Shown: in pieces, positions 1 to 64,000 of the stretch
Layout of the letters: every line of letters starts with the position of its first letter
Numbering within the stretch: position 1 is the stretch's first letter
Assembly: GCA_963727625.1 (NCBI GenBank)
Contig: CAVSHR010000004.1
Span: 1,088,001-1,152,000 of the forward strand
Length of the DNA stretch: 64,000 bases
Reading direction: 5' to 3'
Source of the DNA: an uncultured delta proteobacterium
GTDB lineage: Bacteria; Desulfobacterota; Binatia; UBA9968
Notes under the pieces: generated by a model
Database searches by the model: none
What the model saw: only the letters and a program-made list of their open reading frames with translations
What the model was told of the DNA's origin: nothing
Position numbers and translations under genes: made by a program

Positions 1-340
1 TCTTTACCTCGTCATAAAATTCATCAATTTCTCCGGCCGTGAGCTCGAACTCCAATTTGAAAACAGATTCCCCACTGGCGTGCTTGGATTGGAGAGAAAT
101 TGGATAGTCGCGCTCCCAATTATACCCTCCCAGATCGCGTCTTGGGGTTTGAACTCTACCACGACGAATTTTGTACACTCTCAAATCGCGTAGGACCTCG
201 AGGCCGGAGACAAGAGCCTTTAGGATATTGGATTTCCCCTCGTTGTTGGGACCGAGCAGCACCGTGGACTGCCGAATCGGAAGTCGATAGGCTCTAGTGA
301 TGCTCCTGTAATTGGTGACTGAAAAGGATACGAGTTTCAT
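1..340 (-). CDS. AAA/ABC-type ATPase, OLD-family ATP-dependent endonuclease-like (runs off the left edge; not in the ORF track)
   Basis: Manual translation from ATG at 340: MKLVSFSVTNYRSITRAYRLPIRQSTVLLGPNNEGKSNILKAL. It has the N-terminal NYRS motif and Walker A GPNNEGKS. The ATG overlaps the hsdS stop (ATGA, 337-340). Confidence 0.8.
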   Translation of the reverse strand, partial: MKLVSFSVTNYRSITRAYRLPIRQSTVLLGPNNEGKSNILKALVSGLEVLRDLRVYKIRRGRVQTPRRDLGGYNWERDYPISLQSKHASGESVFKLEFELTAGEIDEFYDEVK

Positions 341-462
341 AGAAAACCTCTGCTGAAGGGTAGTCTTTCGCTGAAGGCGCCTTGCAAAATCGACTGGTGG
401 AGGCGGGTGGCGCGCTGTAGGTTGGCGCTCACGACTTCTTCGAGTTCCTCCACAACACTTAA

Positions 463-1978
463 CCCTAAACCGACAATAATTTTGGCGTTCACGCGGCCGA
501 TTTGAGTTTGTCTTCGATGGATTCGATCCATTTTTGCACTGGTGGAGCTACCGAGAAACGCAGCACCGAGTAGCCTTGAGGTTTGACGATGCGTGCCGGT
601 TGATGAATCAGCTTAAAACGGATCGTTTTCAAACTATGGAGCAAATAACTGCAAGTTCGTTTGCGCGATCTGGGCTTGGGCGTAGCTAAAGTCTGGAGCT
701 GAAAGTTTCTCACCAGGTTGTGCCCCAACACCGAGATTTGCTGCCAGGCCGAGTTCGCTCCGTAGTGGCGGGTGGGCACCACATCCAAAGCCCATTGCCC
801 TTTGAGCTCGGCGAAGGTTTTCTCTTGGGCCCCCCGCCCCGCCATGAAATTCCATAACGCTGCAGCACCTAAATCGAGATTGGTAGTCACCGCGGAGTAC
901 TCAAAGTAGCCATCCTCTGGGTCGAACAGATCGAGCTGGTAGTTCTTCTTGCTCTGGTGGTGAACAGGTTTTCGGTAAACCACCACGCGCAGCGTCTTTT
1001 CCCAGGCCTCCACATACAGTGAGACTTCGAACCATCCCATGCCGTCTCCTAGTCGATGCCAGCGTTGACGCTCGCGGACGATCGGCACCAGGCCTAACCA
1101 TTTCATAAACGGCACTTTGATCGCGTAGCGCGCCTTTCTGCGCTCCAACAAATGGATAATCTCTCGCTGGAAAAACGCCCCGTCCATGCGAAACTCTAAC
1201 GGCAACGCCCTTCCCAGCCGTGCTCTGACATCGTCGATCAGCTCGCCTAAGAATGCCTGTGCACCTTTGGAGTCATGGACATTGCCGGGCCGATTCTTGA
1301 CTCGCAAGATGTGGCCGGTCTGGGCCAGATGGGCCAGGATCGGATAGTACGAAGGATTCTTGCGATGATGTGGATTAAATCCCCGAAACGCCCACGCCAC
1401 ACTGGCTCCGGTCGTAATCACACTGCCGTCGATATCCAAAGTCAGACGTGCCAACGACTGCTTCTCGATCGCCTCATAGACGATCTGGCTGTTGATCTCC
1501 ACCAACGCTCTGAGCGACTTGTGGGTAAACCGCTTGAGCCAGCGCGCCACGCTGCGCTCGCGCGGTAGGCGCAACAAGCCGCAAAACCGCTTCACCAACG
1601 GATCGTCGCAAACGTAGTTCAGATGATCGAGCCGGCGTCCGCCCACTAAAATCAAAACCACGATCACCAAGACCATGTCGATGCAGCGATAGTCTCCACC
1701 GATCTCGTATCGCCCAAACTCCCTGCTCACTCTACGTCCCAGGTCGATCAGCGCTATGTAGCGCCGCATCAACTCCAAACCGCCGAACGCCGTGATGTCT
1801 TGAGCCGCAAACTCGATCTTCAAAAAACTCTTGCACGATGAATAAAAATCCGCTCTATTCAATCTCACTTAGAGTGGCCTCCTTGCAGGACGATTCAGTC
1901 GGTGTGGTAACTGCTTTATCTCCCGCAACCGTAGGCCATTTCAAGTTCTATCTGCTCTCTTTTATTGTCGGATTAGGG
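463..1978 (-). mobile_element. IS1380-family insertion sequence
   Basis: 17-bp terminal inverted repeats CCCTAAACCGACAATAA (463-479) and TTATTGTCGGATTAGGG (1962-1978), one mismatch. TTAA target duplication at 459-462 and 1979-1982. Confidence 0.92.
489..1868 (-). CDS. IS1380-family DDE transposase
   Basis: 459 aa with motifs TAFGGL, LDIDGS, YYPILAH, RPGNVH, RMDGAF and RGAQEKTFAELK. Confidence 0.92.
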   Translation of the reverse strand: MRLNRADFYSSCKSFLKIEFAAQDITAFGGLELMRRYIALIDLGRRVSREFGRYEIGGDYRCIDMVLVIVVLILVGGRRLDHLNYVCDDPLVKRFCGLLRLPRERSVARWLKRFTHKSLRALVEINSQIVYEAIEKQSLARLTLDIDGSVITTGASVAWAFRGFNPHHRKNPSYYPILAHLAQTGHILRVKNRPGNVHDSKGAQAFLGELIDDVRARLGRALPLEFRMDGAFFQREIIHLLERRKARYAIKVPFMKWLGLVPIVRERQRWHRLGDGMGWFEVSLYVEAWEKTLRVVVYRKPVHHQSKKNYQLDLFDPEDGYFEYSAVTTNLDLGAAALWNFMAGRGAQEKTFAELKGQWALDVVPTRHYGANSAWQQISVLGHNLVRNFQLQTLATPKPRSRKRTCSYLLHSLKTIRFKLIHQPARIVKPQGYSVLRFSVAPPVQKWIESIEDKLKSAA

Positions 1979-2600
1979 TTAATAGGCGCTCGACTTCGGG
2001 AACAATCCGTTTCTGCTCAACGTTCGGCGGAACTGGAACCGGAAGCCTCCGGAAGTCTTCGACATTGACACCTCGAAGTGCCACGCCTCGCGTTTCTCCG
2101 CTGAGCCAACGTTGGCAAAGATCCGATCGAATCGCCCAGACAACGTAATTTCTGACGACATCCTTCGCAATTGGCGCACGCATTACGTGCTGCGTAATGT
2201 TTCCCCCGGCTAGTTCTGGTGGAACAACAGCCACGCGACCAATCGTTCCGTCTTTCGAAATTAAAATATCCCCACTTGCCAGTGTTGCGCGAGCGAACTT
2301 TGCAGCGCGTTCTTTAGAGGTTCGACGAAGATTAGAAATATCAATTCGTCCATCTTTCATCTCAGTGACTCTGACGTACGGGACACCACCATTTATGTGG
2401 GGGCCTGGCTTAATGATTCCATAAATTATGGGCCGATTTGCTTGCCCGATTTGCTCCAGCGTTGCCCACGCCCACCCCCCCGGCAGCGACGGCAGATTCG
2501 ATGTATCCGGTTTCTGCGGCTCTTTGTACTTCCCCTTCCCAGTCCATTTCTGGCGCCGCTCGTCAAGGATGCGGTCGAGAAGTTGGGCGCCGGTTTCGTA

Positions 2601-2885
2601 GCCTGCCTGCCGCGCCCGCCCCGCCGCTATCTCGCGCCGAATCCATTTTCGGCCAAACCCAGTCTTAAGCCATTTTTCCCTTGCGACACCTTCTTCTCGC
2701 GATGTGTATTCTTCGTAATGAACGATCGACACTGGCTTGTGTTGGCTTGTCCAATCTGCGGCCTGCCCGGCTAAGTGCTCTTTCCAACGCTTTTGAAGAT
2801 CCTGGGTTTGGCCGATGTAAACGCTGTCGTTGTCACATCGAATGGCATAGACAAAGAAGACCCCGGGGCGCGGCGCAGGCAGGGT
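2601..2885 (-). mobile_element. GIY-YIG nuclease module inserted in frame in hsdS
   Basis: 95 codons (FFVYAIRCDNDSVYIGQTQDLQKRWKEH...AREKWLKTGFGR) between HsdS ELARQEGR and YETGAQLL. Bounded by the inverted repeat CCTGCCTGCCG (2602-2612) / CGGCGCAGGCAGG (2871-2883). Confidence 0.8.
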
Positions 2886-3579
2886 GCGGCCTTCTTGGCG
2901 GGCGAGTTCGGCTTCGGTGGGGACGAGTTTGCCTTCGCAGGCGGCTTTGAGGACGGCGGCGCGGTAGCGTTTGAGGTTGGCCTGCACGCGCCGCAAGCCC
3001 GCGACTCCCGCCTCCAGCCGCGTGAATTGCTTCTCGATCTCCGCGACGATCTGGTGACTGTTACGTCAGGAGGCGAATCGGAACCTGCAAGTGCCTCAAT
3101 TCTTGTGCGCTAACGTTTTGCCGCGCGAACGCCGTTACCGAGACGATACTGCAAGAATTGCCGATCAGCAGAGCGGAGAACAAGTGCCCACGCAAAATAT
3201 CGGAGAGGCAATTCTCGGCTTAAGCAGCAACGAAGCCCGGATTCGATGATTTTGTGAGTCGGTTCTGCCTCAATCAGGCGGACCGAGAGCAACTTTCCCA
3301 TAGTGAGCCAGACATCCCGATGAGAAAGAATCACCCTCGCTGGGCCACGAAGTATCGGCAACTCTTATATAAAACGATGCGGCGACACGATTCGCGCGGC
3401 AACGTCATACATCGTCCTACATCCCAGGTCGGACTGCCTTATTAGGGGACACCTTCTGGCCTGTAATCACTGCTCTTAAACGCGTAGCCATTCCGGACTT
3501 TGAGAATGGCGCTCCGCAACAGCGATCTTGTCAAGAGGTTGCCCACCGCTTGGCAATCGCGGACTATCAGACATCTCAC

Positions 3580-6500
3580 TCACGCTGCCAACACCTCGTT
3601 GAGTTCATCGAGCAACTTCGGAAGTTCGTCACCAAACAATTGATGTGCTTTTCCCAATCCTCCCCGCTGGCTGAAGGGCGCGTAGTTGAAATCGTTTGGC
3701 TCAATGCTGATCGCAGTTGCGATATGGTCGCGGATAAGTTCCAGCCAGGCCAACTGCTCCGGCGTAAATGTTAAAGTAGCAGAGGCGTCTCGCCTCTGTG
3801 TTTCCTCCGACGCCGGAGCAGACGCACTTCGCGTGCGCTGTTCGTCCGAAATAGTGGCAGAGCCGTCTCGGCTCTGTTCTTCGTCCGATCCCAGCGGCGG
3901 GACGCCGCTGCCACTTTGTTTCCTTACCAGCCACTGCTTAAACCCTTGATTGACCGTTTGGGCGAAACGGCTCAAGAACCTGCTCGCGTTCGAGCGCGAA
4001 GCGGACGAGGGAGACGAGGTCGGCGAAGCGGCCGGCTTGGGAACGGCCTTTGACCTTCTTCGGCGCGACGGCGGCGAAGGCGTCCCAGAGGCGGTCTTCG
4101 GTCCAGGCGGCGTGCTGTTCGCGGAGTTTTTTCTCCAGCTCCTTGAGCATCGGTTCGGTGAGGCGGTGACGGTACGGGCGGCTGTAAAGAAGCTGCAGCG
4201 CGGTGATCTCCGCTTTGTGCTTTTCGATGTAGTCGCGGAACGACTTCGTCAATTCATCGGCGTTTTGCGTCGTCTGCTGACTCGCGCCGGCGAAGAGCAC
4301 GCGGTCGCGGGTGATCACGTCGATCACCTGCTCGCTGGTCTGGTGGACCTTTATCAATAGCTGGCGCAGCGCGGGATTGCCCGCCAGCGGCGCGACAGCT
4401 TCCTTTGCCAAAGTGGCAGCGGCGTCCCGCCGCTGCTTCTCCGTGGGCTCAAGATAGCTGGGGTTCTCAGCGCCCCGGTGTGCGCGGATATATTCGCGGA
4501 ACTTTTCCATACTGGCTGGGCTTCGGACGATGTGGTCGAAAGATTCCTTTTGCCAGACCGCGATGGCTTTCTCGGACGGAGGCGGGACGCCTCCGCCACT
4601 CTCTTCGGATGCGGATTTTAAAGTGGCAGAGGCGTCTCGCCTCTGATTCTGGAATTCAGTCAAGCGGCGGGACGCCGCTTCCACTTTTAAGATTTCATGC
4701 GCCGTGAAGGACTTCCAAGAATGGAGGATTTCAGACAACCGATGGTCGCCCAATGGGGAGACCAGGACGTGAACATGATTGGACGCCACGGCAAATTCAT
4801 CCAGCTGGTAGCGATCGCCGTCAAAGTGCCGGAGAGCGTTTTCCATTAACTGTTTCACTTCCGGCAGAGCTAAAACGCAAGAACCGGTTCCGGCATCGAG
4901 CCACTGCTGAATGCGTTGGGGAAAGCGCTCGTAATATTCCATTCGCGCCACCGCGTCATGGGGCTCCGGGTGTTGGGCAAGCCACTGGTCTCTTTCCGTT
5001 CTCCATTCCGCAAGCTTTTCTAGCGGCAGCGAATCGGCGAGCCGAAAGGTCACAAAGTAAGTCGCGCCGTCCTGCCGCCAGTGCGGCAGATCACCCGTTA
5101 GGAACGCCACGGGTTCATTGGGATCAAAGTAATTGAGAGTGGCAGCGGCGTCCCGCCGCTGTTGTTCGAGAACCAAGAGGCGGGACGCCGCTGCCACTTT
5201 GTCCGGATTCACTGCTCCGAGAAGCTGCTGCGCGATCTCGCAGAGGGTCTGGCCCTGGGCCGTGGTCCGGACTTCCTTTGCGAGCGCTTCGTCGAAGCGT
5301 TTCTCCAACCGAACCAGCCGTCCGGCGAGGCTTTCGAGCACTTCGGGCTCACGATTGCCGAGGGCGACGGCGTCAAGCAGCTTGTCGAAGCTCACCGTGC
5401 GCTTGGTCTCCAGCGGGCGGGAATCGGTCAGGTCCTGCTCGCAGACACCAACGGCGTCGATGATGACAAAGCGGTTCTTGCGCTTGATGCCGGGATTGAC
5501 CTGTTCCATTTCCGTTTCCGATATTACCCGTACTCCCCTGCCCTTCATCTGCTCGAAAAAGCCGCGCGACTTGACCGAGCGCATGAAAAAGACGATCTCC
5601 AGCGGCTTTACGTCGGTGCCGGTGGCGATCATGTCGACGGTGACGGCGATGCGCGGGTTGTAGCTGTTGCGAAAGGCCTGAAGAATCTGATCCGGAGAGA
5701 GATTGGACACTTTCTTCCAGACGACTTCTTCTATTTCTTTTCCATCGGCTCCGGTTTTCTTCTCGACATCGCGCACGAAGCCGGTGCGGTAGGTTATTTT
5801 CTGGCAGAAGTCGTTGCCTTTGTCGAAGACCTCCCGGCAGATGCGCACGATATCGTCGGCATGGGAGTCGTCCTTGGCGAAGATCAGCGTCTTGGGCACC
5901 TGATAGCGGCCCGGAAAGATCTCCGTGAAAAGTTTATCGCGAAAGGTCTGTAGCACCGTGCGAATCTGATCCTCGGCGACCACGGCGCGGTCGAGCTGAG
6001 CGGCGTCGTACCGGAAGTCTTCGTCGAGTTGCTCCCAGCGTTTCTTGCGCGTCTGGCGGTCGCGCTTGTCGACATAGAACCCGGCGTCGATCTTGGCGCC
6101 TTGAGAGGTGACCTCGGTCTGGATGCGATAGACGTCGTAATTGACGTTGACGCCGTCGGCCACCGCCCGCTCGTGGTTGTATTCCATGACCAGATTCTGA
6201 TTGAAAAAGCCGAAGGTCTGCTTGGACGGCGTCGCAGTAAGGCCGATCAGATGGGCGTCGAAATACTCCAGCACCTGGCGCCAGAGGTTGTAGATCGAAC
6301 GGTGGCACTCGTCGGTGATGATGATGTCGAAGGTGTCGATGGGGAAGGCCGGGTTATATTCGATCGGCGGGGCTTCTTTGAAGAGCGATTCCAAGCCCTG
6401 GACCGAGCGCTCGTCGGCTTCCTCGTCGAGCTCCTGCCCTTTGAGCATGGAATAAAGCCGCTGGATGGTGCCGATGCAAACTCGGGCGCTGGTATCGAGC

Positions 6501-7297
6501 GTGTTCGAAGCCAAGCGCTGGATGATGTACTCCTCGTGGAACTTATAGTTGTTGTAGGGCGACACGTATTGCTGAAACTCTTTGAGCGTCTGCTTGCCCA
6601 GGTTGCCGCGATCGACCAGGAAGAGAATGCGCTTGGCGCCGGCGAACTTGATCAGCCGGTAGCTCAAGACAATCGCGAGCAGCGTCTTGCCGGAGCCGGT
6701 GGCCATCTGCACCAGCGCGCGCGGCCGGTTGTCGCGCAGCGACTGCTCGATGTTCATGATTGCCTGGGGCTTGGGCGGCCAGATGTCGTCGATCAGCGGC
6801 GGCATGTGCTGGATGCGGCTTAAGAAGTTACCGCTGCGTCCGGCGTAATCGGCGATCGTTTCGACCGGCTCGGGCGACGCGTAGTTTTCCACCCAGCCGA
6901 GCAGAGCGTCAGGACGGTGATACGCGAACACGTTGCGGCTCCGCGGTACGGGATCGAGACGGTTGGTGAAGCGCGTCTCGGTGCCGGTGGACTCGTAGCT
7001 GAACGGCAGCGGCGCGCGCCAGGCGGGGATGCCGAACGGCACGCCTTTAACGTACTTCTCTGACTGCTCCTCGACGCCGGTAAGCGAATGGCCGGCGGGT
7101 TTGGCTTCGATGGTACCGATCGCTTTGCCGTCGACGAACAGCGTGTAATCGGGCTCGCCGGTCTTAAACGTCAGCTCGCGCACGGCAACGCCGCGCGACG
7201 CGGCGAGATTGACGCCGTTCTTGTCCTGGACAACCCAACCGCAAGAGCCGATTAACGCGTCGATTTCTATTCGGGCTAGTTCCTCGGGATCGGGCAT
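3580..7297 (-). CDS. hsdR: Type I restriction subunit HsdR (EcoEI-like) with an internal RAYT domain; one frameshift near 3965 separates the C-terminus (3580-3975 frame)
   Basis: Nuclease motif PDYTLFVDGKAIGTIEAK, helicase motifs MATGSGKT, DECHRS, LTATP, TGTDV and QMKGRG, and C-terminus FTPEQLAWLELIRDHIA...FSQRGGLGKA. LEPF-AQTV is broken by one extra T (real change or homopolymer error). Confidence 0.9.
3776..5197. repeat. Nine REP palindromes, consensus GT(G/A)GCAG(C/A)GGCGTC(C/T)CGCC(G/T)CTG, several as inverted doublets
   Basis: Copies at 3776-3798, 3854-3876, 3892-3914 (rev), 4413-4435, 4577-4599 (rev), 4623-4645, 4662-4684 (rev), 5139-5161 and 5175-5197 (rev). Each has a GTAG/GTGG tetranucleotide followed by a hairpin. 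Confidence 0.9.
4470..5138 (-). mobile_element. REP-associated tyrosine transposase (RAYT / Y1 HUH) domain, in frame inside hsdR
   Basis: Motifs LPHWRQDGATYFVTFRLADSLP, HUH motif NHVHVL, ILHSWKSFTA, and WQKESFDHIVR...EYI with the putative catalytic Tyr. Confidence 0.88.
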
Positions 7298-7427
7298 GGT
7301 TACCGAAGAAGATTTAACGAGCCAACAGTTCTGCTTTAGCTAAGATGGCTTAACCAGTGTAATTTTTTCATAGATTACTGCATCGGGCGGGTTTCGGCCA
7401 AGGGCGATATTTAAAGGAAAACAAATA

Positions 7428-7788
7428 GGCATGAGGCGCGAGGCAACAGGCGTGAGACGGAGAAGAGTCGGATGAAATTGAAATACAAAAACCGCGATCG
7501 TGGCTCGGCGTCGTAATCCGCAAACCCGCCGTAATGGGATCGTATTCTAAGGACGACCGGTCCGATTGTCCAAGATGAAATTCCTATATCACTGTTATTG
7601 GTTATTCTTATATCACTCGGCCGCGGACAGCACTGCGACAATTGATCTCACGACCGGTTGAAGTCGTTCGAAACGTTCCATCGCCGCGGTCCCGGCGCCG
7701 CTTCACGGTTCAATGTTCAAAGGGTCCAAGGACCAGCTTCGTCGGGGAACTTCCACGTTTCGAGAATTCTCGAAGTGTCGAAATGACG
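7428..7788. repeat. ~360-bp repeated non-coding module, copy 1
   Basis: Highly similar to 9249-9530 plus 10850-10930. Shared blocks include GTGAGACGGAGAAGAGTCGGATGAAATTGAAATACAAAA and CCGGTCCGATTGTCCAAGATGAAATTCCTATATCACTGTTATTGG. Confidence 0.9.
7544..7572 (-). promoter_or_regulatory. Putative sigma-70 promoter inside repeat copy 1, pointing toward hsdR
   Basis: TGGACA-17 nt-TAGAAT with an AT-rich upstream tract. Conserved in copy 2 (9357-9386, 18-nt spacer). Confidence 0.55.
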
Positions 7789-8038
7789 TCAAATCCGCTC
7801 GCGCGATATTTGTCAGTCACCACTGCGACGGCTTGTTGAAAGTGCCATGCTCGTCTTTAACAGTCGTCGGAAGCTGCCTGGCGGCGAGAACGCCTGGGCG
7901 GATGTGCTTATAAAAGAACCCGTTCCAGTCGTTCAATCCCCCGGATCGAGTCCTTGGTCCGTTCAAATCGTTCCGGAGTGTGCACCAACGGGGGAGGCCG
8001 CACGTTTCGAGAATTCTCAAAACGTCAAAATGCCGAAG

Positions 8039-8299
8039 CTACTTCTCTAGACCAAGTCGCCGGCGAAGTTCGGCAGCTGGAACGGCACCTTCTTTTTTTA
8101 ACCGTGCCCTGGAGCGTTTAATGATTTTTAAAAACTTGCGGTTGGTGCTGAGAGCCACAGTTTCTTCATCGACGTTTCGGATGGGTACGACCGCGGCGAA
8201 CGGCTTGCCCTGCTTAACAACAATCACCGGGTCTTTTCTCGCCTTTTCGGCGTATTCCGACAGCGGTGCTGTGGCTTTTTTGAGTTCGACCCTTGTCAT
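8039..8299 (-). CDS. Phd/YefM-type antitoxin
   Basis: 86 aa with the Phd-like N-terminus LSEYAEKARKDPVIVVKQGKPFAAVV; overlaps the toxin stop. Confidence 0.75.
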   Translation of the reverse strand: MTRVELKKATAPLSEYAEKARKDPVIVVKQGKPFAAVVPIRNVDEETVALSTNRKFLKIIKRSRARLKKEGAVPAAELRRRLGLEK

Positions 8300-8595
8300 A
8301 GCTTGATTCCTTCTCCCCCAATTCGGACTCGCTCTCTTTCCTTGACGCCAACCGCCAGAATGGTCACTGTTGGAAGAGATTCGTCGCTCACTTCATAATA
8401 CACTCTCAACTCGCCAATGCGAAGTTCCCACGGTGCTATCGGGTTGGGCCGCATTGGCTTTCTGTTTCGCGTCTCTACCGCAGGCTGACTAAGCAATTGT
8501 CGATCAACGGTGTCGAGTACAATTCTTTACTGACGCGCCGTGAGCCCCCGCAGGTGATCCTCCGCCTCTGGAGAGTATTGGATGATGTAGGCCAA
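8296..8595 (-). pseudogene. RelE/ParE-family toxin with an internal nonsense codon
   Basis: TTG start at 8595 gives MAYIIQYSPEAEDHLRGLTARQ*RIVLDTVDRQL...PWELRIGELRVYYEV...AVGVKER. In-frame TAA at 8527-8529. Confidence 0.8.
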
Positions 8596-8621
8596 TCTAT
8601 TTCCTATTGAAATGTTTCCGC

Positions 8622-8650
8622 AATCTAATGGATTGCCCAGGGTTGGGCAA
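8622..8650 (-). promoter_or_regulatory. Promoter/operator of TA cassette 1
   Basis: TTGCCC-17-TAGATT, with inverted repeat TTGCCC/GGGCAA overlapping the -35. Confidence 0.5.
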
Positions 8651-9530
8651 GGAGGCGCGGGAATAGCAACGTCATGGTCGTGGGGAAAGGGTCGTGAGCG
8701 GGTTTACGAAGGATAAAGTATAAAACTAAAAAGACGCGAGTGTGATCGTGGCTCAGCGGCCGGAGATTGGGATCGGCGGGAGAGCGTCTGGATGACGCGG
8801 TTGCTCATCGGGGACTGCTTCGTTTCAGACGTTCAAGGAGCCTGTCCTGAGTTTATCGAAGGGTTCAATCGCTGCGCTGCGTTCAAATCGTTTCCGGATA
8901 GGTGTCGGGCACCGACAAATGGGCAAGAGTGGGTTACAGCCGGCGACGTGACTGGGGAAAAGGTCGTGATCGTGGCTCGGTGAAAAGCAGTGGGCGGCTT
9001 CCCCCGCCTTTCTATGGCCATCTTACTCTCACTTATCCCGTGTTCCGAATCTGGTGGGACGCGACAGGAGCACTAACGTGGTCCTGTTCGTGATTCGTGG
9101 TGGGGACGAAAAACCGTGTTCGCGAACGAGAGAAGGGCCGTGCGTGTGGCTCGTGACCTCGTAAGAAACTACCGGGATCGTCATTCGTGGACGTGCGGGG
9201 GAAACTTCCACGTTTCGGGAATTCTCGAAACGTCGAAATGTCAGAGCAGGCATGAGCAACAGGCGTGAGACGGAGAAGAGTCGGATGAAATTGAAATACA
9301 AAATCCGTGGACGGGACTCGGCCTCGTGATCAGTAAACCGACCGTAATCGGACTGCATTCTAAGGGACCACCGGTCCGATTGTCCAAGATGAAATTCCTA
9401 TATCACTGTTATTGGTTTTTCTCATATCACTCTGCCGAGGACAGCGCCGTGATGATTGGACTCACGACCGGTTGAAGTCGTTCGAAACGTTTCATCGCCG
9501 CGTTCCCGGCGCCGCTTCAAGGTTCAATGT

Positions 9531-10849
9531 CAGAAGCGTCCGACACGTTTCACAATAAAATCAGTTGGTTAGGGTCGTCGTAGAGATGTTCGTTGGTTGC
9601 CGAGTAGGTAAGGAGTTGAAACAAGGGAGTTTTCTCGAACGGTGTGATGCTCAGAATCTGTAGCATTTCGTGCAGGGACAACTCCAGATTGAGACGTTTG
9701 CGAACGATGGCAACTAGCACGTACACGGCTACCGCGATCCAGACCTGGGTCTTCACGGCGTTCTCGGATGTGCCGAAGAAGCGCTTGATGCGGAGGTGTT
9801 GCTTGATCCACTTGAAGAACAGCTCGACTTGCCAGCGCGATTTGTATAGCTGGCAAATGGTGAGAGGTGCCAAGGTCATATGATTGGTCAAAAACACCAA
9901 CCGCCGTCCTTCGGCATCGCGATAGCGAATCCGGCGCAGGCGCGCGGGATAGGCCTTCACAGAACGCGGTACGACCAAGTTTACTTCCTGGTCGCAGAGC
10001 AATCCGGTGCGGCGATCGACCGGTCGGGAGTAGACGCGCTTGAATTTGAAGTTGGCTTTGGCACGAGTGACGAAGAAGCTGGCGTCCTGATCGAGGCGGT
10101 ACAGCCGCTCGAAGTCGATGTAGCCGCGGTCCATGACGTAGAACGCGCCCGGTTCGGCAATCAACACATCGAGAACATTGACATCGTGCAGCTTGCCGTC
10201 GGAGATGTGAATGAAGCTGGGAATCGCGCCGCGCAAGTCGAGCAGCGTGTGCAGCTTGATCGCCGCTTTGGTCTTGCGAAACTTGGCCCACGCGAACAGC
10301 GACAAGCACAAGTCGATGGTGGTGGCATCCAAAGCGTAAACCGTCTCGGCAAGCTCCACAGAAAGAGAGTCCTGGGAATACAGTCTGCGTGCGGTGCGGA
10401 TAAGTGCATGAGCGTACTCGGCAAAGATGCGCCAATCGCGCGACTCGTTGGCGTCGGCCAGAGCACTGCGGCTTAGCTTGCCGCGAAGACCCATATGATA
10501 GAGCTTGGCGGGCTGCGCGCGCAAACACGCCTCGATATCGCGCAGGCTTTCGCGGTAGGTTAGCTGTGCGAAGGCCATCGAGAGAAACTGGTCCAAGCAG
10601 CTGAAGGTGCGCACGTTGAAATCGCCACGATACTTCGCCACCAGCCGACGAAACGTATGCCACGGCGCAAACTCCATGAGTTGTGCGAATACCAGATTGC
10701 CTGTGTGCATCGGTGCCTCCCGGGAAAGTCCCGAAAGACTGCCGACAATGACAATATAAATTCAAATCGTTAACACCTCGATACTTTATGAACACTGCGC
10801 AATACCTAGCTTTTTATCAGAGAGACCTAAAATCTGTCGGACGCTTCTG
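9531..10849 (-). mobile_element. IS4-family insertion sequence
   Basis: Perfect 15-bp terminal inverted repeats CAGAAGCGTCCGACA / TGTCGGACGCTTCTG. 9-bp target duplication GTTCAATGT at 9522-9530 and 10850-10858. Confidence 0.93.
9550..10710 (-). CDS. IS4-family transposase (DUF4372 + DDE_Tnp_1)
   Basis: Motifs AQLTYRESLRDIE, ALDATTIDL, KLHTLLDL, DRGYID and YKSRWQVELFFKWIKQHL. Confidence 0.95.
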   Translation of the reverse strand: MHTGNLVFAQLMEFAPWHTFRRLVAKYRGDFNVRTFSCLDQFLSMAFAQLTYRESLRDIEACLRAQPAKLYHMGLRGKLSRSALADANESRDWRIFAEYAHALIRTARRLYSQDSLSVELAETVYALDATTIDLCLSLFAWAKFRKTKAAIKLHTLLDLRGAIPSFIHISDGKLHDVNVLDVLIAEPGAFYVMDRGYIDFERLYRLDQDASFFVTRAKANFKFKRVYSRPVDRRTGLLCDQEVNLVVPRSVKAYPARLRRIRYRDAEGRRLVFLTNHMTLAPLTICQLYKSRWQVELFFKWIKQHLRIKRFFGTSENAVKTQVWIAVAVYVLVAIVRKRLNLELSLHEMLQILSITPFEKTPLFQLLTYSATNEHLYDDPNQLILL

Positions 10850-10933
10850 GTTCAATGTTCAAAGGGTCCAAGGACCAGCTTCGTCGGGGGAACTTCCACG
10901 TTTCGAGAATTCTCGAAGTGTCGAAATGACGGT

Positions 10934-11233
10934 CTAGATAAGCCGGCCCGAGGTCTGAACAACCTTCTCCAGTGCCTTCAACAACACCCGCGTTTCCCCC
11001 TGGTGCTTGAGCCAGTAGCGGACCTCTTTCCCGGCGGTGTCGTATCTCACGATATCGGCTGCGCGCAGCTTGGCCAGGTGACCGCTGACGGTTTGCACCG
11101 AGCGCCCGGCGAGTTTGGCCAGCGCGCTCGGCGTCATCGGTCCGCCTCGATCCAGGAGAATAACCAGATGGTAAATGACCGGATTGCCAAGCAGCCGACA
11201 GAGCCTCGACTCGCGATATTCGGTTTCGTCCAT
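10934..11233 (-). CDS. ArsR-family winged-HTH regulator
   Basis: LGNPV...TPSALAKLAGRSVQTVSGHLAKLRAADIV. Preceded by TTGACA-18-TACATC (11241-11270), 7 nt before the ATG. Confidence 0.8.
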   Translation of the reverse strand: MDETEYRESRLCRLLGNPVIYHLVILLDRGGPMTPSALAKLAGRSVQTVSGHLAKLRAADIVRYDTAGKEVRYWLKHQGETRVLLKALEKVVQTSGRLI

Positions 11234-11304
11234 CGCCAGCGATGTACGGCGAAACCGCCGACCCTGTCAAGCGCCCTTCCACGTTTCGGGAATTCTTAAA
11301 AAAT

Positions 11305-11595
11305 CTACCGGTAACTGCCACGGCGCAGGAGGGCTCTAATCTCGTCGTGGTTGCCAAGAAAGGAAACATAAAGTTCGGGGCCTCGGTCTTGAAAGAGAAA
11401 TCGAAGATCCCGGTTGCCGCGGCATTCAAAGAGCTTGTCTCCTAACTTGCGGATTCCCACACCGCTGTGCACATGGGGCCGGCCAAAACCATCCACCAGG
11501 TCACAAAGCGCAAGGAGACATTCTACTCTTTCGTTCTTTGGCAGTTCGCGCAGGCGGCGGATGACCGCGGGATCGATGGTAAGAAGCTTACTCAA
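11305..11595 (-). CDS. RelE-like toxin (putative)
   Basis: 96 aa with GIRKLGDKLFECRGNRDLRFLF...FLGNHDEI; overlaps the upstream antitoxin. Confidence 0.7.
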   Translation of the reverse strand: MSKLLTIDPAVIRRLRELPKNERVECLLALCDLVDGFGRPHVHSGVGIRKLGDKLFECRGNRDLRFLFQDRGPELYVSFLGNHDEIRALLRRGSYR

Positions 11596-11866
11596 GCATA
11601 TTCCTAAGCTCTTGCACCGTTACCGACGCGAGTTTTTTGTCCCGCTTCAAGCGCCGATAGCGCCGGTCGGTGGCTTTTTCCAAGGCGGCCACCTGCTCGG
11701 GCGGAGCGCCATACTCCCGCTGGGCATAGTCTGTGGACTCGACGTCGACCTTCCTGAGCGCGACGATGTCGGCGCCGCAGACAATACCGATATCCTCGCC
11801 CCGCGCCGCCGCCTCGAGCCAACGGCCCAAATTCTTCTTCGCATCCGTGATCGTTAGGGTCTTCAT
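11588..11866 (-). CDS. Phd-like antitoxin (putative)
   Basis: N-terminus MKTLTITDAKKNLGRWLEAAARGEDIGI is Phd-like. Confidence 0.7.
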   Translation of the reverse strand: MKTLTITDAKKNLGRWLEAAARGEDIGIVCGADIVALRKVDVESTDYAQREYGAPPEQVAALEKATDRRYRRLKRDKKLASVTVQELRNMLE

Positions 11867-11872
11867 AAAGAC

Positions 11873-11901
11873 TCTATATCGCCGCTATATAGATCTGTCA
11901 A
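11873..11901 (-). promoter_or_regulatory. Leaderless sigma-70 promoter with operator for TA cassette 2
   Basis: TTGACA-17-TATAGA, 6 nt before the ATG, with CTATAT repeats overlapping it. Confidence 0.65.
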
Positions 11902-12129
11902 GGATGGAGCCAGGGCTCTTTCCTATCGTTCCTAACGGGGATCGGAGCGTTCCGGCCGTTTACGAATAGGCGTGCGGCGCGAGGCAACAGGCGCGAGTGC
12001 CGGAATGAGGAGGGATAAAGGATAATAGCGCTATCGGCGTTCAAGCGTTCAAGGTTTAAGGGTTCAAGGACGGATTCTCAGGGGAACTTCCAGGTTTCAG
12101 AAATTTTTGAAACGTCGAAATGAAAAATA

Positions 12130-12445
12130 GCCAGAAGGCATCCGGCAACAGGCGATCGCCAAAGCCAAATTCACGCTCAATTGCTCAAGCTTGATCCGGA
12201 GGTCCTTTTGAAGCTCGACGGTTTGCCCAAGCCGAATGAAAGCTCGAACCACGTAGACACTCATCCGTACCGCGTGCCGGCTATTGAGCACATCGGCTGT
12301 CATGATCGCGCCGTGCCCGTGAAGACCTAGGGTCGATACTTGATTTTTTTCTCGCGTTTCAAGATCACAGATTGTGATCTTGAAACTGCGATGGCGATGG
12401 CCTCAGCGCGGCTCGAACGAAAACTGACACCCGCAGGAAATTTCT
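12130..12445 (-). pseudogene. ORF6N (KilA-N-like) DNA-binding protein remnant
   Basis: SRSQSVILK...YRP*VFT-HGAIMTADVLNSRHAVRMSVYVVRAFIRL, with a stop codon and a frameshift. Confidence 0.7.
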
Positions 12446-12614
12446 CTCGCCAAATACGCTGCCCACGCAAAGGTCACCCAACCCGTGACCCCCATGGAAA
12501 TTTGATCTCTTAACTTGGCGAGCTTTGCGCGAGATATTCCGATTTCTTGGCCGCGGCTCTGCCGCGCCGGACCCTTCGCGGTGCATAATGCGCCACACCA
12601 AAGCCTGAATAACC

Positions 12615-13655
12615 TCAATCCTCGACGATCGACACGGTCGCCTTGACGCCTTTCTCTGCGAGGATCCGAACATACTCTTTTTGGATTTCCGCCGGCTCTT
12701 CGGCCATCGGGATCATCGTCCAGAGCGGATTGCGAAAGCGGTCGTGGCTGTATTTCGGGCTGTCGCCGCGCATGGCGAAGTGGCGCATGGCGCCTTGGCC
12801 GGTGTTGAAGTGGCCGTGCCACATGAGATCGTCGGGCGAATAAACCGTGCCGACCTTGAAATCGTGGCGCTGCTTTTCCTCGCCGTCTTTCCACAGCATG
12901 ACGTATCCCTCGCCTTGGGTGATGATGATCACCGCGCCGGGGCCATGGCGGTGAAAGGTGCTGCGGCAGCCCGGCGGAAATTCCGATACATGGCAGCCGT
13001 AAGTCGTATCAGCCAGGGTAAAGCGCATATGCCGCACGCCCTTCCCTTTCATCGGAAACTCGTCGAGCGGAAATTGATTGACGTCCGGAACCAGGTTGGT
13101 TTCCCAGTAACGCTCGGCCATATGCTTATTGTAGCGGAGAAAATCATCGCCCTGATGAAAGCGGTCGCGAAAATTGAACGGATTGCGAAAAATAAAATCC
13201 CGGTTATGAAAAATATTGATCATGCGCGGACAGGTGGTGCCGACGAACAAGCGCACCGGTTCGTCGCGCGCGCCGTTGTAGTGAACATAGGATGAGTTCA
13301 GCGGTATGGCGAAAATCGCCCCGGGACCCCACTCGAAGGTCACTTTACTGGACCCGTCCTGCCAGATCGCAGTGGCGCCCCGTCCTTTGGCGACGTAGAC
13401 GATCTCCTCGAACAGATGGCGCTGCGGCAGGGTCTCCCCGCCCGGCGCGATCTCGCAAACATAGGCGTCGGTCTGCTGCTGGTTGGAAAGATTGAGATAA
13501 CAGCCGCGCGCGCCCATTCGCTCCCAGGGATCGAGCGTTAACTCGATTACGTCGTTGACCACGTTCCCCTTGACGATGGGAATGCCCTCTTCGGCTTGCA
13601 GAAGATCGTAGGGGGTCGGTCCGAAATCGAGATGTTCGCGGAACGGCAAGAGCAT
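12615..13655 (-). CDS. Bicupin protein (gentisate 1,2-dioxygenase-like)
   Basis: Two cupin motifs, QRHLFEEIVYV...H and FHRHGPGA...WHGHFN. RBS AAAGGAG before ATG 13655. Confidence 0.8.
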   Translation of the reverse strand: MLLPFREHLDFGPTPYDLLQAEEGIPIVKGNVVNDVIELTLDPWERMGARGCYLNLSNQQQTDAYVCEIAPGGETLPQRHLFEEIVYVAKGRGATAIWQDGSSKVTFEWGPGAIFAIPLNSSYVHYNGARDEPVRLFVGTTCPRMINIFHNRDFIFRNPFNFRDRFHQGDDFLRYNKHMAERYWETNLVPDVNQFPLDEFPMKGKGVRHMRFTLADTTYGCHVSEFPPGCRSTFHRHGPGAVIIITQGEGYVMLWKDGEEKQRHDFKVGTVYSPDDLMWHGHFNTGQGAMRHFAMRGDSPKYSHDRFRNPLWTMIPMAEEPAEIQKEYVRILAEKGVKATVSIVED

Positions 13656-13782
13656 GATCCGAACTCCTTTGTAACCTGATCTTTCATAACACGAATCCAT
13701 GGACCGATGACAATCCTTCACCCAGCGAATTTCGACCGCGTTGCACTTGCGGCAAGGCGGAACTCTCCCGTATATTTTATCG

Positions 13783-14157
13783 ATGAAAAATAATCTCGCA
13801 CCTGGAATCGTTCGCACCCGCACCTATGCCACCAACCTGGAGATGCGCGCGCGCCAGCTCAAGACGGATGTTTTCTCCACTCCGGCAATGATCGGCTTGA
13901 TGGAGAGAACCAGCGTCGAGCTGACCGAGCCCTACCTCGATGAAAATGAGCAAACCGTCGGCATCCACGTCGACGTTCGCCATATGGCGCCGACCAAAAT
14001 CGGCCAGAGCGTCACCGTGACCGCCGAGCTTTTGGAAGTGAAAGACAACAAGCTCCGTTACGCCGTATCGGCGATCAATGATCAGGGCGTTAAGATCGGC
14101 GAGGGACTGCACCGTCGGGCCGTGATCGACACCAAGCGCTTCAGCGGCGACGCGTAA
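13783..14157 (+). CDS. Fluoroacetyl-CoA thioesterase-like hotdog protein (FlK family)
   Basis: Motifs VFSTPAMIGLME, TVGIHVDVRHMAPT and GEGLHRRAVI. Confidence 0.85.
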   Translation: MKNNLAPGIVRTRTYATNLEMRARQLKTDVFSTPAMIGLMERTSVELTEPYLDENEQTVGIHVDVRHMAPTKIGQSVTVTAELLEVKDNKLRYAVSAINDQGVKIGEGLHRRAVIDTKRFSGDA

Positions 14158-14487
14158 GCTTCAGGCGTGGCCTGTTCGCCTACCCGGTGCCCTTGAAAAC
14201 GCTGAAATTCGTAACCGATTACGCCAGTCCTGAAATCAACCGGCGTTCAGCGCTTATTTCAAAAAAACAGCCGGCAAAGAACCGGAAATTGTCCTGCCGG
14301 AACCGATGGACAAGGCGTTAAAGAACTTGAAGCGTTCACCGGAGGTAGTGGAGATGCGGAAAAAACTGGCCGGGCCGGCGCCGCTGCCGCACGATGACGC
14401 GAGCGAACTTTTGGTGTTGCATCGGTCTTATTGATCCCAGCCATTTTTCGGGCGAGGTTCATCCCCGACCTCACTTATCAAGCCTGC

Positions 14488-14964
14488 CTAGTACCCCCCG
14501 AACAAAAGACCCGCCGGCCAGCGCATTTCGAGCGTATATTCGAATAATCCCCATATAAGCGCGTAAGCACAGCCGGCTAGAATCAAAGAAGTGAGCCATT
14601 TTTCTTTGCCCTCGACGAGAGCATAGAGAAACACCAACAACGGCAGGCTGATGACGATGCCGATCAGCCATATCCCCACGGCGCCGCCGATAAACCAGGC
14701 GAAAAAAGTGAGAGTACGGATCAGTTCGACGCGCTTATCGACCATCCCGCCGTGGGTCTCATCCATCTCGATGGTGCCCCCCGTCCGGGCTTGCCGTGCC
14801 TCCCAGCCGCTCGCTTCGCGGTAAAGCTGGATCAGCGAGAGCACAAGCCCCGGAATCGCAGCGATATAAACCGGCATGAGCTTGGCGATATAAGGCCACT
14901 CCCAGCCCCACCAGATGGCACCGACAAAGATTAGGATCAGCAACACAGTAAAATTAACTGTCAT
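14488..14964 (-). CDS. tctB: Tripartite tricarboxylate transporter TctB-like membrane protein
   Basis: 4-5 hydrophobic segments and a WPAG C-terminus; coupled to tctA. Confidence 0.75.
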   Translation of the reverse strand: MTVNFTVLLILIFVGAIWWGWEWPYIAKLMPVYIAAIPGLVLSLIQLYREASGWEARQARTGGTIEMDETHGGMVDKRVELIRTLTFFAWFIGGAVGIWLIGIVISLPLLVFLYALVEGKEKWLTSLILAGCAYALIWGLFEYTLEMRWPAGLLFGGY

Positions 14965-16477
14965 CGTCGCCTCCGGCAGCTGCATCTGCCTTGGACGCGC
15001 TTCTCATCCGTCCCCGCACGGCAAAAAAGAACGAGGTGCTCGCCAGGATCAATAGCGCGATCACGGCCGGGCGAGAAAGCCAGGTAAATCCGTAGCTCAT
15101 CATGGAACGATAGAGATAGCGCTCCATCAAGCTGCCCAGCACTAACCCGAGAACCATCGCCGGCCGCGGATAGCCACAGCGCCGCATCAGGTAACCGAGG
15201 ATGCCGAAAATCACCACGCTCAAAAGATCCGCGGCGTCGCGAGTGACGCTGAAAGCGCCCATCAGAATAAAAATAAAAATCGTCGGCACCATGATCGAGT
15301 AGCGCACTTGGGCGAGTTTGGCCAGCTGCGCGGCCAAGCCGAAGCCTATCAAGCTCCCGACGATTCCCGAGATGCCTTGAATCCAGACCACGCTGTAGAT
15401 CACGTCCGGATTTCTTTTGATCATCTCGGGCCCGGGCAAATAACCCCATGCCAGCAAGGCAACGATAAACAGCGCGGTCACCACCCCTTGGGGAAAACCG
15501 AGCAGCAAGGTCGTGATCAGGTCGCCGCCGTCCTTGGCGTCGTTGGCGCTTTCCGGCGCGATGACGCCGCGCACATCGCCGGTGCCGAAGGATTTTCCGC
15601 CGTCCTTGCTGGTCTGCGCCGCGTGACCGTAGGCGAGCCAATCCACCACCTGCGAGCCGATGCCCGGAACGATGCCGACCCATACGCCGAGAAAACTGCA
15701 GCGCACCACTAACCACCATTCGCGCAGGGTATCCTTCACGCCGTCATAAAGTTTTCCGGTCAGCGGTGCCGGCTGCTGCTCGACGCCGAGCCGGTGTAAA
15801 GCTAGATCCAACGCGGCAGGAATACCGAACAAGGCCAGGGCAATGATGCTGATCGAAATCCCGTCCAACAGATAGGGCTCGTCGAAAACAAAGCGCATGA
15901 TGCCGCTTTGCTCCTGTTGGCCGACGGTGGCGAGCAATAGGCCGAACGCCGCGGCAATCAGCCCCTTGATCGGCCGGCGCCCGGCGAGCACTGCGACCAT
16001 GCTCAGGCCCCAGAGCACGACGACAAACAGTTCCGGCGAGCCCATTAAATAAATCAGCGGCTTCGCCACCGGGATCGCCACTGCAAGAGTAAAGGTGCCG
16101 ATCAGCGAGCCCATACCGCCGGCCATAAAAGATGCGCCCAAAGCGCGCCGGGCTTCGCCCCGTTTGCCCATGGGATAGCCGTCGAGGATCGTCGCCTGCG
16201 ACCCGGCACCGCCGGGGATGCCGAACAGCACCGGCAAGTACGCCGCGCAGATCGCGCTCACCGAGCTCGCGCCGATCAGCAGCGCGATGCCGGTGACCGG
16301 TTCCCATTTGATCACGACCGGAAGCATGATGGCGTAAACTAGCGGCATGCCCAATCCCTGCGGCGCGACGGCCGTAAAGGTGCCGATGCTGACCCCGACC
16401 AGCATGGCGAAAAACACCTTGAAATGAAGGATATTCAGAAATCCTTTGATGGCGGCGTCGACGAGAGAGATTTCCAT
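14954..16477 (-). CDS. tctA: Tripartite tricarboxylate transporter permease TctA
   Basis: Motifs LFGIPG, DGYPMGKRGEA and GVIAPESANDAKDGG. Confidence 0.9.
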   Translation of the reverse strand: MEISLVDAAIKGFLNILHFKVFFAMLVGVSIGTFTAVAPQGLGMPLVYAIMLPVVIKWEPVTGIALLIGASSVSAICAAYLPVLFGIPGGAGSQATILDGYPMGKRGEARRALGASFMAGGMGSLIGTFTLAVAIPVAKPLIYLMGSPELFVVVLWGLSMVAVLAGRRPIKGLIAAAFGLLLATVGQQEQSGIMRFVFDEPYLLDGISISIIALALFGIPAALDLALHRLGVEQQPAPLTGKLYDGVKDTLREWWLVVRCSFLGVWVGIVPGIGSQVVDWLAYGHAAQTSKDGGKSFGTGDVRGVIAPESANDAKDGGDLITTLLLGFPQGVVTALFIVALLAWGYLPGPEMIKRNPDVIYSVVWIQGISGIVGSLIGFGLAAQLAKLAQVRYSIMVPTIFIFILMGAFSVTRDAADLLSVVIFGILGYLMRRCGYPRPAMVLGLVLGSLMERYLYRSMMSYGFTWLSRPAVIALLILASTSFFFAVRGRMRSASKADAAAGGDDDS

Positions 16478-16684
16478 AAAGGCGCTTCTTGCATGCCTTT
16501 CTAAGTTGCGCTGGTTAACGAACTGCTACTGCTGCCGTTTCCTCGTTGCGGACAATGGCTTGAGCTGTTTAAACTTCGACTTGGAATAACGGATTTTGGA
16601 AACGTAAGCCAGACTTTTTATTTATTTCAGAAATAAACCGGAGACGGCAACCCAGGTTAACCGCCTGCCGTCATGACCCACCGG

Positions 16685-17094
16685 CTATCGTGGCGGTAGC
16701 GGTCCCGCCCCGGACATTCTTTTCAGCGGATCCAAGGTCTCCGCGTCACGCGAAATCTCCGCGACCACTTTGGTCAACTGATCGGCGTCGAGCGGCGAGG
16801 CGTCGTCAGCCCGTCGGGAGCGACCGATTTGTAAATGTGATTGGCGCCTTTGCGTCCGCCGCCGCCGTTCATGTATTCGATCACCACGGTGGGGTTTCCG
16901 GGAATATGTTTTTTGAGAAACGGCAGCATGGCCTTGACCCGCAGGTCGCCGGTGCCGCCCGGCGCCGTCGTGGCGATCAGCGTCACCGTCTTGCCCTGAA
17001 AAAACTTGCTTTGACACCAGCCGAGCGTCGGTGCCGCTAACGCCGGAACCGCCACCGCGCAGAGCAAATTTCGTATCGACTTCGATAACTCCAT
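16685..17094 (-). pseudogene. tctC: TctC substrate-binding protein, internally deleted
   Basis: The N-terminus (FFQGKTVTLI...PGGTGD...PDGLT) is joined out of frame to the C-terminus (...GAGPLPPR), which matches the end of the intact TctC at 32496. Confidence 0.8.
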
Positions 17095-17625
17095 AGCAAA
17101 TCTCCTCTCAGAGGCGCGACGGCCGAGGGTCTGCACCGATTATCGCTTTGATCAGCTTGACGAACCCGGCATCATGAATTTCACGGATTACCTTCTGACG
17201 CGACTCGAACGACATCCGGGCCTCGCTGATCGCCGCGACGTCCTCCTCGCTTACATCGGCAACTTGACGGGACAGCCCATTCGATCGTAAAACTGGATCA
17301 CCGCACGCCACCGCCCATGGACCCGAAAGCGATCGTTTCCAATCAGCTCGTTGCGCAGCAGAAAAAATTATCCCAGCGAAATTTTCTAAGTCAACGCGTT
17401 TTTATACTTTCCGTTGAGATTTCCACGAGGTCCCGGCACCGGGTTTCTCAGGCATAGCGCGCGAAGCCGCGCTGTTGGGGGGCTGCGGCATGATCCGATC
17501 GCCATGGCGGCGCAGTCATCCCCGCTCCCCTCCCCGCTGAGCCATGCCGTTTAGGTGATGCGCACAAGTTGAATTTGCGCCGCGGACCGGGCGGTGGTAC
17601 AAGTCTCGAAATTGGAGGGACGTCT

Positions 17626-18186
17626 ATGAAACTATACTCCTACCAACCTTGACCCTACGCCCACAGGACAAGGATTGTCCTGGCCGAGAAAAACATTCCC
17701 CATCAACTCATCGAGTGCGATCTCGCGAATAAACCGAAGGATCTATTGGAGCTCAATCCTTACGGCAAAGTTCCGGTGCTCGTCGACGGCGATGGCGTTA
17801 TTTACGAGTCCGCGATCATCAACGAATATCTCGAGGAGAAATATCCCGAGGTCCCGCTCATGCCCGAGGACCCGTTGAAGCGCTCCCACGCGCGCATCTG
17901 GATCGACTACTGCAACACCCGCCTGCAGCAAGCCGCCGGCTACATTGCCCATAACCACGAAGTTGAAAAGTCCAAAGAGAAGTTGCGCGGGTATCTGGAA
18001 AATTTGAATCAAGAGATGAGCGGCAAAGATTACATCGCCGGCGATTATTCGCTTGCGGACATTACTTACATTCCGTTTTTTTGCCGCTTGCAGCGCTACC
18101 AGGCCGCCATAGGAAACGACTTGCCGTACCTGAAGGCGTGGATGGAGCGGCTGCTGGAGCGCCCCGCCGTGCGGTCTACGCCGTAA
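17626..18186 (+). CDS. Glutathione S-transferase (omega/SspA-like), probable selenoprotein (UPYA)
   Basis: RBS GGAGG then ATG 17626: MKLYSYQP-UGA-PYAHRTRIVLAEK...LNPYGKVPVL...YESAII. The UGA (17650-17652) sits at the CPYA cysteine position. Confidence 0.85.
17664..17682 (+). promoter_or_regulatory. Putative bacterial SECIS hairpin
   Basis: CAGGACAA-GGA-TTGTCCTG, an 8-bp stem with a G-containing loop, starting 11 nt after the UGA. Confidence 0.7.
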
Positions 18187-18270
18187 ACGTCGAGCGGCTT
18201 TCCGGATTTAAGCGCGGGAGCGAGATAAAAACTTGAAGGGTCCGCAGTCGCCGCAGCCGTTGCAGCCTGA

Positions 18271-18432
18271 CTAGCGGCCCATGGCAAAGCGTAGCCCAAG
18301 TTCGGAGACTCTAGTGTCAGTGTCGTCCAATTGCACCAACGAGCTCTCCCAACTACGATGGACCGACATCAGCGAGAGTAACGAGAAAAAAACGAAAACC
18401 AGCGCCAGAAGCGTACCCGATAAGCCCTTCAT
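18271..18432 (-). CDS. Small membrane protein (53 aa, hypothetical)
   Basis: GAGGTG RBS and hydrophobic N-terminus MKGLSGTLLALVFVFFSLLSLM. Confidence 0.4.
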   Translation of the reverse strand: MKGLSGTLLALVFVFFSLLSLMSVHRSWESSLVQLDDTDTRVSELGLRFAMGR

Positions 18433-19022
18433 AATTCACCTCTGAACCATCTCCTAATTCGGCATTCGGTACTGATAGACGTTCACGCTCTGAATTCGTT
18501 TACCGATCGCCAGCGTTTCATCCTTGGCGGAACGAAATTACTGCTTTCGGTCCAGCATTGTCGCAAGGCCCGTGCCGGAGATCCCTTATAATCAAAAACC
18601 TCTCCAATGCGCTCCGTTCTACCCAAGCTTCAGGGCAAATTGCAGCTCACACCGAACATAATTGTGCGTTTAGAGCGACGAATCGAGCCGACTTAGAGAG
18701 ACCGGATCTCAGTCGGTTTTACGCCCGAAAGCATCGACACAGGGCTCACACCTTAAGCCAATGTCGCAGAATATGAGCTTTTGGTAATTGTCGGCCTTTG
18801 ACAGGCCTGGTTTTCGCTTGACGCCTAACGTCGTCATGCCCTACTTTACCTCTCACGATTGGGGTCTAAAGGAACGACCCAATGATCCATCTAATGAGAG
18901 GATTGCACCCCATGCTCAACCGATCGCTGTGGCCAATCAGATATCTTCCGGGAGATAACAATCCGGTGAGTATTCGGTCAGACCATGGGATTTTACTGTT
19001 GCCTATTGCGTGATGCCGCCTC

Positions 19023-19868
19023 ATGACCATCATCGATGCCCAGGTTCACATCTGGCCGCCGGAATCGCCGCAGCGGCCTTACATCAAAGAAGACGCCTCG
19101 AAACCGCACCAGCCCATTCCGCTAACCTACGAGAGCCTGTTACAGAAAATGACAGAGGCCGGCGTGGATCGCGCGATCTTGGTTCCACCTTCATGGGAAG
19201 GTTTTCGCAACGATTATGCTCTCGAAGCGGCGCAGAAATACCCGCACCGCTTCGCCGTGATGGGTAAAGTGCCGCTCAATGACCCGGAGAGCAAGAAGCG
19301 AATCGCGTCATGGACCAAGCAGCCCGGCATGCTCGGATTTCGCATCAGTTTTCGCCACAGCGGCACGCACTCGTATCTCGATGACGGCACGGCGGATTGG
19401 TTCTGGGCGGAATGCGAGCGTTACGATATTCCGGTCATGATCTTTGCCCCCTTTGCCGTCGCGAAAATCGGCGAAATCGCCGAGCGCCACCCCGGCCTCC
19501 GAGTCATCGTCGATCACATGGGTCTCAACCTGCAGTGGAAAGGGAAAGACTTGGGACCCGGCGTCGATTTACTCCTCAAGTTCGCTCGTCTGCCGAATGT
19601 CGCGATCAAAGCGTCCTGCTTGCCGTGCTACGTCGATGAAGTCTATCCGTTCCCGACCTTGCATCGGCAGATTCGCCGCGTCGTGGAGACCTTCGGCCCG
19701 CGACGGGTTTTCTGGGGCACCGATCTTTCGCAACTTCCCTGTTCATACCGGCAAGCGGTAACGTTGTTTACCGAAGAGCTCGATTTCCTTTCGGCTCAAG
19801 ACAAAGAATCGATCATGGGGCGCGCCCTCGCCGCATGGCTAGGCTGGCAACTACCGAATCGGTTATGA
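19023..19868 (+). CDS. Amidohydrolase_2 family protein
   Basis: Motifs IIDAQVHIW, VDHMG and FWGTD. Confidence 0.88.
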   Translation: MTIIDAQVHIWPPESPQRPYIKEDASKPHQPIPLTYESLLQKMTEAGVDRAILVPPSWEGFRNDYALEAAQKYPHRFAVMGKVPLNDPESKKRIASWTKQPGMLGFRISFRHSGTHSYLDDGTADWFWAECERYDIPVMIFAPFAVAKIGEIAERHPGLRVIVDHMGLNLQWKGKDLGPGVDLLLKFARLPNVAIKASCLPCYVDEVYPFPTLHRQIRRVVETFGPRRVFWGTDLSQLPCSYRQAVTLFTEELDFLSAQDKESIMGRALAAWLGWQLPNRL

Positions 19869-20052
19869 CAAAAGACGAAAGAGGCAGGCCGATGAAACCT
19901 AAAAGTAGACCCCAGGCTGCCGCCCCGCCGGCCATTTGTCTTTTGTAGTTCGTCAACGAAGAGGTTCTGCGCGAATTGGCTCAGCAAGGTTTCCCTAACT
20001 CATTACAAATGAAATAAAACACCTAAAAATCATCAGACAGGGAGAAACTTCG

Positions 20053-20373
20053 ATGTGGTACCTGGTTATGTCGCGTTCGTTACCGGAAAAGGAACAAGAC
20101 AAACAACGCAACTACGAAGAGCATCGGCACTGGCTCGACGACCAGCATCGCACCGGCCGCTTGCTTTTTTCCGGACCGACGACCGACGGCGCTTACGGCA
20201 TCTATGTGATGCTGGCAGCGAACCTCGAGGAAGCCAGGGCCGTCGCGGCACAAGACCCGCATCACGCGCGGGGAATTCGTCAAATGGAAGTCTTGGAATG
20301 GCGCGCGCACCGCGCTTTTCGCTTGAGTGGTCCGACCATCGATGAGGTAGAAAAACTCGCCCGTCCCGAATGA
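20053..20373 (+). CDS. YciI-family protein
   Basis: EEHRHWL...LLFSGP...EEARAVAAQDPH. Confidence 0.8.
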   Translation: MWYLVMSRSLPEKEQDKQRNYEEHRHWLDDQHRTGRLLFSGPTTDGAYGIYVMLAANLEEARAVAAQDPHHARGIRQMEVLEWRAHRAFRLSGPTIDEVEKLARPE

Positions 20374-20498
20374 GGGCGGGACATTACTGTCTGTCATAGT
20401 GCGGAATTTCTACCTCAGTTCGCAGAGATGCGCCGATTACTTACTCCGTTTTTTTGCCGACCCGGGTAATCCTGGTCAATTCCTGACGTAACGCCGCG

Positions 20499-20514
20499 TG
20501 GCACACGCGTTGCT
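20499..20514 (+). promoter_or_regulatory. Sigma-54 promoter
   Basis: TGGCAC-ACGCG-TTGCT, an exact -24/-12 consensus, upstream of 20571. Confidence 0.7.
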
Positions 20515-20570
20515 CAGCAGGAATACCGACGGAGTTCAACTGTCGGCTTAAGCCCAAAGGAGGCGAAAAA

Positions 20571-20915
20571 ATGTTAAACGGAAGATCGGTTCAATTAGGC
20601 GTGTTAGCCCTCGCCATTTTGGTGTTAGCGGCCTGCTCCGGCGGTCCGATGACCACCCGGGAAAAAGGCGCCGGCATCGGTGCTCTCGGCGGTGCGGCGG
20701 CGGGCGGGATTATCGGCGCCACCGTCGGCCATCCCGGAGCTGGCGCGGCCATCGGCGGAGCGCTCGGATTAGGCGCGGGCGCGCTCGTCGGCGATTACAT
20801 GCAAGGCCAGGAGCAGCAACAGTCCCAGTCCAATCAGCAGCAGATTCAGCAGAACCAGCGCACCATCGAACGCAACAACCAGCAAATCCAGAATTCGCGC
20901 CAAACCGAATATTAA
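20571..20915 (+). CDS. Glycine-zipper lipoprotein
   Basis: Lipobox LAAC, GxxxG zipper and Q-rich tail. Confidence 0.85.
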   Translation: MLNGRSVQLGVLALAILVLAACSGGPMTTREKGAGIGALGGAAAGGIIGATVGHPGAGAAIGGALGLGAGALVGDYMQGQEQQQSQSNQQQIQQNQRTIERNNQQIQNSRQTEY

Positions 20916-20933
20916 TCGTCGAAGCCTTGATAA

Positions 20934-20969
20934 AAAGGAGGATTCAGCAATTACCCTGAATCCTCCTTT
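20934..20969. terminator. Bidirectional intrinsic terminator
   Basis: 14-bp stem AAAGGAGGATTCAG / CTGAATCCTCCTTT between convergent genes. Confidence 0.75.
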
Positions 20970-20988
20970 GCATTGACGCCAACCGCCG

Positions 20989-21846
20989 TCAGTATTGTCC
21001 CCTGATAGTCGTCGTTTTGAGGCTGGATTCGATTTTCCTGCCGCTCCGGCTCGCTTCGTATCGCTCCAACGCCAGTCTGGTCTTCGGCCCCATCACACCG
21101 TCAAAAGGGCCGGGGTCGAAACCGGCGTCGCGCAAGCGTAGCTGAAGTATGCGAACCTCCTCCTGGAAGCCGGGCATCTTACTCGAAGCTGCCGGTTTCG
21201 CCGGTTCAGAAGAATGACTCGCGGCGATTTCCACCGGCTTGGCAACGGGAGCTGCATTGCCGGCCGTGAGTAAGCTGCCGTCCAACAATCCATCGAACTC
21301 TTTGGCCATCCTACAGCCCGCATGAAACTGGGCCAACGCGGATTTGGTCTTGTTGCCAAGGATGCCATCGACCGGTCCGGGATTGAATCCCGCGCTGCGC
21401 AGTTGAGTTTGCAGTTTAATTGTCTCTTCGCGGCCAAAAGGGCCGTTTGCCGCAGCACCTCCCGGAGCGCCATGGATGCTTTCAGCTGAAACATATTCCA
21501 GCAGCGGGGCCGATCTCGCGCAGCCGCCGCGCAATCGCTCGAAGGCATGCTTAGTCCTTACGCCGGCGACTCCATCGATGGGCCCCGGATCGAAACCCAT
21601 TTGGCGCAGGCGCGTTTGCAATCGGCGGACGTCGTCTCGGCTCAACGTACGTGGCGGGGCTGGTGGCTGCGCCGCTGTAACGACCGCAGCCGGGATTTGA
21701 ACCGCCGGAACGGGCGGCGCCGTGACGCTTTCTATGACAGGAGCTGACACCGTCTGTTTCTCTGTCTCGATTTCCGAGCCGTCGAAAAGCGCGCATCCTG
21801 AAACAATGATGATACAGACGGGAAGAATAACGCTAATTCTTTTCAT
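20989..21846 (-). CDS. Lipoprotein with three peptidoglycan-binding (PG_binding_1) domains
   Basis: Lipobox VSGC; three LQxxLRxxGF(D/N)PGPxDGxxGxxT repeats. Confidence 0.85.
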   Translation of the reverse strand: MKRISVILPVCIIIVSGCALFDGSEIETEKQTVSAPVIESVTAPPVPAVQIPAAVVTAAQPPAPPRTLSRDDVRRLQTRLRQMGFDPGPIDGVAGVRTKHAFERLRGGCARSAPLLEYVSAESIHGAPGGAAANGPFGREETIKLQTQLRSAGFNPGPVDGILGNKTKSALAQFHAGCRMAKEFDGLLDGSLLTAGNAAPVAKPVEIAASHSSEPAKPAASSKMPGFQEEVRILQLRLRDAGFDPGPFDGVMGPKTRLALERYEASRSGRKIESSLKTTTIRGQY

Positions 21847-21882
21847 CGCGAATCTTCTATTTCATCCGGGGACAAATGAAAC

Positions 21883-21898
21883 AGCAAGCCCCATGCCG
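21883..21898 (-). promoter_or_regulatory. Sigma-54 promoter
   Basis: CGGCAT-GGGGC-TTGCT upstream of 21846. Confidence 0.6.
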
Positions 21899-22253
21899 TT
21901 TGGGGGTCCGTTAGAGGACCGTCAAAAAGCGCGATTCCGCCGAAAAAGACCGAACAATTCTCACACAGGACCTAATGCGGCCGCTCGACAGCGGTGGCAA
22001 TATATGAGTTCTTCATGTAAACGGTATGATGATAACCAAACGTGAACGGTACAATTGCACTGCGAACACGGCGACCAATTAGCAATCGATTGCCATGAAA
22101 AGTCGTTATTACATCATCACACTGCCGGCGCTCGGCTTGTGGAGAATCGCCGGCCCCAATAGCGAAAAAATCCACCGGCTCAAAGCCGGCGATTTAGTGT
22201 TCGACCGCATGGCGAAAAAACTCGAGAAGGAAGGCTGGTTTTAGGCAGAAACG

Positions 22254-22763
22254 ATGGGTTTAGCGCGACAGCCAGAAACAGAATCACAAACTCGCACCGC
22301 GCTGCGCCGGATCGGATTTTATTGCCTTACCCTGGCACTGATCGCTACGTTCACGGCCTGCGCCCAATCGTTCAAACATGACGAAGCCTTGGCCGCTAAG
22401 CGGGCCCTTGAATTCGCCCGGGCTGTCTTCCTCGACAAAGATCTCGACAGAGGCTACAGCCTGCTCTCCGAAGGAGGCAAACGGCATATTCCATTGGATA
22501 AGTTCAAACAAACAATATCCGCCATGCACCCGCGCGGCTATCCGAACAAAGTGACCGCCATTGAGTACGAGCCCATGGCCGGTGAAAAAGCGATTTATAT
22601 TTTTCTGACCGGCCGGAACGGCGAAGAACAGTTCAACTATCGCGTCACCCTGGAAGGCACCGCCGACACCGATTATAAAGTCTTGAAAATCGATCAGGGC
22701 GGAGGCTTCCCCACCTTCTCCAATCAGAAACGGCCGTTCAAGCCGGCGATCAGTATACCGTAA
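22254..22763 (+). CDS. Hypothetical lipoprotein
   Basis: Hydrophobic stretch followed by FTAC; coherent ORF. Confidence 0.7.
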   Translation: MGLARQPETESQTRTALRRIGFYCLTLALIATFTACAQSFKHDEALAAKRALEFARAVFLDKDLDRGYSLLSEGGKRHIPLDKFKQTISAMHPRGYPNKVTAIEYEPMAGEKAIYIFLTGRNGEEQFNYRVTLEGTADTDYKVLKIDQGGGFPTFSNQKRPFKPAISIP

Positions 22764-23180
22764 AGCTTGGTTCCCGGGTGCAGCGCAAACTCGATGCGTT
22801 TCGGCATTTGACTTCACCCTCGCTGCAGCGTGCCGCAGATGGCCGCTTGCGCTGCCAAGACGATGGCACAACATCGCTTTGACAAGGTCTGGGCTCCCGA
22901 CCCCCTGACCTACGAGAACGTTTGTGTCATCTTGGCAGCGATCCTCGGCCGCACCCCTGCCCGTGTAGGCGCGTCACTGGTCCATCCGTTCAACCGCGCG
23001 CCGGTCGACTTTGCCTCCAGTTTCGCAGCGCTGTCGCATCTGGCCGGCCGTATGAAGCCAAACCGAATCGTGCGACATCGGAAGAAAAACCATTTGCGCC
23101 GCGCGGCACAAACGATTAAACGGTAAGAAGCGAGTCCTATCTCAAGCGGAAAATTCAATTCATTGACGGGAGGAACAAAA

Positions 23181-23621
23181 ATGGCGGCTGAATTTATCAA
23201 CATTCTCGACATGCAGGAGCTCGAAATCGGCCACAGCAAGAAAGTGCTTTTCAGCTCCGATCATTTTCACACCTGGGTGCACGGCGATTATCCCGGCACC
23301 AAGGGGCCGATGCACAAGCACACCGCTGATCAACAATTTTACTGCGTGCAAGGCCAATGCACCTTTCACTTTCCCGATGCCCCGTCGCGACCGCTCAATC
23401 CCGGCATGCTCGTGACGATTCCCGCGGGACAACTCTACCAGCTCGACAACACCGGCGACGACTACATGATTTTACTCGGCGCCAGGGCGGAGCCGGCCGG
23501 CAACCCCAGATTCAGCGCCGCCGACAAAGAAGTCGAAGACGAATTCGCCTTCAAGCAACTCGATCGAATCAAAGCGCCGGAAGCGAAAAAGGCCCGCGCC
23601 AAGCTCGAATCGCAATCTTGA
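23181..23621 (+). CDS. Cupin domain protein
   Basis: PMHKHTADQQFYCVQG...IPAG; RBS GGAGG. Confidence 0.8.
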   Translation: MAAEFINILDMQELEIGHSKKVLFSSDHFHTWVHGDYPGTKGPMHKHTADQQFYCVQGQCTFHFPDAPSRPLNPGMLVTIPAGQLYQLDNTGDDYMILLGARAEPAGNPRFSAADKEVEDEFAFKQLDRIKAPEAKKARAKLESQS

Positions 23622-23833
23622 TAGGTTGTCCATTCGTTGTTCGATGCGAATCCCACGCGTTGCCGGTGATTCCGTTCAATCCCGGCAGCTGCACTTGCAG
23701 GCGGTTCCGACGCTTCCTAGCCGAGGTGAACGAATGTCGTGCGCTTCGATGTTCGTCGAACAACGATCCGAAAAAAGAGCTGTCCTCTCATTCGAGATGA
23801 GCAAGTTCTGTGTGAATCGAGCGAAATGGGTCG

Positions 23834-24268
23834 CTATTTTTTACAGAAGCCGCGGATGTATTTCACGAGTTGGTGAATTTGCGGTTCGGTTAGCGAGCCG
23901 CTCCAAGGGGGCATCATCGGAGAAAGCCCGACCGCCTGTCCCCCGCCCTGGATGGTTTTGAATAGCGTTTTATCGGCAATCTTTGCCATCGTTTTGCAGT
24001 CGGCAAAATCTCTCGGTTTTGGATTGAGCGCTGCAGCCGCAGGACCATCGCCCTTGCCGTTTGCTCCATGACAAGTCGTACAGAGGCTTGAGTAATTTGA
24101 GGCCGCTCCTCCTGCTGCTTGAGACGTCTGGCTCCGACTCATCATTGCACCACCGCCCATCATCCCGCCCCCGCCAGGCATTTGGCCCTGCTGCCGGGCC
24201 GCCGCAGCGCACACGGCAACCCCAATCCCAACTCCTAAAATAGCAATCCAAAAAACAACAGACTTCAT
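23834..24268 (-). CDS. Periplasmic monoheme cytochrome c
   Basis: Signal peptide, CTTCH, GDGPAA-LNPKPRDF and axial Met in MMPPW. Confidence 0.9.
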   Translation of the reverse strand: MKSVVFWIAILGVGIGVAVCAAAARQQGQMPGGGGMMGGGAMMSRSQTSQAAGGAASNYSSLCTTCHGANGKGDGPAAAALNPKPRDFADCKTMAKIADKTLFKTIQGGGQAVGLSPMMPPWSGSLTEPQIHQLVKYIRGFCKK

Positions 24269-24354
24269 CGGTTCCCTCTTCTCTTCTCAGTGACTATTTG
24301 CACGGCTCGGGCATCGACTCCTGGCGGGCTCATTGACTACAAACCAGTTTGCTT

Positions 24355-25803
24355 TTAAAAAGCAATCCATGCCTGGAGGTAGAGGGTATTGTTGTCCCTT
24401 GCATTACGCCCGGCACCGTCGTAGTTACGGCGCGACCCATCAAATCGATTGTAGATCCAGTACTGCAACGAAAACTTTACATTGCTATACGGCCAGAATG
24501 ACGGACCGCCCCGTTTATTGAATGGCAGATAATCCAGCTGGATGATCCATCCGTCGCTGGTGGGAGATCCTATGCGGCTGTCGGGATATAACAAAGAATC
24601 TTTGCGACCATCGATCAGGAAATATTGAAAATCTGCGCCGTAGGTCTTGTCATACAGGTACGAGGCTGTCGTGCTGAAGTTCCATAGGAAATCTCGGGAA
24701 TGATCAGCCGCTCCGAGCCCTTGGCTGGCATGCCAACTTTCACGTTCGTGGAGCCAATTGAGCAGAACAGTGACGTCATGCGATCCGGAAGAATATTGGT
24801 ACTGGGAGTCAAGGCCGATATCCATGATATGATCCTTACCGGCGCTGCGATCCCGACCCGGGAAGGTATTGGCGGCCACGCCATAGGTGCCCACCTGCAA
24901 GGAATGGCTCCCCCATCGCTGTTCCAGCGCGAGCCGCCAGTAGGGCGCTATGTCCGTAATCTGCGTCTCCTCATTCACATCATCCCTGGGCACCCCAAAG
25001 GCACGTTGGGTACGTGGACCAAGGGTTCGATAGCCACCTAACTCGACATAAAGAAGGTCGAAAAACCTCGCATAGGCACCCAAGCCGAGCACTTGTTGGG
25101 CAACCGTGCCGGAGAGCAACGGCGCCGCAGAGGGTGTCGGGGCCAGCCCGGAGCCGCTAAATGGGAAACCCCATGCCGGCGTGGTATTCCACAAATCCTG
25201 TAGTGTCGGGTTGTTATTGGCGTAGATCCCGTAAACCACATTGTTGTTATTGATGGAGGCGCTATCCGCAAATCGTACCTCCCAGTTGTCCCATGACCAT
25301 AACTTGCCAACACCATCGTAGGTTCCCTGCAGGAAAGTGCCAATCTTGTTCGCAATCGATGAAGCAACCCGCTTGCCGAACAAGGGCTCAGCGTAAGGGC
25401 CGAATAATCTTCCGGCATAAAAGAAGCTCGCTTGTGTCAGGGCAAAATTGTTGTTCTTGCCAAAATCCTTGGCCGCGCTCGGCGCCTGACCCTCGGCAGT
25501 ATGGGTAAAGGACGGCATCAACATCACCGCCAGGGGCGGCAGCTTGCTCTGTTCATTGCTGAGAGTATATCCACCTAACTTAAACTCCCGACCAAACGGG
25601 GTGAGCTGTGGAAACGCCGTGTGGCACATCGCGCATTGCATGCCGGTTTGTCGCGCGAAGCTCGGCACTGCGTACGCGAGGGACGGCCACAGAACCATAA
25701 CACTAAGCCCATAGATGAGCGCCGAAATCCCAAATCGCAAGGGGCGGAGCATCTCCTGCAAAGTCCCGGTCGGAGTATCGTAATTAGTTTTTTTTGCGTT
25801 CAT
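24355..25803 (-). CDS. cyc2: Cyc2-like fused cytochrome-porin
   Basis: AVPSFARQT-GMQ-CAMCH-TAF-PQL matches the Cyc2 signature. It is followed by a beta-barrel-like region and a terminal aromatic residue (QAWIAF). Confidence 0.8.
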   Translation of the reverse strand: MNAKKTNYDTPTGTLQEMLRPLRFGISALIYGLSVMVLWPSLAYAVPSFARQTGMQCAMCHTAFPQLTPFGREFKLGGYTLSNEQSKLPPLAVMLMPSFTHTAEGQAPSAAKDFGKNNNFALTQASFFYAGRLFGPYAEPLFGKRVASSIANKIGTFLQGTYDGVGKLWSWDNWEVRFADSASINNNNVVYGIYANNNPTLQDLWNTTPAWGFPFSGSGLAPTPSAAPLLSGTVAQQVLGLGAYARFFDLLYVELGGYRTLGPRTQRAFGVPRDDVNEETQITDIAPYWRLALEQRWGSHSLQVGTYGVAANTFPGRDRSAGKDHIMDIGLDSQYQYSSGSHDVTVLLNWLHERESWHASQGLGAADHSRDFLWNFSTTASYLYDKTYGADFQYFLIDGRKDSLLYPDSRIGSPTSDGWIIQLDYLPFNKRGGPSFWPYSNVKFSLQYWIYNRFDGSRRNYDGAGRNARDNNTLYLQAWIAF

Positions 25804-25875
25804 TTCGTCCTCCGTTTTCGCATAGCGGCGTCTAGCGTATCGCCCTGAGTTACTGCTGGTTTCACCGCTCGAGTT

Positions 25876-26148
25876 TCAAAGTCGCGCAGGAGTCCGATCC
25901 AGATATTCCCCATGGCGATATCCGTGGACAACCGTAATACCGGCAGGGGAGCGGGCATCTGCCGCTACGATTGAACTCCTTCGACACGCGCATGCAGAAT
26001 CGCAAATTGCGGCAATCATGCGCGAGAGCTTCGATCCATTCCCTTGCCTCACAGAAACCTTGGTGCAGCGATACGACGCAAGGCGTTGACCTTGCCCAGC
26101 CGCCAGAACTATTCCGCGGCAAATTAAATTGCTGGCTTTCCCGATCAT
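25876..26148 (-). pseudogene. Nucleotidyltransferase N-terminal remnant
   Basis: GIVLAAGQGQRL motif, followed by degraded sequence. Confidence 0.4.
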
Positions 26149-26631
26149 AGTGCCTGTCTCCACTTTATTTTTAACGTTGATCGTGGCGTGAGCGAATTCC
26201 TAACAGCATCGAGCAAGTTTCGAGCCAAGAATGAGTTGCTTAATTTGCAGGGAATCATCGGACTAAAGTTTTCAGTTAAAAAAAAGCTGACACCTGGAGG
26301 AGCGAAAACAAGGAAAGCTGCGATTGCCAAAGTTTATGCCGGGGACAAACCGCCTTTTCAATGTGGGACAACAATGTGGGGCGGTGTGGCATTCCTGCCG
26401 ATCTCATTCAGCGGGCTCATCCTTCTGGAGATTCATTTAACCGCCAGCTATTTCACTTTTATCTTGAACTCCTCGAAATTGAGAAATAAATGAGAGGACC
26501 TGGCAAGAGGGCCCCGACGCGCACTCACATATCTCGAAGCTCCTATTCAATCTCTCAGCCAAAATTTATCGCGCCGGGTAAGACGCGATTAATGGGGTGC
26601 GAAGTGAGAGCCTTCGCGTTATCATTAACCC

Positions 26632-27873
26632 GTGAAGCTTCCGAGCCTCAAGCCATTCCGCGAGAGTCCGGAGGCGCGGCGCCTCGCCCTGATCTTTGCC
26701 ATCGTCTATTTCGCCCAGGGCATGTGGTACCTGCCGAATCTCCCGATCACCTTCCTCCTGAAAGACACCTTCGGCCTCAGCGCCGCGCAGACAGCGACGT
26801 TTTTCTCGATTACGGTGGTCCCCTGGTTGATCAAGCCGGTCTATGGCCTTATTTCGGATTTCGTCCCGCTGTTCGGCCAACGGCGGAAGAGCTATTTTCT
26901 CCTGTCCTCCGGGATGGCCGCGGCAATGGGACTCACCCTCGGTATGATGGGTTCCTATACCTACTGGGTTGTCGCTATGTTTTTCACCCTGATGGGTCTC
27001 GGCTTGGCCTTCACGGATGTGTTGACCGACGCGCTCATGGTGGAGAACGGCCAGCGGCTCGGCCTCACCGGGCCGTTTCAGGCAGTCCAGTGGGCCGCGA
27101 TCTCATTCGCGTCGATTCTAGTCGGAATCGGAGGGGGTTGGCTCGCCCAAAAGGAATTTCTCTCCGTTACTTTTCTGATCGCCGCGCTCTTCCCCGTCAT
27201 TACTCTGGCTATGGCGGTATTCATGATCCGGGAGCCTCGTGTCGAGGTCGGCGACCGCCAGTTACGCGAAACCTGGGCGGCGATCCGCGGCGCCATCGGG
27301 TCGCGAACCCTTTGGATCGTTGCCGGCTTCATTTTCTTTTACAACTTCAGCCCATCCTTCGGTCCGGCCTTGGTCTACTACGCCACCGACGCCCTCCATT
27401 TTTCCAGGATCTTCCTCGGCACCCTGGATTCCCTCTCGTATACTTCGGGAATAGTCGGCACCGCCGTCTATTTCGCCTTCTCCAAGTCCTTCCCGTTCAA
27501 GCACTTGATCCACTTCGCCATCGCCGCAGGCGTAATCGCGACGCTCGCCTACCTGGGCTACCGGAGCGAAGTATCCGCGCTAGTGCTGTCGCTGGCCTTC
27601 GGCAGCGTCGCAATGTTCATCCAGCTGACATTTCTCGATTTGGCGGCCAGGGCTTGCCCCAAGCAGGCCGAAGCAACATTCTTCGCTCTCCTGATGTCCG
27701 TCTACAACGGAGCGGTACAGCTCTCGCAGATCACCGGAGGCTGGCTCTATGATCGGGTGGGCTTTACCCGGCTGATCTTCATCAGCGCGGCATTCACCGC
27801 CCTCTGCTGGCTCTTGGTCCCGCTCCTGAAATTGGAAGAGCTGGCGCCGGGGGCGCAAGACGCCGCGAGATGA
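26632..27873 (+). CDS. MFS transporter, BT1 folate/biopterin family
   Basis: Motifs PWLIKPVYGLISD-PLFG-RRKSY, FTDVLTDALMVE and ACPKQAEATFFALLMS. Confidence 0.85.
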   Translation: MKLPSLKPFRESPEARRLALIFAIVYFAQGMWYLPNLPITFLLKDTFGLSAAQTATFFSITVVPWLIKPVYGLISDFVPLFGQRRKSYFLLSSGMAAAMGLTLGMMGSYTYWVVAMFFTLMGLGLAFTDVLTDALMVENGQRLGLTGPFQAVQWAAISFASILVGIGGGWLAQKEFLSVTFLIAALFPVITLAMAVFMIREPRVEVGDRQLRETWAAIRGAIGSRTLWIVAGFIFFYNFSPSFGPALVYYATDALHFSRIFLGTLDSLSYTSGIVGTAVYFAFSKSFPFKHLIHFAIAAGVIATLAYLGYRSEVSALVLSLAFGSVAMFIQLTFLDLAARACPKQAEATFFALLMSVYNGAVQLSQITGGWLYDRVGFTRLIFISAAFTALCWLLVPLLKLEELAPGAQDAAR

Positions 27874-28093
27874 GGCGCCGTAATGGACCCGGAGCCAAAG
27901 TTTACGCCCTTTTCCCTCTCTTGCTTCAAACTCGAACGACAATGGCAGCCCCTGTGTAGCGAAGGTCCACGGAGGAATTTGGGCTAAATACTTTCATTCA
28001 TAAAAACGCTTGCGCGTACCGCGATCGAATGGCAGTTTATAATTCTGGCGCTTTGTCCAAATGGCGTCAGGGAATCACTAGCCAGGTCAATCG

Positions 28094-28996
28094 ATGGCGT
28101 CGCCGACTCAAATTGAATTTCTCAAAGTGCTTGCCTGTATGGCATGGGCGGACCAGGAGGTCACCCGCTCGGAAATCAGCCTGATCGGGCGCGTGATGCA
28201 TGACTTTCAACTCTCCGGCGACGAGCGGCTACAAGTGGAAATGTATCTCGACGAAAAAGTCGACGCGGAGGAGGCCAAGCGCGTCATCCGGCGATTTCTC
28301 GCCCGGGTGCGCCGCCCGGCGCATCGCAAACAATTAGTCTCGACCGTCGAGAGACTCCTCGACAGCGATGAGCGCCGCACTCCCGGGGAGCGGGAGTGGT
28401 TGCAGGAACTGCGCCACGCCGTTGCAGAAAGCAGCGGCAGCTTTCTCCTTGACGGTTTACGAAGCGTGCTTCGCATCGGCGCGGCTGGCGCTGACGGGGC
28501 GAACTCAGGTCGAGACACGCAATTACACGACTTCATTCACAATCGAGTCCTGTTCAAGCTGCGGCTTCGTGTCGGAGCGAAACTCTTGGAGCGGGAGACA
28601 AAACCCGACAAGCTCAAAGAGCTAACGCTGTGCGCCGCGTTGCTTGCGCAGGTGGGCTACGTCGATGAAAACTTCTTGCCGCAAGAAGGACAGTTCCTAC
28701 AAAAGCTCCTCTGCGATGTTTGGGGGATTTCACCTTCCTTGGCCGAAGCCGTCTGCGGCGTCGCGGTGGAAAGCGCAAACCAGGGCTTGGATCTTTTTCG
28801 TCTTATTCAGGAGGCCAAGGCGACCTTGTCCGTCAATAAGCGCAAGACCCTGCTCGAGGCCCTATTCGCCTTGGCACTGGCGGAAGGAAAAATGACCGGA
28901 CAAGAGATCGAAGAGATCCGCAAGATCGCCTATGGGCTCGATTTCACCCACCGCGAATTCATCAACGCCAAGCTAAAAGTCCTTGGCCGGGATTAG
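28094..28996 (+). CDS. Tandem TerB-family domain protein
   Basis: Two TerB-like units, LACMAWADQEV...E and LFALALAEGKMT-EIEEIRKIA. Confidence 0.75.
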   Translation: MASPTQIEFLKVLACMAWADQEVTRSEISLIGRVMHDFQLSGDERLQVEMYLDEKVDAEEAKRVIRRFLARVRRPAHRKQLVSTVERLLDSDERRTPGEREWLQELRHAVAESSGSFLLDGLRSVLRIGAAGADGANSGRDTQLHDFIHNRVLFKLRLRVGAKLLERETKPDKLKELTLCAALLAQVGYVDENFLPQEGQFLQKLLCDVWGISPSLAEAVCGVAVESANQGLDLFRLIQEAKATLSVNKRKTLLEALFALALAEGKMTGQEIEEIRKIAYGLDFTHREFINAKLKVLGRD

Positions 28997-29324
28997 ACGG
29001 GATAGAGTCGACCTTAGAGACTTTGGGGAAACGACGGCACCACCCATGAGTCTCTAATTCAACGAGCAGTTGCCATGCGCATTCCGTTCGCTCGCCCTTC
29101 CTGATGCAGTCTTGTCCCAGCGATTGTCGATCTCGGCCGAGACAGCGCCGTCTTGGTTCTTTCAGAGACGTCTCGGACGGATGAGAGAGGTCGTCAACAA
29201 AGAAGCACCGCCGTGGACGCGCCTCTAGATAATTCGTGCCGGTCTAAGCCACCGAGAACGGGCGAGTAAAATATTTTCACAAACGGCCGTGATCTGCGCA
29301 AAAGTTCTTTATCTGACCGAGAAG

Positions 29325-31019
29325 CTAGCGGGCGACGCCCATTGTTGCACCCAGCTTATGGGCCACGAGCGCCATAGCCGTTAGAACCAGCATCATCAAG
29401 ACGCCGAGCGCTGCCAGCCAGTTGTATTGGGCTTGATCCAGAAGATCGAAGATGAGCACTGACAAAACGATGCTGTCTGTCGAATATAACAGTATCGAAG
29501 TCGACAGCTCTCTGAGCGCCAATATACTGATATAAATCCACCCTGCCACAAAACCGGGAGCTAGAAGCGGGAGAATAATTTTTCTGAAGGTTTGCGGCCA
29601 GGAGCTACCGCACACGTGGGAGGCCTCTTCTAATTCCGAAGTGATCTGAATCATCGAAGCCGATGCTGCGCGCAGGCCGTACGGTAAATACCTTGTCATG
29701 TACGCCACCAGTAAGATCCAGATTGTTCCATAAATGGGCACCGGGACAATCAGGTAAACCCACATCAGGCTTATTCCCAAAACGATTCCTGGAATAGCGA
29801 TGGGCACGAACGAGATGGCATCCAAGATACCCTTTCCGGCAATTTTGGACTTTACCGTTATCCAGGCGATCACCGACGTGATGAGCATGACCAGAGTCGC
29901 TGAGCCGACGGAAAGAATAAAGCTGTTTTTAAACGCTTTCGTCGCCTCGGGATAATTCAGAACGAAGCGGTAATTGTCGAGCGATACCTTTGCCAACAGA
30001 GCCGCCGAGGGAACTCCATAGTACGGAATAAGCGATGTCCAGAGCAGAATCAGAATCGGGGCAATCACCGCGACCGAAAAGATAATCATGGCGATGGATA
30101 AATGGACATATTTCCACCGCCCAAGCTCGGCAACGCGAGGACGGTAACCTTTGCCGGTCACGGTCGCGAATTGCTCCTGTTTCCGTGTCAATCGCTGGTA
30201 TAGCAATACTCCCCCGAGGCAAATCAGCAGCAGGTTTACGGCATAGGCCCCCGCCAAGCCATGATTTGAGGGATACTGATGGGTGGCAAGATAAATCTTG
30301 CTGGTAAAGACGTGAATATCCCCCGGGACGCCAATGATCGCAGGAACTTCAAAGGCCTCGATTGCTCGGACGAACATAATGAGTTGAATCCCGATCACCG
30401 AAGGTCGCATAATTGGCAGAGTAATTCGCCTCAAGGTGGACAGCGTCCCCGACCCGGCCGCCAAAGAGGCTTCCTCCAAGACCGGATCCATGTTTTTAAG
30501 CGCTGCCGACATAAGCAGAAATGCCAGCGGATATGTGTCGAGCGCTTGGACCCAGATCATTCCTCCCATGGAAAAGATGTCGAACGGCCCGGAGGCTAAA
30601 CCGAAAGATTTTTTAAGCGCCAGGTTAAACACACCAATCCTGGGACTGAGCATAAAAATCCAACCGATTGTCGTAAGAATTCCTGGAATCAAGAGGGGAA
30701 CCAGGGCCATAAGGCTACAAGTCTTCTTAAAAGGGACGTTGGTCCGCTCGTTTATCCAGGCTAAGTAGGTTCCAATCGCAAAAGCAAAGAACGACGCGCC
30801 CAGCGCGAACTCCAAGGAATTCAAAGCCAGCCGATACGCCTCCGAGTCAAATAAGGCGCTGACGTAATTTTGCAGCGTGAAAGTTCCGCCCGAAACCATG
30901 ACGGGGGTGGTGAGAAAGCTTCCGTAAACCAGAATTCCGATGGGCATGGCTGCAAGGTAGAGAACGACCACAGAGCAGCCGCCAAGGATCAAATTTTGGG
31001 AGTTGATGTAACGTTGCAT
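29325..31019 (-). CDS. Fe3+/thiamine-type ABC transporter permease (FbpB-like)
   Basis: Two EAA motifs (LEEASLAAG, LEEASHVCG) and about 12 TM segments. Confidence 0.88.
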   Translation of the reverse strand: MQRYINSQNLILGGCSVVVLYLAAMPIGILVYGSFLTTPVMVSGGTFTLQNYVSALFDSEAYRLALNSLEFALGASFFAFAIGTYLAWINERTNVPFKKTCSLMALVPLLIPGILTTIGWIFMLSPRIGVFNLALKKSFGLASGPFDIFSMGGMIWVQALDTYPLAFLLMSAALKNMDPVLEEASLAAGSGTLSTLRRITLPIMRPSVIGIQLIMFVRAIEAFEVPAIIGVPGDIHVFTSKIYLATHQYPSNHGLAGAYAVNLLLICLGGVLLYQRLTRKQEQFATVTGKGYRPRVAELGRWKYVHLSIAMIIFSVAVIAPILILLWTSLIPYYGVPSAALLAKVSLDNYRFVLNYPEATKAFKNSFILSVGSATLVMLITSVIAWITVKSKIAGKGILDAISFVPIAIPGIVLGISLMWVYLIVPVPIYGTIWILLVAYMTRYLPYGLRAASASMIQITSELEEASHVCGSSWPQTFRKIILPLLAPGFVAGWIYISILALRELSTSILLYSTDSIVLSVLIFDLLDQAQYNWLAALGVLMMLVLTAMALVAHKLGATMGVAR

Positions 31020-31204
31020 ACCGCGGACTTTCTTATGGACCCTGCAGATATGGACCAAGCCCTGCTCGCACCACGGCGATCCCTTTTCGCTGAGGGTGAC
31101 GCGAGCCAGGGCTTCTGCCAAGGCCGACTCTGATAAAATCCATCTCCGTCAAGGCACGTTGAGATTCAACCGCGGAGCCGGTCTAAGTCACGCGTCATCG
31201 CGAC

Positions 31205-32263
31205 CTACTTCGGCCCTCCGAACCATTCGCGGAACTGCGCTCGATAAGCCTTGAAGTTCTTGAAAATGTCTTCGTCCGGGGTGCGAACCAGATTGGCGCG
31301 ATTCATCTGCTTGAAACCAGGACTGAGCCCTTTGACATCGGATCTGGCGGGCAGTCGCCTGGACTTGGCAATAATTTCCGCCGCCTCTTCGGACAGCAGG
31401 AAATTCATGAACAGCCGGGCCGAATTGGGGCTCGGAGCATGTTTCATAACTGCAATGGGACTTCCATGCACGGCCATCGGATTCAAGTCTTTGACCCAAT
31501 CCACCGGCGCGCCCTTGCTGTGCTTGAAGATTTCGATGTGCTGGGCGCGGGTGACAGCCAGGTGAAATTCGCCCGCCGCTAGCAGAGCAACGCCATCACT
31601 GACGCCTTTGCTGATTCTGACGTTTTGCTTGGCGAAATCTTGCATGAACTTCGTGCCAGCCTCCTTGCCAAAACTTTTGAGCATGACTCGATACCACCCG
31701 ATCTGGTCTCGAGGCATCGTGATTTTTCCTTTCCATTTTGGATTCAATAAATCTTGCCAAGACTTCGGCACGTCCGCACCGGAAACGAGGTTGGTGTTGT
31801 AGGCGATAATCACCGGATACCAGTATAGATCGGTCCAATAACCCGCTTCGTCTTTAAACCGAGCGTCGATGTGCTTACTCTCAGGCGCATCGAACGCCGC
31901 GATCACCCCTTCGGACTTGAGGATCGCGATATCCGGAGGGCTCCCCTGGAACACATCAAAGGCATGTCTCCCCGCCCTGAATTCACTCAAAGTACGCTCC
32001 AGCCTTCTCTCAGCGTCCGCTCGGTACTGGCTAACCTCCTTGATGAATGGGTATTTCGCTCGAAAACGCTCGGTCAGTTTATTTGCCGTTTCCAATCGCA
32101 TGGCGATCGAGGCCAGCAGTTTACCGTTTTCTTTTTTTGCCGCTTGCACCAATTCAGCCTCCGTCGCCGAAGCGTCTCTTGTTTCCAAGCCGAGGCCGAA
32201 GGACAGTGTGGCGCCGATCAACGCCCAGAGCAGTAAATTAAACCTCGTTTTTCTCTTATTCAT
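31205..32263 (-). CDS. ABC substrate-binding protein (FbpA/AfuA-like)
   Basis: Signal peptide; YNTNLV-PKSWQDLLNPKWKGK and APSPNSARLFMNFLLS. Confidence 0.85.
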   Translation of the reverse strand: MNKRKTRFNLLLWALIGATLSFGLGLETRDASATEAELVQAAKKENGKLLASIAMRLETANKLTERFRAKYPFIKEVSQYRADAERRLERTLSEFRAGRHAFDVFQGSPPDIAILKSEGVIAAFDAPESKHIDARFKDEAGYWTDLYWYPVIIAYNTNLVSGADVPKSWQDLLNPKWKGKITMPRDQIGWYRVMLKSFGKEAGTKFMQDFAKQNVRISKGVSDGVALLAAGEFHLAVTRAQHIEIFKHSKGAPVDWVKDLNPMAVHGSPIAVMKHAPSPNSARLFMNFLLSEEAAEIIAKSRRLPARSDVKGLSPGFKQMNRANLVRTPDEDIFKNFKAYRAQFREWFGGPK

Positions 32264-32495
32264 AATTTTCCCCTTTCAAACCAGAATCGCATAAAGTTTT
32301 TGGATATTGGCGAAATCATTTTGTTCGACTGCATACACACAGCCGATGATTGCGAAAATCAAACCTCGCGCCGAGCTGATGATTTGAACATAGGCACCGC
32401 CGCGGTGTCTGAGTTTGGAAAATATTATGGCCGGGCGGTGATGCCCGCAAAGAATCCCCAGACCGCAACGAAATCCTTTTCGACGCGTGATATTC

Positions 32496-33560
32496 CTACC
32501 GAGGAGGAAGCGGGCCGTTTTGGGCCATCTTCTTGTAAAGCGCGATGGTCTCGGCGTCCCGCGGTATCTCATTGATCGCCGTCTCGACCTCTTCACCCGT
32601 GAGCGGACTCGGGTCGCTGCCCATGAGCTTTTTAAATTCCTTGGGAAATCCCGGATCTTTGAACGATTTGACCATCGCTTCGCGCAGAGTCCTGACAATT
32701 TCTTTCGGAGTCCCCGGCGGCAGCACGTACGGCCAGCGCGGATAGAGAAAGTTGCGAAACAAGGTGATCAGCTGCCGCTCCTTGGTATTCTTGGCGAGGC
32801 TGTCCAGATCGGGAACGTTGGCGAAGCGCGGGTGGAATTTACCCTTCGGGATCGTGAGCGTCGCGTGGATATTGTACTGGCCGCTCTCCAGGGCGTCCCG
32901 GTTTCGGCGCAACACCGTATCCGCGCTGTTGGCTCGCGCGTCAACCTCGCCGTTCGCCAGCGCGATATCGATCTCTGGCCCGCCGAAGCCGACGACCATT
33001 CTCGGCTCCTTGAGTCCGAGGATGTACGCGAAGATGCGCCCGCTGACGTAGACGGCGTGCCCGACGGTTTGCGCTCCGATCCTTACGCCGGAGGCGGCGC
33101 GCAATTTCTCCAGGCTGTCATACCCGGCAGCCTTGCGGCTGAGGAAAACATAAGGATCGCCGCTTTCGGTGGAACCGAGGTAAATCAGTTTATCGAGATC
33201 GTACTTTACCCCGGGCATGCCCAAGATCGGACCTGTGGCGAGACCCGAACCGACGGCCGTGATCATGAGGCCGTCGGGTTTGGCCGAGGTGTAGGCATGG
33301 TTCACGGCCTTCATCCCCGCAGCGCCGGGCATGTTCTCGATGATGATCTTCGGCCGACCGGGGATGTATTTTTCCAGAAATGGGATCAGCGCGCGCGCCT
33401 GCATGTCACCCGAACCGCCGGGCCGCCCGCCGCGCAGGATAGTGATTGTTTTCCCCTCGAAGGTAGGGCTTTGGGCATCGGCTCGACCGCAAGCTGGGCC
33501 GGCGACGCCGACGGCCAGCATCAAGATGAAAATTGACATCGATTGAATTCTACAACGCAT
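32496..33560 (-). CDS. tctC: TctC/Bug substrate-binding protein
   Basis: Motifs PGGSGD, ENMPGAAG, KPDG and PPGTPKE. Confidence 0.85.
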   Translation of the reverse strand: MRCRIQSMSIFILMLAVGVAGPACGRADAQSPTFEGKTITILRGGRPGGSGDMQARALIPFLEKYIPGRPKIIIENMPGAAGMKAVNHAYTSAKPDGLMITAVGSGLATGPILGMPGVKYDLDKLIYLGSTESGDPYVFLSRKAAGYDSLEKLRAASGVRIGAQTVGHAVYVSGRIFAYILGLKEPRMVVGFGGPEIDIALANGEVDARANSADTVLRRNRDALESGQYNIHATLTIPKGKFHPRFANVPDLDSLAKNTKERQLITLFRNFLYPRWPYVLPPGTPKEIVRTLREAMVKSFKDPGFPKEFKKLMGSDPSPLTGEEVETAINEIPRDAETIALYKKMAQNGPLPPR

Positions 33561-33793
33561 GCTTTCTCCTCCGTCTTGGCTATGGTTTTCGACGGCGACG
33601 AGGAAATATGTACCTTCGGCGAAGTCACCGCGACGAGGCAACGCATCGCCGCGGAATCCTGCGCGCTCGCCCATTCACGGGGACCGAAGAAAATCGGGGC
33701 CGCTTCTGATAACGGAGCATCGCTCCACCGCAGAACACGGCCCGATTTTGGCCCGGCAGCTGCGGTTTTTCATCGCGCTGCCGTAGTCACAAC

Positions 33794-34903
33794 TTACATA
33801 CCTACGAATTCTTTAAACGTCTTTTGCCACGGTGCCGGTTTCATAATTTCAGTTTTAACTTTTTCCGCTTCCAACGCTGGCACCAGGGCGCCGGCGAATT
33901 CTTGGCCGAAGACCTTTTCCCAGTCTCTAACAAAGGCCGGGTCGTTGTACATGCTCTCGATGCTCTTGCGCAGCGCATCCACGATGTCGCGCGGCGTGTT
34001 TGGCGGCAAAACCAAGGTGCGAGTTAAAGTGCTATGGACGTCGTTATAGACACTCTTAAACGCATCCCAGAGCGGCCCCGAAGGGTCTTTGCCGTGGACT
34101 GACCGGTAGGCCTCTTGAAATGTCGGCGTATTTGGATTCACCGTCTTCGCGCGAACAATTTTTCCATCCTCCATGACATGCCCGGATTGCCACATTTGCA
34201 CGACCATGCCTTTTTTATATAGCTCAACAAAGGCGCCTCGGCCCAGGAAATGGGGGTCGCTGGCCTCGAAAAAGCTCGCTTCGCCACGCTCGATCGCACC
34301 GCGAATGACGGCCGTACCGGCGTAAGCGCAAACCTTCTTGAAATTTTTAATTCCCAGCAGCGTCAAGGCCATGCTGCCGGTGACGCAGGACGAATCCGTC
34401 TTCGAGCGACCCGCGACGGCGATTTTCGAGGGATCGATAGTGGTCAGATCCTTGGCGGTTTTTGCTTTGAGAAAATCGCGGACGATACCGACTCGGACCG
34501 AGCGTACGGCCCAGACGATGGGCATATTGCGCACGTCGTACTCGACAGCAGCGCCGAGAATATTGTCTTGAAGTTGTGAACTGCCGAATATCGCTGCGGT
34601 GGTACCATCGGGCTTGCTCCGATTGTAAATATAAGCACCCATGATCTTACCACCGGCGCCGGGCATGTTTTGCACGATGATCGACGGCTTACCGGAAATA
34701 TACTTGGGCAAATGCCGGGCGATCACCCGGGCCTCGAGGTCATGACCGCCTGCGGGCGGAAAACCTACAAGGATTTTGATCCGCCTCGGGCTGAATCCCG
34801 AAGCTGCTCGCGCTCCATCGGGCATTGCCATGAGCGCCAAGCCGAGCGCCGCGATCAACGCCAGGCCCTTTATGAATCTTGTGCAGAGTGTCATGCGTCG
34901 CAT
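33794..34903 (-). CDS. tctC: TctC/Bug substrate-binding protein
   Basis: Motifs VGFPPAGGHD, QNMPGAGG, KPDG and PPNTPRD. Confidence 0.85.
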   Translation of the reverse strand: MRRMTLCTRFIKGLALIAALGLALMAMPDGARAASGFSPRRIKILVGFPPAGGHDLEARVIARHLPKYISGKPSIIVQNMPGAGGKIMGAYIYNRSKPDGTTAAIFGSSQLQDNILGAAVEYDVRNMPIVWAVRSVRVGIVRDFLKAKTAKDLTTIDPSKIAVAGRSKTDSSCVTGSMALTLLGIKNFKKVCAYAGTAVIRGAIERGEASFFEASDPHFLGRGAFVELYKKGMVVQMWQSGHVMEDGKIVRAKTVNPNTPTFQEAYRSVHGKDPSGPLWDAFKSVYNDVHSTLTRTLVLPPNTPRDIVDALRKSIESMYNDPAFVRDWEKVFGQEFAGALVPALEAEKVKTEIMKPAPWQKTFKEFVGM

Positions 34904-34960
34904 CAAATTTCCCTCCTTTGGTTGGACTGGTCGCTCCACGGCAACAGCCGCAGTGCCAAG

Positions 34961-35425
34961 TTATTTCATTTTCTTTTCGACTTTCTTCAAAACAAAAGGG
35001 GTTTTTGCCAAGACATCGCCATCGGTATTCGAGACTTCCAAAGTGTACGTGGTCGGCTCCAAGAGCTTGGCGCGTATCTCATTGTTCAAAATCCAGACCG
35101 TAGAAAATTCTCCCTTTGCATTGGTTTTCGGTTTAGGTTTAACCATTGCGCTAATGTCCGAAGGTACACCGCCGATGGGCATGAGCAACTCGAGCTCCTG
35201 ATTGGGCGCAAAACCACTGCCGGAAATCGTCACCTTCACTTTGCGCTGATAGGGCACCGGTGACGGCGAGATCATGACCTTGGCTTTGCTCATCATCGCT
35301 TTGCTCGACGCCGCTGAAGCTTTCGTGGCGCTACTGTCCATCTGACTACAGCCGAGCGTTGCCGAGAGCAATATCCCTCCCAGCGCTAACACCGTTTTCA
35401 TTGAAATAATTTTCGACATTTTCAC
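34961..35425 (-). CDS. Hypothetical lipoprotein (Ig-like fold plausible)
   Basis: Lipobox TLGC; VTISGSGF-PN beta-sandwich pattern; lies inside the tct operon. Confidence 0.7.
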   Translation of the reverse strand: MKMSKIISMKTVLALGGILLSATLGCSQMDSSATKASAASSKAMMSKAKVMISPSPVPYQRKVKVTISGSGFAPNQELELLMPIGGVPSDISAMVKPKPKTNAKGEFSTVWILNNEIRAKLLEPTTYTLEVSNTDGDVLAKTPFVLKKVEKKMK

Positions 35426-35485
35426 ATACCCCCCTTTCCTACACGAAGATCTTAATGAATCTCAAACAAATCTCCCCGGCGGCGA

Positions 35486-37531
35486 TTAAGAAATCGCCAA
35501 CCAGAACCATTCATAAACACCTTCCACACGTCCGAGAATGGATTCCTCCAGATGCGGGAAAACCGCTTCGGGCCAGGGAACGTTTAGAACCAAATCAAAC
35601 ACCCCAATCAGCAGCAGCGCCATCGCCAAGCCGCACTTCAATGATAGTCCAAGTTTTTCTCCCCCCTGCAGTTTGAGATACAGCATGACGAACATCGGCA
35701 CGGCGACCACCAAACCAAAAAGATCAATCGCGACGAACAAGCCACAAAGCCATAGAAAAGTCGTAAGCGCACGCCGGACCACGAGCGAAGTTGGCACGCT
35801 GCGGTCCACGGGAAGATCCATCATGCCGCGGGTATCCTCTTCGCCGCTCCTTTTGCGGCCGAAAAAGTCGCTGACCAGTTGGCCGAGGCACAACAAGAGG
35901 GCGGGAATGCCAATGACCCAGGGGAACAGCCGCGCTTGGATTTCCCATTGTGCGGCGGTGGCGACGCCGATAATAAACGCGGCGAGAAAGATCAGAGTGA
36001 AAATGCCGCCTGGGTTGAACTTGAACTTGATCGGAGCTTTGGGGCCGTCACGTTCGCGCTCGCGTTTTCTCATGGCGCCGCGAAAGCCGTAGAAGAGGCT
36101 CACCGCGATGAGCAAGCCGATGACAAGGACGATCGGCCTCGCTAACCAATGCCAGTCGTATCGAGTGACAGATATGAAGAGATAATTTTCGATGATGCTG
36201 CTGAGCACGAGGCCGAGAATGACTGGGGGGCGGGGCCAGCTGAAGCGTTTCATGAACCAGCCGATCACTCCGAAGATCATCAGCGACCAAAGATCGCCAA
36301 AATTACTGGTGGCCTGAAAGGCCGCGACGAACACGATGCCGAGGACGATGGGCGCGACCAATTGAATCCGGATTAACGCGATGCGCGCCAAGGGATTGGT
36401 GAAAGCCAAACAAATGCCCGCGCCCATGATGTTGGCGACCACCAGGCTCCAGATCATGGTGAATGTGACATCGAGGTGTTTGGTCAGCATCGCCGAGCCC
36501 GGCGATAGGCCTTGAATTGTCATCGCCCCGAGCAACAGCGCCATGGAGGCGCTTCCCGGCACGCCGAAAGCGAGGGTCGGGATGAGCGCCCCTCCCTCCT
36601 TCGCGTTGTTGGCGCTCTCCGGCGCGATCACGCCGCGCACGTCGCCTTTGCCGAACGACTGGGACGCGCCCTTTTCGGTCTGGATCGCGTGGCCGTAGGC
36701 GAACCAGTCGACAACGGACGCGCCGAGGCCGGGGGTGGCGCCGACCCAAACGCCGACGGCGCTGCAGCGCAACACCAAGAACCAATTCTCGAAAGCGTCG
36801 CGAATGCCGCGCCTCACTCCCTTCATCGCGTCCTTGGGCACGTCGGAAATACTCGTTCCTTTGATCACTAAATCGACGATCTCGGGTATAGCGAAGAGCC
36901 CCAGCGCCACGGGTACCAGAGGAACTCCATCCCAGAGGTACAAGGCACCGAAGGCCCAGCGGATCACTCCCGTCTGCGGATCCATGCCGATCATGCCGAC
37001 GGCCAAGCCGACTGCGCCGGCAATGAGCCCCTTCATCGGCGCGTTGCCACTCAGCACCGCGACCATGGAAATGCCCAACATGCCCATCATGAAAAACTCT
37101 GGTGAGCCGAAGGCCAGCACGACCGGGCGAATAATCGGAATCGAAAGTGCCAGAACCAGCGCGCCGAAAATGCCGCCCATCAACGATGCGGTATAAGCCG
37201 CGCCGAAGGCGCGCCCCGCTTCGCCGTTTTTCGCCATGGGATGGCCGTCCATGATCGTCGCCTGAGACGCGGCCGTACCGGGCACGCCGAAGAGCACGGA
37301 GGGGATGGTGTCCGAAGTGCTCGTAACGGAAATCAATCCGATCATGATCGAGAACGCCATGAATGGGTCCATGTCGAAAGTAAACGGCAATAGAATTGCC
37401 AGCCCAACCAAGCCGCCGAGACCAGGCATGGCGCCCAACGCAAGTCCCATGAGCACGCCAAAAAAAAGAAACAGCAGGCGCATCGGCACAGCCAAATTCA
37501 TCAGTGCGGCAAAAGCGGCATCGACAATCAT
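35486..37531 (-). CDS. tctA: Fused TctA-TctB permease
   Basis: TctA motifs (GVPGT, DGHPMA, APESANNAKEGG) plus a ~180-aa TctB-like C-terminus. Confidence 0.88.
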   Translation of the reverse strand: MIVDAAFAALMNLAVPMRLLFLFFGVLMGLALGAMPGLGGLVGLAILLPFTFDMDPFMAFSIMIGLISVTSTSDTIPSVLFGVPGTAASQATIMDGHPMAKNGEAGRAFGAAYTASLMGGIFGALVLALSIPIIRPVVLAFGSPEFFMMGMLGISMVAVLSGNAPMKGLIAGAVGLAVGMIGMDPQTGVIRWAFGALYLWDGVPLVPVALGLFAIPEIVDLVIKGTSISDVPKDAMKGVRRGIRDAFENWFLVLRCSAVGVWVGATPGLGASVVDWFAYGHAIQTEKGASQSFGKGDVRGVIAPESANNAKEGGALIPTLAFGVPGSASMALLLGAMTIQGLSPGSAMLTKHLDVTFTMIWSLVVANIMGAGICLAFTNPLARIALIRIQLVAPIVLGIVFVAAFQATSNFGDLWSLMIFGVIGWFMKRFSWPRPPVILGLVLSSIIENYLFISVTRYDWHWLARPIVLVIGLLIAVSLFYGFRGAMRKRERERDGPKAPIKFKFNPGGIFTLIFLAAFIIGVATAAQWEIQARLFPWVIGIPALLLCLGQLVSDFFGRKRSGEEDTRGMMDLPVDRSVPTSLVVRRALTTFLWLCGLFVAIDLFGLVVAVPMFVMLYLKLQGGEKLGLSLKCGLAMALLLIGVFDLVLNVPWPEAVFPHLEESILGRVEGVYEWFWLAIS

Positions 37532-37897
37532 AATTCTTGGATCAATTTCAGTGCAAAAATTTTGTGTGGGTGGCGAGGTTCGCCGTTCCTTGTGACTGCG
37601 AATCTCACGACGTAGCCCACCTTACCTATTTTGTCAGTTGACTACTTTGGTTTTTCTAATACAAGTAGTTTTCCGACAAATCTGGTTTTGGCCATGTCCG
37701 TGCGTAAACAAAGTTGCCTTTCCCTGTTTCGATGAAGCGGAAGGACATGCGCGCGGTCGTCATAGGCGTCGAATTATTTATATCTCACCTGACGGCTTGC
37801 GCAGTAAGCTGTGATTTGTGAAAACTTTAGACAGATCTGCCATCGCGGTAACCGGGAACGATTTACCAATGGCAGGTCATCAGTTAGGAGGAAATCT

Positions 37898-38959
37898 ATG
37901 AGAGCGATCGACGCCGACGCCCATGTGATCGAGACCGTGCAAACTTGGAGTTACCTCGAAGGCGACGAGCGCCGGTTTACTCCTCAGCTAATGACACAGA
38001 GCTTTGGCGCGGCGCTGCGCAGCAATGAAGGCGCCGCGGTGCCGGACTTCTGGGTAATCGAGGGACGGGCGCACGGCAAGGATCGTAATGTCGGCACCGA
38101 CGCACCGAAAGAGTCACGCGAGATGCTCAGCGTCGCAGCGCGCCTCAAGCACATGGACGAGCTCGGCATCGATGTTCAGGTGCTCTACCCGACGTTGTTT
38201 CTCCGGCCGATCGTGCAGGACGCCGAGCGCGAGCACGCGCTCTGCAAGTCCTACAACCGCTGGATGGGCGATCTCTGGCGCCAGGGCAACGGCCGCCTGC
38301 GCTGGGTGGCAAAGCCGCCGCTCCGCCTCCTGGAGAAAAAACCCGCCGCGGTGCGGGACGAGCTCAATTGGGCCAAACAGAACGGCGCCTGCGGCATTTT
38401 TTTGCGCGGGCTGGAATGCGAGCGAGCGCTCGGCTCTGAGTATTTTTATCCGCTTTGGAAAATGTCCGGCGATCTCGATCTGCCCGCTTGCATCCATTCG
38501 GCCAACGGCAGTTTCCTCCATCACGACTTTTTCGCCGACGATACGACTTTTACCAAATTCAAACTCGCCGTGGTCGGCGCATTTCACACCCTGCTCGAAA
38601 AGGCGGTGCCGAAAAAATTCCCGAAGGTCCGTTGGGGATTCGTCGAAGTCAGCGCGCAATGGCTGCCCTATGTTCTGAACGATCTGGCCGATCGCTTCCG
38701 GCGCCAGGGCCGGCCGTTTCCGGCTGACGCGCTTGCCGTTAACAACCTGTGGGTGGCCTGCGAGAATACCGACGATCTTCCCTACGTGCTGAGCCACGCG
38801 GGCGAGGAACATCTGATGATCGGCACCGACTACGGTCACCATGATCCATCAACCGAGCTCAACGCCATCCGGCTGCTGCGCAACGACAAACGGATTTCCT
38901 CACAAGCAATCAAGAAAATTCTTGAGACCAATCCGCGCAAGTTTTACGGGCTTAGCTGA
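37898..38959 (+). CDS. Amidohydrolase_2 family protein
   Basis: Motifs IDADAHV, MDELGIDVQVLYPT and GTDYGH. Confidence 0.88.
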   Translation: MRAIDADAHVIETVQTWSYLEGDERRFTPQLMTQSFGAALRSNEGAAVPDFWVIEGRAHGKDRNVGTDAPKESREMLSVAARLKHMDELGIDVQVLYPTLFLRPIVQDAEREHALCKSYNRWMGDLWRQGNGRLRWVAKPPLRLLEKKPAAVRDELNWAKQNGACGIFLRGLECERALGSEYFYPLWKMSGDLDLPACIHSANGSFLHHDFFADDTTFTKFKLAVVGAFHTLLEKAVPKKFPKVRWGFVEVSAQWLPYVLNDLADRFRRQGRPFPADALAVNNLWVACENTDDLPYVLSHAGEEHLMIGTDYGHHDPSTELNAIRLLRNDKRISSQAIKKILETNPRKFYGLS

Positions 38960-39218
38960 TTTCTCTTGCGTTTAAAACGTTCCAATCATTCAAAACGTTC
39001 AAGCCGTTCGATAGTCCATACCCGTCAAAATAAGGTGAGAGATATCGAGATGAACGAGCGAATCATTCGGTTTCGCTCTTGGAACTCTTGAGTTGCCGTA
39101 CACCCCGGAACAGATCGGCGGGGACGAGCGAGCACGAGCTACAAATAGCTGCGGGCGAGCAGCAAAGTCCTTCTGCCGGCTTTGATTTGCTCTCGATTCA
39201 CGATATACCCGGCAAGAT

Positions 39219-40229
39219 ATGGAATTCGGTATCTTTGATCACCTGGACCGCAACGATCTGCCGCTCAATGAATTCTACGAGGCCCGGCTTAAGCTGATCG
39301 AAGCCTATGAAAAAGCGGGTTTCTACGCTTACCATGTCGCCGAGCATCACTCGACGCCCATCGGCATGGCGCCTTCGCCGAGCGTGTTTCTCTCGGCCAT
39401 CGCGCAACGTACCAAGCGGCTTCGCTTCGGGCCAATGGTCTATGCCCTGCCCCTGCACCATCCGCTGCGTTTGATCGAAGAGATCTGCATGGTCGATCAA
39501 TTGAGCGGCGGACGGCTCGAGATCGGCTTCGGCCGCGGCTCGTCGGCGGCCGAAGTGAAGTTTTACGGCCAGGATCCGGCCAAGGCGCAGGACATTTACA
39601 CCGAAGCGCGCGCGCTGATCCTCGAGGGGCTCACCCACAACACCCTCACCTTCGAAGGCAAGTTTTTTAACTTCCTAGATATTCCAATGGAGCTTCGGCC
39701 CCTACAGAAGCCCCATCCGCCCATGTGGTACGGTGTTCACTCGGTAGAGGCCGCCGAGCGGGCGGCGCGGCAGAGTTTGAATATGGTGAGCCTTGACTCG
39801 GCCACGGACACGCGCAGCTACTTCGACCGCTTCCGCCAGGTGTGGCGCGAACTGCATGGCGGCCGCCCCACGCCGAAGCTCGGTTTAAGCCGCTTCATTG
39901 TGATCGCCGAAAATGATGACGACGCGCTCGCCGCCGCGCGGCGCGCCTACCCGGTCTGGCACAAGCATTTTTACTATTTGTACTATCTTCTCGGGGGCAA
40001 GCCCGCTCACCCGCGACCAGCCGAGTTCGACAAGATGATGGAAATCGGCCACGCCGTGGCGGGCGATCCGAAAACGGTGACGAAATTTTGTCAGCAGCAG
40101 GTTGACGCATCGGAGCTCAACTATCTGGTTGGCCAGTTCGCCTTCGGCGACCTGTCGCTCGCCGAGTCGCTGCGCTCCGTGCAGCTGTTTCAAGAACATG
40201 TCATGCCGAAGTTGAACGCAACGAAGTAG
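39219..40229 (+). CDS. Luciferase-like (LLM) flavin-dependent oxidoreductase
   Basis: Motifs AEHH, DQLSGGRLEIGFGRG and PLQKPHPP. Confidence 0.9.
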   Translation: MEFGIFDHLDRNDLPLNEFYEARLKLIEAYEKAGFYAYHVAEHHSTPIGMAPSPSVFLSAIAQRTKRLRFGPMVYALPLHHPLRLIEEICMVDQLSGGRLEIGFGRGSSAAEVKFYGQDPAKAQDIYTEARALILEGLTHNTLTFEGKFFNFLDIPMELRPLQKPHPPMWYGVHSVEAAERAARQSLNMVSLDSATDTRSYFDRFRQVWRELHGGRPTPKLGLSRFIVIAENDDDALAAARRAYPVWHKHFYYLYYLLGGKPAHPRPAEFDKMMEIGHAVAGDPKTVTKFCQQQVDASELNYLVGQFAFGDLSLAESLRSVQLFQEHVMPKLNATK

Positions 40230-40372
40230 CACTTGCAACGAGACGCGGAGACCAGCACGAATTTCGAGATCCGAACTTCGAAACAAATTCAATTGATCAG
40301 AATTGTCCATTAATTAAACCGGTCTGTTTTGGATTTCGAGTTTTAATTTTAAGTTTTTTAAAGGAGGCTAAA

Positions 40373-41203
40373 ATGGAAAAGATCGGCTTTGTCGGCACTG
40401 GGGCGATGGGCAGCGCTCTCTTATCGCGTTTGAAACTCGCCGGTGGCAGCGCCCTCGCCTTCGACATCGCGCCCAAAGCGATGGAAGCGGCGCGCGCGGA
40501 AGGCGCCCAGACCGCGCCTTCGGCGAAGGCGCTGGCGCAGAATTCGACGCTGATCGACGTGGTCGTGCGCACGGATCAGGAAGTGCTCGAGTGCATGCTC
40601 GGCAACAACGGCGTTTTGGAAGGCGCCGCGCCCGGCACGCTGGTGTTGCTGCATAGCACGATCCGTCCGACGACAACCAAGACCGTCGCTCAAGCCGCGG
40701 CGGACAAGCGGGTTAACGTCATCGACGCCTGCATGACGGCGGTTCCCGGCGTGGTGCGCCAGGGCGGCTTGACGTTCCTCGTCGGCGGCCAAAAAGCATT
40801 CTTTGACCGTGCCAAGCCCCATTTGCTCAGCATGGCCAAGGACGCCGTCCACATGGGAGCGCTCGGCTGCGGCAACGTCACCAAGCTTTTCAAGAATATG
40901 GTCACGGCGTCCGAAGCGCTGATCGTTTACGAAGCGCTGCAGATCGCCAAGGCCGGCGGCGTCAGTTACAAAGCGGCGCTCGACCTAATGCAAAAAACCA
41001 AGTCGCAGCATATCCTAGACCGCTGGGACACCAGATACGATATTTCCGGCGACGAGTTGAAGTTCAACCCGGGGACCAATCTATATGACAAAGACCTGCC
41101 GCTCGCGGCCGAAGTTGGCAAAACGCTCGGCGCGGAAATCCCCGTCGTCGAAGCCCTGGCGAAGTTGGGCGTCAAGTTGAACGGCGGCAAGGTCAGTATC
41201 TAA
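40373..41203 (+). CDS. NAD(P)-dependent beta-hydroxyacid dehydrogenase
   Basis: Motifs GFVGTGAMG, HSTI and KDL. Confidence 0.88.
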   Translation: MEKIGFVGTGAMGSALLSRLKLAGGSALAFDIAPKAMEAARAEGAQTAPSAKALAQNSTLIDVVVRTDQEVLECMLGNNGVLEGAAPGTLVLLHSTIRPTTTKTVAQAAADKRVNVIDACMTAVPGVVRQGGLTFLVGGQKAFFDRAKPHLLSMAKDAVHMGALGCGNVTKLFKNMVTASEALIVYEALQIAKAGGVSYKAALDLMQKTKSQHILDRWDTRYDISGDELKFNPGTNLYDKDLPLAAEVGKTLGAEIPVVEALAKLGVKLNGGKVSI

Positions 41204-41299
41204 GAAGATGAAGGATCAGGGATAAAGGATGGATTAGAGCTTAACTCCATCTTCTTTTCTTATATTATCCGTTATCTTTTATCCTTTATCCTTTTTCTC

Positions 41300-41539
41300 A
41301 TGCGCGCTAAGACCTATCGCGGCCATCGGGTGGAGCTGGAATCGGAATCCACACGCTCGGGCGAATGGGTTGCCAGGGCCACCGTCGTGGTCTTCGAAGG
41401 TAAAAAAGAGAAACGCATTCCGATCTTCGGCCGGCGCCGGGCGACCTTCGATACTTTGAGAGAGGCCAACGCCTACGCCTTCGAGCTGGCTAAACTCTGG
41501 ATTGACGGCAGGACCTGGGGCACCAACGGACATGGTTAA
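41300..41539 (+). CDS. Small hypothetical protein
   Basis: 79 aa; YRG...F-T-REA-AYA-ELAK-WIDG pattern. Confidence 0.65.
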   Translation: MRAKTYRGHRVELESESTRSGEWVARATVVVFEGKKEKRIPIFGRRRATFDTLREANAYAFELAKLWIDGRTWGTNGHG

Positions 41540-41564
41540 TAGCTAATTGACAACGGAGGAGTAG

Positions 41565-41984
41565 ATGGAAATAACCGACGCGCAAACGTTTTTAAAAGAT
41601 AACCACCGTGCTTGCATCGCGGTCAGGCAAAAAGACGGCTGGCCACAGATGACTTTCGTCACGCCCGGCATCGACCCCCAAGGCCGCGTGATCATTACCT
41701 CGCGCGGCACAACCTACAAGATCAAACATATTCGCCGCGATCCGCGGGTATCCATGTTGCTCTTCGGAGAGCAGTACAGCGGCTCGAAGTTCGTGCAGAT
41801 CCACGGCACGGCGGAAATCATCGAGCAGCCGGAGGCAATAGACACGCTGATCTACTGGTACAAGCAGGTGCGCGGCGAGCACAAGGATTGGGAGCAGTAT
41901 AAAAAACAGATGATCGATGAAAAGCGCGTGATCATCCGCGTCAACATCGAGAAAGTCGGCCCGCAGAGCTTGAAGAGAATCTAA
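41565..41984 (+). CDS. PPOX-class (probably F420-dependent) oxidoreductase
   Basis: DGWPQ...K-KHIRRDPRVS...EKRVIIRV. Confidence 0.85.
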   Translation: MEITDAQTFLKDNHRACIAVRQKDGWPQMTFVTPGIDPQGRVIITSRGTTYKIKHIRRDPRVSMLLFGEQYSGSKFVQIHGTAEIIEQPEAIDTLIYWYKQVRGEHKDWEQYKKQMIDEKRVIIRVNIEKVGPQSLKRI

Positions 41985-42098
41985 CCGCTCGACTTCGCTT
42001 ACCCTTTGACTGTGCTCCGCGCCTCCGCGGTGAAGATTGCGAATTTTCTTACCGCAGGCACGCGGAGTACGCCAAGAATTAAATCAAGATGGTTTGAA

Positions 42099-43085
42099 CT
42101 ATGCTGCGGCCGGCAGGCGGCCGCGATTATGCGGCAAATCCAAAAAATCCATGCTCGGCCCGAGCGGCACGATTCCCGTGGAATTGACGTTGCGCTGGCT
42201 GTAGTAGCCCGCCTTGATCTTGTGCAGATCGAAAGTTTCGTTAATGCCCGGCCACTGATAAAGCTCGCGCAAATAATTGACTAGATTCGGACAGTCCTGC
42301 ACGCGCCGCAGATTGCACTTGAAGTGGCTGTAGTACACTAAGTCGAAACGCAGCAGCGTCGGGAACGCGCGCCAGTCCGCTTCGGTGATGCGATCGCCGG
42401 CTAAATAACGCCGCTCGCTCAACAGTTTTTCCATCATGTCGAGGCACTGAAACACCTTTTGAACCGCTTCGTCGTAGGCTTCCTGCGAGCGCGCGAAGCC
42501 GGAGCGGTAGACACCGTTGTTGAACTGGCTGTAGACGATAGCGTTGATACGATCGATCTCCGGGCGCAACGCCTCCGGGTAAAAATCATCGGCGACATCG
42601 GTGTGTGCCTGGAACGCCGAGTTGAACATGCGGATGATTTCCGACGACTCGTTATTGACGATGGCGCGCCGCTCGCGGTCCCACAGCGTCGGCACCGTCA
42701 CTTTGCCGCTGTAATCGGCATCGGCGGCGGCGTAAACTTGAGACAGGCGAAAGACGCCGTCGTCGCTGGGCTGGAAGTCATCGATCGTTTCGGAATAGGC
42801 CCAGCCTTCGGTCTTGGGCCGGTCGGCAATCGACATGGAGATCATATCTTCGAGCTTTTTTAGCTTGCGGAAAATAATCGCCCGATGCGCCCAAGGACAG
42901 TTGTAGGAAACGAAAAGATGGTAGCGCCCTGGCTCCGCCTTGAAGCCCGCGCTTCCGCTTGGCCCCGAGCTACCGTCGGCCGTGATCCAACTACGAAACT
43001 GCGAGTCGGCGCGTTGGAAATAGCCGCGCACATCGGCGGTGATGCGATCCTCGTCCACCCACTTGCCGTGCATCATATGCCCCAT
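42099..43085 (-). CDS. Glutathionyl-hydroquinone reductase (Xi-class GST, YqjG-like)
   Basis: Motifs RYHLFVSYNCPWAHR, VTVPTLWD, NNESSEI and RFDLVYYSHFKCN. Confidence 0.93.
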   Translation of the reverse strand: MGHMMHGKWVDEDRITADVRGYFQRADSQFRSWITADGSSGPSGSAGFKAEPGRYHLFVSYNCPWAHRAIIFRKLKKLEDMISMSIADRPKTEGWAYSETIDDFQPSDDGVFRLSQVYAAADADYSGKVTVPTLWDRERRAIVNNESSEIIRMFNSAFQAHTDVADDFYPEALRPEIDRINAIVYSQFNNGVYRSGFARSQEAYDEAVQKVFQCLDMMEKLLSERRYLAGDRITEADWRAFPTLLRFDLVYYSHFKCNLRRVQDCPNLVNYLRELYQWPGINETFDLHKIKAGYYSQRNVNSTGIVPLGPSMDFLDLPHNRGRLPAAA

Positions 43086-43313
43086 CGGAGTTCTCCTTTC
43101 ACTTCAGATTGACATCTATCAGAATCCCGGCAAGCGCAAAAGCTTCGTCGAGCGCGCACGAAGTTCTCCGGCGGTGGCGTGAAAAATGAATCACGTCTGC
43201 GCCGTTCTCGGCACTCAGGACTCAGGACCGATACTGCCCCAGCAAGCGCGTTGACACTTCAGTCCGCCTTCTGCGATAAACTGCAAGAGAAAACCTCGCC
43301 AGCAGGAGTTAAA

Positions 43314-44270
43314 ATGGAAACAGTCGGTTTCATCGGTCTGGGCAACATGGGCGGACCCGTCGCCGGCCATATTCAGCGGGCGGGCTTCCCGATGGTCGTG
43401 TGCGATCTTCGCGCAGCAGCGACACAGCCGTTTCGCGAACGGGGCGCAGCGGTCATGAAATCCGCCGCGGAGGTGGCGCGGCTGTGCGATATCGTCATCA
43501 CTGCCCTGCCCATGCCGCACGATGTAGAGAGCGTCGCCCGGGGCCCCTGGGGCATTATCGATGGCATCAAAACCGGCGCTATCTACATCGACATCTCGAC
43601 CTGCCCACCGTCGCTGATTCGCGCCCTGGAACCGCTCTTTCGAGAAAAAGGCGCCCATATCCTCGACGCCCCGGTCGCCTCCGGGCAGCCCGGCGCGACG
43701 CGCGGCATTCATGAAGTGATGGTCGGCGGCGAGATCGATATTTTCCGCCGCGCCGAGCCGGTGCTGCGCGCGTTCGGCGATCAGGTGCTCTATGCCGGAC
43801 CGCTTGGTTCGGGCAGCATCTGCAAACTGGTACACCAGATGATCAACAGCACGGTTGCGCAATCGATCTCGGAAGGACTCACGCTTGGCGTGAAGGCCGG
43901 GGTCGACGTTAAAGCGCTGTGGGAGTGCGTACGCCGCGGCATGGTCGGCCGCATGCACGTGCTGCACGTTCAAGTGCCGCAGACCGTCTTTCGGAAAAAT
44001 TACGAAACGGAGACCTTCCCGCTCAAGCTCTTGCGCAAAGATGTCGGCCTGGCCACGTCGCTCGGACGCGAATTGAACGTGCCCTTGCCGCTGGCGAACC
44101 TGACGGAGCAGAGTCTCATGGAAGGATTGAACCGCGGCTGGAGCGATAAATCGGCATACACCGTCACCTTTCAGCTTCAGGAAGAAGCGGCCCAAGTTCA
44201 ATTGACAGCCGATGGAGTCGATCCGCAGCAAGCCGGAGCGTACATTTCGACGCACCCGGAAAAAGGTTAG
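43314..44270 (+). CDS. 3-hydroxyisobutyrate dehydrogenase-family oxidoreductase
   Basis: Motifs GFIGLGNMG, DAPV and KLVHQ. Confidence 0.9.
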   Translation: METVGFIGLGNMGGPVAGHIQRAGFPMVVCDLRAAATQPFRERGAAVMKSAAEVARLCDIVITALPMPHDVESVARGPWGIIDGIKTGAIYIDISTCPPSLIRALEPLFREKGAHILDAPVASGQPGATRGIHEVMVGGEIDIFRRAEPVLRAFGDQVLYAGPLGSGSICKLVHQMINSTVAQSISEGLTLGVKAGVDVKALWECVRRGMVGRMHVLHVQVPQTVFRKNYETETFPLKLLRKDVGLATSLGRELNVPLPLANLTEQSLMEGLNRGWSDKSAYTVTFQLQEEAAQVQLTADGVDPQQAGAYISTHPEKG

Positions 44271-44363
44271 TCACAAGGTCCCTGGCGATCTTTCCGATGC
44301 CTTCCTGGACGGCTTGAACGATTGAAACGTTTTGAACGGCTTGAACGACTTTGGAGGTGAGGG

Positions 44364-45497
44364 ATGGCGAAAAACGGTTTCAAAGTCTTGGACAGCGACA
44401 TGCACATACTCGAACCCGCCGATCTCTGGCAGCGCTACGTCGATAAAAAATTCCAACATCGCGCGCCGGTGGGCACCACGGATCATGTAAGAGATTTGCG
44501 TTTGGTCGGACCCGACGGCAGGGCGTGGGGCCGCCCCGCCGATCTGCCACCCGGAGCACTGCCGCCGCCGGGTCATATTTTTCATAAGAACCAGAAACTT
44601 TTTAAGCCCCACAACGAGCGCGGCTGGTCACCGCAGGTCCAGCTCGACGCCATGGCCGAGGAAGGGATCGATCTGGCAATTCTCTACCCGAGCCGAGGCC
44701 TTAACGTGCTGAGCATTCCCGATCTCGAACCGGAATTTGCCGCCGCTCTGGCGCGCGCATACAACAACTGGCTCTATGAATTCTGCCGGACCGACCCAGG
44801 CAAGCTCGTCGGAGCCGGCATGATTTCACCCTTCGATATCGACGATGCCGTCGCTGAAACCCGCCGCTGCGCGGAACAGTTGGGTTTTCGCGCGATCTTC
44901 TTGCGCGCTAACGTCGTCAATGGCCACAACTGGCACGAACCCTATTACGAGCCGCTCTGGTCGACCCTCGAAGAACTCGATCTACCGCTTGGCTTTCACG
45001 AAGCGAACAACTCGGCGGGGCGCCAGGTCGGCGAACAGTTCGGTTACGATTTCATGCTGCGCCATACGTACTCGCATCCGGTCGAGCAGATGCTCGCCGT
45101 CGGCAGCTTTTGCGCCGGCGGAGTCTTGCGTCGCCATCCCAAACTGCGCGTTGCCTTTCTTGAAGGCAACTGCGGCTGGCTGCCCTTTCTGCTCTGGCGC
45201 CTCGACGAGCATTGGGAGCTCTACGGTGATCAGTGGGCGCCCGAGCAGAAGCAGCGACCGAGCCACTACTTCAAAACACAATGCTACGCGTCGGTGGAAT
45301 GCGACGAGGAGCCGGCCAAATACGCCATCGACTACCTCGGTAACGAGCGCCTGGTGTTTTCCACGGATTTTCCCCATGTCGACACCAAATATCCGAAAGC
45401 CGTCGAGCGCTTTTTGCAACTGCCGATCGGCGACGAGGACAAGCGTAGGATTCTCTGGGATAACTGCGCCAATTATTACGGCCTGGTGGGTCGGTAA
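44364..45497 (+). CDS. Amidohydrolase_2 family protein
   Basis: Motifs DSDMHILEP and FSTDFPH. Confidence 0.9.
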   Translation: MAKNGFKVLDSDMHILEPADLWQRYVDKKFQHRAPVGTTDHVRDLRLVGPDGRAWGRPADLPPGALPPPGHIFHKNQKLFKPHNERGWSPQVQLDAMAEEGIDLAILYPSRGLNVLSIPDLEPEFAAALARAYNNWLYEFCRTDPGKLVGAGMISPFDIDDAVAETRRCAEQLGFRAIFLRANVVNGHNWHEPYYEPLWSTLEELDLPLGFHEANNSAGRQVGEQFGYDFMLRHTYSHPVEQMLAVGSFCAGGVLRRHPKLRVAFLEGNCGWLPFLLWRLDEHWELYGDQWAPEQKQRPSHYFKTQCYASVECDEEPAKYAIDYLGNERLVFSTDFPHVDTKYPKAVERFLQLPIGDEDKRRILWDNCANYYGLVGR

Positions 45498-45665
45498 CCG
45501 CCAAGAGTGAACCAACCATGCGGATGAAAACCTTGAGGATTAATTGAGCCTGCGCATGAAGAAAAGCCGTGCCGGAAAATTCTCAACATCGAAACAATTA
45601 ATTGTGGATTTCGATGTTGCCATCGGCGCGTTAACTTGCTTTGCTTTATAAGGGGAGAGAGCATC

Positions 45666-46166
45666 ATGCCAGCCGCAGGCGCCAGGCTGATTCAACTGTT
45701 CACCGTCATGCTCGCGCTCGTCGTGCCGACAAAGGCGTGGCCCGCCACCGACCAGCTCGAAGAAGTGCTCAAGGAGCAAACCAAAGCACACCAGGAACAG
45801 AAGGCTCAAGAACTTGAAGCTAAAAAACGCCTCGACAATCTGAAGCACGACCAGCAGACCAATCGGTCGCAGCAGCAGCTCGACCAAATCAAACGGGAGA
45901 AGACCGAGCCGTCACAGCCGCAGCCGCAAGCGACGCAAACCCAGCAACAGCTCGACCAACTACGCAACGACCAGCAACTGCGGCGCCTGCAAACCGACCG
46001 ACAGATCAACCGCATCGAGCGCGAGCGCGACCCGCTGCGCCGGCAACAACAGATCGAGAATTTACAGCGCCGGCAGCGGATCGATTCGCTGCAGGACCAG
46101 ATCCGTCGCAACCAAGCCCAGCAGGATCTGGATCGCTTGCGCCAGCAGCAACAAAACCTGCGTTAA
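45666..46166 (+). CDS. Secreted Gln-rich coiled-coil protein
   Basis: Signal peptide (AWP/AT) and repeated QQQLDQL-like units. Confidence 0.7.
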   Translation: MPAAGARLIQLFTVMLALVVPTKAWPATDQLEEVLKEQTKAHQEQKAQELEAKKRLDNLKHDQQTNRSQQQLDQIKREKTEPSQPQPQATQTQQQLDQLRNDQQLRRLQTDRQINRIERERDPLRRQQQIENLQRRQRIDSLQDQIRRNQAQQDLDRLRQQQQNLR

Positions 46167-47281
46167 CTCAATTTTTCCTTTAGCCACTGAAGTATCACCG
46201 CCTGCGAATTGCCGCCCCCCATGTGGCCGCCTGGATAGAAGCGCGCCCATTTGGGGTCGCCATGCTCGAGCAAAAGATACATGTCGGCGATGGGAAAGAC
46301 CGAATCGTTGACGCCGTTGATGCAGAGCATCGGCGCGCAAGGCTTTCTCAGCACACCCTGATCGAGCAGCGACAACTTTGGCGCGTATTCGACCCATTCA
46401 TCGCCCGTCGAACGCCCGAAAGCGCAAGCCAGTGTTTCAGCGAGCTCGAAAGGATATTCACCGCGCTGCGCCTTGAGGATCCAGTCTTTTTGAAATGCGA
46501 AGTGCGCTGGGCCGCCTTGATTGACCGCCGCACGCACGCGCGCTGCGTGGGTGTGCGCGACCTTGGTCGCCCAGTAACCGCCGGTGCTACCGCCGTGAAT
46601 GCCAACCCGGTTTAAATCGAGATCGGCGCGGCTGGCTATATAATCGAAGACGGCTTCCCACGACCGCTCGCCGTTTTCCGACCCGGCAAGCAGCGCATCC
46701 GCGACACCCGGCATGTCGATCGCGAGCGTCGCCAAACCGGCGCGCAAATAAGGATCGCTCGGCCGCTCTTCTTTGAAGGCGTCGATGCCGCCCCAGATGA
46801 CGACCACCGGAGGCTTGGCCGCGCTTTTGGGTTTACGGAGGAGACCAATGGTCGCCGTGCCCTCGCCGGCTTGTCCGTTGAACGGCATCTCGACCCGCTC
46901 CAGCGGCGGATTGAAATAGCGTGCCGCTTTGTGAAAATTGTCCTGTGATTTACGATACGCGGCGAGCTTCCCTGGGGAGTTCGGTGCCGGATATCGCGCC
47001 ACATGATGGCAGTCGTAGGCAATCAGATATTCTCTTCGCGCCGCATCGGCATCCCCCGCGGCCTCGGCTTTCGCCGCGCGCTCTTCGTGCGGCGCCGCCA
47101 GCGCGCTAAATGCCTTGGCCCACTGCTCACGGTCGACGGATTGAAGACTGTCGATTACCGGTGCGACTTCTTCAAAGATCGTGTAAAGAAAAGGATTGCG
47201 GTTCCTCTTGGCGCGCGACAGCAGCTCCTCTTTGACTTCATTCATCGGACGCGCGGCGAAAGGACTGAACGAATTTGCCAT
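46163..47281 (-). CDS. Alpha/beta hydrolase (FrsA / DUF1100-like)
   Basis: Motifs GGIDAFKE, IDMPG, nucleophile elbow GGSTGG, D and GGHMG. Confidence 0.85.
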   Translation of the reverse strand: MANSFSPFAARPMNEVKEELLSRAKRNRNPFLYTIFEEVAPVIDSLQSVDREQWAKAFSALAAPHEERAAKAEAAGDADAARREYLIAYDCHHVARYPAPNSPGKLAAYRKSQDNFHKAARYFNPPLERVEMPFNGQAGEGTATIGLLRKPKSAAKPPVVVIWGGIDAFKEERPSDPYLRAGLATLAIDMPGVADALLAGSENGERSWEAVFDYIASRADLDLNRVGIHGGSTGGYWATKVAHTHAARVRAAVNQGGPAHFAFQKDWILKAQRGEYPFELAETLACAFGRSTGDEWVEYAPKLSLLDQGVLRKPCAPMLCINGVNDSVFPIADMYLLLEHGDPKWARFYPGGHMGGGNSQAVILQWLKEKLS

Positions 47282-47431
47282 GGAATCGACCTCCCTAATT
47301 TTCAATCCAAGCGACGACAGGAAACCTAACCAAAGCCGGTTCGCCAAGTCAATGAGAAATTCATTGAAACAACCCTTTGGCGATTCGCGCCGGTTGACAG
47401 GAAGCAGGATTCTACAGCACTAATCCGAAGA

Positions 47432-47926
47432 ATGGCAGTGCATCAAAACAATCCGGCCGTCCTGCCGGCTGAGCGTTCCGCCGTCGCGGGAGCCCAGACG
47501 TTCCCGCCGGTCGGCGGGTCTTACGACCGCAATGTCATGGCGAGATTTTTGCCGCCGCTGCTGGCGGTAACCAACGTGATTGCCATCTGGTGGCTGCTCT
47601 ATCTCATCCAACCGCGACGGTGGCATGCTCAAGGAAACCGTGGAAAAGCGACCTGCCCTGGTGAAGGCGATTCGCAGCGCATACGCCGATGGAGTGCAGC
47701 TGATCAAGAAAGGTCAAGATGAAGATTTTTTCAAGGCCAAAGCCAAGGAGTTTTCAATCTGAGCCGCCCGCAGGAGATCGCTGCGGGCCTCAAGGTCAAC
47801 AAAGCCAACTTCGCCGACAAGTGGGGCGAAAGCTTTTTCCAGTCGCAGAATAAAATTCTTCAGTCAGGAATTTCACTGGGGTTGCTGCCCAATATCGGCG
47901 ATCTCAAGAACCTGTGGGTCAAGTAG
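47432..47926 (+). pseudogene. Deletion chimera: ABC permease N-terminus joined to a substrate-binding protein C-terminus
   Basis: A single TM helix (LLAVTNVIAIWWLL) is followed by out-of-frame helical fragments ending ...LPNIGDLKNLWVK*. Confidence 0.4.
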
Positions 47927-47992
47927 AAAACGCTGGGTTGCCGCGCCGTGCGGACGAAGAACTACCCGCAAATATCCGGCAGGGTCGTTAGT

Positions 47993-48676
47993 CTATCCAC
48001 GACTGTTGGATAGACCATGATGGACGCGCCGCATTCCCTCCCAGCTGACGAACAAGGTCGGATCGCTCAAGGACGGCAATTTAGCACGATTGCTGCGGCG
48101 TAAATACATTTTGACCCAGTAATCATAAAAGTATTCGAGGTCGTGCTTTGCCTGCTCCATGCGGCCTGCAGCGGTTTCATACCCGACCGTGACCCGGTTG
48201 CCGTTCAGCGAGATCCTCGCCAAAGTCGTGATGTCCCGGTTGTCCAAGTACGATCCCGCGCCGCGCAGGATCTGCGAGATGCTGTAAGGGTCGGGCATCT
48301 TGTTCGAGTCTTCGCGCTTGATTTTGCCGCGCAAGTCGAACTTTTCGATTTCATCCGGCGAGAAACATAGATCGATCCGGTTCTCGGCGCAGCTCAGCGT
48401 CGGCCGGGCGGTCGAGCCGCGCAGCAACTCCCGGACGAAGCGTAAAATAGAGAATTTCACATTTTCCGCGGAAGTCGCTCTTCCCGTGACTAGATAATTT
48501 CCGCTTCTGAGCTCGATATCGAAAGCCGAAAAACTGAACTTTTCAAGCGCCTGTCCGAGCGCCCTAAGCTCACGCGCAAAGCCGGTGAAATTACGATCCC
48601 GTTGCGCCGATCCACTGCCGGGCTTGCCTTCGTCTTGCGCTACAAATGTTTCTTCTTCGGTGATGTCCTGTTTCAT
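47993..48676 (-). CDS. Hypothetical protein
   Basis: 227-aa ORF with RBS AGGAG and internal duplication (LRALGQALE / LRGAGSYLD). Confidence 0.7.
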   Translation of the reverse strand: MKQDITEEETFVAQDEGKPGSGSAQRDRNFTGFARELRALGQALEKFSFSAFDIELRSGNYLVTGRATSAENVKFSILRFVRELLRGSTARPTLSCAENRIDLCFSPDEIEKFDLRGKIKREDSNKMPDPYSISQILRGAGSYLDNRDITTLARISLNGNRVTVGYETAAGRMEQAKHDLEYFYDYWVKMYLRRSNRAKLPSLSDPTLFVSWEGMRRVHHGLSNSRG

Positions 48677-48874
48677 GGTCTGGCTCCTAGCATTCCGCGC
48701 TGATTTTTAATTTCGCTTTCGGCAGCTCGGCGATCACCGGCAATCAGTGTTGAAGCGACTGACACAAGTGACCCGTGGCGTTCCGCCCTCCCCTCGCGAA
48801 GAGTTCGGCTTTTTCAGGCGAGTATCGAAAAGTGCCGCCTAAGTGTCTAGGCTCTACTCCTCGGCTTCAGTAGG

Positions 48875-48890
48875 AGCAACGTTGATGCCA
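48875..48890 (-). promoter_or_regulatory. Sigma-54 promoter
   Basis: TGGCAT-CAACG-TTGCT. Confidence 0.65.
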
Positions 48891-49152
48891 GACCTAAAAG
48901 GGATAAGATTTAACATGAAATGAACGCAATGCCGCACGAAATTTGTCGTGGCTCTGACATCCGTGACAGCGTGGCAAGCCAGAAGAGGCACGCGAGCTTG
49001 CCGCGGGTCGTGCTCGGTCGCAAATGGCGCTTCGAGGGTACTCCCGGCAACTGATGACCGGAGCTGAAATGGCTACGTGCGAACGCCGCGGTGATTAACT
49101 GCGGGAAGGATTCAAAAGCTTGACTTTATCAGGCAAAACTTGACTCCCCCCG

Positions 49153-50637
49153 CTAGGCCGGGTGAGTCGCCCCCATGAGGAATCGGTCGCACTCTCTCGC
49201 GGCGCCGCGCCCTTCGTTGATTGCCCAAACCACCAAACTCTGGCCGCGCCGGCAATCGCCGGCGGCGAAGACACCCGGCGCACTCGTCGCAAACTGGTCG
49301 TAATCAGCCTTGGCATTGGAACGGGAATCGCGCTCCACCCCCAGTTGCGAGAGCACGGCATCTTCCGGCCCAAGAAAGCCCATCGCGAGCAGGACCAAAT
49401 CGGCTTGCAATATTTTCTCGGATCCCGGCACACGTTTGGGGATAAACGCGCCCTGTTCATTCTTCGCCCATTCGACATCGTAGATATGCAATTCTTTCAC
49501 TTGGCCGTCGGCGTCGCCGACAAACTTTTCTCCGGTGGTGAGATAGATTCGCGGGTCCGCGCCGAAACGGGCCGCCACTTCCTCCTGGCCATAGTCGAGC
49601 TTGTAGACCTTGGGCCACTCGGGCCAAGGGTTGTCGGGCTGCCGGGTGTCCGGCGGCCGCGGCAGGATTTCGAGCTGGGTGAGACTCTTGCACCCGTGGC
49701 GCATCGCCGTTCCGACGCAGTCGGTCCCGGTATCGCCGCCGCCGACCACGATCACATGTTTGTCATTCGCGGAAATATAATTGCCGTCATGAAGGCCGGA
49801 GTCGAGTAGGCTCTTGGTATTGGCGCGGAGAAAATCCATTGCCAGGTAAATCCCCTTGAGCTCACGCCCGGGGATCGGTAAGTCGCGCGCCTTGGTCGCA
49901 CCGGTGCACAAAACCACCGCATCAAACTCGTCTTTCAATTTCGTTGCCGGCAGATCCGCGCCGACATGAGCGTTCGTGATGAAGGTAACGCCTTCCGCCG
50001 CCATCAAATCGATGCGCCGTTGGACGATTTTCTTGTCGAGCTTCATGTTCGGAATACCGTACATGAGCAAACCACCGATACGATCGGCGCGCTCGTACAC
50101 GGTCACGAGATGGCCGGCGCGATTGAGCTGAGCGGCGCAAGCAAGCCCCGAAGGGCCCGACCCGATCACGGCGACTTTTTTTCCGGTGCGTTTTTCCGGA
50201 GGCTCCGCGGTCACCCATCCCTGAGCAAAACCATTATCGATGATCGAGCACTCGATGTTTTTGATCGTAACCGGCAACTCATTGAGGCCGAGCACGCAGG
50301 AACCTTCGCACGGTGCCGGGCAGACCCGGCCGGTAAATTCGGGGAAATTATTGGTCTTGTGCAAGCGCTGCAGGGCCTCCTGCCATAGTCCGCGATAGAT
50401 CAAGTCATTCCATTCGGGAATAAGATTATTGACCGGACAGCCGGACGCCATGCCGCTGATCACCTGCCCGGTGTGACAGAAGGGAATACCGCAGTCCATG
50501 CAGCGCGCTCCCTGCTGGCGCAATTTATCCTCGGAGAAATGCTCGTGGAACTCGTTCCAATCTTTCACCCGTTCGAGCGGCGAACGGTCCTGCGGTAACT
50601 CGCGCGCATATTCCATGAAACCCGTTGGTTTGCCCAT
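49153..50637 (-). CDS. gltD: Glutamate synthase small subunit
   Basis: Motifs [40 protein letters not shown] and [10 protein letters not shown]. Confidence 0.97.
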
Positions 50638-50793
50638 CTGTGGTTCTCTCCTAACAATACACAACGATCCCGCGCCGGGCTTGCCGCGTGGGATCGTCGA
50701 GTCTATGTCAGTTTTGAATTTTCGCTTCTGCGCCGCCGAGCGTGCGACGCCGAAATAGGAATTCAAAACGATCGGTCCGGCCGGCGCCGATGG

Positions 50794-53700
50794 CTAGTTG
50801 CCACTCACCCGCGCGGCGTCATTCTTGTTGGCCTCGAACGCCGCCATGAGCGCTTCATCGCCGACCAGCCCTTTGGCTTCGGCCGCCTGCAGCGCTTCGA
50901 GCACGCGGCGGTAATCCCGCGGCATGACCTTGACGAATTTCGGCGCGGTTTCCTGCCACAATGCCAACAACCGCCAAGCGCGCGCACTGCGTGTGTAGAT
51001 CGCGTGACGCTTGAGCATTTCTTCCACCTCCTGCATGTCACGCTGGTCGAGCCGTTCGAGCGCGACGGTCTCGAAGTTGCAGTGGTTCTTGAACGTGCCG
51101 TCCTCGTCCAACACATAGGCGATGCCACCGGACATACCCGCGGCAAAGTTGCGGCCGGTCTTGCCGATGACCACGAGCCGGCCGCCGGTCATATACTCGC
51201 AAGCATGATCGCCTACGCCCTCAATCACCGCGCGCACGCCGCTGTTGCGCACGCAAAAGCGTTCGCCGGCCATACCGCGTATATAGGCCTCGCCGTTGGT
51301 CGCGCCGTAAAACGCCACGTTGCCGACGATGATGTTTTCCTCCGGCACAAAGGTCGATCCTTTGGGCGGATAAAGAATGACTTTCCCGCCCGAGAGCCCC
51401 TTGCCGAAATAATCGTTGGCGTCGCCTTCAAGCTCCAGCGTCATACCCGGCGGGATGAATGCCCCGAAACTTTGCCCCGCCGAGCCTTCGAAATGAAATT
51501 GGATGGTATCTTCGGGCAACCCCTGTGGCCCGAACCGGCGCGTCACTTCGCTGCCGAGAATCGTCCCGACGACGCGATTGGTATTGCGAATGTCGAGGGT
51601 CGCCTTGACCTTTTCCTTGCGCTCCAACGCCGGCGCGGCCAAATCGAGCAGCACCTGATTGTCGAGCGCGTTCTCCAAGCCGTGATTCTGCGCAATCTGG
51701 CAATAACGTCCGACCTCAGACCCAACCTTCGGCTGGTAGAGCATCGCCGAGTAATCCAACCCCTTCGCCTTTAAATGGCTGATGACCCGGCGCATTTCGA
51801 TTTTATCCGAACGCCCGACCATTTCGTTGATGGTGCGAAAGCCGAGCTCGGCCATATGCTCGCGCATCTCCTGTGCGATGAAGCGCATGAAGTTGACCAC
51901 ATGGGCCGGATCACCGGCGAACTTCGCGCGCAATTCGGGATTCTGCGTGGCCACGCCGACCGGACAAGTATCCAAGTGGCACACCCGCATCATGATGCAA
52001 CCCAGCGTCACCAACGCGGTGGTGGCAAAGCCGAACTCTTCGGCGCCGAGCAGTGCCGCAATCACCACGTCGCGCCCGGTCTTGAGCTGGCCGTCGGTTT
52101 CCACCGCGATCCGGCTGCGCAAATTGTTCAACACCAAAGTCTGGTGCGTCTCAGCCAAACCCAATTCCCAAGGCAAGCCGGCGTGCTTGATGCTGGTTTG
52201 CGGCGATGCGCCGGTGCCGCCGTCATGACCGCTGATCAGCACTACGTCGGCATGACCCTTCGCCACGCCTGCGGCGATCGTCCCGACTCCGATCTCGGAA
52301 ACCAGCTTGACGCTGATGCGTGCGTGATGGTTGGCGTTTTTGAGGTCGTGAATCAGCTGCGCCAGATCTTCGATGGAGTAAATATCGTGGTGCGGCGGCG
52401 GCGAGATCAAGCCGACGCCGGGCGTGGAGTGGCGCACCTTGGCGATCCATGGGTAGACCTTGCGGCCGGGTAGCTCCCCGCCCTCGCCCGGTTTAGCGCC
52501 TTGGGCCATCTTGATCTGCAGCTCTTTGGCCTGGGTTAGATAGTAGCTGTTAACGCCGAAGCGGCCCGACGCCACTTGCTTGATTGCGCTGTTTTTCGAA
52601 TCGCCGTTGGGCTCAGGAATGTAGCGCGCCGGATCCTCGCCGCCTTCGCCGGTATTACTCTTGCCGCCGATTCGGTTCATCGCGACCGCGAGCGCTTCAT
52701 GCGCCTCTTTGCTGATCGACCCGTAAGACATGGCACCGGTTTTAAAACGTTTGACGATCGTTGCCACCGGCTCCACCTCCTCGATGGGAATCGGCTGGGC
52801 GGCATATTTCAAACTCATCAGGCCGCGCAACGTCGCCATGCGCTCCGACTGATCGTCGATCAACTGGGTGTACTCTTTAAAGGTTTTATAATCGTTATTC
52901 CGGCAACCCTTCTGCAGCAAATGGATCGTGCGCGGATTAAACAGATGCAGCTCGCCGTCTTTGCGGTACTGGTATTGACCGTAAACATCCAACGTATGAC
53001 CGTTCAGCGGATAGGTCGGGAAGGCGCGGGCATGCTGTTGCTGCACTTCACTCGCGAGCTCTGCCAACCCGATGCCGCCGATCCGTGACGGCGTCCAGGT
53101 GAAATATTTGTCGACTAACTCTTGTCCCAGACCGACCGCCTCAAAAATCTGCGCGCCGCAATAGGACTTGATGGTCGAGATGCCCATCTTGGCCATCACC
53201 TTGACCACCCCCTTGTAGACGGCCCTGTCATAGCCCTTGAGCGCATCGTGGTAGGTGATATTGGGCAACATTCCTTGGTGAATCATGTCGTTCAAGCATT
53301 CGTAGGCGAGGTAAGGATTGATCGCCTGGGCGCCATAGCCGAGCAACAGACAGAAATGATGAACTTCGCGCGGCTCGCCCGATTCGAGCACCAAGCCGAC
53401 CCGCGTCCGCGTCCCGATACGGATCAAATGATGATGCAGCCCCGCGGTCGCGAGCAACGCCGGAATCGCTGCATGGCTCTGGTCGACACCTTTATCGGAG
53501 AGAATCAAGATGGTCTTGCCCTCGGCGATCGCCCTATCAGCCGCCGCAAACAGATCTTCCAAAGCCTGTTCCAATCCCGCTTTTCCATCATTCGGATTAA
53601 AGAGAATGGGCAGTGTTTTGGATTTTATCCCCGGCTCGTCGACTTGGCGCAGCTTTTCCATATCCGAGTTTTTTAGAATCGGATCGGCAAGTCGCAACTG

Positions 53701-55392
53701 GCGGCAACTCTCCGGCTTCGGCTCGACGAGATTGCCTTCGCTGCCGAGTGTCAGGGTCGTTGAAGTGATCAATTCCTCGCGAATCGGATCGATGGGCGGA
53801 TTGGTCACCTGGGCGAATAGCTCCTTGAAATAGTTATAGAGCAGTTGCGGTTTGTCCGATAACACCGCCAAAGGCGTGTCGGTGCCCATGGAGCCGACCG
53901 GTTGAATGCTGTTTTGCGCCATCGGTCCGATGTTTATGCGCAGATCCTCGAAGCTGTAACCGAAGGCTTGCAGCCGCTGCAACGTGGCCTGATGGTTTGC
54001 CGGGGATTCCTTTTCCGACACCTCGGACAGGTCGGCGAAGCGCACCAAGTGCTTTTTCAACCACTTCCCGTAGGGTTTTTCCGCGGCCATTTCCTGCTTA
54101 ATTTCTTCATCGCTGATGATACGCCGTTCGCTGGTGTCGACCAGGAACATCCTGCCGGGTTGCAACCGCCGCTTTTCCAAGACTCGTTCCGGCGGTACCT
54201 CGAGCACGCCCACTTCAGAAGCCATGATGACCAGATCATCCTTGGTCACGTAATAGCGCGAGGGCCTGAGACCGTTTCGGTCGAGCACCGCGCCCACCAC
54301 TGTGCCGTCGGTAAAAGCGATCGAAGCAGGTCCATCCCAGGGCTCCATCAAGCTGCTGTGATATTCGTAAAACGCCCGCTTCTTTTCATCCATGCTCTCG
54401 TGATTTTCCCATGGCTCCGGGATCATCATCATCACCGCGTGCGGCAAGGAGCGGCCGCTCAACGCGAGAAATTCGAGACAGTTATCAAACTTGGCCGAGT
54501 CGCTGCCGTCTTCCTGAATGATCGGAAAAACCTTTTTAAAATCCCCGCCGAAGTGTTCCGACGCGAGCATGCCCTGGCGCGCATACATCCAGTTCTCATT
54601 GCCGCGCAGCGTATTGATCTCGCCGTTGTGAATTAAATAGCGATAGGGATGGGCCCGACCCCAGCTCGGAAACGTGTTGGTGCTGAATCGCGAATGCACC
54701 AGCGCGATGGCGGTCTCGATCAGCGGCTCGCAGAGATCGGGATAAAACGTCGAAACCTGGCGCGCCGTGAGCATGCCTTTGTAGATGAGCGTACGGCAGG
54801 ACAGGCTCGGCACATAAAAGAAGTCGCCGCCGCGCAGACCGGCGTAACGGATTGCGTTTTCGGCACGCCGGCGAATCACATAGAGCTTACGCTCAAAAGT
54901 CAGATCGTCCTCGATGCCGGCGCCGCGGCCGATAAACACCTGGCGCACAAACGGCTCGCATCCCTTCGCGGTCTCGCCCAGGTACATGTTATCGGTCGGA
55001 ACCTTGCGCCATCCCAGGCAGGTTTGCCCCTCCTCGACAATGATCTTTTCGATAATTTTTTCAAAGCGGCGGCGCTGCTCCCGATGATCCGGAAAAAAAA
55101 TCATACCGACGCCGTATTCGCCCGGGTCGGGCAACTGAAAGCCAAGTCCTTCGCAGGCGTCTTTGAGAAACGCGTGCGGGATTTGCATCAGGATGCCGGC
55201 GCCGTCGCCGGTATTCTCTTCGCAGCCGCACGCTCCCCGGTGATCTAAATTTTCCAAAACCGTCAGAGCTTGCTCGACGATCTCGTGGGATTTCTCGCCT
55301 TTGATGTTGACGACAAACCCAACGCCGCAGGCGTCGTGTTCGAACCGTGGATCGTAAAGGCCTTGTTTCGGTGGCGGTCCAGCCTGACTCAT
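50794..55392 (-). CDS. gltB: Glutamate synthase large subunit
   Basis: Motifs [36 protein letters not shown] and [15 protein letters not shown]. Confidence 0.98.
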
Positions 55393-55496
55393 AGCATTAC
55401 CCTTCATTGATCATTTTTCCGTCGCTGGAAGTGGGGCGGCGGCGCGCGGCAAACGAGATCATAAACAGTCGTGCGCGCTGTCGCAACAACACAATG

Positions 55497-55982
55497 TTAT
55501 TTCTTCTTTATATGCGGAACCTCCGCTAAACCGGCGTCGAGCTCAAGCGCCTGCCCTTCTTTCGCCGTCGACAAGACCACTTTGGTAACGCTTCGGGTCA
55601 CACCTTCAACCGAACGAATTTCACCGAGCAGTCTTTCCAGCGCGCCGGTGTTCGCCGCCTTCACCTTTAAAATAAAACTTTCATCGCCGGTAACATGGTG
55701 GCACTCCAACACGTCCGGGTATCGCGCCATCTGGTTGGCGAACCGATCCATGTCCCGTTGATTGCCGATCGAAACGCCAATGAACGCCGTAATGTCCTTG
55801 CCGACCTTTTTGCTATCAATGAGCGCTTGGTATCCGCGGATCACTCCGCTGGCTTCAAGCTTCTTTACCCGTTCCATGACCGCGGGCGTGGACAAATCGA
55901 CCTCCGCGGCGATATCGGCGAGGCGCCGCCTACCGTCAAACTGGAGAATATAAAGTATTTTTAAATCGATTTGGTCTAACAA
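55497..55982 (-). CDS. Lrp/AsnC-family regulator upstream of gltBD (start uncertain)
   Basis: LDQIDLKIL...RVKKLEASGVIRGY and ECHHVTG. Confidence 0.9.
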   Translation of the reverse strand: MLDQIDLKILYILQFDGRRRLADIAAEVDLSTPAVMERVKKLEASGVIRGYQALIDSKKVGKDITAFIGVSIGNQRDMDRFANQMARYPDVLECHHVTGDESFILKVKAANTGALERLLGEIRSVEGVTRSVTKVVLSTAKEGQALELDAGLAEVPHIKKK

Positions 55983-56469
55983 GCTAACAAATTTAGGCTT
56001 AGGGCCAATTAAACTTAACGATTTTATGTCATCGAGCATTTTGAATGTCAAGCCTAATGGTCAAAACTTCGCGATTTTCTGCGGCTTAGAGATTCATTTT
56101 CTAGGCTGGCTCCATTCCTCCTCATCCCTCCGACGTACCCCCAAGGGAGGGCTTAGCCGGGTACAAGCCCCTCAACACTCTTATTGGCGCGGAACGATGG
56201 CAAGAGAACAGATAGAGAACCGACACGGCTTCGAGAGCCCGTAAAATTTATACAGCGTAATGCTTCTCCAATGACGGGCGCATTGCGGCCGTCACTAGAT
56301 CGATGCAAAAAAGGCTAAGTTGATGAACCAGCGACGCTCTGCGTTTGTTAATCAGCAGGGCAATGGCGACACCGGCGCGGGGACGCAAAAAAATAGGCGC
56401 AGCGCAAGACCGTCTCTGCGCCGCGCCTATGCGAGATGAGCGAGAACTGATGCCGGCGACTGGTGGTCG

Positions 56470-57135
56470 TTAAATCAGCGGCATCTCTGGAAACGGATCG
56501 TGGTCCGAACTGAGGCTCTGCATGATCCATGCACAACGGACGCCGAGACTCGGGTGAAGAGCGATCAACTTCTCTAACAAGAGCCGGGCGCGATTATCGA
56601 CACTGTCTGCCTTCATCGCTTCCACAAAAGCCCATGCCGCGGCGGCGAGGTCATTCTGGCCATGCAGGCTCACGCCTAAATTGCGGTAGCCGCTGGCGCG
56701 CGTCCAATCGATTTCGATCGCCATGCGAGACTCGACCTCGCCCTCGGCAAAACGGCCGAGCGAGTTGAGACAGTAGCCGACGTTGTTATGGAGCACGTAA
56801 ACAACCTTGCGCCGTTTCGGGCCAAGCTCGAGAGCCGAGGTGAAATACGTGAGGGCGGCTTCGTGGCGCCGTTCGTCAGTGGCAATTTGCCCTAGGGCCA
56901 AAAAACAGTGGGCCGATTGCTCAATGTCCGTACTGGATTTAATGAATCCTTCGAGCAATTCCGTCGCCGCGTCGATCTTACCGATGCCCCGATAAAAACC
57001 GACCACGAAGAGCATCCAGCGAAAATAATCCTCGCTGCTGCTGCTATTTTTCAAGCGCGCCAGCAATAGCTTTTCGGTATCGGGAGGTTCTTTGTCCAAT
57101 TCCAGAGCGGTAAGTCTTTTATCTGTCGTGCTCAT
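56470..57135 (-). CDS. TPR protein
   Basis: Tandem TPR helices (ALGQI, NNVGYCL, YRNLGVSL). Confidence 0.8.
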   Translation of the reverse strand: MSTTDKRLTALELDKEPPDTEKLLLARLKNSSSSEDYFRWMLFVVGFYRGIGKIDAATELLEGFIKSSTDIEQSAHCFLALGQIATDERRHEAALTYFTSALELGPKRRKVVYVLHNNVGYCLNSLGRFAEGEVESRMAIEIDWTRASGYRNLGVSLHGQNDLAAAAWAFVEAMKADSVDNRARLLLEKLIALHPSLGVRCAWIMQSLSSDHDPFPEMPLI

Positions 57136-57151
57136 ATGGGGAGGTTAGCAG

Positions 57152-57167
57152 AGCAAGCCCGATACCA
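57152..57167 (-). promoter_or_regulatory. Sigma-54 promoter
   Basis: TGGTAT-CGGGC-TTGCT, 16 nt upstream of the ATG. Confidence 0.6.
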
Positions 57168-57913
57168 TGTTAAAATTAACCCAGGAAATCCCAAGAATCA
57201 CAACACCCGTCCAAAGGACTCCATCCCTACCAACGGTCGAATTAGAGAACTCCATTGAGCGTGAGGAAAACAAGGCGAGGGAGCCCGACGCTAATTGAGA
57301 GATTATCTGCGAAATTGGCTGAGGACAGCTCTTCGCGCTTGAACAACCGGGCGTGAGCAGGTTCGGGTATTCATTCTAAGAAGAAGAACTGTAAGCAACC
57401 TTGACAGAATGATTCTGACATCATGCTCGTTCCAATGGCCAAACGAGTCCGTAGCCAGACAGCCCGCAAACACAAGCCGGAGCACCAATGAACTAGAAAA
57501 ATAATTGGTGGAGGCGGAGTCACAGTGCAAAGAACCGCTCTTCCAGGTTTCTTTCATATTGACCTGACATGGTCCACTCACTTTTAGACGTCTTATTATT
57601 GCGAGAGAAGAACAATTAGTCCTGCATTACAGCGTGAACTGAGCTCGGAGTAGTCTGCTGCGCTCGCGCCGCTCGCGAGCCGAGCCGTGATTTGAGCCTC
57701 GAATGCAGTGCTGAAATCTCTGCCGCTAATTGGCGCAGGCCCTCATTGCATAACCAACCCTCGGTCGTCGGTCGATCTGACCTTGACGCAGGCAACTGCC
57801 TCCGTAACGGCCAATCGCCGAATCGCCGTCGGTGATGAGGAATACCGGTGAGATTATTTTTCATTGTCGCGCTTATTTGGATCACGGTCGAATCCCCCCT
57901 TTGCGCCAACCAA

Positions 57914-58984
57914 CTACTGCGCCGTCAATGCATAGATGATCGGGAAATCGAGAGGCAGGCGTTGCCAGTTATCACCACGATCGCTGCTATGAAATAGCTC
58001 GCCCTGGCTGAGCTTGATATAACGCGCGCCTTCACCACCGGTGGCGACAAAAACATGATCCGGTGATTCCGGATCGAAATCGATGCATTCGATCATGCTT
58101 TGACAGGGAGTAGGAAATCCGCCGGCAAGCTGCTGCCAAGTTGCTCCGCCATCGGCGCTGCGCATGAGCGCGCCGTTTGCTTTCGTCGGACGCTCCAGCC
58201 AGAAGGGCGGCGGCTCTTCGGCCACGCCGAGAAACAGCATCCGGGAATTCTCCGGATGGACTCGGACCGGGACGGAATAAGTCCGCGGCAATGAATCCGT
58301 GAGCGACTCCCAAGACTTGCCGCCATCCTGGGAACGGTACAGCGGGCGGCCCTTTGGCGGCGGTGTCGGATCGGGAAAATTTTCTCCGCCTCCCGTGGCG
58401 GCATAAAGCACGGCTCCGTTTCTCGGATCGAAGGTGACGGAATGAACATCCATGTCGATGGGATAGCGCACGTCGCTCCAGGACTCGCCGCCATCGTTGC
58501 TGAGCAAAAGCCCGCCAACCTGCGCAGCCAGGCAAAGCTTTTTGGAATCCTTCGGATGAATAGCGATGCCGCGAATATGCGGCTGAATCACCGGGACAGG
58601 ATAGGTCCAGCGTCTGTCATCGGCCAATTGTCTGACACCGGATAATTCTCGCCAATTCTTTCCGCCATCTTCGCTTTTCCACAGAGCCGGGGGCTCGGTG
58701 CCGACGTAAACTCTCTCGGAATTCGAGGGATCGAGGGCCAAAGCGCGAACTTTATCGGAAAACACTTTTTCACCGAGCCGACGCCAGTTCTCACCGGCGT
58801 CGTCGCTGCGAAACAGTCCGCCGCCGCGAATCCCCGCATAGACAATCTCGCGCTTATCGGGGCACAAGCCGAGGACACTGACTTCCATGCCCGGTAAATG
58901 CTTCGACGCCACTTGCCAACCACCGACCGACGTCCGGGTGACTTTGAACACGCCGTCTAGCGTGCCGACGAAAATCGCTTTCAT
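57914..58984 (-). CDS. BNR/Asp-box beta-propeller protein
   Basis: Six SxDxGxxW Asp-box repeats; no signal peptide. Confidence 0.85.
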   Translation of the reverse strand: MKAIFVGTLDGVFKVTRTSVGGWQVASKHLPGMEVSVLGLCPDKREIVYAGIRGGGLFRSDDAGENWRRLGEKVFSDKVRALALDPSNSERVYVGTEPPALWKSEDGGKNWRELSGVRQLADDRRWTYPVPVIQPHIRGIAIHPKDSKKLCLAAQVGGLLLSNDGGESWSDVRYPIDMDVHSVTFDPRNGAVLYAATGGGENFPDPTPPPKGRPLYRSQDGGKSWESLTDSLPRTYSVPVRVHPENSRMLFLGVAEEPPPFWLERPTKANGALMRSADGGATWQQLAGGFPTPCQSMIECIDFDPESPDHVFVATGGEGARYIKLSQGELFHSSDRGDNWQRLPLDFPIIYALTAQ

Positions 58985-59003
58985 AGTTTGCCTCCGGCTT
59001 ATT

Positions 59004-59720
59004 TCATTTCCTGCCCGCGGCGATGGCCCGCTCGGCGATATCATCATAGATGAAGCGGAACACATTGATGCTCTCGCGCACGATTTCCAACACCCTGCGC
59101 TCTTCATCCTCGGTCTTGGTGTATTTCACGATAATTCTCACAGTCTCGTCGGCGTGGCCACCTTCTCCAGGATCTGCCGCATCCGCGGCTTCCCAATGAA
59201 CGAGATATTTCGAATTCAAACCCAAAGGCTGCCATTTTCTCCGCGCGTTGAGCGGAATCTCGCCATAGAGCGCCGCCAATTCTCCATGATTGGTCAGCTC
59301 CAGCGAACCCACCGCGGCAAATCCTTCCAGCCACGGGCGCGTGCGGCTGATGTTGTCCCAGTATTGAATACCCATGCGCATGGGAATGCTCGGCGCATGA
59401 TTGAGCACCTCGTCGCGAGTCATACCGAGGCCCTCGCCGAAAGTCACCATGCTGCCGTGGTGGGTATCGTGAATCGTGGGATCATCGACCTCCTCGACGT
59501 ACATATTGCCGATCATGTAGGCCCGTGGTTCGAGCTCCGGGCAATTGCCGATGACGTTGCCGAACCAGCGCGGAAAGTGAGCGGCGAAGCAAGTATGTTC
59601 GCCGGCAAAAATTCTCGCCCCCGCGATCGTCAAATGACGGTTCACAAATTTAACGATCTTGGGCTTTTGCTCCCACCAGGATTCGGCCACTGCTTTCAGA
59701 ATATCCTCTTTCGCAATCAT
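59004..59720 (-). CDS. Heme-oxygenase-like diiron protein (PqqC/CADD/TenA superfamily)
   Basis: HFPRW-GNCP, NMYVEE...H, E and D...H ligand pattern. Confidence 0.75.
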   Translation of the reverse strand: MIAKEDILKAVAESWWEQKPKIVKFVNRHLTIAGARIFAGEHTCFAAHFPRWFGNVIGNCPELEPRAYMIGNMYVEEVDDPTIHDTHHGSMVTFGEGLGMTRDEVLNHAPSIPMRMGIQYWDNISRTRPWLEGFAAVGSLELTNHGELAALYGEIPLNARRKWQPLGLNSKYLVHWEAADAADPGEGGHADETVRIIVKYTKTEDEERRVLEIVRESINVFRFIYDDIAERAIAAGRK

Positions 59721-59750
59721 CGATTCGGTCCTTTCTTGGCAGAATGAGCT

Positions 59751-61211
59751 TCACGAAAACAGATGCGCCCATTGCTTCAACACCGTTTGTTTATACTCAG
59801 GGCTCACGCTGCTCACGGCAGGAAAATCGTCTTTACGCGCGTACGGCCTGCACGCGTCGATTATGATGCAAGAACTCACCATCTTGTTGGCGGCGCGTTG
59901 CTCGGGGGTCAGAGTTGGATTGAGGTCGCTTGCCGGCACCTCAAAAATCTCCGATTGCTGCTTGGGATCCCAGCGCGAAGCCACCGCCCACAAAACTTCG
60001 TTGATATTGGTGATGTCGATATCGTCGTCGACGACGATGACCATGCGAGTGTCGCGCCCGCCGTCCCGTGTCGCCAGCACTCCATGTCCCGCCTGTCGCG
60101 CGTGCCCCGGATAACGCTGGCGAACGGCCACGGCGACGACAAATCTTCCCTGCCGCGGAAACCACACTCCTCTGATCTCCGGGATGCCCGCTCGCTCCAT
60201 GGACGACCAGATATTCGCCGCGCGAATATACATATAAATGTCGGTGTTCAGGTAAGTCTTGAGCGGCGGATCGCCCGTAATGATCGGATCGTTGCGATGA
60301 TAGATCGTCGAAATTCTGACCACCGGCCTTGCGACGGTGCCGGAAGCATAGTAGCCCGGCCATTCACCGAAAGGGCCTTCCGGATATGAAAGCTTCTCGG
60401 GCGGCGGCGCGAAACCTTCGAAGACCAATTCGGCACCCGCGGGCATGGGTAAGCCTGTCTGCTTGCCTTTCGCAATGGCTATCGGAGCGCCGAGCAGCCC
60501 GCCCAGGAAATCGTATTCGCTCATCCCCCAGGGTATGCCTACGGCACTGGCAAGGATCATCGATGGGGGCAGGCCGCAAACAATTAAAAACGGGCAATCC
60601 TCGCCCCGACTCCAATATTTTTGCGCGATTAGGTTGCCGTGCTTTCCTGGAATGATCCACAGGCCTAGTGTCTTCTCATCGTGCACCTGCACCCGATACG
60701 TTCCGACGTTGATATAGCCGCCGTCCGGATCCCTCGCGATCACAGCATCGAAAGTGCCGACGTAACGGCCGCCGTCTTTCTCGTGCCAGTGCGGCGCCGG
60801 AAAGTCGAGAACGTCGAGATCGTTTCCTTCGATGTAGTTCTGGAGCACCGGCGCGTTTGCTGTTTCAACCGGCGGCATCGGTTTTAATGCCGCCAATTTG
60901 CCTTTGACCGCCTCGACCAATGCAGTGCCGCGCAAGTTTGGCGCCATACCCAACGCGAGCGACTGGCGCAACGGTGAAAATAACACGTTGCTTAGAACCC
61001 GCTTTCCTTTGGCGTATCCGGCAATGGCGTCGAACAGCAACGCCGGAGTCGGCGTTCTCTCCGCGAACAATTCCGTCAATGCGCCGATTTCCAGATTCCA
61101 GTGAGCGCCGGAGATTTCTTGGAGCTCGCCCGCTTCTTTGACACGCGTCAAAAATGCTCGAAGATCCAAGCCGGCAGGTAAAGGCAATGATTCCGCCCGA
61201 ACGGAGCTCAC
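59751..61211 (-). CDS. UbiD-family (de)carboxylase
   Basis: Motifs DGGRY, NVGTYR, EGPFGEW and VVDDDID. Confidence 0.92.
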   Translation of the reverse strand: MSSVRAESLPLPAGLDLRAFLTRVKEAGELQEISGAHWNLEIGALTELFAERTPTPALLFDAIAGYAKGKRVLSNVLFSPLRQSLALGMAPNLRGTALVEAVKGKLAALKPMPPVETANAPVLQNYIEGNDLDVLDFPAPHWHEKDGGRYVGTFDAVIARDPDGGYINVGTYRVQVHDEKTLGLWIIPGKHGNLIAQKYWSRGEDCPFLIVCGLPPSMILASAVGIPWGMSEYDFLGGLLGAPIAIAKGKQTGLPMPAGAELVFEGFAPPPEKLSYPEGPFGEWPGYYASGTVARPVVRISTIYHRNDPIITGDPPLKTYLNTDIYMYIRAANIWSSMERAGIPEIRGVWFPRQGRFVVAVAVRQRYPGHARQAGHGVLATRDGGRDTRMVIVVDDDIDITNINEVLWAVASRWDPKQQSEIFEVPASDLNPTLTPEQRAANKMVSSCIIIDACRPYARKDDFPAVSSVSPEYKQTVLKQWAHLFS

Positions 61212-61361
61212 CGTTTACTTTCTCCCTATCGGACGACCCTCAAACAAGAGCTGGGAATAAACATATCCGCGCCCGATTTCTGCCATTGGAATTTGTCCCT
61301 TTTTTGCACTTCATGCAGCATGCCGGAACCTGTAGATGACATTGCAAATAATCTACGGAGC

Positions 61362-62444
61362 CTAGATGCCCACTGCGCCTGGCCCGTAAAACCGGCGCGC
61401 ATTACCGCCAAGCACCGCTTCCTTATCGTGATGGTTTAAATCCTCTCGTTTGAGCAATTCGTCGATCTCCCTACGGCATTTTTGCGCGTCGAAAACCTCA
61501 TGAGGGAAATCACTGCCGAAGATAAAGGCTTCCCGCCCCGCCTTTTTCACGGCAAAGCCCAAGCCGTCGTCATCAACATCGAAGCCGACGAATAATCGCC
61601 CTTCGTGAATTTGTCGCTTCAGATGATCGCTCGCTTTTTCCCCGTCATTTGGCCCGCCAACGGGCTGGCCATGGGAATCGACCTGCAGGTGACCTGGATG
61701 ATAGGAACGGTCGAGCCGGTCGAGAAAGAACGGCACCCAGGTCGAGCCTCCTTCGAGGAATGCGACGCGGAGCTTGGGGAATTTTTCGAAGATGCCATGG
61801 GCTAACATGCCGGCGGCTTGAATGGCGATGCCAAAAGGGTGGCCAAGGGCATGAACCGGATAGTAGGTGCTGAACCCATCCATGCCAAGATGATGTAGCG
61901 ACCCCACATGCACCGCCAGCGAACAGCCGAGCTTCTCCGCTTCTTCATAGATAGGCCAGTACAGTTTAGCGCCCAAATGATCCTTGATGCCCTCGCCGTT
62001 GGACGGCAACATCCCGCCCGCCATTCCGAGCTCTGCGACTGCCCGTCTGAGCTCCGCCACGGCGGCCTCGACGTCCTGTATCGGAATCAAAGCCATCCCT
62101 TTCAGCCGAGAGTTCTTGTTGATGAATTTTTCATGCAGCCAGTTATTATAGGCTTTGCAAGCCGCGATCGCCCAATCAATGGAAACAAACCGCCCCACCG
62201 CAAGGCCAAAAGTCGGATAGAGTACGCTCCACGAGATTCCGGTCTCGTCAAGAAAGCGAATCCACTCCTCCGGTCCCGGGTTTTCCAAACCGGAGCGGTT
62301 TCCTTCCGGGCGCAGATAGTGAAAGTGCAGATGGTCGAGGACTGGAAAGATCTGTGACGAACGGTTGCCGGCCGGCATATATCTGGCAATCTCCTCCTGT
62401 CCAGCCGCGTCATTGACATGGCCATCGGCGTCGATGATTTCCAT
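61362..62444 (-). CDS. Amidohydrolase_2 family protein
   Basis: Motifs IIDADGH, VLYPT and FGSDFPH. Confidence 0.88.
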   Translation of the reverse strand: MEIIDADGHVNDAAGQEEIARYMPAGNRSSQIFPVLDHLHFHYLRPEGNRSGLENPGPEEWIRFLDETGISWSVLYPTFGLAVGRFVSIDWAIAACKAYNNWLHEKFINKNSRLKGMALIPIQDVEAAVAELRRAVAELGMAGGMLPSNGEGIKDHLGAKLYWPIYEEAEKLGCSLAVHVGSLHHLGMDGFSTYYPVHALGHPFGIAIQAAGMLAHGIFEKFPKLRVAFLEGGSTWVPFFLDRLDRSYHPGHLQVDSHGQPVGGPNDGEKASDHLKRQIHEGRLFVGFDVDDDGLGFAVKKAGREAFIFGSDFPHEVFDAQKCRREIDELLKREDLNHHDKEAVLGGNARRFYGPGAVGI

Positions 62445-62540
62445 GAAACGTTTTCCTTTCTAAATAAAGTCACCCGCAGTCGCGGCGCCGGCTAATCAAT
62501 GACACGCTTTGGAGGCAGAATTCCCATTTGCCCGTCACGG

Positions 62541-63623
62541 TCATAAGCCATAGAGCGATCGCGCGTTATCGCTGAGAATTTTTTTCTTTATCTCCGGAGC
62601 GAGGTCGGTTCGATCCTGGAAGATTTTGATGGCATCAATGTCGCTAGAGGTATCCGTGTGGCCGTAGTCCGTACCGATGACCAGGCAATCCTCGCCGGCT
62701 TGGTCAATGATATAGGGCAAATCGTCGGAATTTTCGCAAGTAACGTACATACCATATTCGCGGGTGATATTTTCCGGCCACTCGCGCCCAAGATTCTTGA
62801 AGCGATTTCTCGCCTCGTGGAGCACCCACGGGAGCCATTGCGAGCTGGCTTCGATGAATCCCCAGCGCACTTTGGGGAAAACCTGGTGGAGCTCGCTGAG
62901 CATGATGTCATTGAACGCGGCCACTGTGGGCACTCTGAAGCGGTGCAACGTTCCCGCAATCCTGACCGGATGGTCGTAAAGGTCGTTCAGCCATTTGTTG
63001 CCGTTGGCGATGTGAATCGCTATGGCCATATCCAAGCGGCCCGCTTCTTCGTAAAGGGGATAGAAATAGGGGTCACAGAGCAGTCGTTGGCCTTCGACGG
63101 GACGCATGAGCACAGCGCAGGCGCCATGCTCTTTGCCGAATCGAATCTGATCGAGAGCGTCGGACATGCTCAAGGTGGGCGGCATGCAAGACCAACGCAG
63201 GCGGTTGTTCGACTGCAGCCAGATATCAGCGAGCCAGCGGTTCCAGCTTTTGCATAATGGCACTTCCACAGCAGCGCGGTCTGTGACCGATTCGATGAAG
63301 ATCGTATTGTGTAGCACCTGAACATCGACACCGGTGCGGTCCATGTAGCCGAGACGGAGATCGACGTTACCCATCTCACGCGATTCCTGGTTATCTTCGA
63401 ACCGCCGACCGGTTCGCCGGGCGAGCCGCTCCAGCTCGGCGGCGGAAAAGGCCGGGAAACGCAAGCCCCGAACTTTGCCGTCGATGAGCCAGAACTGAAG
63501 CTTGACTCCGGCCTCTTCGCGGGTTTCCAGAGAAACCGGACGATATTGTTTTTCCGACGGGTCCATGTAGTCCCATGTGCGGGCGGACTCTACGACGTGG
63601 GCGTCAGCGTCGACTATCGTCAT
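62541..63623 (-). CDS. Amidohydrolase_2 family protein
   Basis: Motifs VDADAHVVE and GTDYGH; paralogue of 37898-38959. Confidence 0.88.
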   Translation of the reverse strand: MTIVDADAHVVESARTWDYMDPSEKQYRPVSLETREEAGVKLQFWLIDGKVRGLRFPAFSAAELERLARRTGRRFEDNQESREMGNVDLRLGYMDRTGVDVQVLHNTIFIESVTDRAAVEVPLCKSWNRWLADIWLQSNNRLRWSCMPPTLSMSDALDQIRFGKEHGACAVLMRPVEGQRLLCDPYFYPLYEEAGRLDMAIAIHIANGNKWLNDLYDHPVRIAGTLHRFRVPTVAAFNDIMLSELHQVFPKVRWGFIEASSQWLPWVLHEARNRFKNLGREWPENITREYGMYVTCENSDDLPYIIDQAGEDCLVIGTDYGHTDTSSDIDAIKIFQDRTDLAPEIKKKILSDNARSLYGL

Positions 63624-64000
63624 GGCGTACCTGCCTTTCAAATAAAATTTGACCTGCTCTGGAAGTCTTTAATAAAAGCCTCATCGCCAATCACTTTAAG
63701 ATTGAGGTGTCGACAAATGTTTTTGGCTTGGCTGAAGACGCAGTTAACACGGCCAAGGGACCTATGCCGAAAGCGAAAGCAACGGCGACTGTGGCAAATT
63801 TGTATAAGACTGCCGGCACCTCTTTGATATCTCTGATCCAGCGCCTGTGCATCAATGCGGCTGTCCTATATGTTGCGGACCTCTTTGGGCGAAAATTCCC
63901 GGACGACGGCGCCCTTGTCAAGCAGCGCCATGACCAAACCTAAGACAGATTTCCACACCTTAGCTGAAAGACGACTTGCGATTTAGTTTCTCGGTGTGTT

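Follow-up and report, generated by a model that had tools for sequence, protein, structure and literature searches.

RAYTs are usually free-standing genes beside their REPs, and the REP transposase of Escherichia coli cuts single-stranded DNA at REP hairpins and joins it again. REPtrons of the E. coli type (PDB 4er8) have been described as free-standing intergenic genes accompanied by tens to hundreds of REPs genome-wide. In the part of Quentin et al. 2018 (PMC6006769) considered here, "unexpectedly long proteins" were set aside as fusions or annotation errors. Palindromes lying in frame within coding genes, often genes of DNA synthesis or repair, are treated in a part of Di Nocera et al. 2013 (PMC3733652) that also notes intragenic REPs, with mostly GTGG heads, in the verrucomicrobium O. 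terrae. Like the cassette described below, these intragenic REPs and the Rickettsia palindromic elements are small palindromes inserted in frame; unlike it, they are hairpins alone that add 20-80 aa, and a host-embedded transposase is not reported in that part of the paper (PMC3733652).

We analysed a 64,000-nucleotide stretch of DNA (hereafter the window) from an uncultured delta proteobacterium. The element in its hsdR gene resembles REPtrons in its Y1/HUH fold, its HUH motif and its one catalytic tyrosine, as well as in the GC-rich hairpins with GT[AG]G heads that flank the transposase and in having a single RAYT per genome. It differs from them in that the transposase lies within HsdR as one of its domains, translation is predicted to run through the REPs and no further REP occurs in the genome. 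A search of openly available main texts gave no description of a RAYT inside a host reading frame.

Anatomy of the hsdR cassette

The 1119-aa open reading frame (ORF) encodes a type I HsdR, with Pfam matches to HSDR_N, ResIII/SWI2_SNF2/DEAD and EcoEI_R_C in the order expected of a type I R subunit (HSDR_N nuclease, SF2 helicase, EcoEI_R_C); Helicase_C scored 20.3 bits, under its cut-off of 23.5. The RAYT domain follows the helicase and precedes EcoEI_R_C (Table 1), which confirms the anatomy proposed in the initial annotation, an HsdR with an in-frame RAYT-REP element between the helicase and the C-terminal domain. The LPHW, TYFVTFRL, NHVH and WQKESFDH motifs named there were all located in the insert, with H841 and H843 as the HUH histidines and Y936 as the tyrosine.

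Table 1 Features of the hsdR gene and its cassette in the window.
Feature	Position	Strand	Remarks
hsdR main open frame	3938..7297	-	1119 aa; HSDR_N, SF2 helicase, cassette-bearing linker, first half of EcoEI_R_C
REP	5175-5197	-	N-terminal side of RAYT; head on coding strand, imperfect stem; translated V701-L708
REP	5139-5161	+	N-terminal side of RAYT; perfect stem; translated QRRDAAAT, aa 713-720
RAYT (Y1/HUH transposase) domain	4457..5134	-	aa 722-947
HUH codons	4769-4777	-	N-H-V-H, aa 840-843 (H841/H843)
Three REPs inside RAYT (4577..4684)	4662-4684; 4623-4645; 4577-4599	-; +; -	
Catalytic Tyr936 codon	4490-4492	-	single Tyr, C-terminal helix
Seven host codons, YLEPTEK	4436..4456	-	between RAYT domain and 3' REP; match YFQPT[ED]K of empty alleles
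3' REP	4413-4435	+	after RAYT domain; perfect stem
hsdR frame break	3961..3968		one extra base in comparison with intact homologues
131-aa ORF, other frame	3580..3975	-	second half of EcoEI_R_C (profile 99-162) and three-REP cluster
REP-only cluster	3776..3914		in EcoEI_R_C part, in frame, right before FTPEQ motif
REP cluster members	3776-3798 (GTAG head); 3854-3876; 3892-3914	+; +; -	

The Y1_Tnp profile (PF01797) matched aa 827-877 only in part, at 21.2 bits (E 3.2e-4) against a gathering cut-off of 23 bits. Relatives from the same subfamily exceed this cut-off, at 26-43 bits; the domain in the window is broken up by three REPs. Thirty columns, including H841, H843 and Y936, are invariant across 40 relatives, and by construction of the alignment all 30 occur in the window's copy. 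Y936 corresponds to the invariant column Y217 of alignment A1 and lies within helix 208-223 of the AF2 model of the domain (pLDDT 84.3). The best Foldseek matches of this model were 4er8_A, 2a6m_B and 2xma_A, that is, the REP transposase with its bound REP hairpin and the IS608 and ISDra2 transposases (E 8e-4 to 1e-3, probability 1.00), with target-based TM scores of 0.44-0.54. When the PDB was searched by sequence, nothing relevant emerged, the three matches being spurious ones to RGS proteins (E 0.0026 and weaker). The whole genome holds one RAYT copy and no tnpB. The element shares its transposase fold and subterminal hairpins with IS200/IS605 transposons; its single copy, the absence of tnpB, the REPs at its ends and an additional helical insertion in the modelled domain distinguish it from them.

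Nine REPs were identified, each consisting of a GT[AG]G head (GTGG in eight, GTAG in one), an 8-bp stem and a 3-nt loop. As had been noted from the letters, REPs with such ends both flank and interrupt the RAYT; six lie in the main ORF and the other three in the 131-aa ORF, and since no stop occurs in any of them, all nine are intragenic, in-frame palindromes. The three inner REPs occupy, in frame, the RAYT loop preceding the WQKESFDH strand, a loop of about 8 aa in free-standing relatives. The 24-nt cores at 5138-5161 and 4412-4435 are identical direct copies spaced by 726 nt (242 codons). In the 6.6-Mb genome, the strict hairpin pattern occurs 10 times, with 8 of these in hsdR, and the REP consensus with at most 4 mismatches occurs 8 times, always within hsdR. 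No REP was found outside hsdR across this genome, so the dispersed population that is typical, if not strictly defining, of REPtrons is absent, and there is no sign of present mobility here. Pairing is retained in 98.2% of stem cells, 4 of the 8 stem pairs have changed on both sides (compensatory changes), and the covariation score was reached by 1 of 500 shuffles. The clustering and pairing of REPs in hsdR is not a matter of chance. Forward REP copies are mostly read in one frame, related copies being non-independent.

The initial annotation also held that the frame stays open throughout. This is correct for the whole RAYT insert, but 3580-7297 is not a single frame: there is an extra base at about 3961-3968, the stop codon of the main ORF is at 3938-3940, and hsdR runs in a different frame for its last ~130 codons. 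At the break, the protein reads ..LEPF and then shifts away from the AQTVNQ.. of intact homologues; below about 3960, the genuine continuation of hsdR is predicted to lie in the 131-aa ORF. In one relative's contig a base is missing at 3968, in weak agreement with the frame break, as other indels lie nearby in that contig. In addition, hsdS is interrupted by an IS, and hsdM, about 6 kb away, is split in two frames. The locus therefore lacks an R subunit in one uninterrupted frame beside intact hsdM and hsdS; these lesions suggest that the restriction-modification (R-M) host system is decaying in this genome, and the locus does not show a passenger being tolerated by a functional enzyme. The 1119-aa product would still hold the complete RAYT domain.

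The same lesions could mean that the locus is a dead relic, an R-M pseudogene whose open frame is an ancestral leftover and whose RAYT is no longer made or active. The nearest filled allele, P0002, is frame-broken as well, at another place, and the remainder of the genome is free of REPs. We nevertheless regard this as very unlikely, because the break lies downstream of the cassette and leaves the hsdR promoter and 1119 codons, RAYT included, open, and because every invariant RAYT residue is retained. The lone extra base could also be an assembly error, and decay would cover this copy alone, not the class to which it belongs.

Filled and empty alleles

HsdR alleles of 958 aa without the cassette were found at 88-92% identity, and the insertion site is a linker of variable length among HsdR homologues. 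The window was aligned at the DNA level with four empty loci from metagenomes and with one filled locus. Known IS200/IS605 chemistry would lead one to expect a clean insertion that replaces no codons. Instead, ten and nine codons of the empty alleles are missing or replaced in the filled one, and the 3' REP fills the exact place and length (27 nt) of the nine. A clean-insertion model does not fit this replacement, which also sets the element apart from IS200/IS605 transposons. Thus, the alignment to insert-less homologues that had been proposed did yield empty alleles but no clean empty site. Full-length, intact filled HsdR alleles also exist (P0004, P0010, P0014, P0016 and P0018). At the site of the cluster beside FTPEQ, P0010, P0014 and P0018 carry a REP dimer and P0013 a whole RAYT.

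The proposed comparison of replacement with silent change was made between the window and another filled locus (G023). Over the 187 codons of the RAYT core, pN was 0.104 and pS 0.88, the latter being saturated; pS was 0.22-0.26 in the REP segments and 0.33-0.40 in the host flanks. Identity at four-fold sites was 0.42 in the RAYT versus 0.68 in the flanks. Replacement change in the RAYT protein is thus far below synonymous change, and conservation of the REP hairpins is at the DNA level. Two host subclades contain filled alleles, in both cases together with empty ones, and the flanks of filled alleles are no nearer to each other than to empty alleles. Taken with the silent divergence of the RAYT, this pattern does not favour a single ancient insertion inherited with hsdR; recombination among alleles could yield the same filled/empty picture. 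Cassette and flanks may have separate histories, which would suggest homing of the cassette between alleles.

We also considered a reversible switch, in which the transposase would excise the cassette precisely from single-stranded DNA, the in-frame state being one phase (on/off or altered activity), and the uninterrupted gene would be restored in a subpopulation. Precise excision is a property of IS200/IS605-type enzymes, the identical REP cores are exactly 242 codons apart so that loss between them keeps the frame, and REP-only scars in some alleles correspond in position to whole RAYTs in others. We consider such a switch unlikely, however. The empty alleles hold sequence that no excision of a filled allele would leave, and a switch has no need of a stop-free insert, whereas 50 of the 80 loci have a frame that is open to either side (see below). 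Nor were reads or contigs joined across the cassette found: the contigs placed on the locus were short and came from related organisms (85-99% alike), and their joints were short, with 21-50 letters on the shorter side, some of them running from REP to REP. The search for reads returned only three sediment metagenome runs, with 5-6% of sampled words, and no RNA run.

The wider class of embedded RAYTs

The domain was matched by 1526 long proteins (615-1959 aa). REP-type peptides stand on both sides of the domain in 108 of the 120 listed among these, compared with 9 of 120 control windows. Species genomes gave 557 loci. When the best 80 were classified, 50 lay inside long frames, 10 were one-sided and 20 free, and GT[AG]G hairpins flank 47 of the 60 embedded or one-sided loci. 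Hairpin density is 4.6 per kb near cassettes versus 0.30 per kb far from them. Similarly, 66 of the best 150 of 19,921 cluster representatives (E up to 0.001) are at least 400 aa long. A one-off insertion, which the initial annotation had allowed for, is ruled out by the long relatives, the embedded loci and the flanked domains. Judged from sequence, the cassette is one member of a large class spread across many host genes and bacteria, and embedded cassettes appear to occur in at least dozens of species. Carriers with species names include Roseibacillus persicicus for an HsdR form and Pontiella sulfatireligans for a PriA form.

Hosts identified by Pfam or BLAST include HsdR, PriA, MmeI-like enzymes, DinG-like helicases, SNF2, XseA and methylases, and further ClpB, CarB, ValS, D-Tyr-tRNA deacylase and GNAT, so the suggested search for fusions beyond this gene uncovered many host families. 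In 5 of 5 genomes the frame with the cassette is the sole priA match, and the sole valS bears a cassette in 2 of 3, which suggests that these hosts keep their function; the counts could miss an unassembled second copy because the relatives are mostly metagenome bins. The RAYT tree has 31 changes of host label, with free-standing forms interspersed and at least six changes forced by starred branches; owing to kinship among the sequences, these counts overstate the number of events.

This host range bears on a second suggestion of the initial annotation, a chimeric translocase-HUH nuclease. HsdR might have recruited the HUH domain for a new single-strand nicking or covalent-attachment activity, as the conserved RAYT protein with its complete catalytic residues, the intact filled HsdR alleles and the 40 DNA-handling hosts among 54 classified (best 80 loci) could indicate. 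Such an origin is nonetheless highly improbable. REP-ended cassettes of the same type lie in ValS, CarB, ClpB, D-Tyr-tRNA deacylase and GNAT, and hosts unrelated to DNA cleavage argue against a chimeric nuclease. Close relatives of the allele lack the cassette, free-standing RAYTs are interspersed on the tree, and the hairpins are kept as DNA, something for which a recruited protein domain would have no use.

That the assembly itself is chimeric, joining an hsdR gene to a RAYT locus, has a probability bordering on the negligible. The source reads were not found among the searched sequencing runs, and contigs end within the hsdR match in three congeners (G015, G009 and G022). Against this, the same architecture and junction motifs recur in independent assemblies (G023, L103 and dozens of proteins), some carriers are on contigs of 0.7-5.5 Mb, a named species label is found among P0016 and P0109, and host sequence is in frame on either side of the cassette.

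Intron-like removal at the RNA level is not favoured either, since the frames are open through the element in 50 of the 80 loci. IStrons, in which an IS200/IS605-type transposon is combined with a group I intron, belong to the same superfamily and likewise make a gene insertion harmless. They differ in that a ribozyme removes them from RNA; the uninterrupted frame of the present element speaks for its being translated, not spliced out.

A probable translated passenger and the intein niche

Collectively, the insert is probably a complete, in-frame, selfish REPtron that is expressed as a translated passenger of the HsdR linker. The initial annotation had offered this reading, and it is supported by empty alleles 92% identical to the filled one, the variable-length linker, the conservation of REPs as DNA, the low pN of the RAYT (0.10, with pS saturated) and the in-frame cassettes in unrelated hosts. 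The element would have no expression signals of its own and, by read-through from the host gene, would be produced as one of the domains of the host protein. Its stop-free REPs may be doubly used, supplying the transposase with DNA hairpins and the protein with peptide linkers; by analogy with E. coli, the domain would nick and rejoin single-stranded DNA at the REP hairpins. Selection would retain only frame-preserving insertions in permissive surface loops, and an embedded copy would not easily be lost, since no deletion other than an exact, frame-keeping one would spare the host gene.

The niche of such an element would be that of an intein, minus protein splicing. Like inteins, it would be selfish and translated with its host, and it lies in frame in conserved, often essential and often DNA-handling genes; it is present or absent among close alleles, with the same site reused within a host family. 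Unlike inteins, it carries an HUH transposase in place of a homing endonuclease and is presumably retained once the protein is mature. The Pfam matches of the HsdR protein at E up to 0.01 included no Hint or intein family.

We tentatively propose, with somewhat less than even confidence, that in-frame REPtrons are an unrecognised way of life for a DNA transposon, one that occupies the intein niche without splicing. If so, the transposase would exist solely as a domain of a host protein, with no gene of its own, and the REP ends would have evolved as both single-stranded DNA hairpins and translatable linkers. Lineages would have been faithful to one host family for long periods, yet would repeatedly have switched hosts and moved between the free and embedded states. 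The excess of hosts acting at forks and breaks (PriA, DinG-like helicases, HsdR, SNF2 and XseA) may be adaptive for the element, perhaps because the host protein would bring the nuclease to its single-stranded substrate.

Transposons are expected to wreck the genes that they enter. Self-removal makes inteins and self-splicing introns the known exceptions. A cut-and-rejoin HUH transposase with hairpin ends appears instead to survive as an additional domain of the translated host protein. If confirmed, this would be a third strategy for life inside genes, and it would account for many proteins annotated as 'helicase/RayT' and 'methylase/transposase' fusions. It would provide natural cases of large domain insertions tolerated by essential enzymes, and of HUH domains tethered to DNA motors, which would be of interest for protein-DNA conjugation tools. 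It would also raise the question of how REPs and RAYTs move, as filled and empty alleles differ by replacement and not by plain insertion.

A RAYT domain and REP hairpins within hsdR

The window spans G000:C4:1088001-1152000 of the source genome. The RAYT domain lies between the helicase part and the EcoEI_R_C part of HsdR (see the table). In an alignment with 39 relatives, 30 columns were invariant, all present in the window copy by construction, among them those of the HUH histidines H841 and H843 and of catalytic Tyr936. The same alignment was used for an AlphaFold model (pLDDT 84.3), whose closest structures in the PDB were 4er8, the E. coli REP transposase with a REP hairpin bound, and the transposases of IS608 and ISDra2 (probability 1.00, E ~1e-3); a PDB search by sequence alone returned no relevant match. 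Nine hairpins are distributed around and within the domain, all with the head GT[AG]G, a GC-rich stem of 8 bp and a loop of 3 nt; the domain loop that holds the three internal ones is ~8 aa long in free-standing relatives. In the REP stems 98.2% of cells were paired, with both-sided changes in 4 of 8 pairs; the covariation score was matched by 1 of 500 shuffles, and slid registers paired 38–68%. The RAYT is single-copy in the 6.6-Mb source genome, where no REP copies were found outside hsdR.

Features of the window's hsdR region (nt, window coordinates; aa, residues of the 1119-aa ORF unless stated)
Feature	Position	Strand	Evidence
hsdR main ORF, 1119 aa	3938..7297	-	ORF call
HSDR_N	aa 33-115		Pfam
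ResIII, SWI2_SNF2, DEAD	aa 177-413		Pfam
Helicase_C	aa 536-591		Pfam, 20.3 bits, under 23.5 cut-off
Two REPs before RAYT domain	5175-5197, 5139-5161		
RAYT domain	4457-5134 (residues 722-947)	-	
Y1_Tnp	aa 827-877		Pfam, 21.2 bits vs cut-off 23, E 3.2e-4
Three REPs within RAYT domain	4662-4684, 4623-4645, 4577-4599		
One REP after RAYT domain	4413-4435		
EcoEI_R_C first half (profile 2-85)	aa 1015-1112		Pfam
EcoEI_R_C second half (profile 99-162)	ORF 3580..3975, different frame from main hsdR ORF		Pfam
Three REPs in EcoEI_R_C part	3892-3914, 3854-3876, 3776-3798		
hsdS-like ORF, 344 aa	1962..2996	-	
GIY-YIG domain	aa 47-112 of hsdS-like ORF		55.4 bits
DDE_Tnp_1_4 transposase ORF	489..1868	-	123.6 bits
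ORF resembling conserved HsdS C-terminal tail	337..531	-	by eye
~290-nt repeat, two copies	7443-7727, 9256-9541		
~45-nt palindromic repeat, five copies	7744, 7991, 9199, 10887, 11270		
IS4/IS5-type transposase in appearance, 386 aa	9550-10710	-	by eye
Small ORF pairs resembling toxin-antitoxin pairs	8039-8496, 11305-11866		by eye

The initial annotation gave the span as 3580-7297; this is one gene, but the two halves of EcoEI_R_C lie in two frames. Intact homologues (proteins P0004, P0126 and others) have no interruption at the break point, and the window hsdR therefore carries one extra base at ~3961-3968. We consider it unlikely that the window copy alone is a dead relic. In three congeners, the orthologous hsdR (88–90% identical) meets a contig end, at aa 573 (G015:C243, L008), 482 (G009:C4, L010) and 336 (G022:C214, L013).

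In the partner genes, the hsdS-like ORF is followed by the DDE_Tnp_1_4 ORF, and hsdS appears to be split by an IS (window 337-1868). Some 6 kb ahead of the window, at G000:C4:1081324-1082269 of the source genome, the nearest hsdM-type match (N6_Mtase) falls in two frames (profile 3-71 and 72-294), which suggests that hsdM is broken. The hsdS-like ORF also holds an in-frame GIY-YIG domain before its Methylase_S domain, a second nuclease-type domain translated within a gene of this R-M operon; both domains also occur in the closest cluster of the ESM Atlas (59 members, score 0.94), and the GIY-YIG-bearing region showed no clear terminal repeats. Window 7443-11314 contains two local repeats, and the degenerate core of the palindromic one occurs just 5 times genome-wide.

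Embedded RAYTs in other genomes and host genes

Among 8000 scored candidate proteins of 615–1959 aa, 1526 matched the RAYT domain. In 106 of the 120 long matches listed, the domain was separated from each protein end by 100 aa or more, and REP-type peptides (of the V-E-A-A-S-R-R and R-R-D-A-A-S-T kinds, the palindrome's two translations) stood on both sides in 108 of these 120, versus 9 of 120 control windows. Proteins of 132–422 aa gave 4737 matches, some truly free-standing (~195–220 aa). When a profile was run regardless of length against 1.84 billion cluster representatives, 19,921 members were found at E≤0.001 and 1551 at E≤1e-30, and 66 of the best 150 were at least 400 aa long.

Of 598 candidate stretches in contigs from one genome per species, 557 encoded a RAYT relative; by record title these were mostly from Verrucomicrobiota, Kiritimatiellota and Planctomycetota. 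The best 80 of these 557 loci comprised 50 embedded (frame open in both directions for 100 aa or more, or up to the contig end), 10 one-sided and 20 free-standing ones; given these embedded loci and the long-protein matches, a one-off insertion was rejected. A chimeric assembly of hsdR and a RAYT locus is extremely improbable and was excluded, as the architecture recurs in independent assemblies, including contigs of 0.7–5.5 Mb and one named species. Among the best 80 loci, 47/60 embedded or one-sided and 18/20 free ones are flanked by GT[AG]G hairpins, whose density is 4.6–6.0 per kb near the RAYT versus 0.24–0.30 per kb farther off. The 99 forward-oriented hairpins in host frames fall in frames 0, 1 and 2 as 73, 23 and 3; frame 2 is closed by TAG where the head is GTAG.

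Hosts of the embedded and one-sided loci among the best 80 were assigned by Pfam, or by BLAST to Pfam-annotated proteins: PriA (10 loci), HsdR (8), MmeI-like/type IIG (8), DinG-like helicase (6), CarB (4), SNF2, XseA and ValS (3 each), ClpB and UDPGP-like (2 each), DUF1156, N6_N4 methylase, D-Tyr-tRNA deacylase, GNAT and a B12-binding protein (1 each), and unclassified (6). The cassette-bearing frame was the sole PriA match in 5/5 genomes checked, and the sole ValS copy in 2/3 (all bins, completeness not established); the third genome has a valS that is split at the cassette. Both priA and valS are normally indispensable, so the inserted PriA and ValS proteins most likely function. CarB was single and cassette-bearing in two genomes, had a second copy in one and no match in one. 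Several embedded cassettes may occur per genome: the G043 bin has them in both valS and carB (L082 and L097), and another genome has, besides its valS cassette, a second RAYT in a 1408-aa frame (G042:C22:43522-44109).

Intragenic REPs, often in replication and repair genes, have been described, including GTGG-headed ones in O. terrae (Di Nocera et al. 2013, PMC3733652); the available part of that text reports no RAYT lying within a host frame. In the portions available, Quentin et al. 2018 (PMC6006769) set aside family members longer than expected, taking them for fusions or annotation errors, and Corneloup et al. 2021 (PMC8266576) make no mention of coding-sequence insertion. Nothing closer was found in the openly accessible article texts searched.

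Empty and filled hsdR alleles

The empty site could be defined, as initially proposed, against insert-free homologues, here 958-aa HsdR proteins 88–92% identical over aa 400-714, using the protein alignment together with the DNA of five metagenomic loci, four empty and one filled. Empty alleles read NPD[KN][VI], ten codons (EAKAKEGKDQ), Y-F-Q-P-T-[ED]-K, nine codons, and the conserved [QK]-[ED]-A-[VI]-x-P-L. Where the site is filled, REP-REP-RAYT stands in place of the missing ten codons, the seven host codons of the Y-F-Q-P-T-[ED]-K stretch are kept after the RAYT, and a REP of identical 27-nt length replaces the nine. The same arrangement was observed in a second host subclade (filled P0014, P0016 and P0018 vs empty P0154 and P0162). 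With host codons missing or replaced, the filled alleles do not fit the clean insertion expected from IS200/IS605 chemistry.

More distant HsdR homologues have unrelated linkers of ~30–35 aa at this site, which thus tolerates variation. The window's downstream three-REP cluster directly precedes an FTPEQ motif, where P0010, P0014 and P0018 carry a REP dimer and P0013 an entire RAYT; at a third HsdR site, before RFTDLV, a RAYT is found in P0051, P0052 and P0067.

Two readings had been offered at the outset. That of a chimeric enzyme, in which HsdR fused to an HUH nuclease gains a new activity, is now improbable, as RAYT cassettes also occur in non-DNA hosts and HsdR alleles exist without one. 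Judged from sequence comparison, the cassette is probably a REPtron that exists as a translated passenger, a reading on which the non-DNA hosts, the empty alleles and the embedded relatives agree.

Divergence and host fidelity of the cassette

Among close congeners only G023 has DNA spanning the cassette, and the window was compared with it. The RAYT core (187 codons) gave pN 0.104, pS 0.88 (saturated) and four-fold site identity 0.42 (n=59), versus pN 0.04–0.08, pS 0.33–0.40 and 0.68 (n=158) for flanking host segments; pS of REP-coded segments was 0.22–0.26. The RAYT is conserved as a protein, and the REP hairpins are under constraint as DNA. At silent sites the cassette is older than its flanks, likewise against locus L103, and with few exceptions this held in the 55 same-host pairs examined (four-fold identity 0.20–0.72 for RAYT vs 0.32–0.78 for host); the L031-L032 pair showed clear co-inheritance. 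Two filled alleles are no more alike in their flanks than a filled and an empty one. The overall pattern fits a cassette that moves between alleles, or recombination that homogenised the flanks. GC3 was 0.63 in the RAYT vs 0.78–0.83 in the host, and weaker codon bias could partly underlie the silent-site divergence.

In a tree built quickly under LG+G4 from 81 RAYT segments, the window copy clusters with two further HsdR-borne copies (support 98). Host labels need 31 changes (minimum 16; shuffled mean 56.5; 0/200 shuffles as low): there is a single clade each for DinG-like, CarB, XseA, ValS, ClpB and UDPGP-like hosts, while PriA requires 4 changes, HsdR 3 and type IIG 6. For the free-standing forms 13 changes are required, at least 6 of them forced by starred branches. 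These counts indicate that RAYT lineages keep one host gene over long periods, and that switches between hosts and between free and embedded forms are both recurrent.

What the first reader, a model, noticed from the sequence alone, without database searches (positions are those of the whole stretch)
7744..12445. Integron-like cassette array delimited by a 24-bp palindrome rather than attC
Seen: six same-orientation copies of GGGGAACTTCC-ACGTTTCGAGAATTCTCGAAACGT-CGAAATG. Three lie within ~10 nt of the stop codon of a minus-strand cassette (8039, 10934, 11305). One abuts the ORF6N remnant, one lies ~30 nt from a gene 3' remnant (stop 7817), and one precedes the 360-bp module. Cargo is two TA pairs, an ArsR HTH and ORF6N, all co-oriented with the R-M operon. 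No integrase or attC boxes are present. Inference: a cassette capture/shuffling system that uses this hairpin as the recombination or target site.
Basis: partly seen in the sequence, partly recalled or inferred. Interest (0 to 1): 0.85.

Follow-up and report, generated by a model that had tools for sequence, protein, structure and literature searches.

The report
Regulator-binding palindromes punctuating a shuffled gene array
A short DNA palindrome that separates small toxin-antitoxin and other accessory genes in this soil bacterium is most likely the docking site of a small regulator protein encoded inside the same gene array, not an integron-type recombination site.

Summary
Six same-orientation copies of a ~45-nt unit built on a 24-nt palindrome lie at 7744-12125, each at a junction between small minus-strand genes.

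The unit is rare in the genome (about 21 copies). It occurs in 17 of 31 genomes of the genus, in co-oriented arrays of up to 13 copies. Segments between copies recur in different orders in different genomes, so a modular, shuffled array is real.

The integron-like mechanism is not supported:
- No recombinase lies near any array.
- The genome's true integron integrase sits 720 kb away with classical attC sites.
- Its presence does not track the motif.

One cassette gene (10934-11233, minus) encodes an ArsR/SmtB-type winged-helix protein with one palindrome before its promoter and one after its stop. Across 12 genome loci and 80 metagenome loci, the palindrome's inner bases change symmetrically with the protein's recognition helix.

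Best reading: the palindrome is this dimer's cognate site, an operator or roadblock at cassette junctions. The conserved units are also the places where modules get exchanged. Binding is inferred, not shown.

The parts
7744..7788 (+). Palindrome unit copy 1. It is the end of copy 1 of the ~360-nt module upstream of hsdR.
7991..8035 (+). Palindrome unit copy 2, 4 nt from the stop of the Phd-type antitoxin gene. Its left arm is type A and its right arm type B.
9199..9243 (+). Palindrome unit copy 3. It is followed by copy 2 of the ~360-nt module.
10887..10931 (+). Palindrome unit copy 4, 3 nt after the stop of the ArsR-like gene. This is the gene's downstream site.
11270..11314 (+). Palindrome unit copy 5, upstream of the ArsR-like promoter. 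The left arm and centre are kept; the right arm is replaced and overlaps the stop of ORF 11305-11595.
12081..12125 (+). Palindrome unit copy 6. It is degenerate and abuts the remnant of an ORF6N-family protein.
10934..11233 (-). ArsR/SmtB-type winged-helix protein of 99 aa, the proposed binder of the palindrome. Its recognition helix is RSVQTVSGHLAKL.
11242..11270 (-). Promoter-like stretch of the ArsR-like gene, between the upstream palindrome and the ATG. It reads TTGACA, 17 nt, TACATC, then 8 nt to the ATG. I read it by eye; the promoter scan did not list it.
   Evidence: not listed
8039..8299 (-). Phd/YefM-type antitoxin of 86 aa.
8296..8658 (-). ParE-like toxin gene broken by an in-frame stop. 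The open part is 8296-8496.
11588..11866 (-). 92-aa ORF with a weak Phd/YefM N-terminal match. Putative antitoxin.
11305..11595 (-). 96-aa ORF overlapping the previous one by 8 nt, with no family match. Putative toxin partner by position only.
12097..12303 (-). 68-aa ORF, 40% identical over 43 residues to residues 94-136 of an ORF6N-family protein from a related array.
9531..10849 (-). IS4-type insertion sequence carrying a DUF4372 + DDE_Tnp_1 transposase at 9550-10710. It has 15-nt inverted ends and a 9-nt target duplication, and it splits module copy 2.
7421..7743 (-). Non-coding module upstream of hsdR with a promoter-like site TGGACA-17-TAGAAT (7572 to 7544). A second copy lies at 9244-9530 plus 10850-10886.
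3938..7297 (-). Orphan type I restriction subunit HsdR of 1119 aa, flanking the array.

Best explanation
The 24-nt palindrome, inside an oriented unit of about 40-45 nt, is the cognate double-stranded DNA site of a small ArsR/SmtB-type winged-helix homodimer. That protein is encoded by one module of the array (window 10934-11233, minus strand).

The regulator gene carries one site just upstream of its own promoter and one just after its stop. Most other modules (toxin-antitoxin pairs, ORF6N, PIN, NERD, 23S-IVS four-helix proteins) carry one site a few to about 70 nt after their stop, always in the same orientation.

Inferred function: the bound dimer autoregulates its own gene and acts as an operator or roadblock that insulates or silences the co-oriented modules.

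Because the unit is the only sequence shared by all modules, it is also where module order changes between genomes. The most likely route is homologous exchange between units, possibly after DNA uptake. No dedicated recombinase has been identified.

Shown: the anatomy, the distribution, the shuffling and the protein-site co-variation. Inferred: DNA binding, the regulatory effect and the route of exchange.
For: 1. Fold. The protein has an ArsR/SmtB fold.
- Pfam HTH_20 (E 7.9e-9) and HTH_5.
- NCBIfam HTH_metalloreg, 42 bits, below its cut-off of 55.
- PDB sequence hits to CmtR and ArsR.
- Model pLDDT 86.9. Best structural matches are NolR 4omy_A (TM 0.75), ArsR, SmtB and CzrA.
- Homodimer model score 0.82 against a best control of 0.00. 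That mark was reached by 20 of 30 proteins solved as pairs and 1 of 23 solved as single chains. The runs share at least 95% of their contacts and the partner pLDDT is at least 89. The pass may come from memory of solved ArsR dimers.

2. Genome loci. In 12 genome loci holding homologues of 47-100% identity, 11 have a palindrome immediately upstream of the gene. The G018 gene is frameshifted and its upstream site is cut off in the printed stretch. Eleven have a palindrome just after the stop; G011 does not. The inner bases differ by protein clade and change symmetrically in both arms: CGAGAATTCTCG, TGAGAATTCTCA, CCGGAATTCCGG, TCGGAATTCCGA, TCGCAATTGCGA, GCGCAATTGAGC. G012 holds two paralogues, each beside its own variant.

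3. Metagenome loci. Eighty loci were kept of 403 relatives found. The sites are centred 57-64 nt before the ATG and about 23-30 nt after the stop.
- Recognition helix RSVQTVS goes with arms TTTCGAG/CTCGAAA (type A).
- Recognition helix R[HQ]VST[IV]S goes with arms TTTTGAG/CTCAAAA (type B).
- Upstream sites match the protein type in 62 of 66 scored cases; downstream sites match in 66 of 69.

4. Not an array-wide effect. In type-B loci the other sites are mostly type A (20 A against 5 B). Eleven of the 37 type-B loci listed have a type-A site at -133 followed by the type-B site at -61. So both flanking sites go with the regulator gene, which simple one-site-per-cassette linkage would not give.

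5. Sequence is conserved more than structure.
- 32-mers are identical between species, while the adjacent ArsR gene DNA is only 78-81% identical between three genomes.
- Single-strand folds are weak: -2.1 to -9.5 kcal/mol, z-scores -2.98 to +0.65.
- G-T over A-C excess rests on one column. Without it the counts are 22 against 17, p 0.52.

6. Array facts.
- 64 further sites share the regulator gene's orientation, 1 is opposite and 5 are unclear.
- 27 of 67 units abut an antisense stop, against 6 of 67 in the mirror control.
- Modules are shuffled between genomes.
Against: - Binding was not measured, and no tool here models protein with DNA.
- Co-variation can partly reflect common descent of a gene with its flanking DNA, and many metagenome loci are near-duplicates of one population.
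- Sites far outnumber regulator genes. G000 has about 21 sites and one gene.
- G012 (94% complete) has 16 type-A matches at up to 3 mismatches but no close type-A homologue.
- G017 (80% complete) has type-B sites but no type-B gene was found.
- In G018 the type-A gene is frameshifted, yet 13 sites persist.
- Most sites lie 3' of genes, at variable distance (30-500 nt by a noisy ORF call) from the next start. That is not where classical operators lie.
- Half-sites broken near the palindrome centre exist, as a central crossover would leave: window 11270, and two in G018.
- The conserved asymmetric flanks (GGGGAACTTCC and CGAAATG) are not explained by a symmetric dimer.
Confidence: 0.55

Rival explanations
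1. The palindrome is the core site of a new integron-like capture system. A site-specific recombinase, not yet identified and encoded elsewhere, excises and inserts gene-plus-site cassettes. The ArsR-like protein might act as an accessory or specificity factor.
For: - Co-oriented arrays of up to 13 units occur in several genomes.
- The same segments recur with different neighbours in five genomes.
- The unit is tied to gene 3' ends.
- An 11-6-11 reading of the palindrome resembles core sites of tyrosine recombinases. That resemblance is recalled, not tested.
- Three half-sites are broken within the central 6 nt or so.
- The cargo (toxin-antitoxin pairs, small unknown genes) resembles that of chromosomal integrons.
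Against: - No tyrosine recombinase, serine recombinase or IS110-type gene lies on or near the array stretches in the five genomes searched.
- Y1-type genes are many and diverse, and none is directly flanked by units.
- The integron integrase and the motif are independent across 31 genomes: both 9, integrase only 6, motif only 8, neither 8.
- Central crossover predicts chimeric sites beside type-B regulator genes that sit in type-A arrays. Chimeras are rare: 3 of 33 scored downstream sites and 0 of 34 scored upstream sites.
- The one presence/absence case is a 663-nt against 236-nt replacement not bounded by sites.
- Homology breakpoints only outline the unit and cannot place a crossover.
Confidence: 0.2
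2. The unit is a selfish REP-like or MITE-like repeat spread in trans by one of the genome's many Y1 (IS200-like/RAYT-like) transposases. It piles up in accessory regions, and the link with the ArsR gene is hitch-hiking.
For: - G000 gave 35 matches to Y1_Tnp. Some lie 3-25 kb from arrays: G000 C4 at 1,056 kb and 1,070 kb, G018 C13 at 1,761 kb, G017 C2 at 242 and 249 kb.
- REPs are short palindromes found after genes. This is recalled, not tested.
Against: - There are only about 21 copies.
- Copies are co-oriented in arrays rather than alternating.
- No Y1 gene is flanked by units, and the nearby Y1 proteins belong to different, distant branches.
- The single-strand hairpin is weak.
- Protein-specific symmetric changes of the site are not expected from hitch-hiking.
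Confidence: 0.07
3. The unit acts without any protein, as an RNA or DNA hairpin at gene 3' ends (terminator or mRNA stabiliser) that travels with the modules.
For: - The unit sits just after stop codons in one orientation.
- 91.4% of cells are paired, and one column pair shows C-G to T-A double changes: 44 against 12.
Against: - No T-run follows the stem. None of the six units is listed by the terminator scan, which found 7 sites against 7.2 expected in shuffles.
- Fold energies are modest, and three of the six strand folds tested are no better than shuffles.
- The exact sequence, not just the pairing, is kept between species.
- There is no strand bias in wobble pairs once one column is set aside.
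- One copy sits upstream of the regulator's promoter at a fixed distance.
Confidence: 0.08
4. The palindrome is bound by some other host factor. It co-varies with the ArsR-like gene only because the gene and both flanking sites are inherited or moved as one block.
For: - The site-gene-site block recurs as a self-contained module in unrelated contexts.
- Sites persist where the gene is broken or was not found, as in G018 and G012.
Against: - A symmetric change of both arms in both copies needs selection for a two-fold symmetric reader.
- Several site variants coexist in one genome, each beside its own paralogue. One common host factor does not explain that.
Confidence: 0.1

Closest known systems
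ArsR/SmtB-family repressors with palindromic operators (NolR, SmtB, CzrA, HlyU)
   Same: - Same fold and predicted dimer.
- A two-fold symmetric site of about 24 bp next to the protein's own promoter.
   Different: - About 20 sites per genome, most at the 3' ends of unrelated accessory genes and all co-oriented.
- A second site lies directly after the regulator's own stop.
- No metal-sensing motif was looked for.
Chromosomal integron cassette arrays and CALINs (attC clusters lacking an integrase)
   Same: - Co-oriented small genes, each followed by a conserved repeat.
- Toxin-antitoxin-rich cargo.
- Module order differs between related genomes.
   Different: - The repeat is a 24-32-nt near-perfect palindrome without R boxes, bulges or a bipartite stem.
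- The genome's real attC sites near intI look different.
- There is no link to IntI.
Global regulators of mobile elements with many dispersed palindromic operators, such as KorB with its OB sites on IncP plasmids, and the ArsR-like centromere binder AspA of pNOB8. The KorB comparison is recalled; AspA appears at rank 46 of the fold search.
   Same: A small dimeric DNA binder encoded within the element and a short palindrome repeated at many intergenic places of the same element.
   Different: - The arrays here are chromosomal and show no partition or transfer genes.
- Sites have a fixed orientation and abut stop codons.
pdif modules of Acinetobacter plasmids (XerC/D sites flanking toxin-antitoxin and resistance modules). 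Recalled, not tested here.
   Same: Modules bounded by short recombinase-type sites with no dedicated recombinase nearby, and toxin-antitoxin cargo.
   Different: - As I recall, pdif sites flank modules in alternating orientation and resemble dif. Here all units are direct repeats.
- No comparison with this genome's dif site was made.
REP/BIME elements with RAYT transposases
   Same: A short extragenic palindrome after genes, and many Y1-type genes in the genome.
   Different: Low copy number, co-oriented arrays, and no Y1 gene flanked by units.

Membership tests
Integron / CALIN (attC array) | An integron integrase (IntI) next to the array or, for a CALIN, attC sites that fit the attC model | tested here: not met
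   The only IntI-class hit (TIGR02249, 467.8 bits) lies at C4:370957-371898, 720 kb from the window. IntegronFinder's attC model could not be run.
Integron / CALIN (attC array) | R'' (RYYYAAC) and R' (GTTRRRY) boxes bracketing an imperfect bipartite hairpin of 57-141 nt with extrahelical bases. The definition is recalled. | tested here: not met
   A regex for complementary box pairs gives 0 in window 7600-12300 on either strand. Its sensitivity is low: it found 1 pair per strand in the intI locus. The unit is a 24-32-nt near-perfect palindrome. Sites near intI read GCCTAAC...GTTAGCC or GTTAGGC, by eye.
Integron / CALIN (attC array) | Co-oriented cassettes, each gene followed by one site | tested here: met
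Integron / CALIN (attC array) | Sites co-occur with IntI across genomes | tested here: not met
   Across 31 genomes: both 9, IntI only 6, motif only 8, neither 8. One of these genomes (G005) is unpublished. Many are incomplete assemblies.
ArsR/SmtB regulator with operator | Winged helix-turn-helix fold of the family | tested here: met
ArsR/SmtB regulator with operator | Homodimer through the N- and C-terminal helices | tested here: met
   Model only. Score 0.82 against a best control of 0.00; interface residues 4-25 and 76-96. The pass may come from memory of solved family dimers.
ArsR/SmtB regulator with operator | Inverted-repeat site at the protein's own promoter | tested here: met
   The site is centred 57-64 nt before the ATG, next to a TTGACA box, in the clade of the window's gene. 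In the clade at about 50% identity it ends about 17 nt before the start.
ArsR/SmtB regulator with operator | Specific binding of the protein to the site | not testable with these tools
   Only co-variation of the recognition helix with the half-site is available.
REP / RAYT | High copy number, and a Y1 gene flanked by inverted REPs | tested here: not met
   About 21 copies. There are 35 Y1_Tnp matches; the nearest to a unit is about 3 kb away, and none is flanked by units.
Intrinsic terminator | G+C-rich stem followed by a T-run | tested here: not met
   None of the six units is listed by the scan. The sequence after the stem is CGAAATG or, on the other strand, GGAAGTTCCCC.
Xer/dif-type modules | Sites resembling the host dif site, flanking modules in alternating orientation. 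The definition is recalled. | tested here: inconclusive
   The orientation is direct, not alternating. The genome's dif site was not identified, so likeness was not tested.
Known RNA families (Rfam) | A match to any of the 4227 models | tested here: not met
   0 matches at E up to 1 in window 7000-13000.

The most novel reading that the evidence does not exclude
A second, non-integron cassette platform. Gene-plus-site modules would be captured and reshuffled at a palindromic junction site that is read by a cassette-borne ArsR-type adaptor. The adaptor would recruit a host or distant recombinase, with paralogous adaptor-site pairs (types A to F) defining separate exchange groups. The platform would be widespread in soil Binatia.
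Probability: 0.15. Interest if true: 0.9.

Novelty: new variant of a known kind. Interest (0 to 1): 0.6.

Why it matters
If the reading holds, this lineage keeps arrays of toxin-antitoxin and defence-like modules under an array-encoded regulator. Record titles of related contigs call the lineage Candidatus Binatia, a soil group without cultures. The regulator's binding site is built into every module junction.

That would be a simple, testable design for insulating or silencing horizontally acquired genes. It would also be a ready-made set of orthogonal protein-operator pairs; at least six site variants were seen.

The case also shows that integron-like arrays can arise without integron machinery. 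That matters for tools which equate cassette arrays with attC sites.

If the bolder reading is true, it would be a new gene-capture system. I found no description of such a system in four full-text searches (listings and abstract openings only).

Tried and rejected
- Rfam scan of window 7000-13000: no match.
- Public reads. All 20 runs that hold a part of the stretch hold a share of only 0.15-0.17. Four runs were laid. Contig depth of 2-29 per bin runs from 9424 to 10839, that is, over the IS. Small patches cover some units, and no contig bridges the array. Nothing can be said about circles or empty sites.
- Greedy ORF calling and a home-made codon-usage caller were too noisy for short toxin-antitoxin genes. 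I used a mirror-controlled count of ORF stops instead.
- Homology breakpoint scan around the regulator's two sites. Breaks pile up at +17 to +19 and at +20 to +21 from the centre. That only outlines the shared unit and cannot locate a crossover.
- Search for an empty site. The solitary regulator module of G004 was compared with the syntenic stretch of G044. The difference is a 663-nt against 236-nt replacement, not bounded by palindromes.
- Replication-terminator (RTP/Ter-like) idea. The GC skew of contig C4 turns at about 270 kb, far from the arrays at 1.0-1.22 Mb.
- Strand-specific hairpin idea. The wobble excess comes from one column only.
- GTTCAA tandem motifs upstream of the units. They are a genome-wide intergenic repeat (245 clusters) and not specific to the unit.
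- attC box regex. It has low sensitivity even in the true integron locus, so I rely mainly on direct reading of the sequence.
- Literature: four searches found nothing on such arrays. I saw listings and abstract openings only and read no paper. Supplementary files were not consulted.
I corrected that and sent it again.

Full report
**What is there**

The window holds six + strand copies of a ~45-nt unit, GGGGAACTTCC-ACGTTTCGAGAATTCTCGAAACGT-CGAAATG. They start at 7744, 7991, 9199, 10887, 11270 and 12081, with 62-100% identity to the reference copy. The 24-mer alone has four matches at up to 3 mismatches, against 0.00 expected.

All recognisable genes between the copies are on the minus strand:
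- a Phd-type antitoxin (8039-8299)
- a ParE-like toxin with an in-frame stop
- an ArsR-type gene (10934-11233)
- a second small gene pair (11305-11866)
- a remnant related to ORF6N-family proteins (12097-12303)

An IS4-type element (9531-10849) has 15-nt inverted ends and a 9-nt target duplication. It splits the second copy of a ~360-nt non-coding module whose first copy lies upstream of hsdR. hsdR is an orphan, because the neighbouring ORFs are a bicupin protein and TctA/TctB transporter genes.

**Distribution**

In the 6.6-Mb genome a profile search finds about 21 copies. They cluster on contig C4 at 1.00, 1.05, 1.096-1.100 (the window) and 1.21-1.22 Mb, with single copies on C5, C9 and C12.

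The GTTCAA tandem motifs that often precede the unit are a separate, genome-wide intergenic repeat of 245 clusters.

A 32-nt version of the unit, at up to 3 mismatches, gives these counts:
- 17 of 31 genomes of the genus, counting this one
- 0 of 16 genomes of two other families of the order

Record titles of related contigs read 'Candidatus Binatia bacterium' or 'uncultured delta proteobacterium'.

In G018, G017, G012, G043 and G045 the units form co-oriented arrays of up to 13 copies, spaced 0.2-7 kb apart.

Of 67 units examined, 27 have an ORF of at least 70 aa on the opposite strand ending within -12 to +70 nt of the CGAAATG end. The mirror-image control gives 6. Units within one genome are not independent.

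Cargo in related arrays includes DUF433 with a PIN-like DUF5615 protein, PIN, ParE, DUF4258, ORF6N, NERD, a 23S-rRNA-IVS four-helix protein and an AAA_14/DUF4143 ATPase.

**Modularity**

I cut 12 array stretches at the palindrome centres and clustered the segments. Eight segment types are shared between genomes, in different orders.

The ArsR segment (379-387 nt) occurs in five genomes with different neighbours each time. Alignments show that homology starts at the left unit and stops at the right unit.

**Is it an integron or another recombinase system?**

The genome has one integron integrase (TIGR02249, 467.8 bits; the family cut-off is 265 bits) at C4:370957-371898. Sites of the classical kind surround it (GCCTAAC ... 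GTTAGCC or GTTAGGC) and look nothing like the unit.

Across 31 genomes the integrase and the unit are unlinked: both in 9, integrase only in 6, unit only in 8, neither in 8. One of these genomes, G005, is unpublished, and several are incomplete.

In five genomes no serine recombinase, tyrosine recombinase or IS110-type gene lies on or near the array stretches. The one exception is a tyrosine recombinase 3 kb from the single copy on G000 C12.

Y1 (IS200-like) genes are abundant, with 35 matches in G000, and a few lie 3-25 kb from arrays. They are diverse, and none is flanked by units.

The unit is not scored as an intrinsic terminator, matches no Rfam family, and folds only weakly as a single strand.

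**The key result**

The ArsR-type gene has one palindrome just upstream and one just after its stop. In the window's own clade a TTGACA box lies between the upstream palindrome and the gene.

The same arrangement holds in most of the 12 genome loci with homologues of 47-100% identity. Eleven show the upstream site and eleven the downstream site.

The inner bases of the palindrome differ by protein clade and always change in both arms: CGAGAATTCTCG, TGAGAATTCTCA, CCGGAATTCCGG, TCGGAATTCCGA, TCGCAATTGCGA, GCGCAATTGAGC. G012 has two paralogues, each with its own variant.

A metagenome scan found 403 relatives, of which I examined the 80 kept. Sites are centred 57-64 nt before the ATG and about 23-30 nt after the stop.

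| Recognition helix | Site arms | Type |
|---|---|---|
| RSVQTVS | TTTCGAG/CTCGAAA | A |
| R[HQ]VST[IV]S | TTTTGAG/CTCAAAA | B |

- Upstream sites: 62 of 66 scored match the protein type. Fourteen loci had no site call.
- Downstream sites: 66 of 69 scored match. Six had no site call and five were cut by a contig end.

This is not an array-wide effect:
- In type-B loci the remaining sites are mostly type A (20 against 5).
- In 11 of the 37 type-B loci listed, a type-A site at -133 is followed by the type-B site at -61.
- Chimeric sites are rare.

So both sites flanking the regulator gene follow the gene. That is what a cognate protein-operator pair predicts. It is not what a one-site-per-cassette system, or crossover at the palindrome centre, predicts.

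Many metagenome loci are near-duplicates, so these counts overstate the number of independent events.

**The protein**

It has an ArsR/SmtB fold:
- model pLDDT 86.9
- best structural matches NolR, ArsR, SmtB and CzrA, with the centromere binder AspA at rank 46
- sequence-level matches

A homodimer model scores 0.82 against a best control of 0.00. That mark was reached by 20 of 30 proteins solved as pairs and 1 of 23 solved as single chains. The runs share at least 95% of their contacts and the partner pLDDT is at least 89. The pass may reflect memory of solved family dimers. A two-fold symmetric dimer fits a palindromic site.

**Pairing statistics**

On 67 units, 91.4% of cells pair. One pair shows C-G to T-A double changes (44 against 12). 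Another is A-T in 35 copies and G-T in 28.

The excess of G-T over A-C (50 against 19) comes from that one column. Without it the counts are 22 against 17, p 0.52.

There is no sign that one strand must fold. Symmetry is as well explained by a dimer on duplex DNA.

**What remains open**

- Sites outnumber regulator genes, and persist where the gene is broken (G018) or was not found (G012, G017).
- Most sites sit at gene 3' ends rather than at promoters.
- The asymmetric flanks are conserved and unexplained.
- Three half-sites are broken near the centre.
- No reads, circles or clean empty sites could be obtained.

The route by which modules are exchanged is therefore unknown. I favour homologous exchange between the 45-100-nt conserved units, because no recombinase is seen. 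That is inference.

**Verdict**

The array is modular and shuffled, but the motif is best read as the binding site of an array-borne ArsR-type regulator rather than as an attC substitute.

The combination seems undescribed in the four literature searches I ran. It consists of a regulator gene bracketed by its own sites, further co-oriented sites after the stop of many array modules, and several co-varying protein-site variants.

Noticed in passing
outside the window: G000 C4:368000-386000 (locus L009): A true integron. The intI gene (385-aa ORF, TIGR02249 at 467.8 bits) has classical attC-like sites (GCCTAAC...GTTAGCC or GTTAGGC) on both sides of it. Nearby small minus-strand genes include toxin-antitoxin-like pairs.
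   Followed up: partly
whole genome; in the window for example 7707-7730, 8824-8900, 12036-12075: Tandem 7-9-nt repeats of GTTCAA-type motifs form 245 clusters genome-wide. Many occur as inverted pairs that could form long hairpins between genes. Their function is unknown.
   Followed up: partly
window 3938-7297 (minus), protein residues 827-877: The orphan HsdR has a weak Y1_Tnp (IS200-like) match inside it (21-24 bits). A separate 131-aa ORF at 3580-3975 repeats the end of the EcoEI_R_C domain, so the gene's 3' end may be rearranged.
   Followed up: no
window 9531-10849: Near-identical copies of the IS4-type element occur in contigs of soil and permafrost runs from four studies. The contigs end at the IS ends 9530/9531 and 10849.
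   Followed up: partly
window 8497-8658 (minus): The ParE-like toxin of the first toxin-antitoxin pair has an in-frame stop where the G018 relative reads through. Its antitoxin is intact.
   Followed up: yes
whole genome G000: There are 35 matches to Y1_Tnp, mostly in ORFs of about 300-320 aa that begin MARRPR.../MARPLR... They form a large, diverse family, and their relation to the GTTCAA repeats was not examined.
   Followed up: partly
window 7421-7456, 11962-11997, 12123-12158, and after many units in relatives: A second repeated stretch rich in GGCA/GAGG words (such as ...GGCATGAGGCGCGAGGCAACAGGCGTGAG) often follows the CGAAATG end of the unit when no gene end does.
   Followed up: no
window 7544-7572 and 9357-9386 (minus): The best sigma-70-like promoter matches of the region (TGGACA, 17-18 nt, TAGAAT; 10 of 12 positions) lie in the two copies of the ~360-nt module. 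The first points at hsdR. Next to it are two direct TATATCACT repeats.
   Followed up: no
window 489-1868 (minus): A second transposase of a different family (DDE_Tnp_1_4, 459 aa) lies downstream of hsdR. The array therefore sits in a stretch rich in mobile DNA.
   Followed up: no
G000 contig C4 at about 270 kb: The cumulative GC skew of contig C4 turns at about 270 kb, close to a XerC/D-type recombinase gene at 274.6 kb and 100 kb from the integron. This is probably a replication origin or terminus.
   Followed up: no
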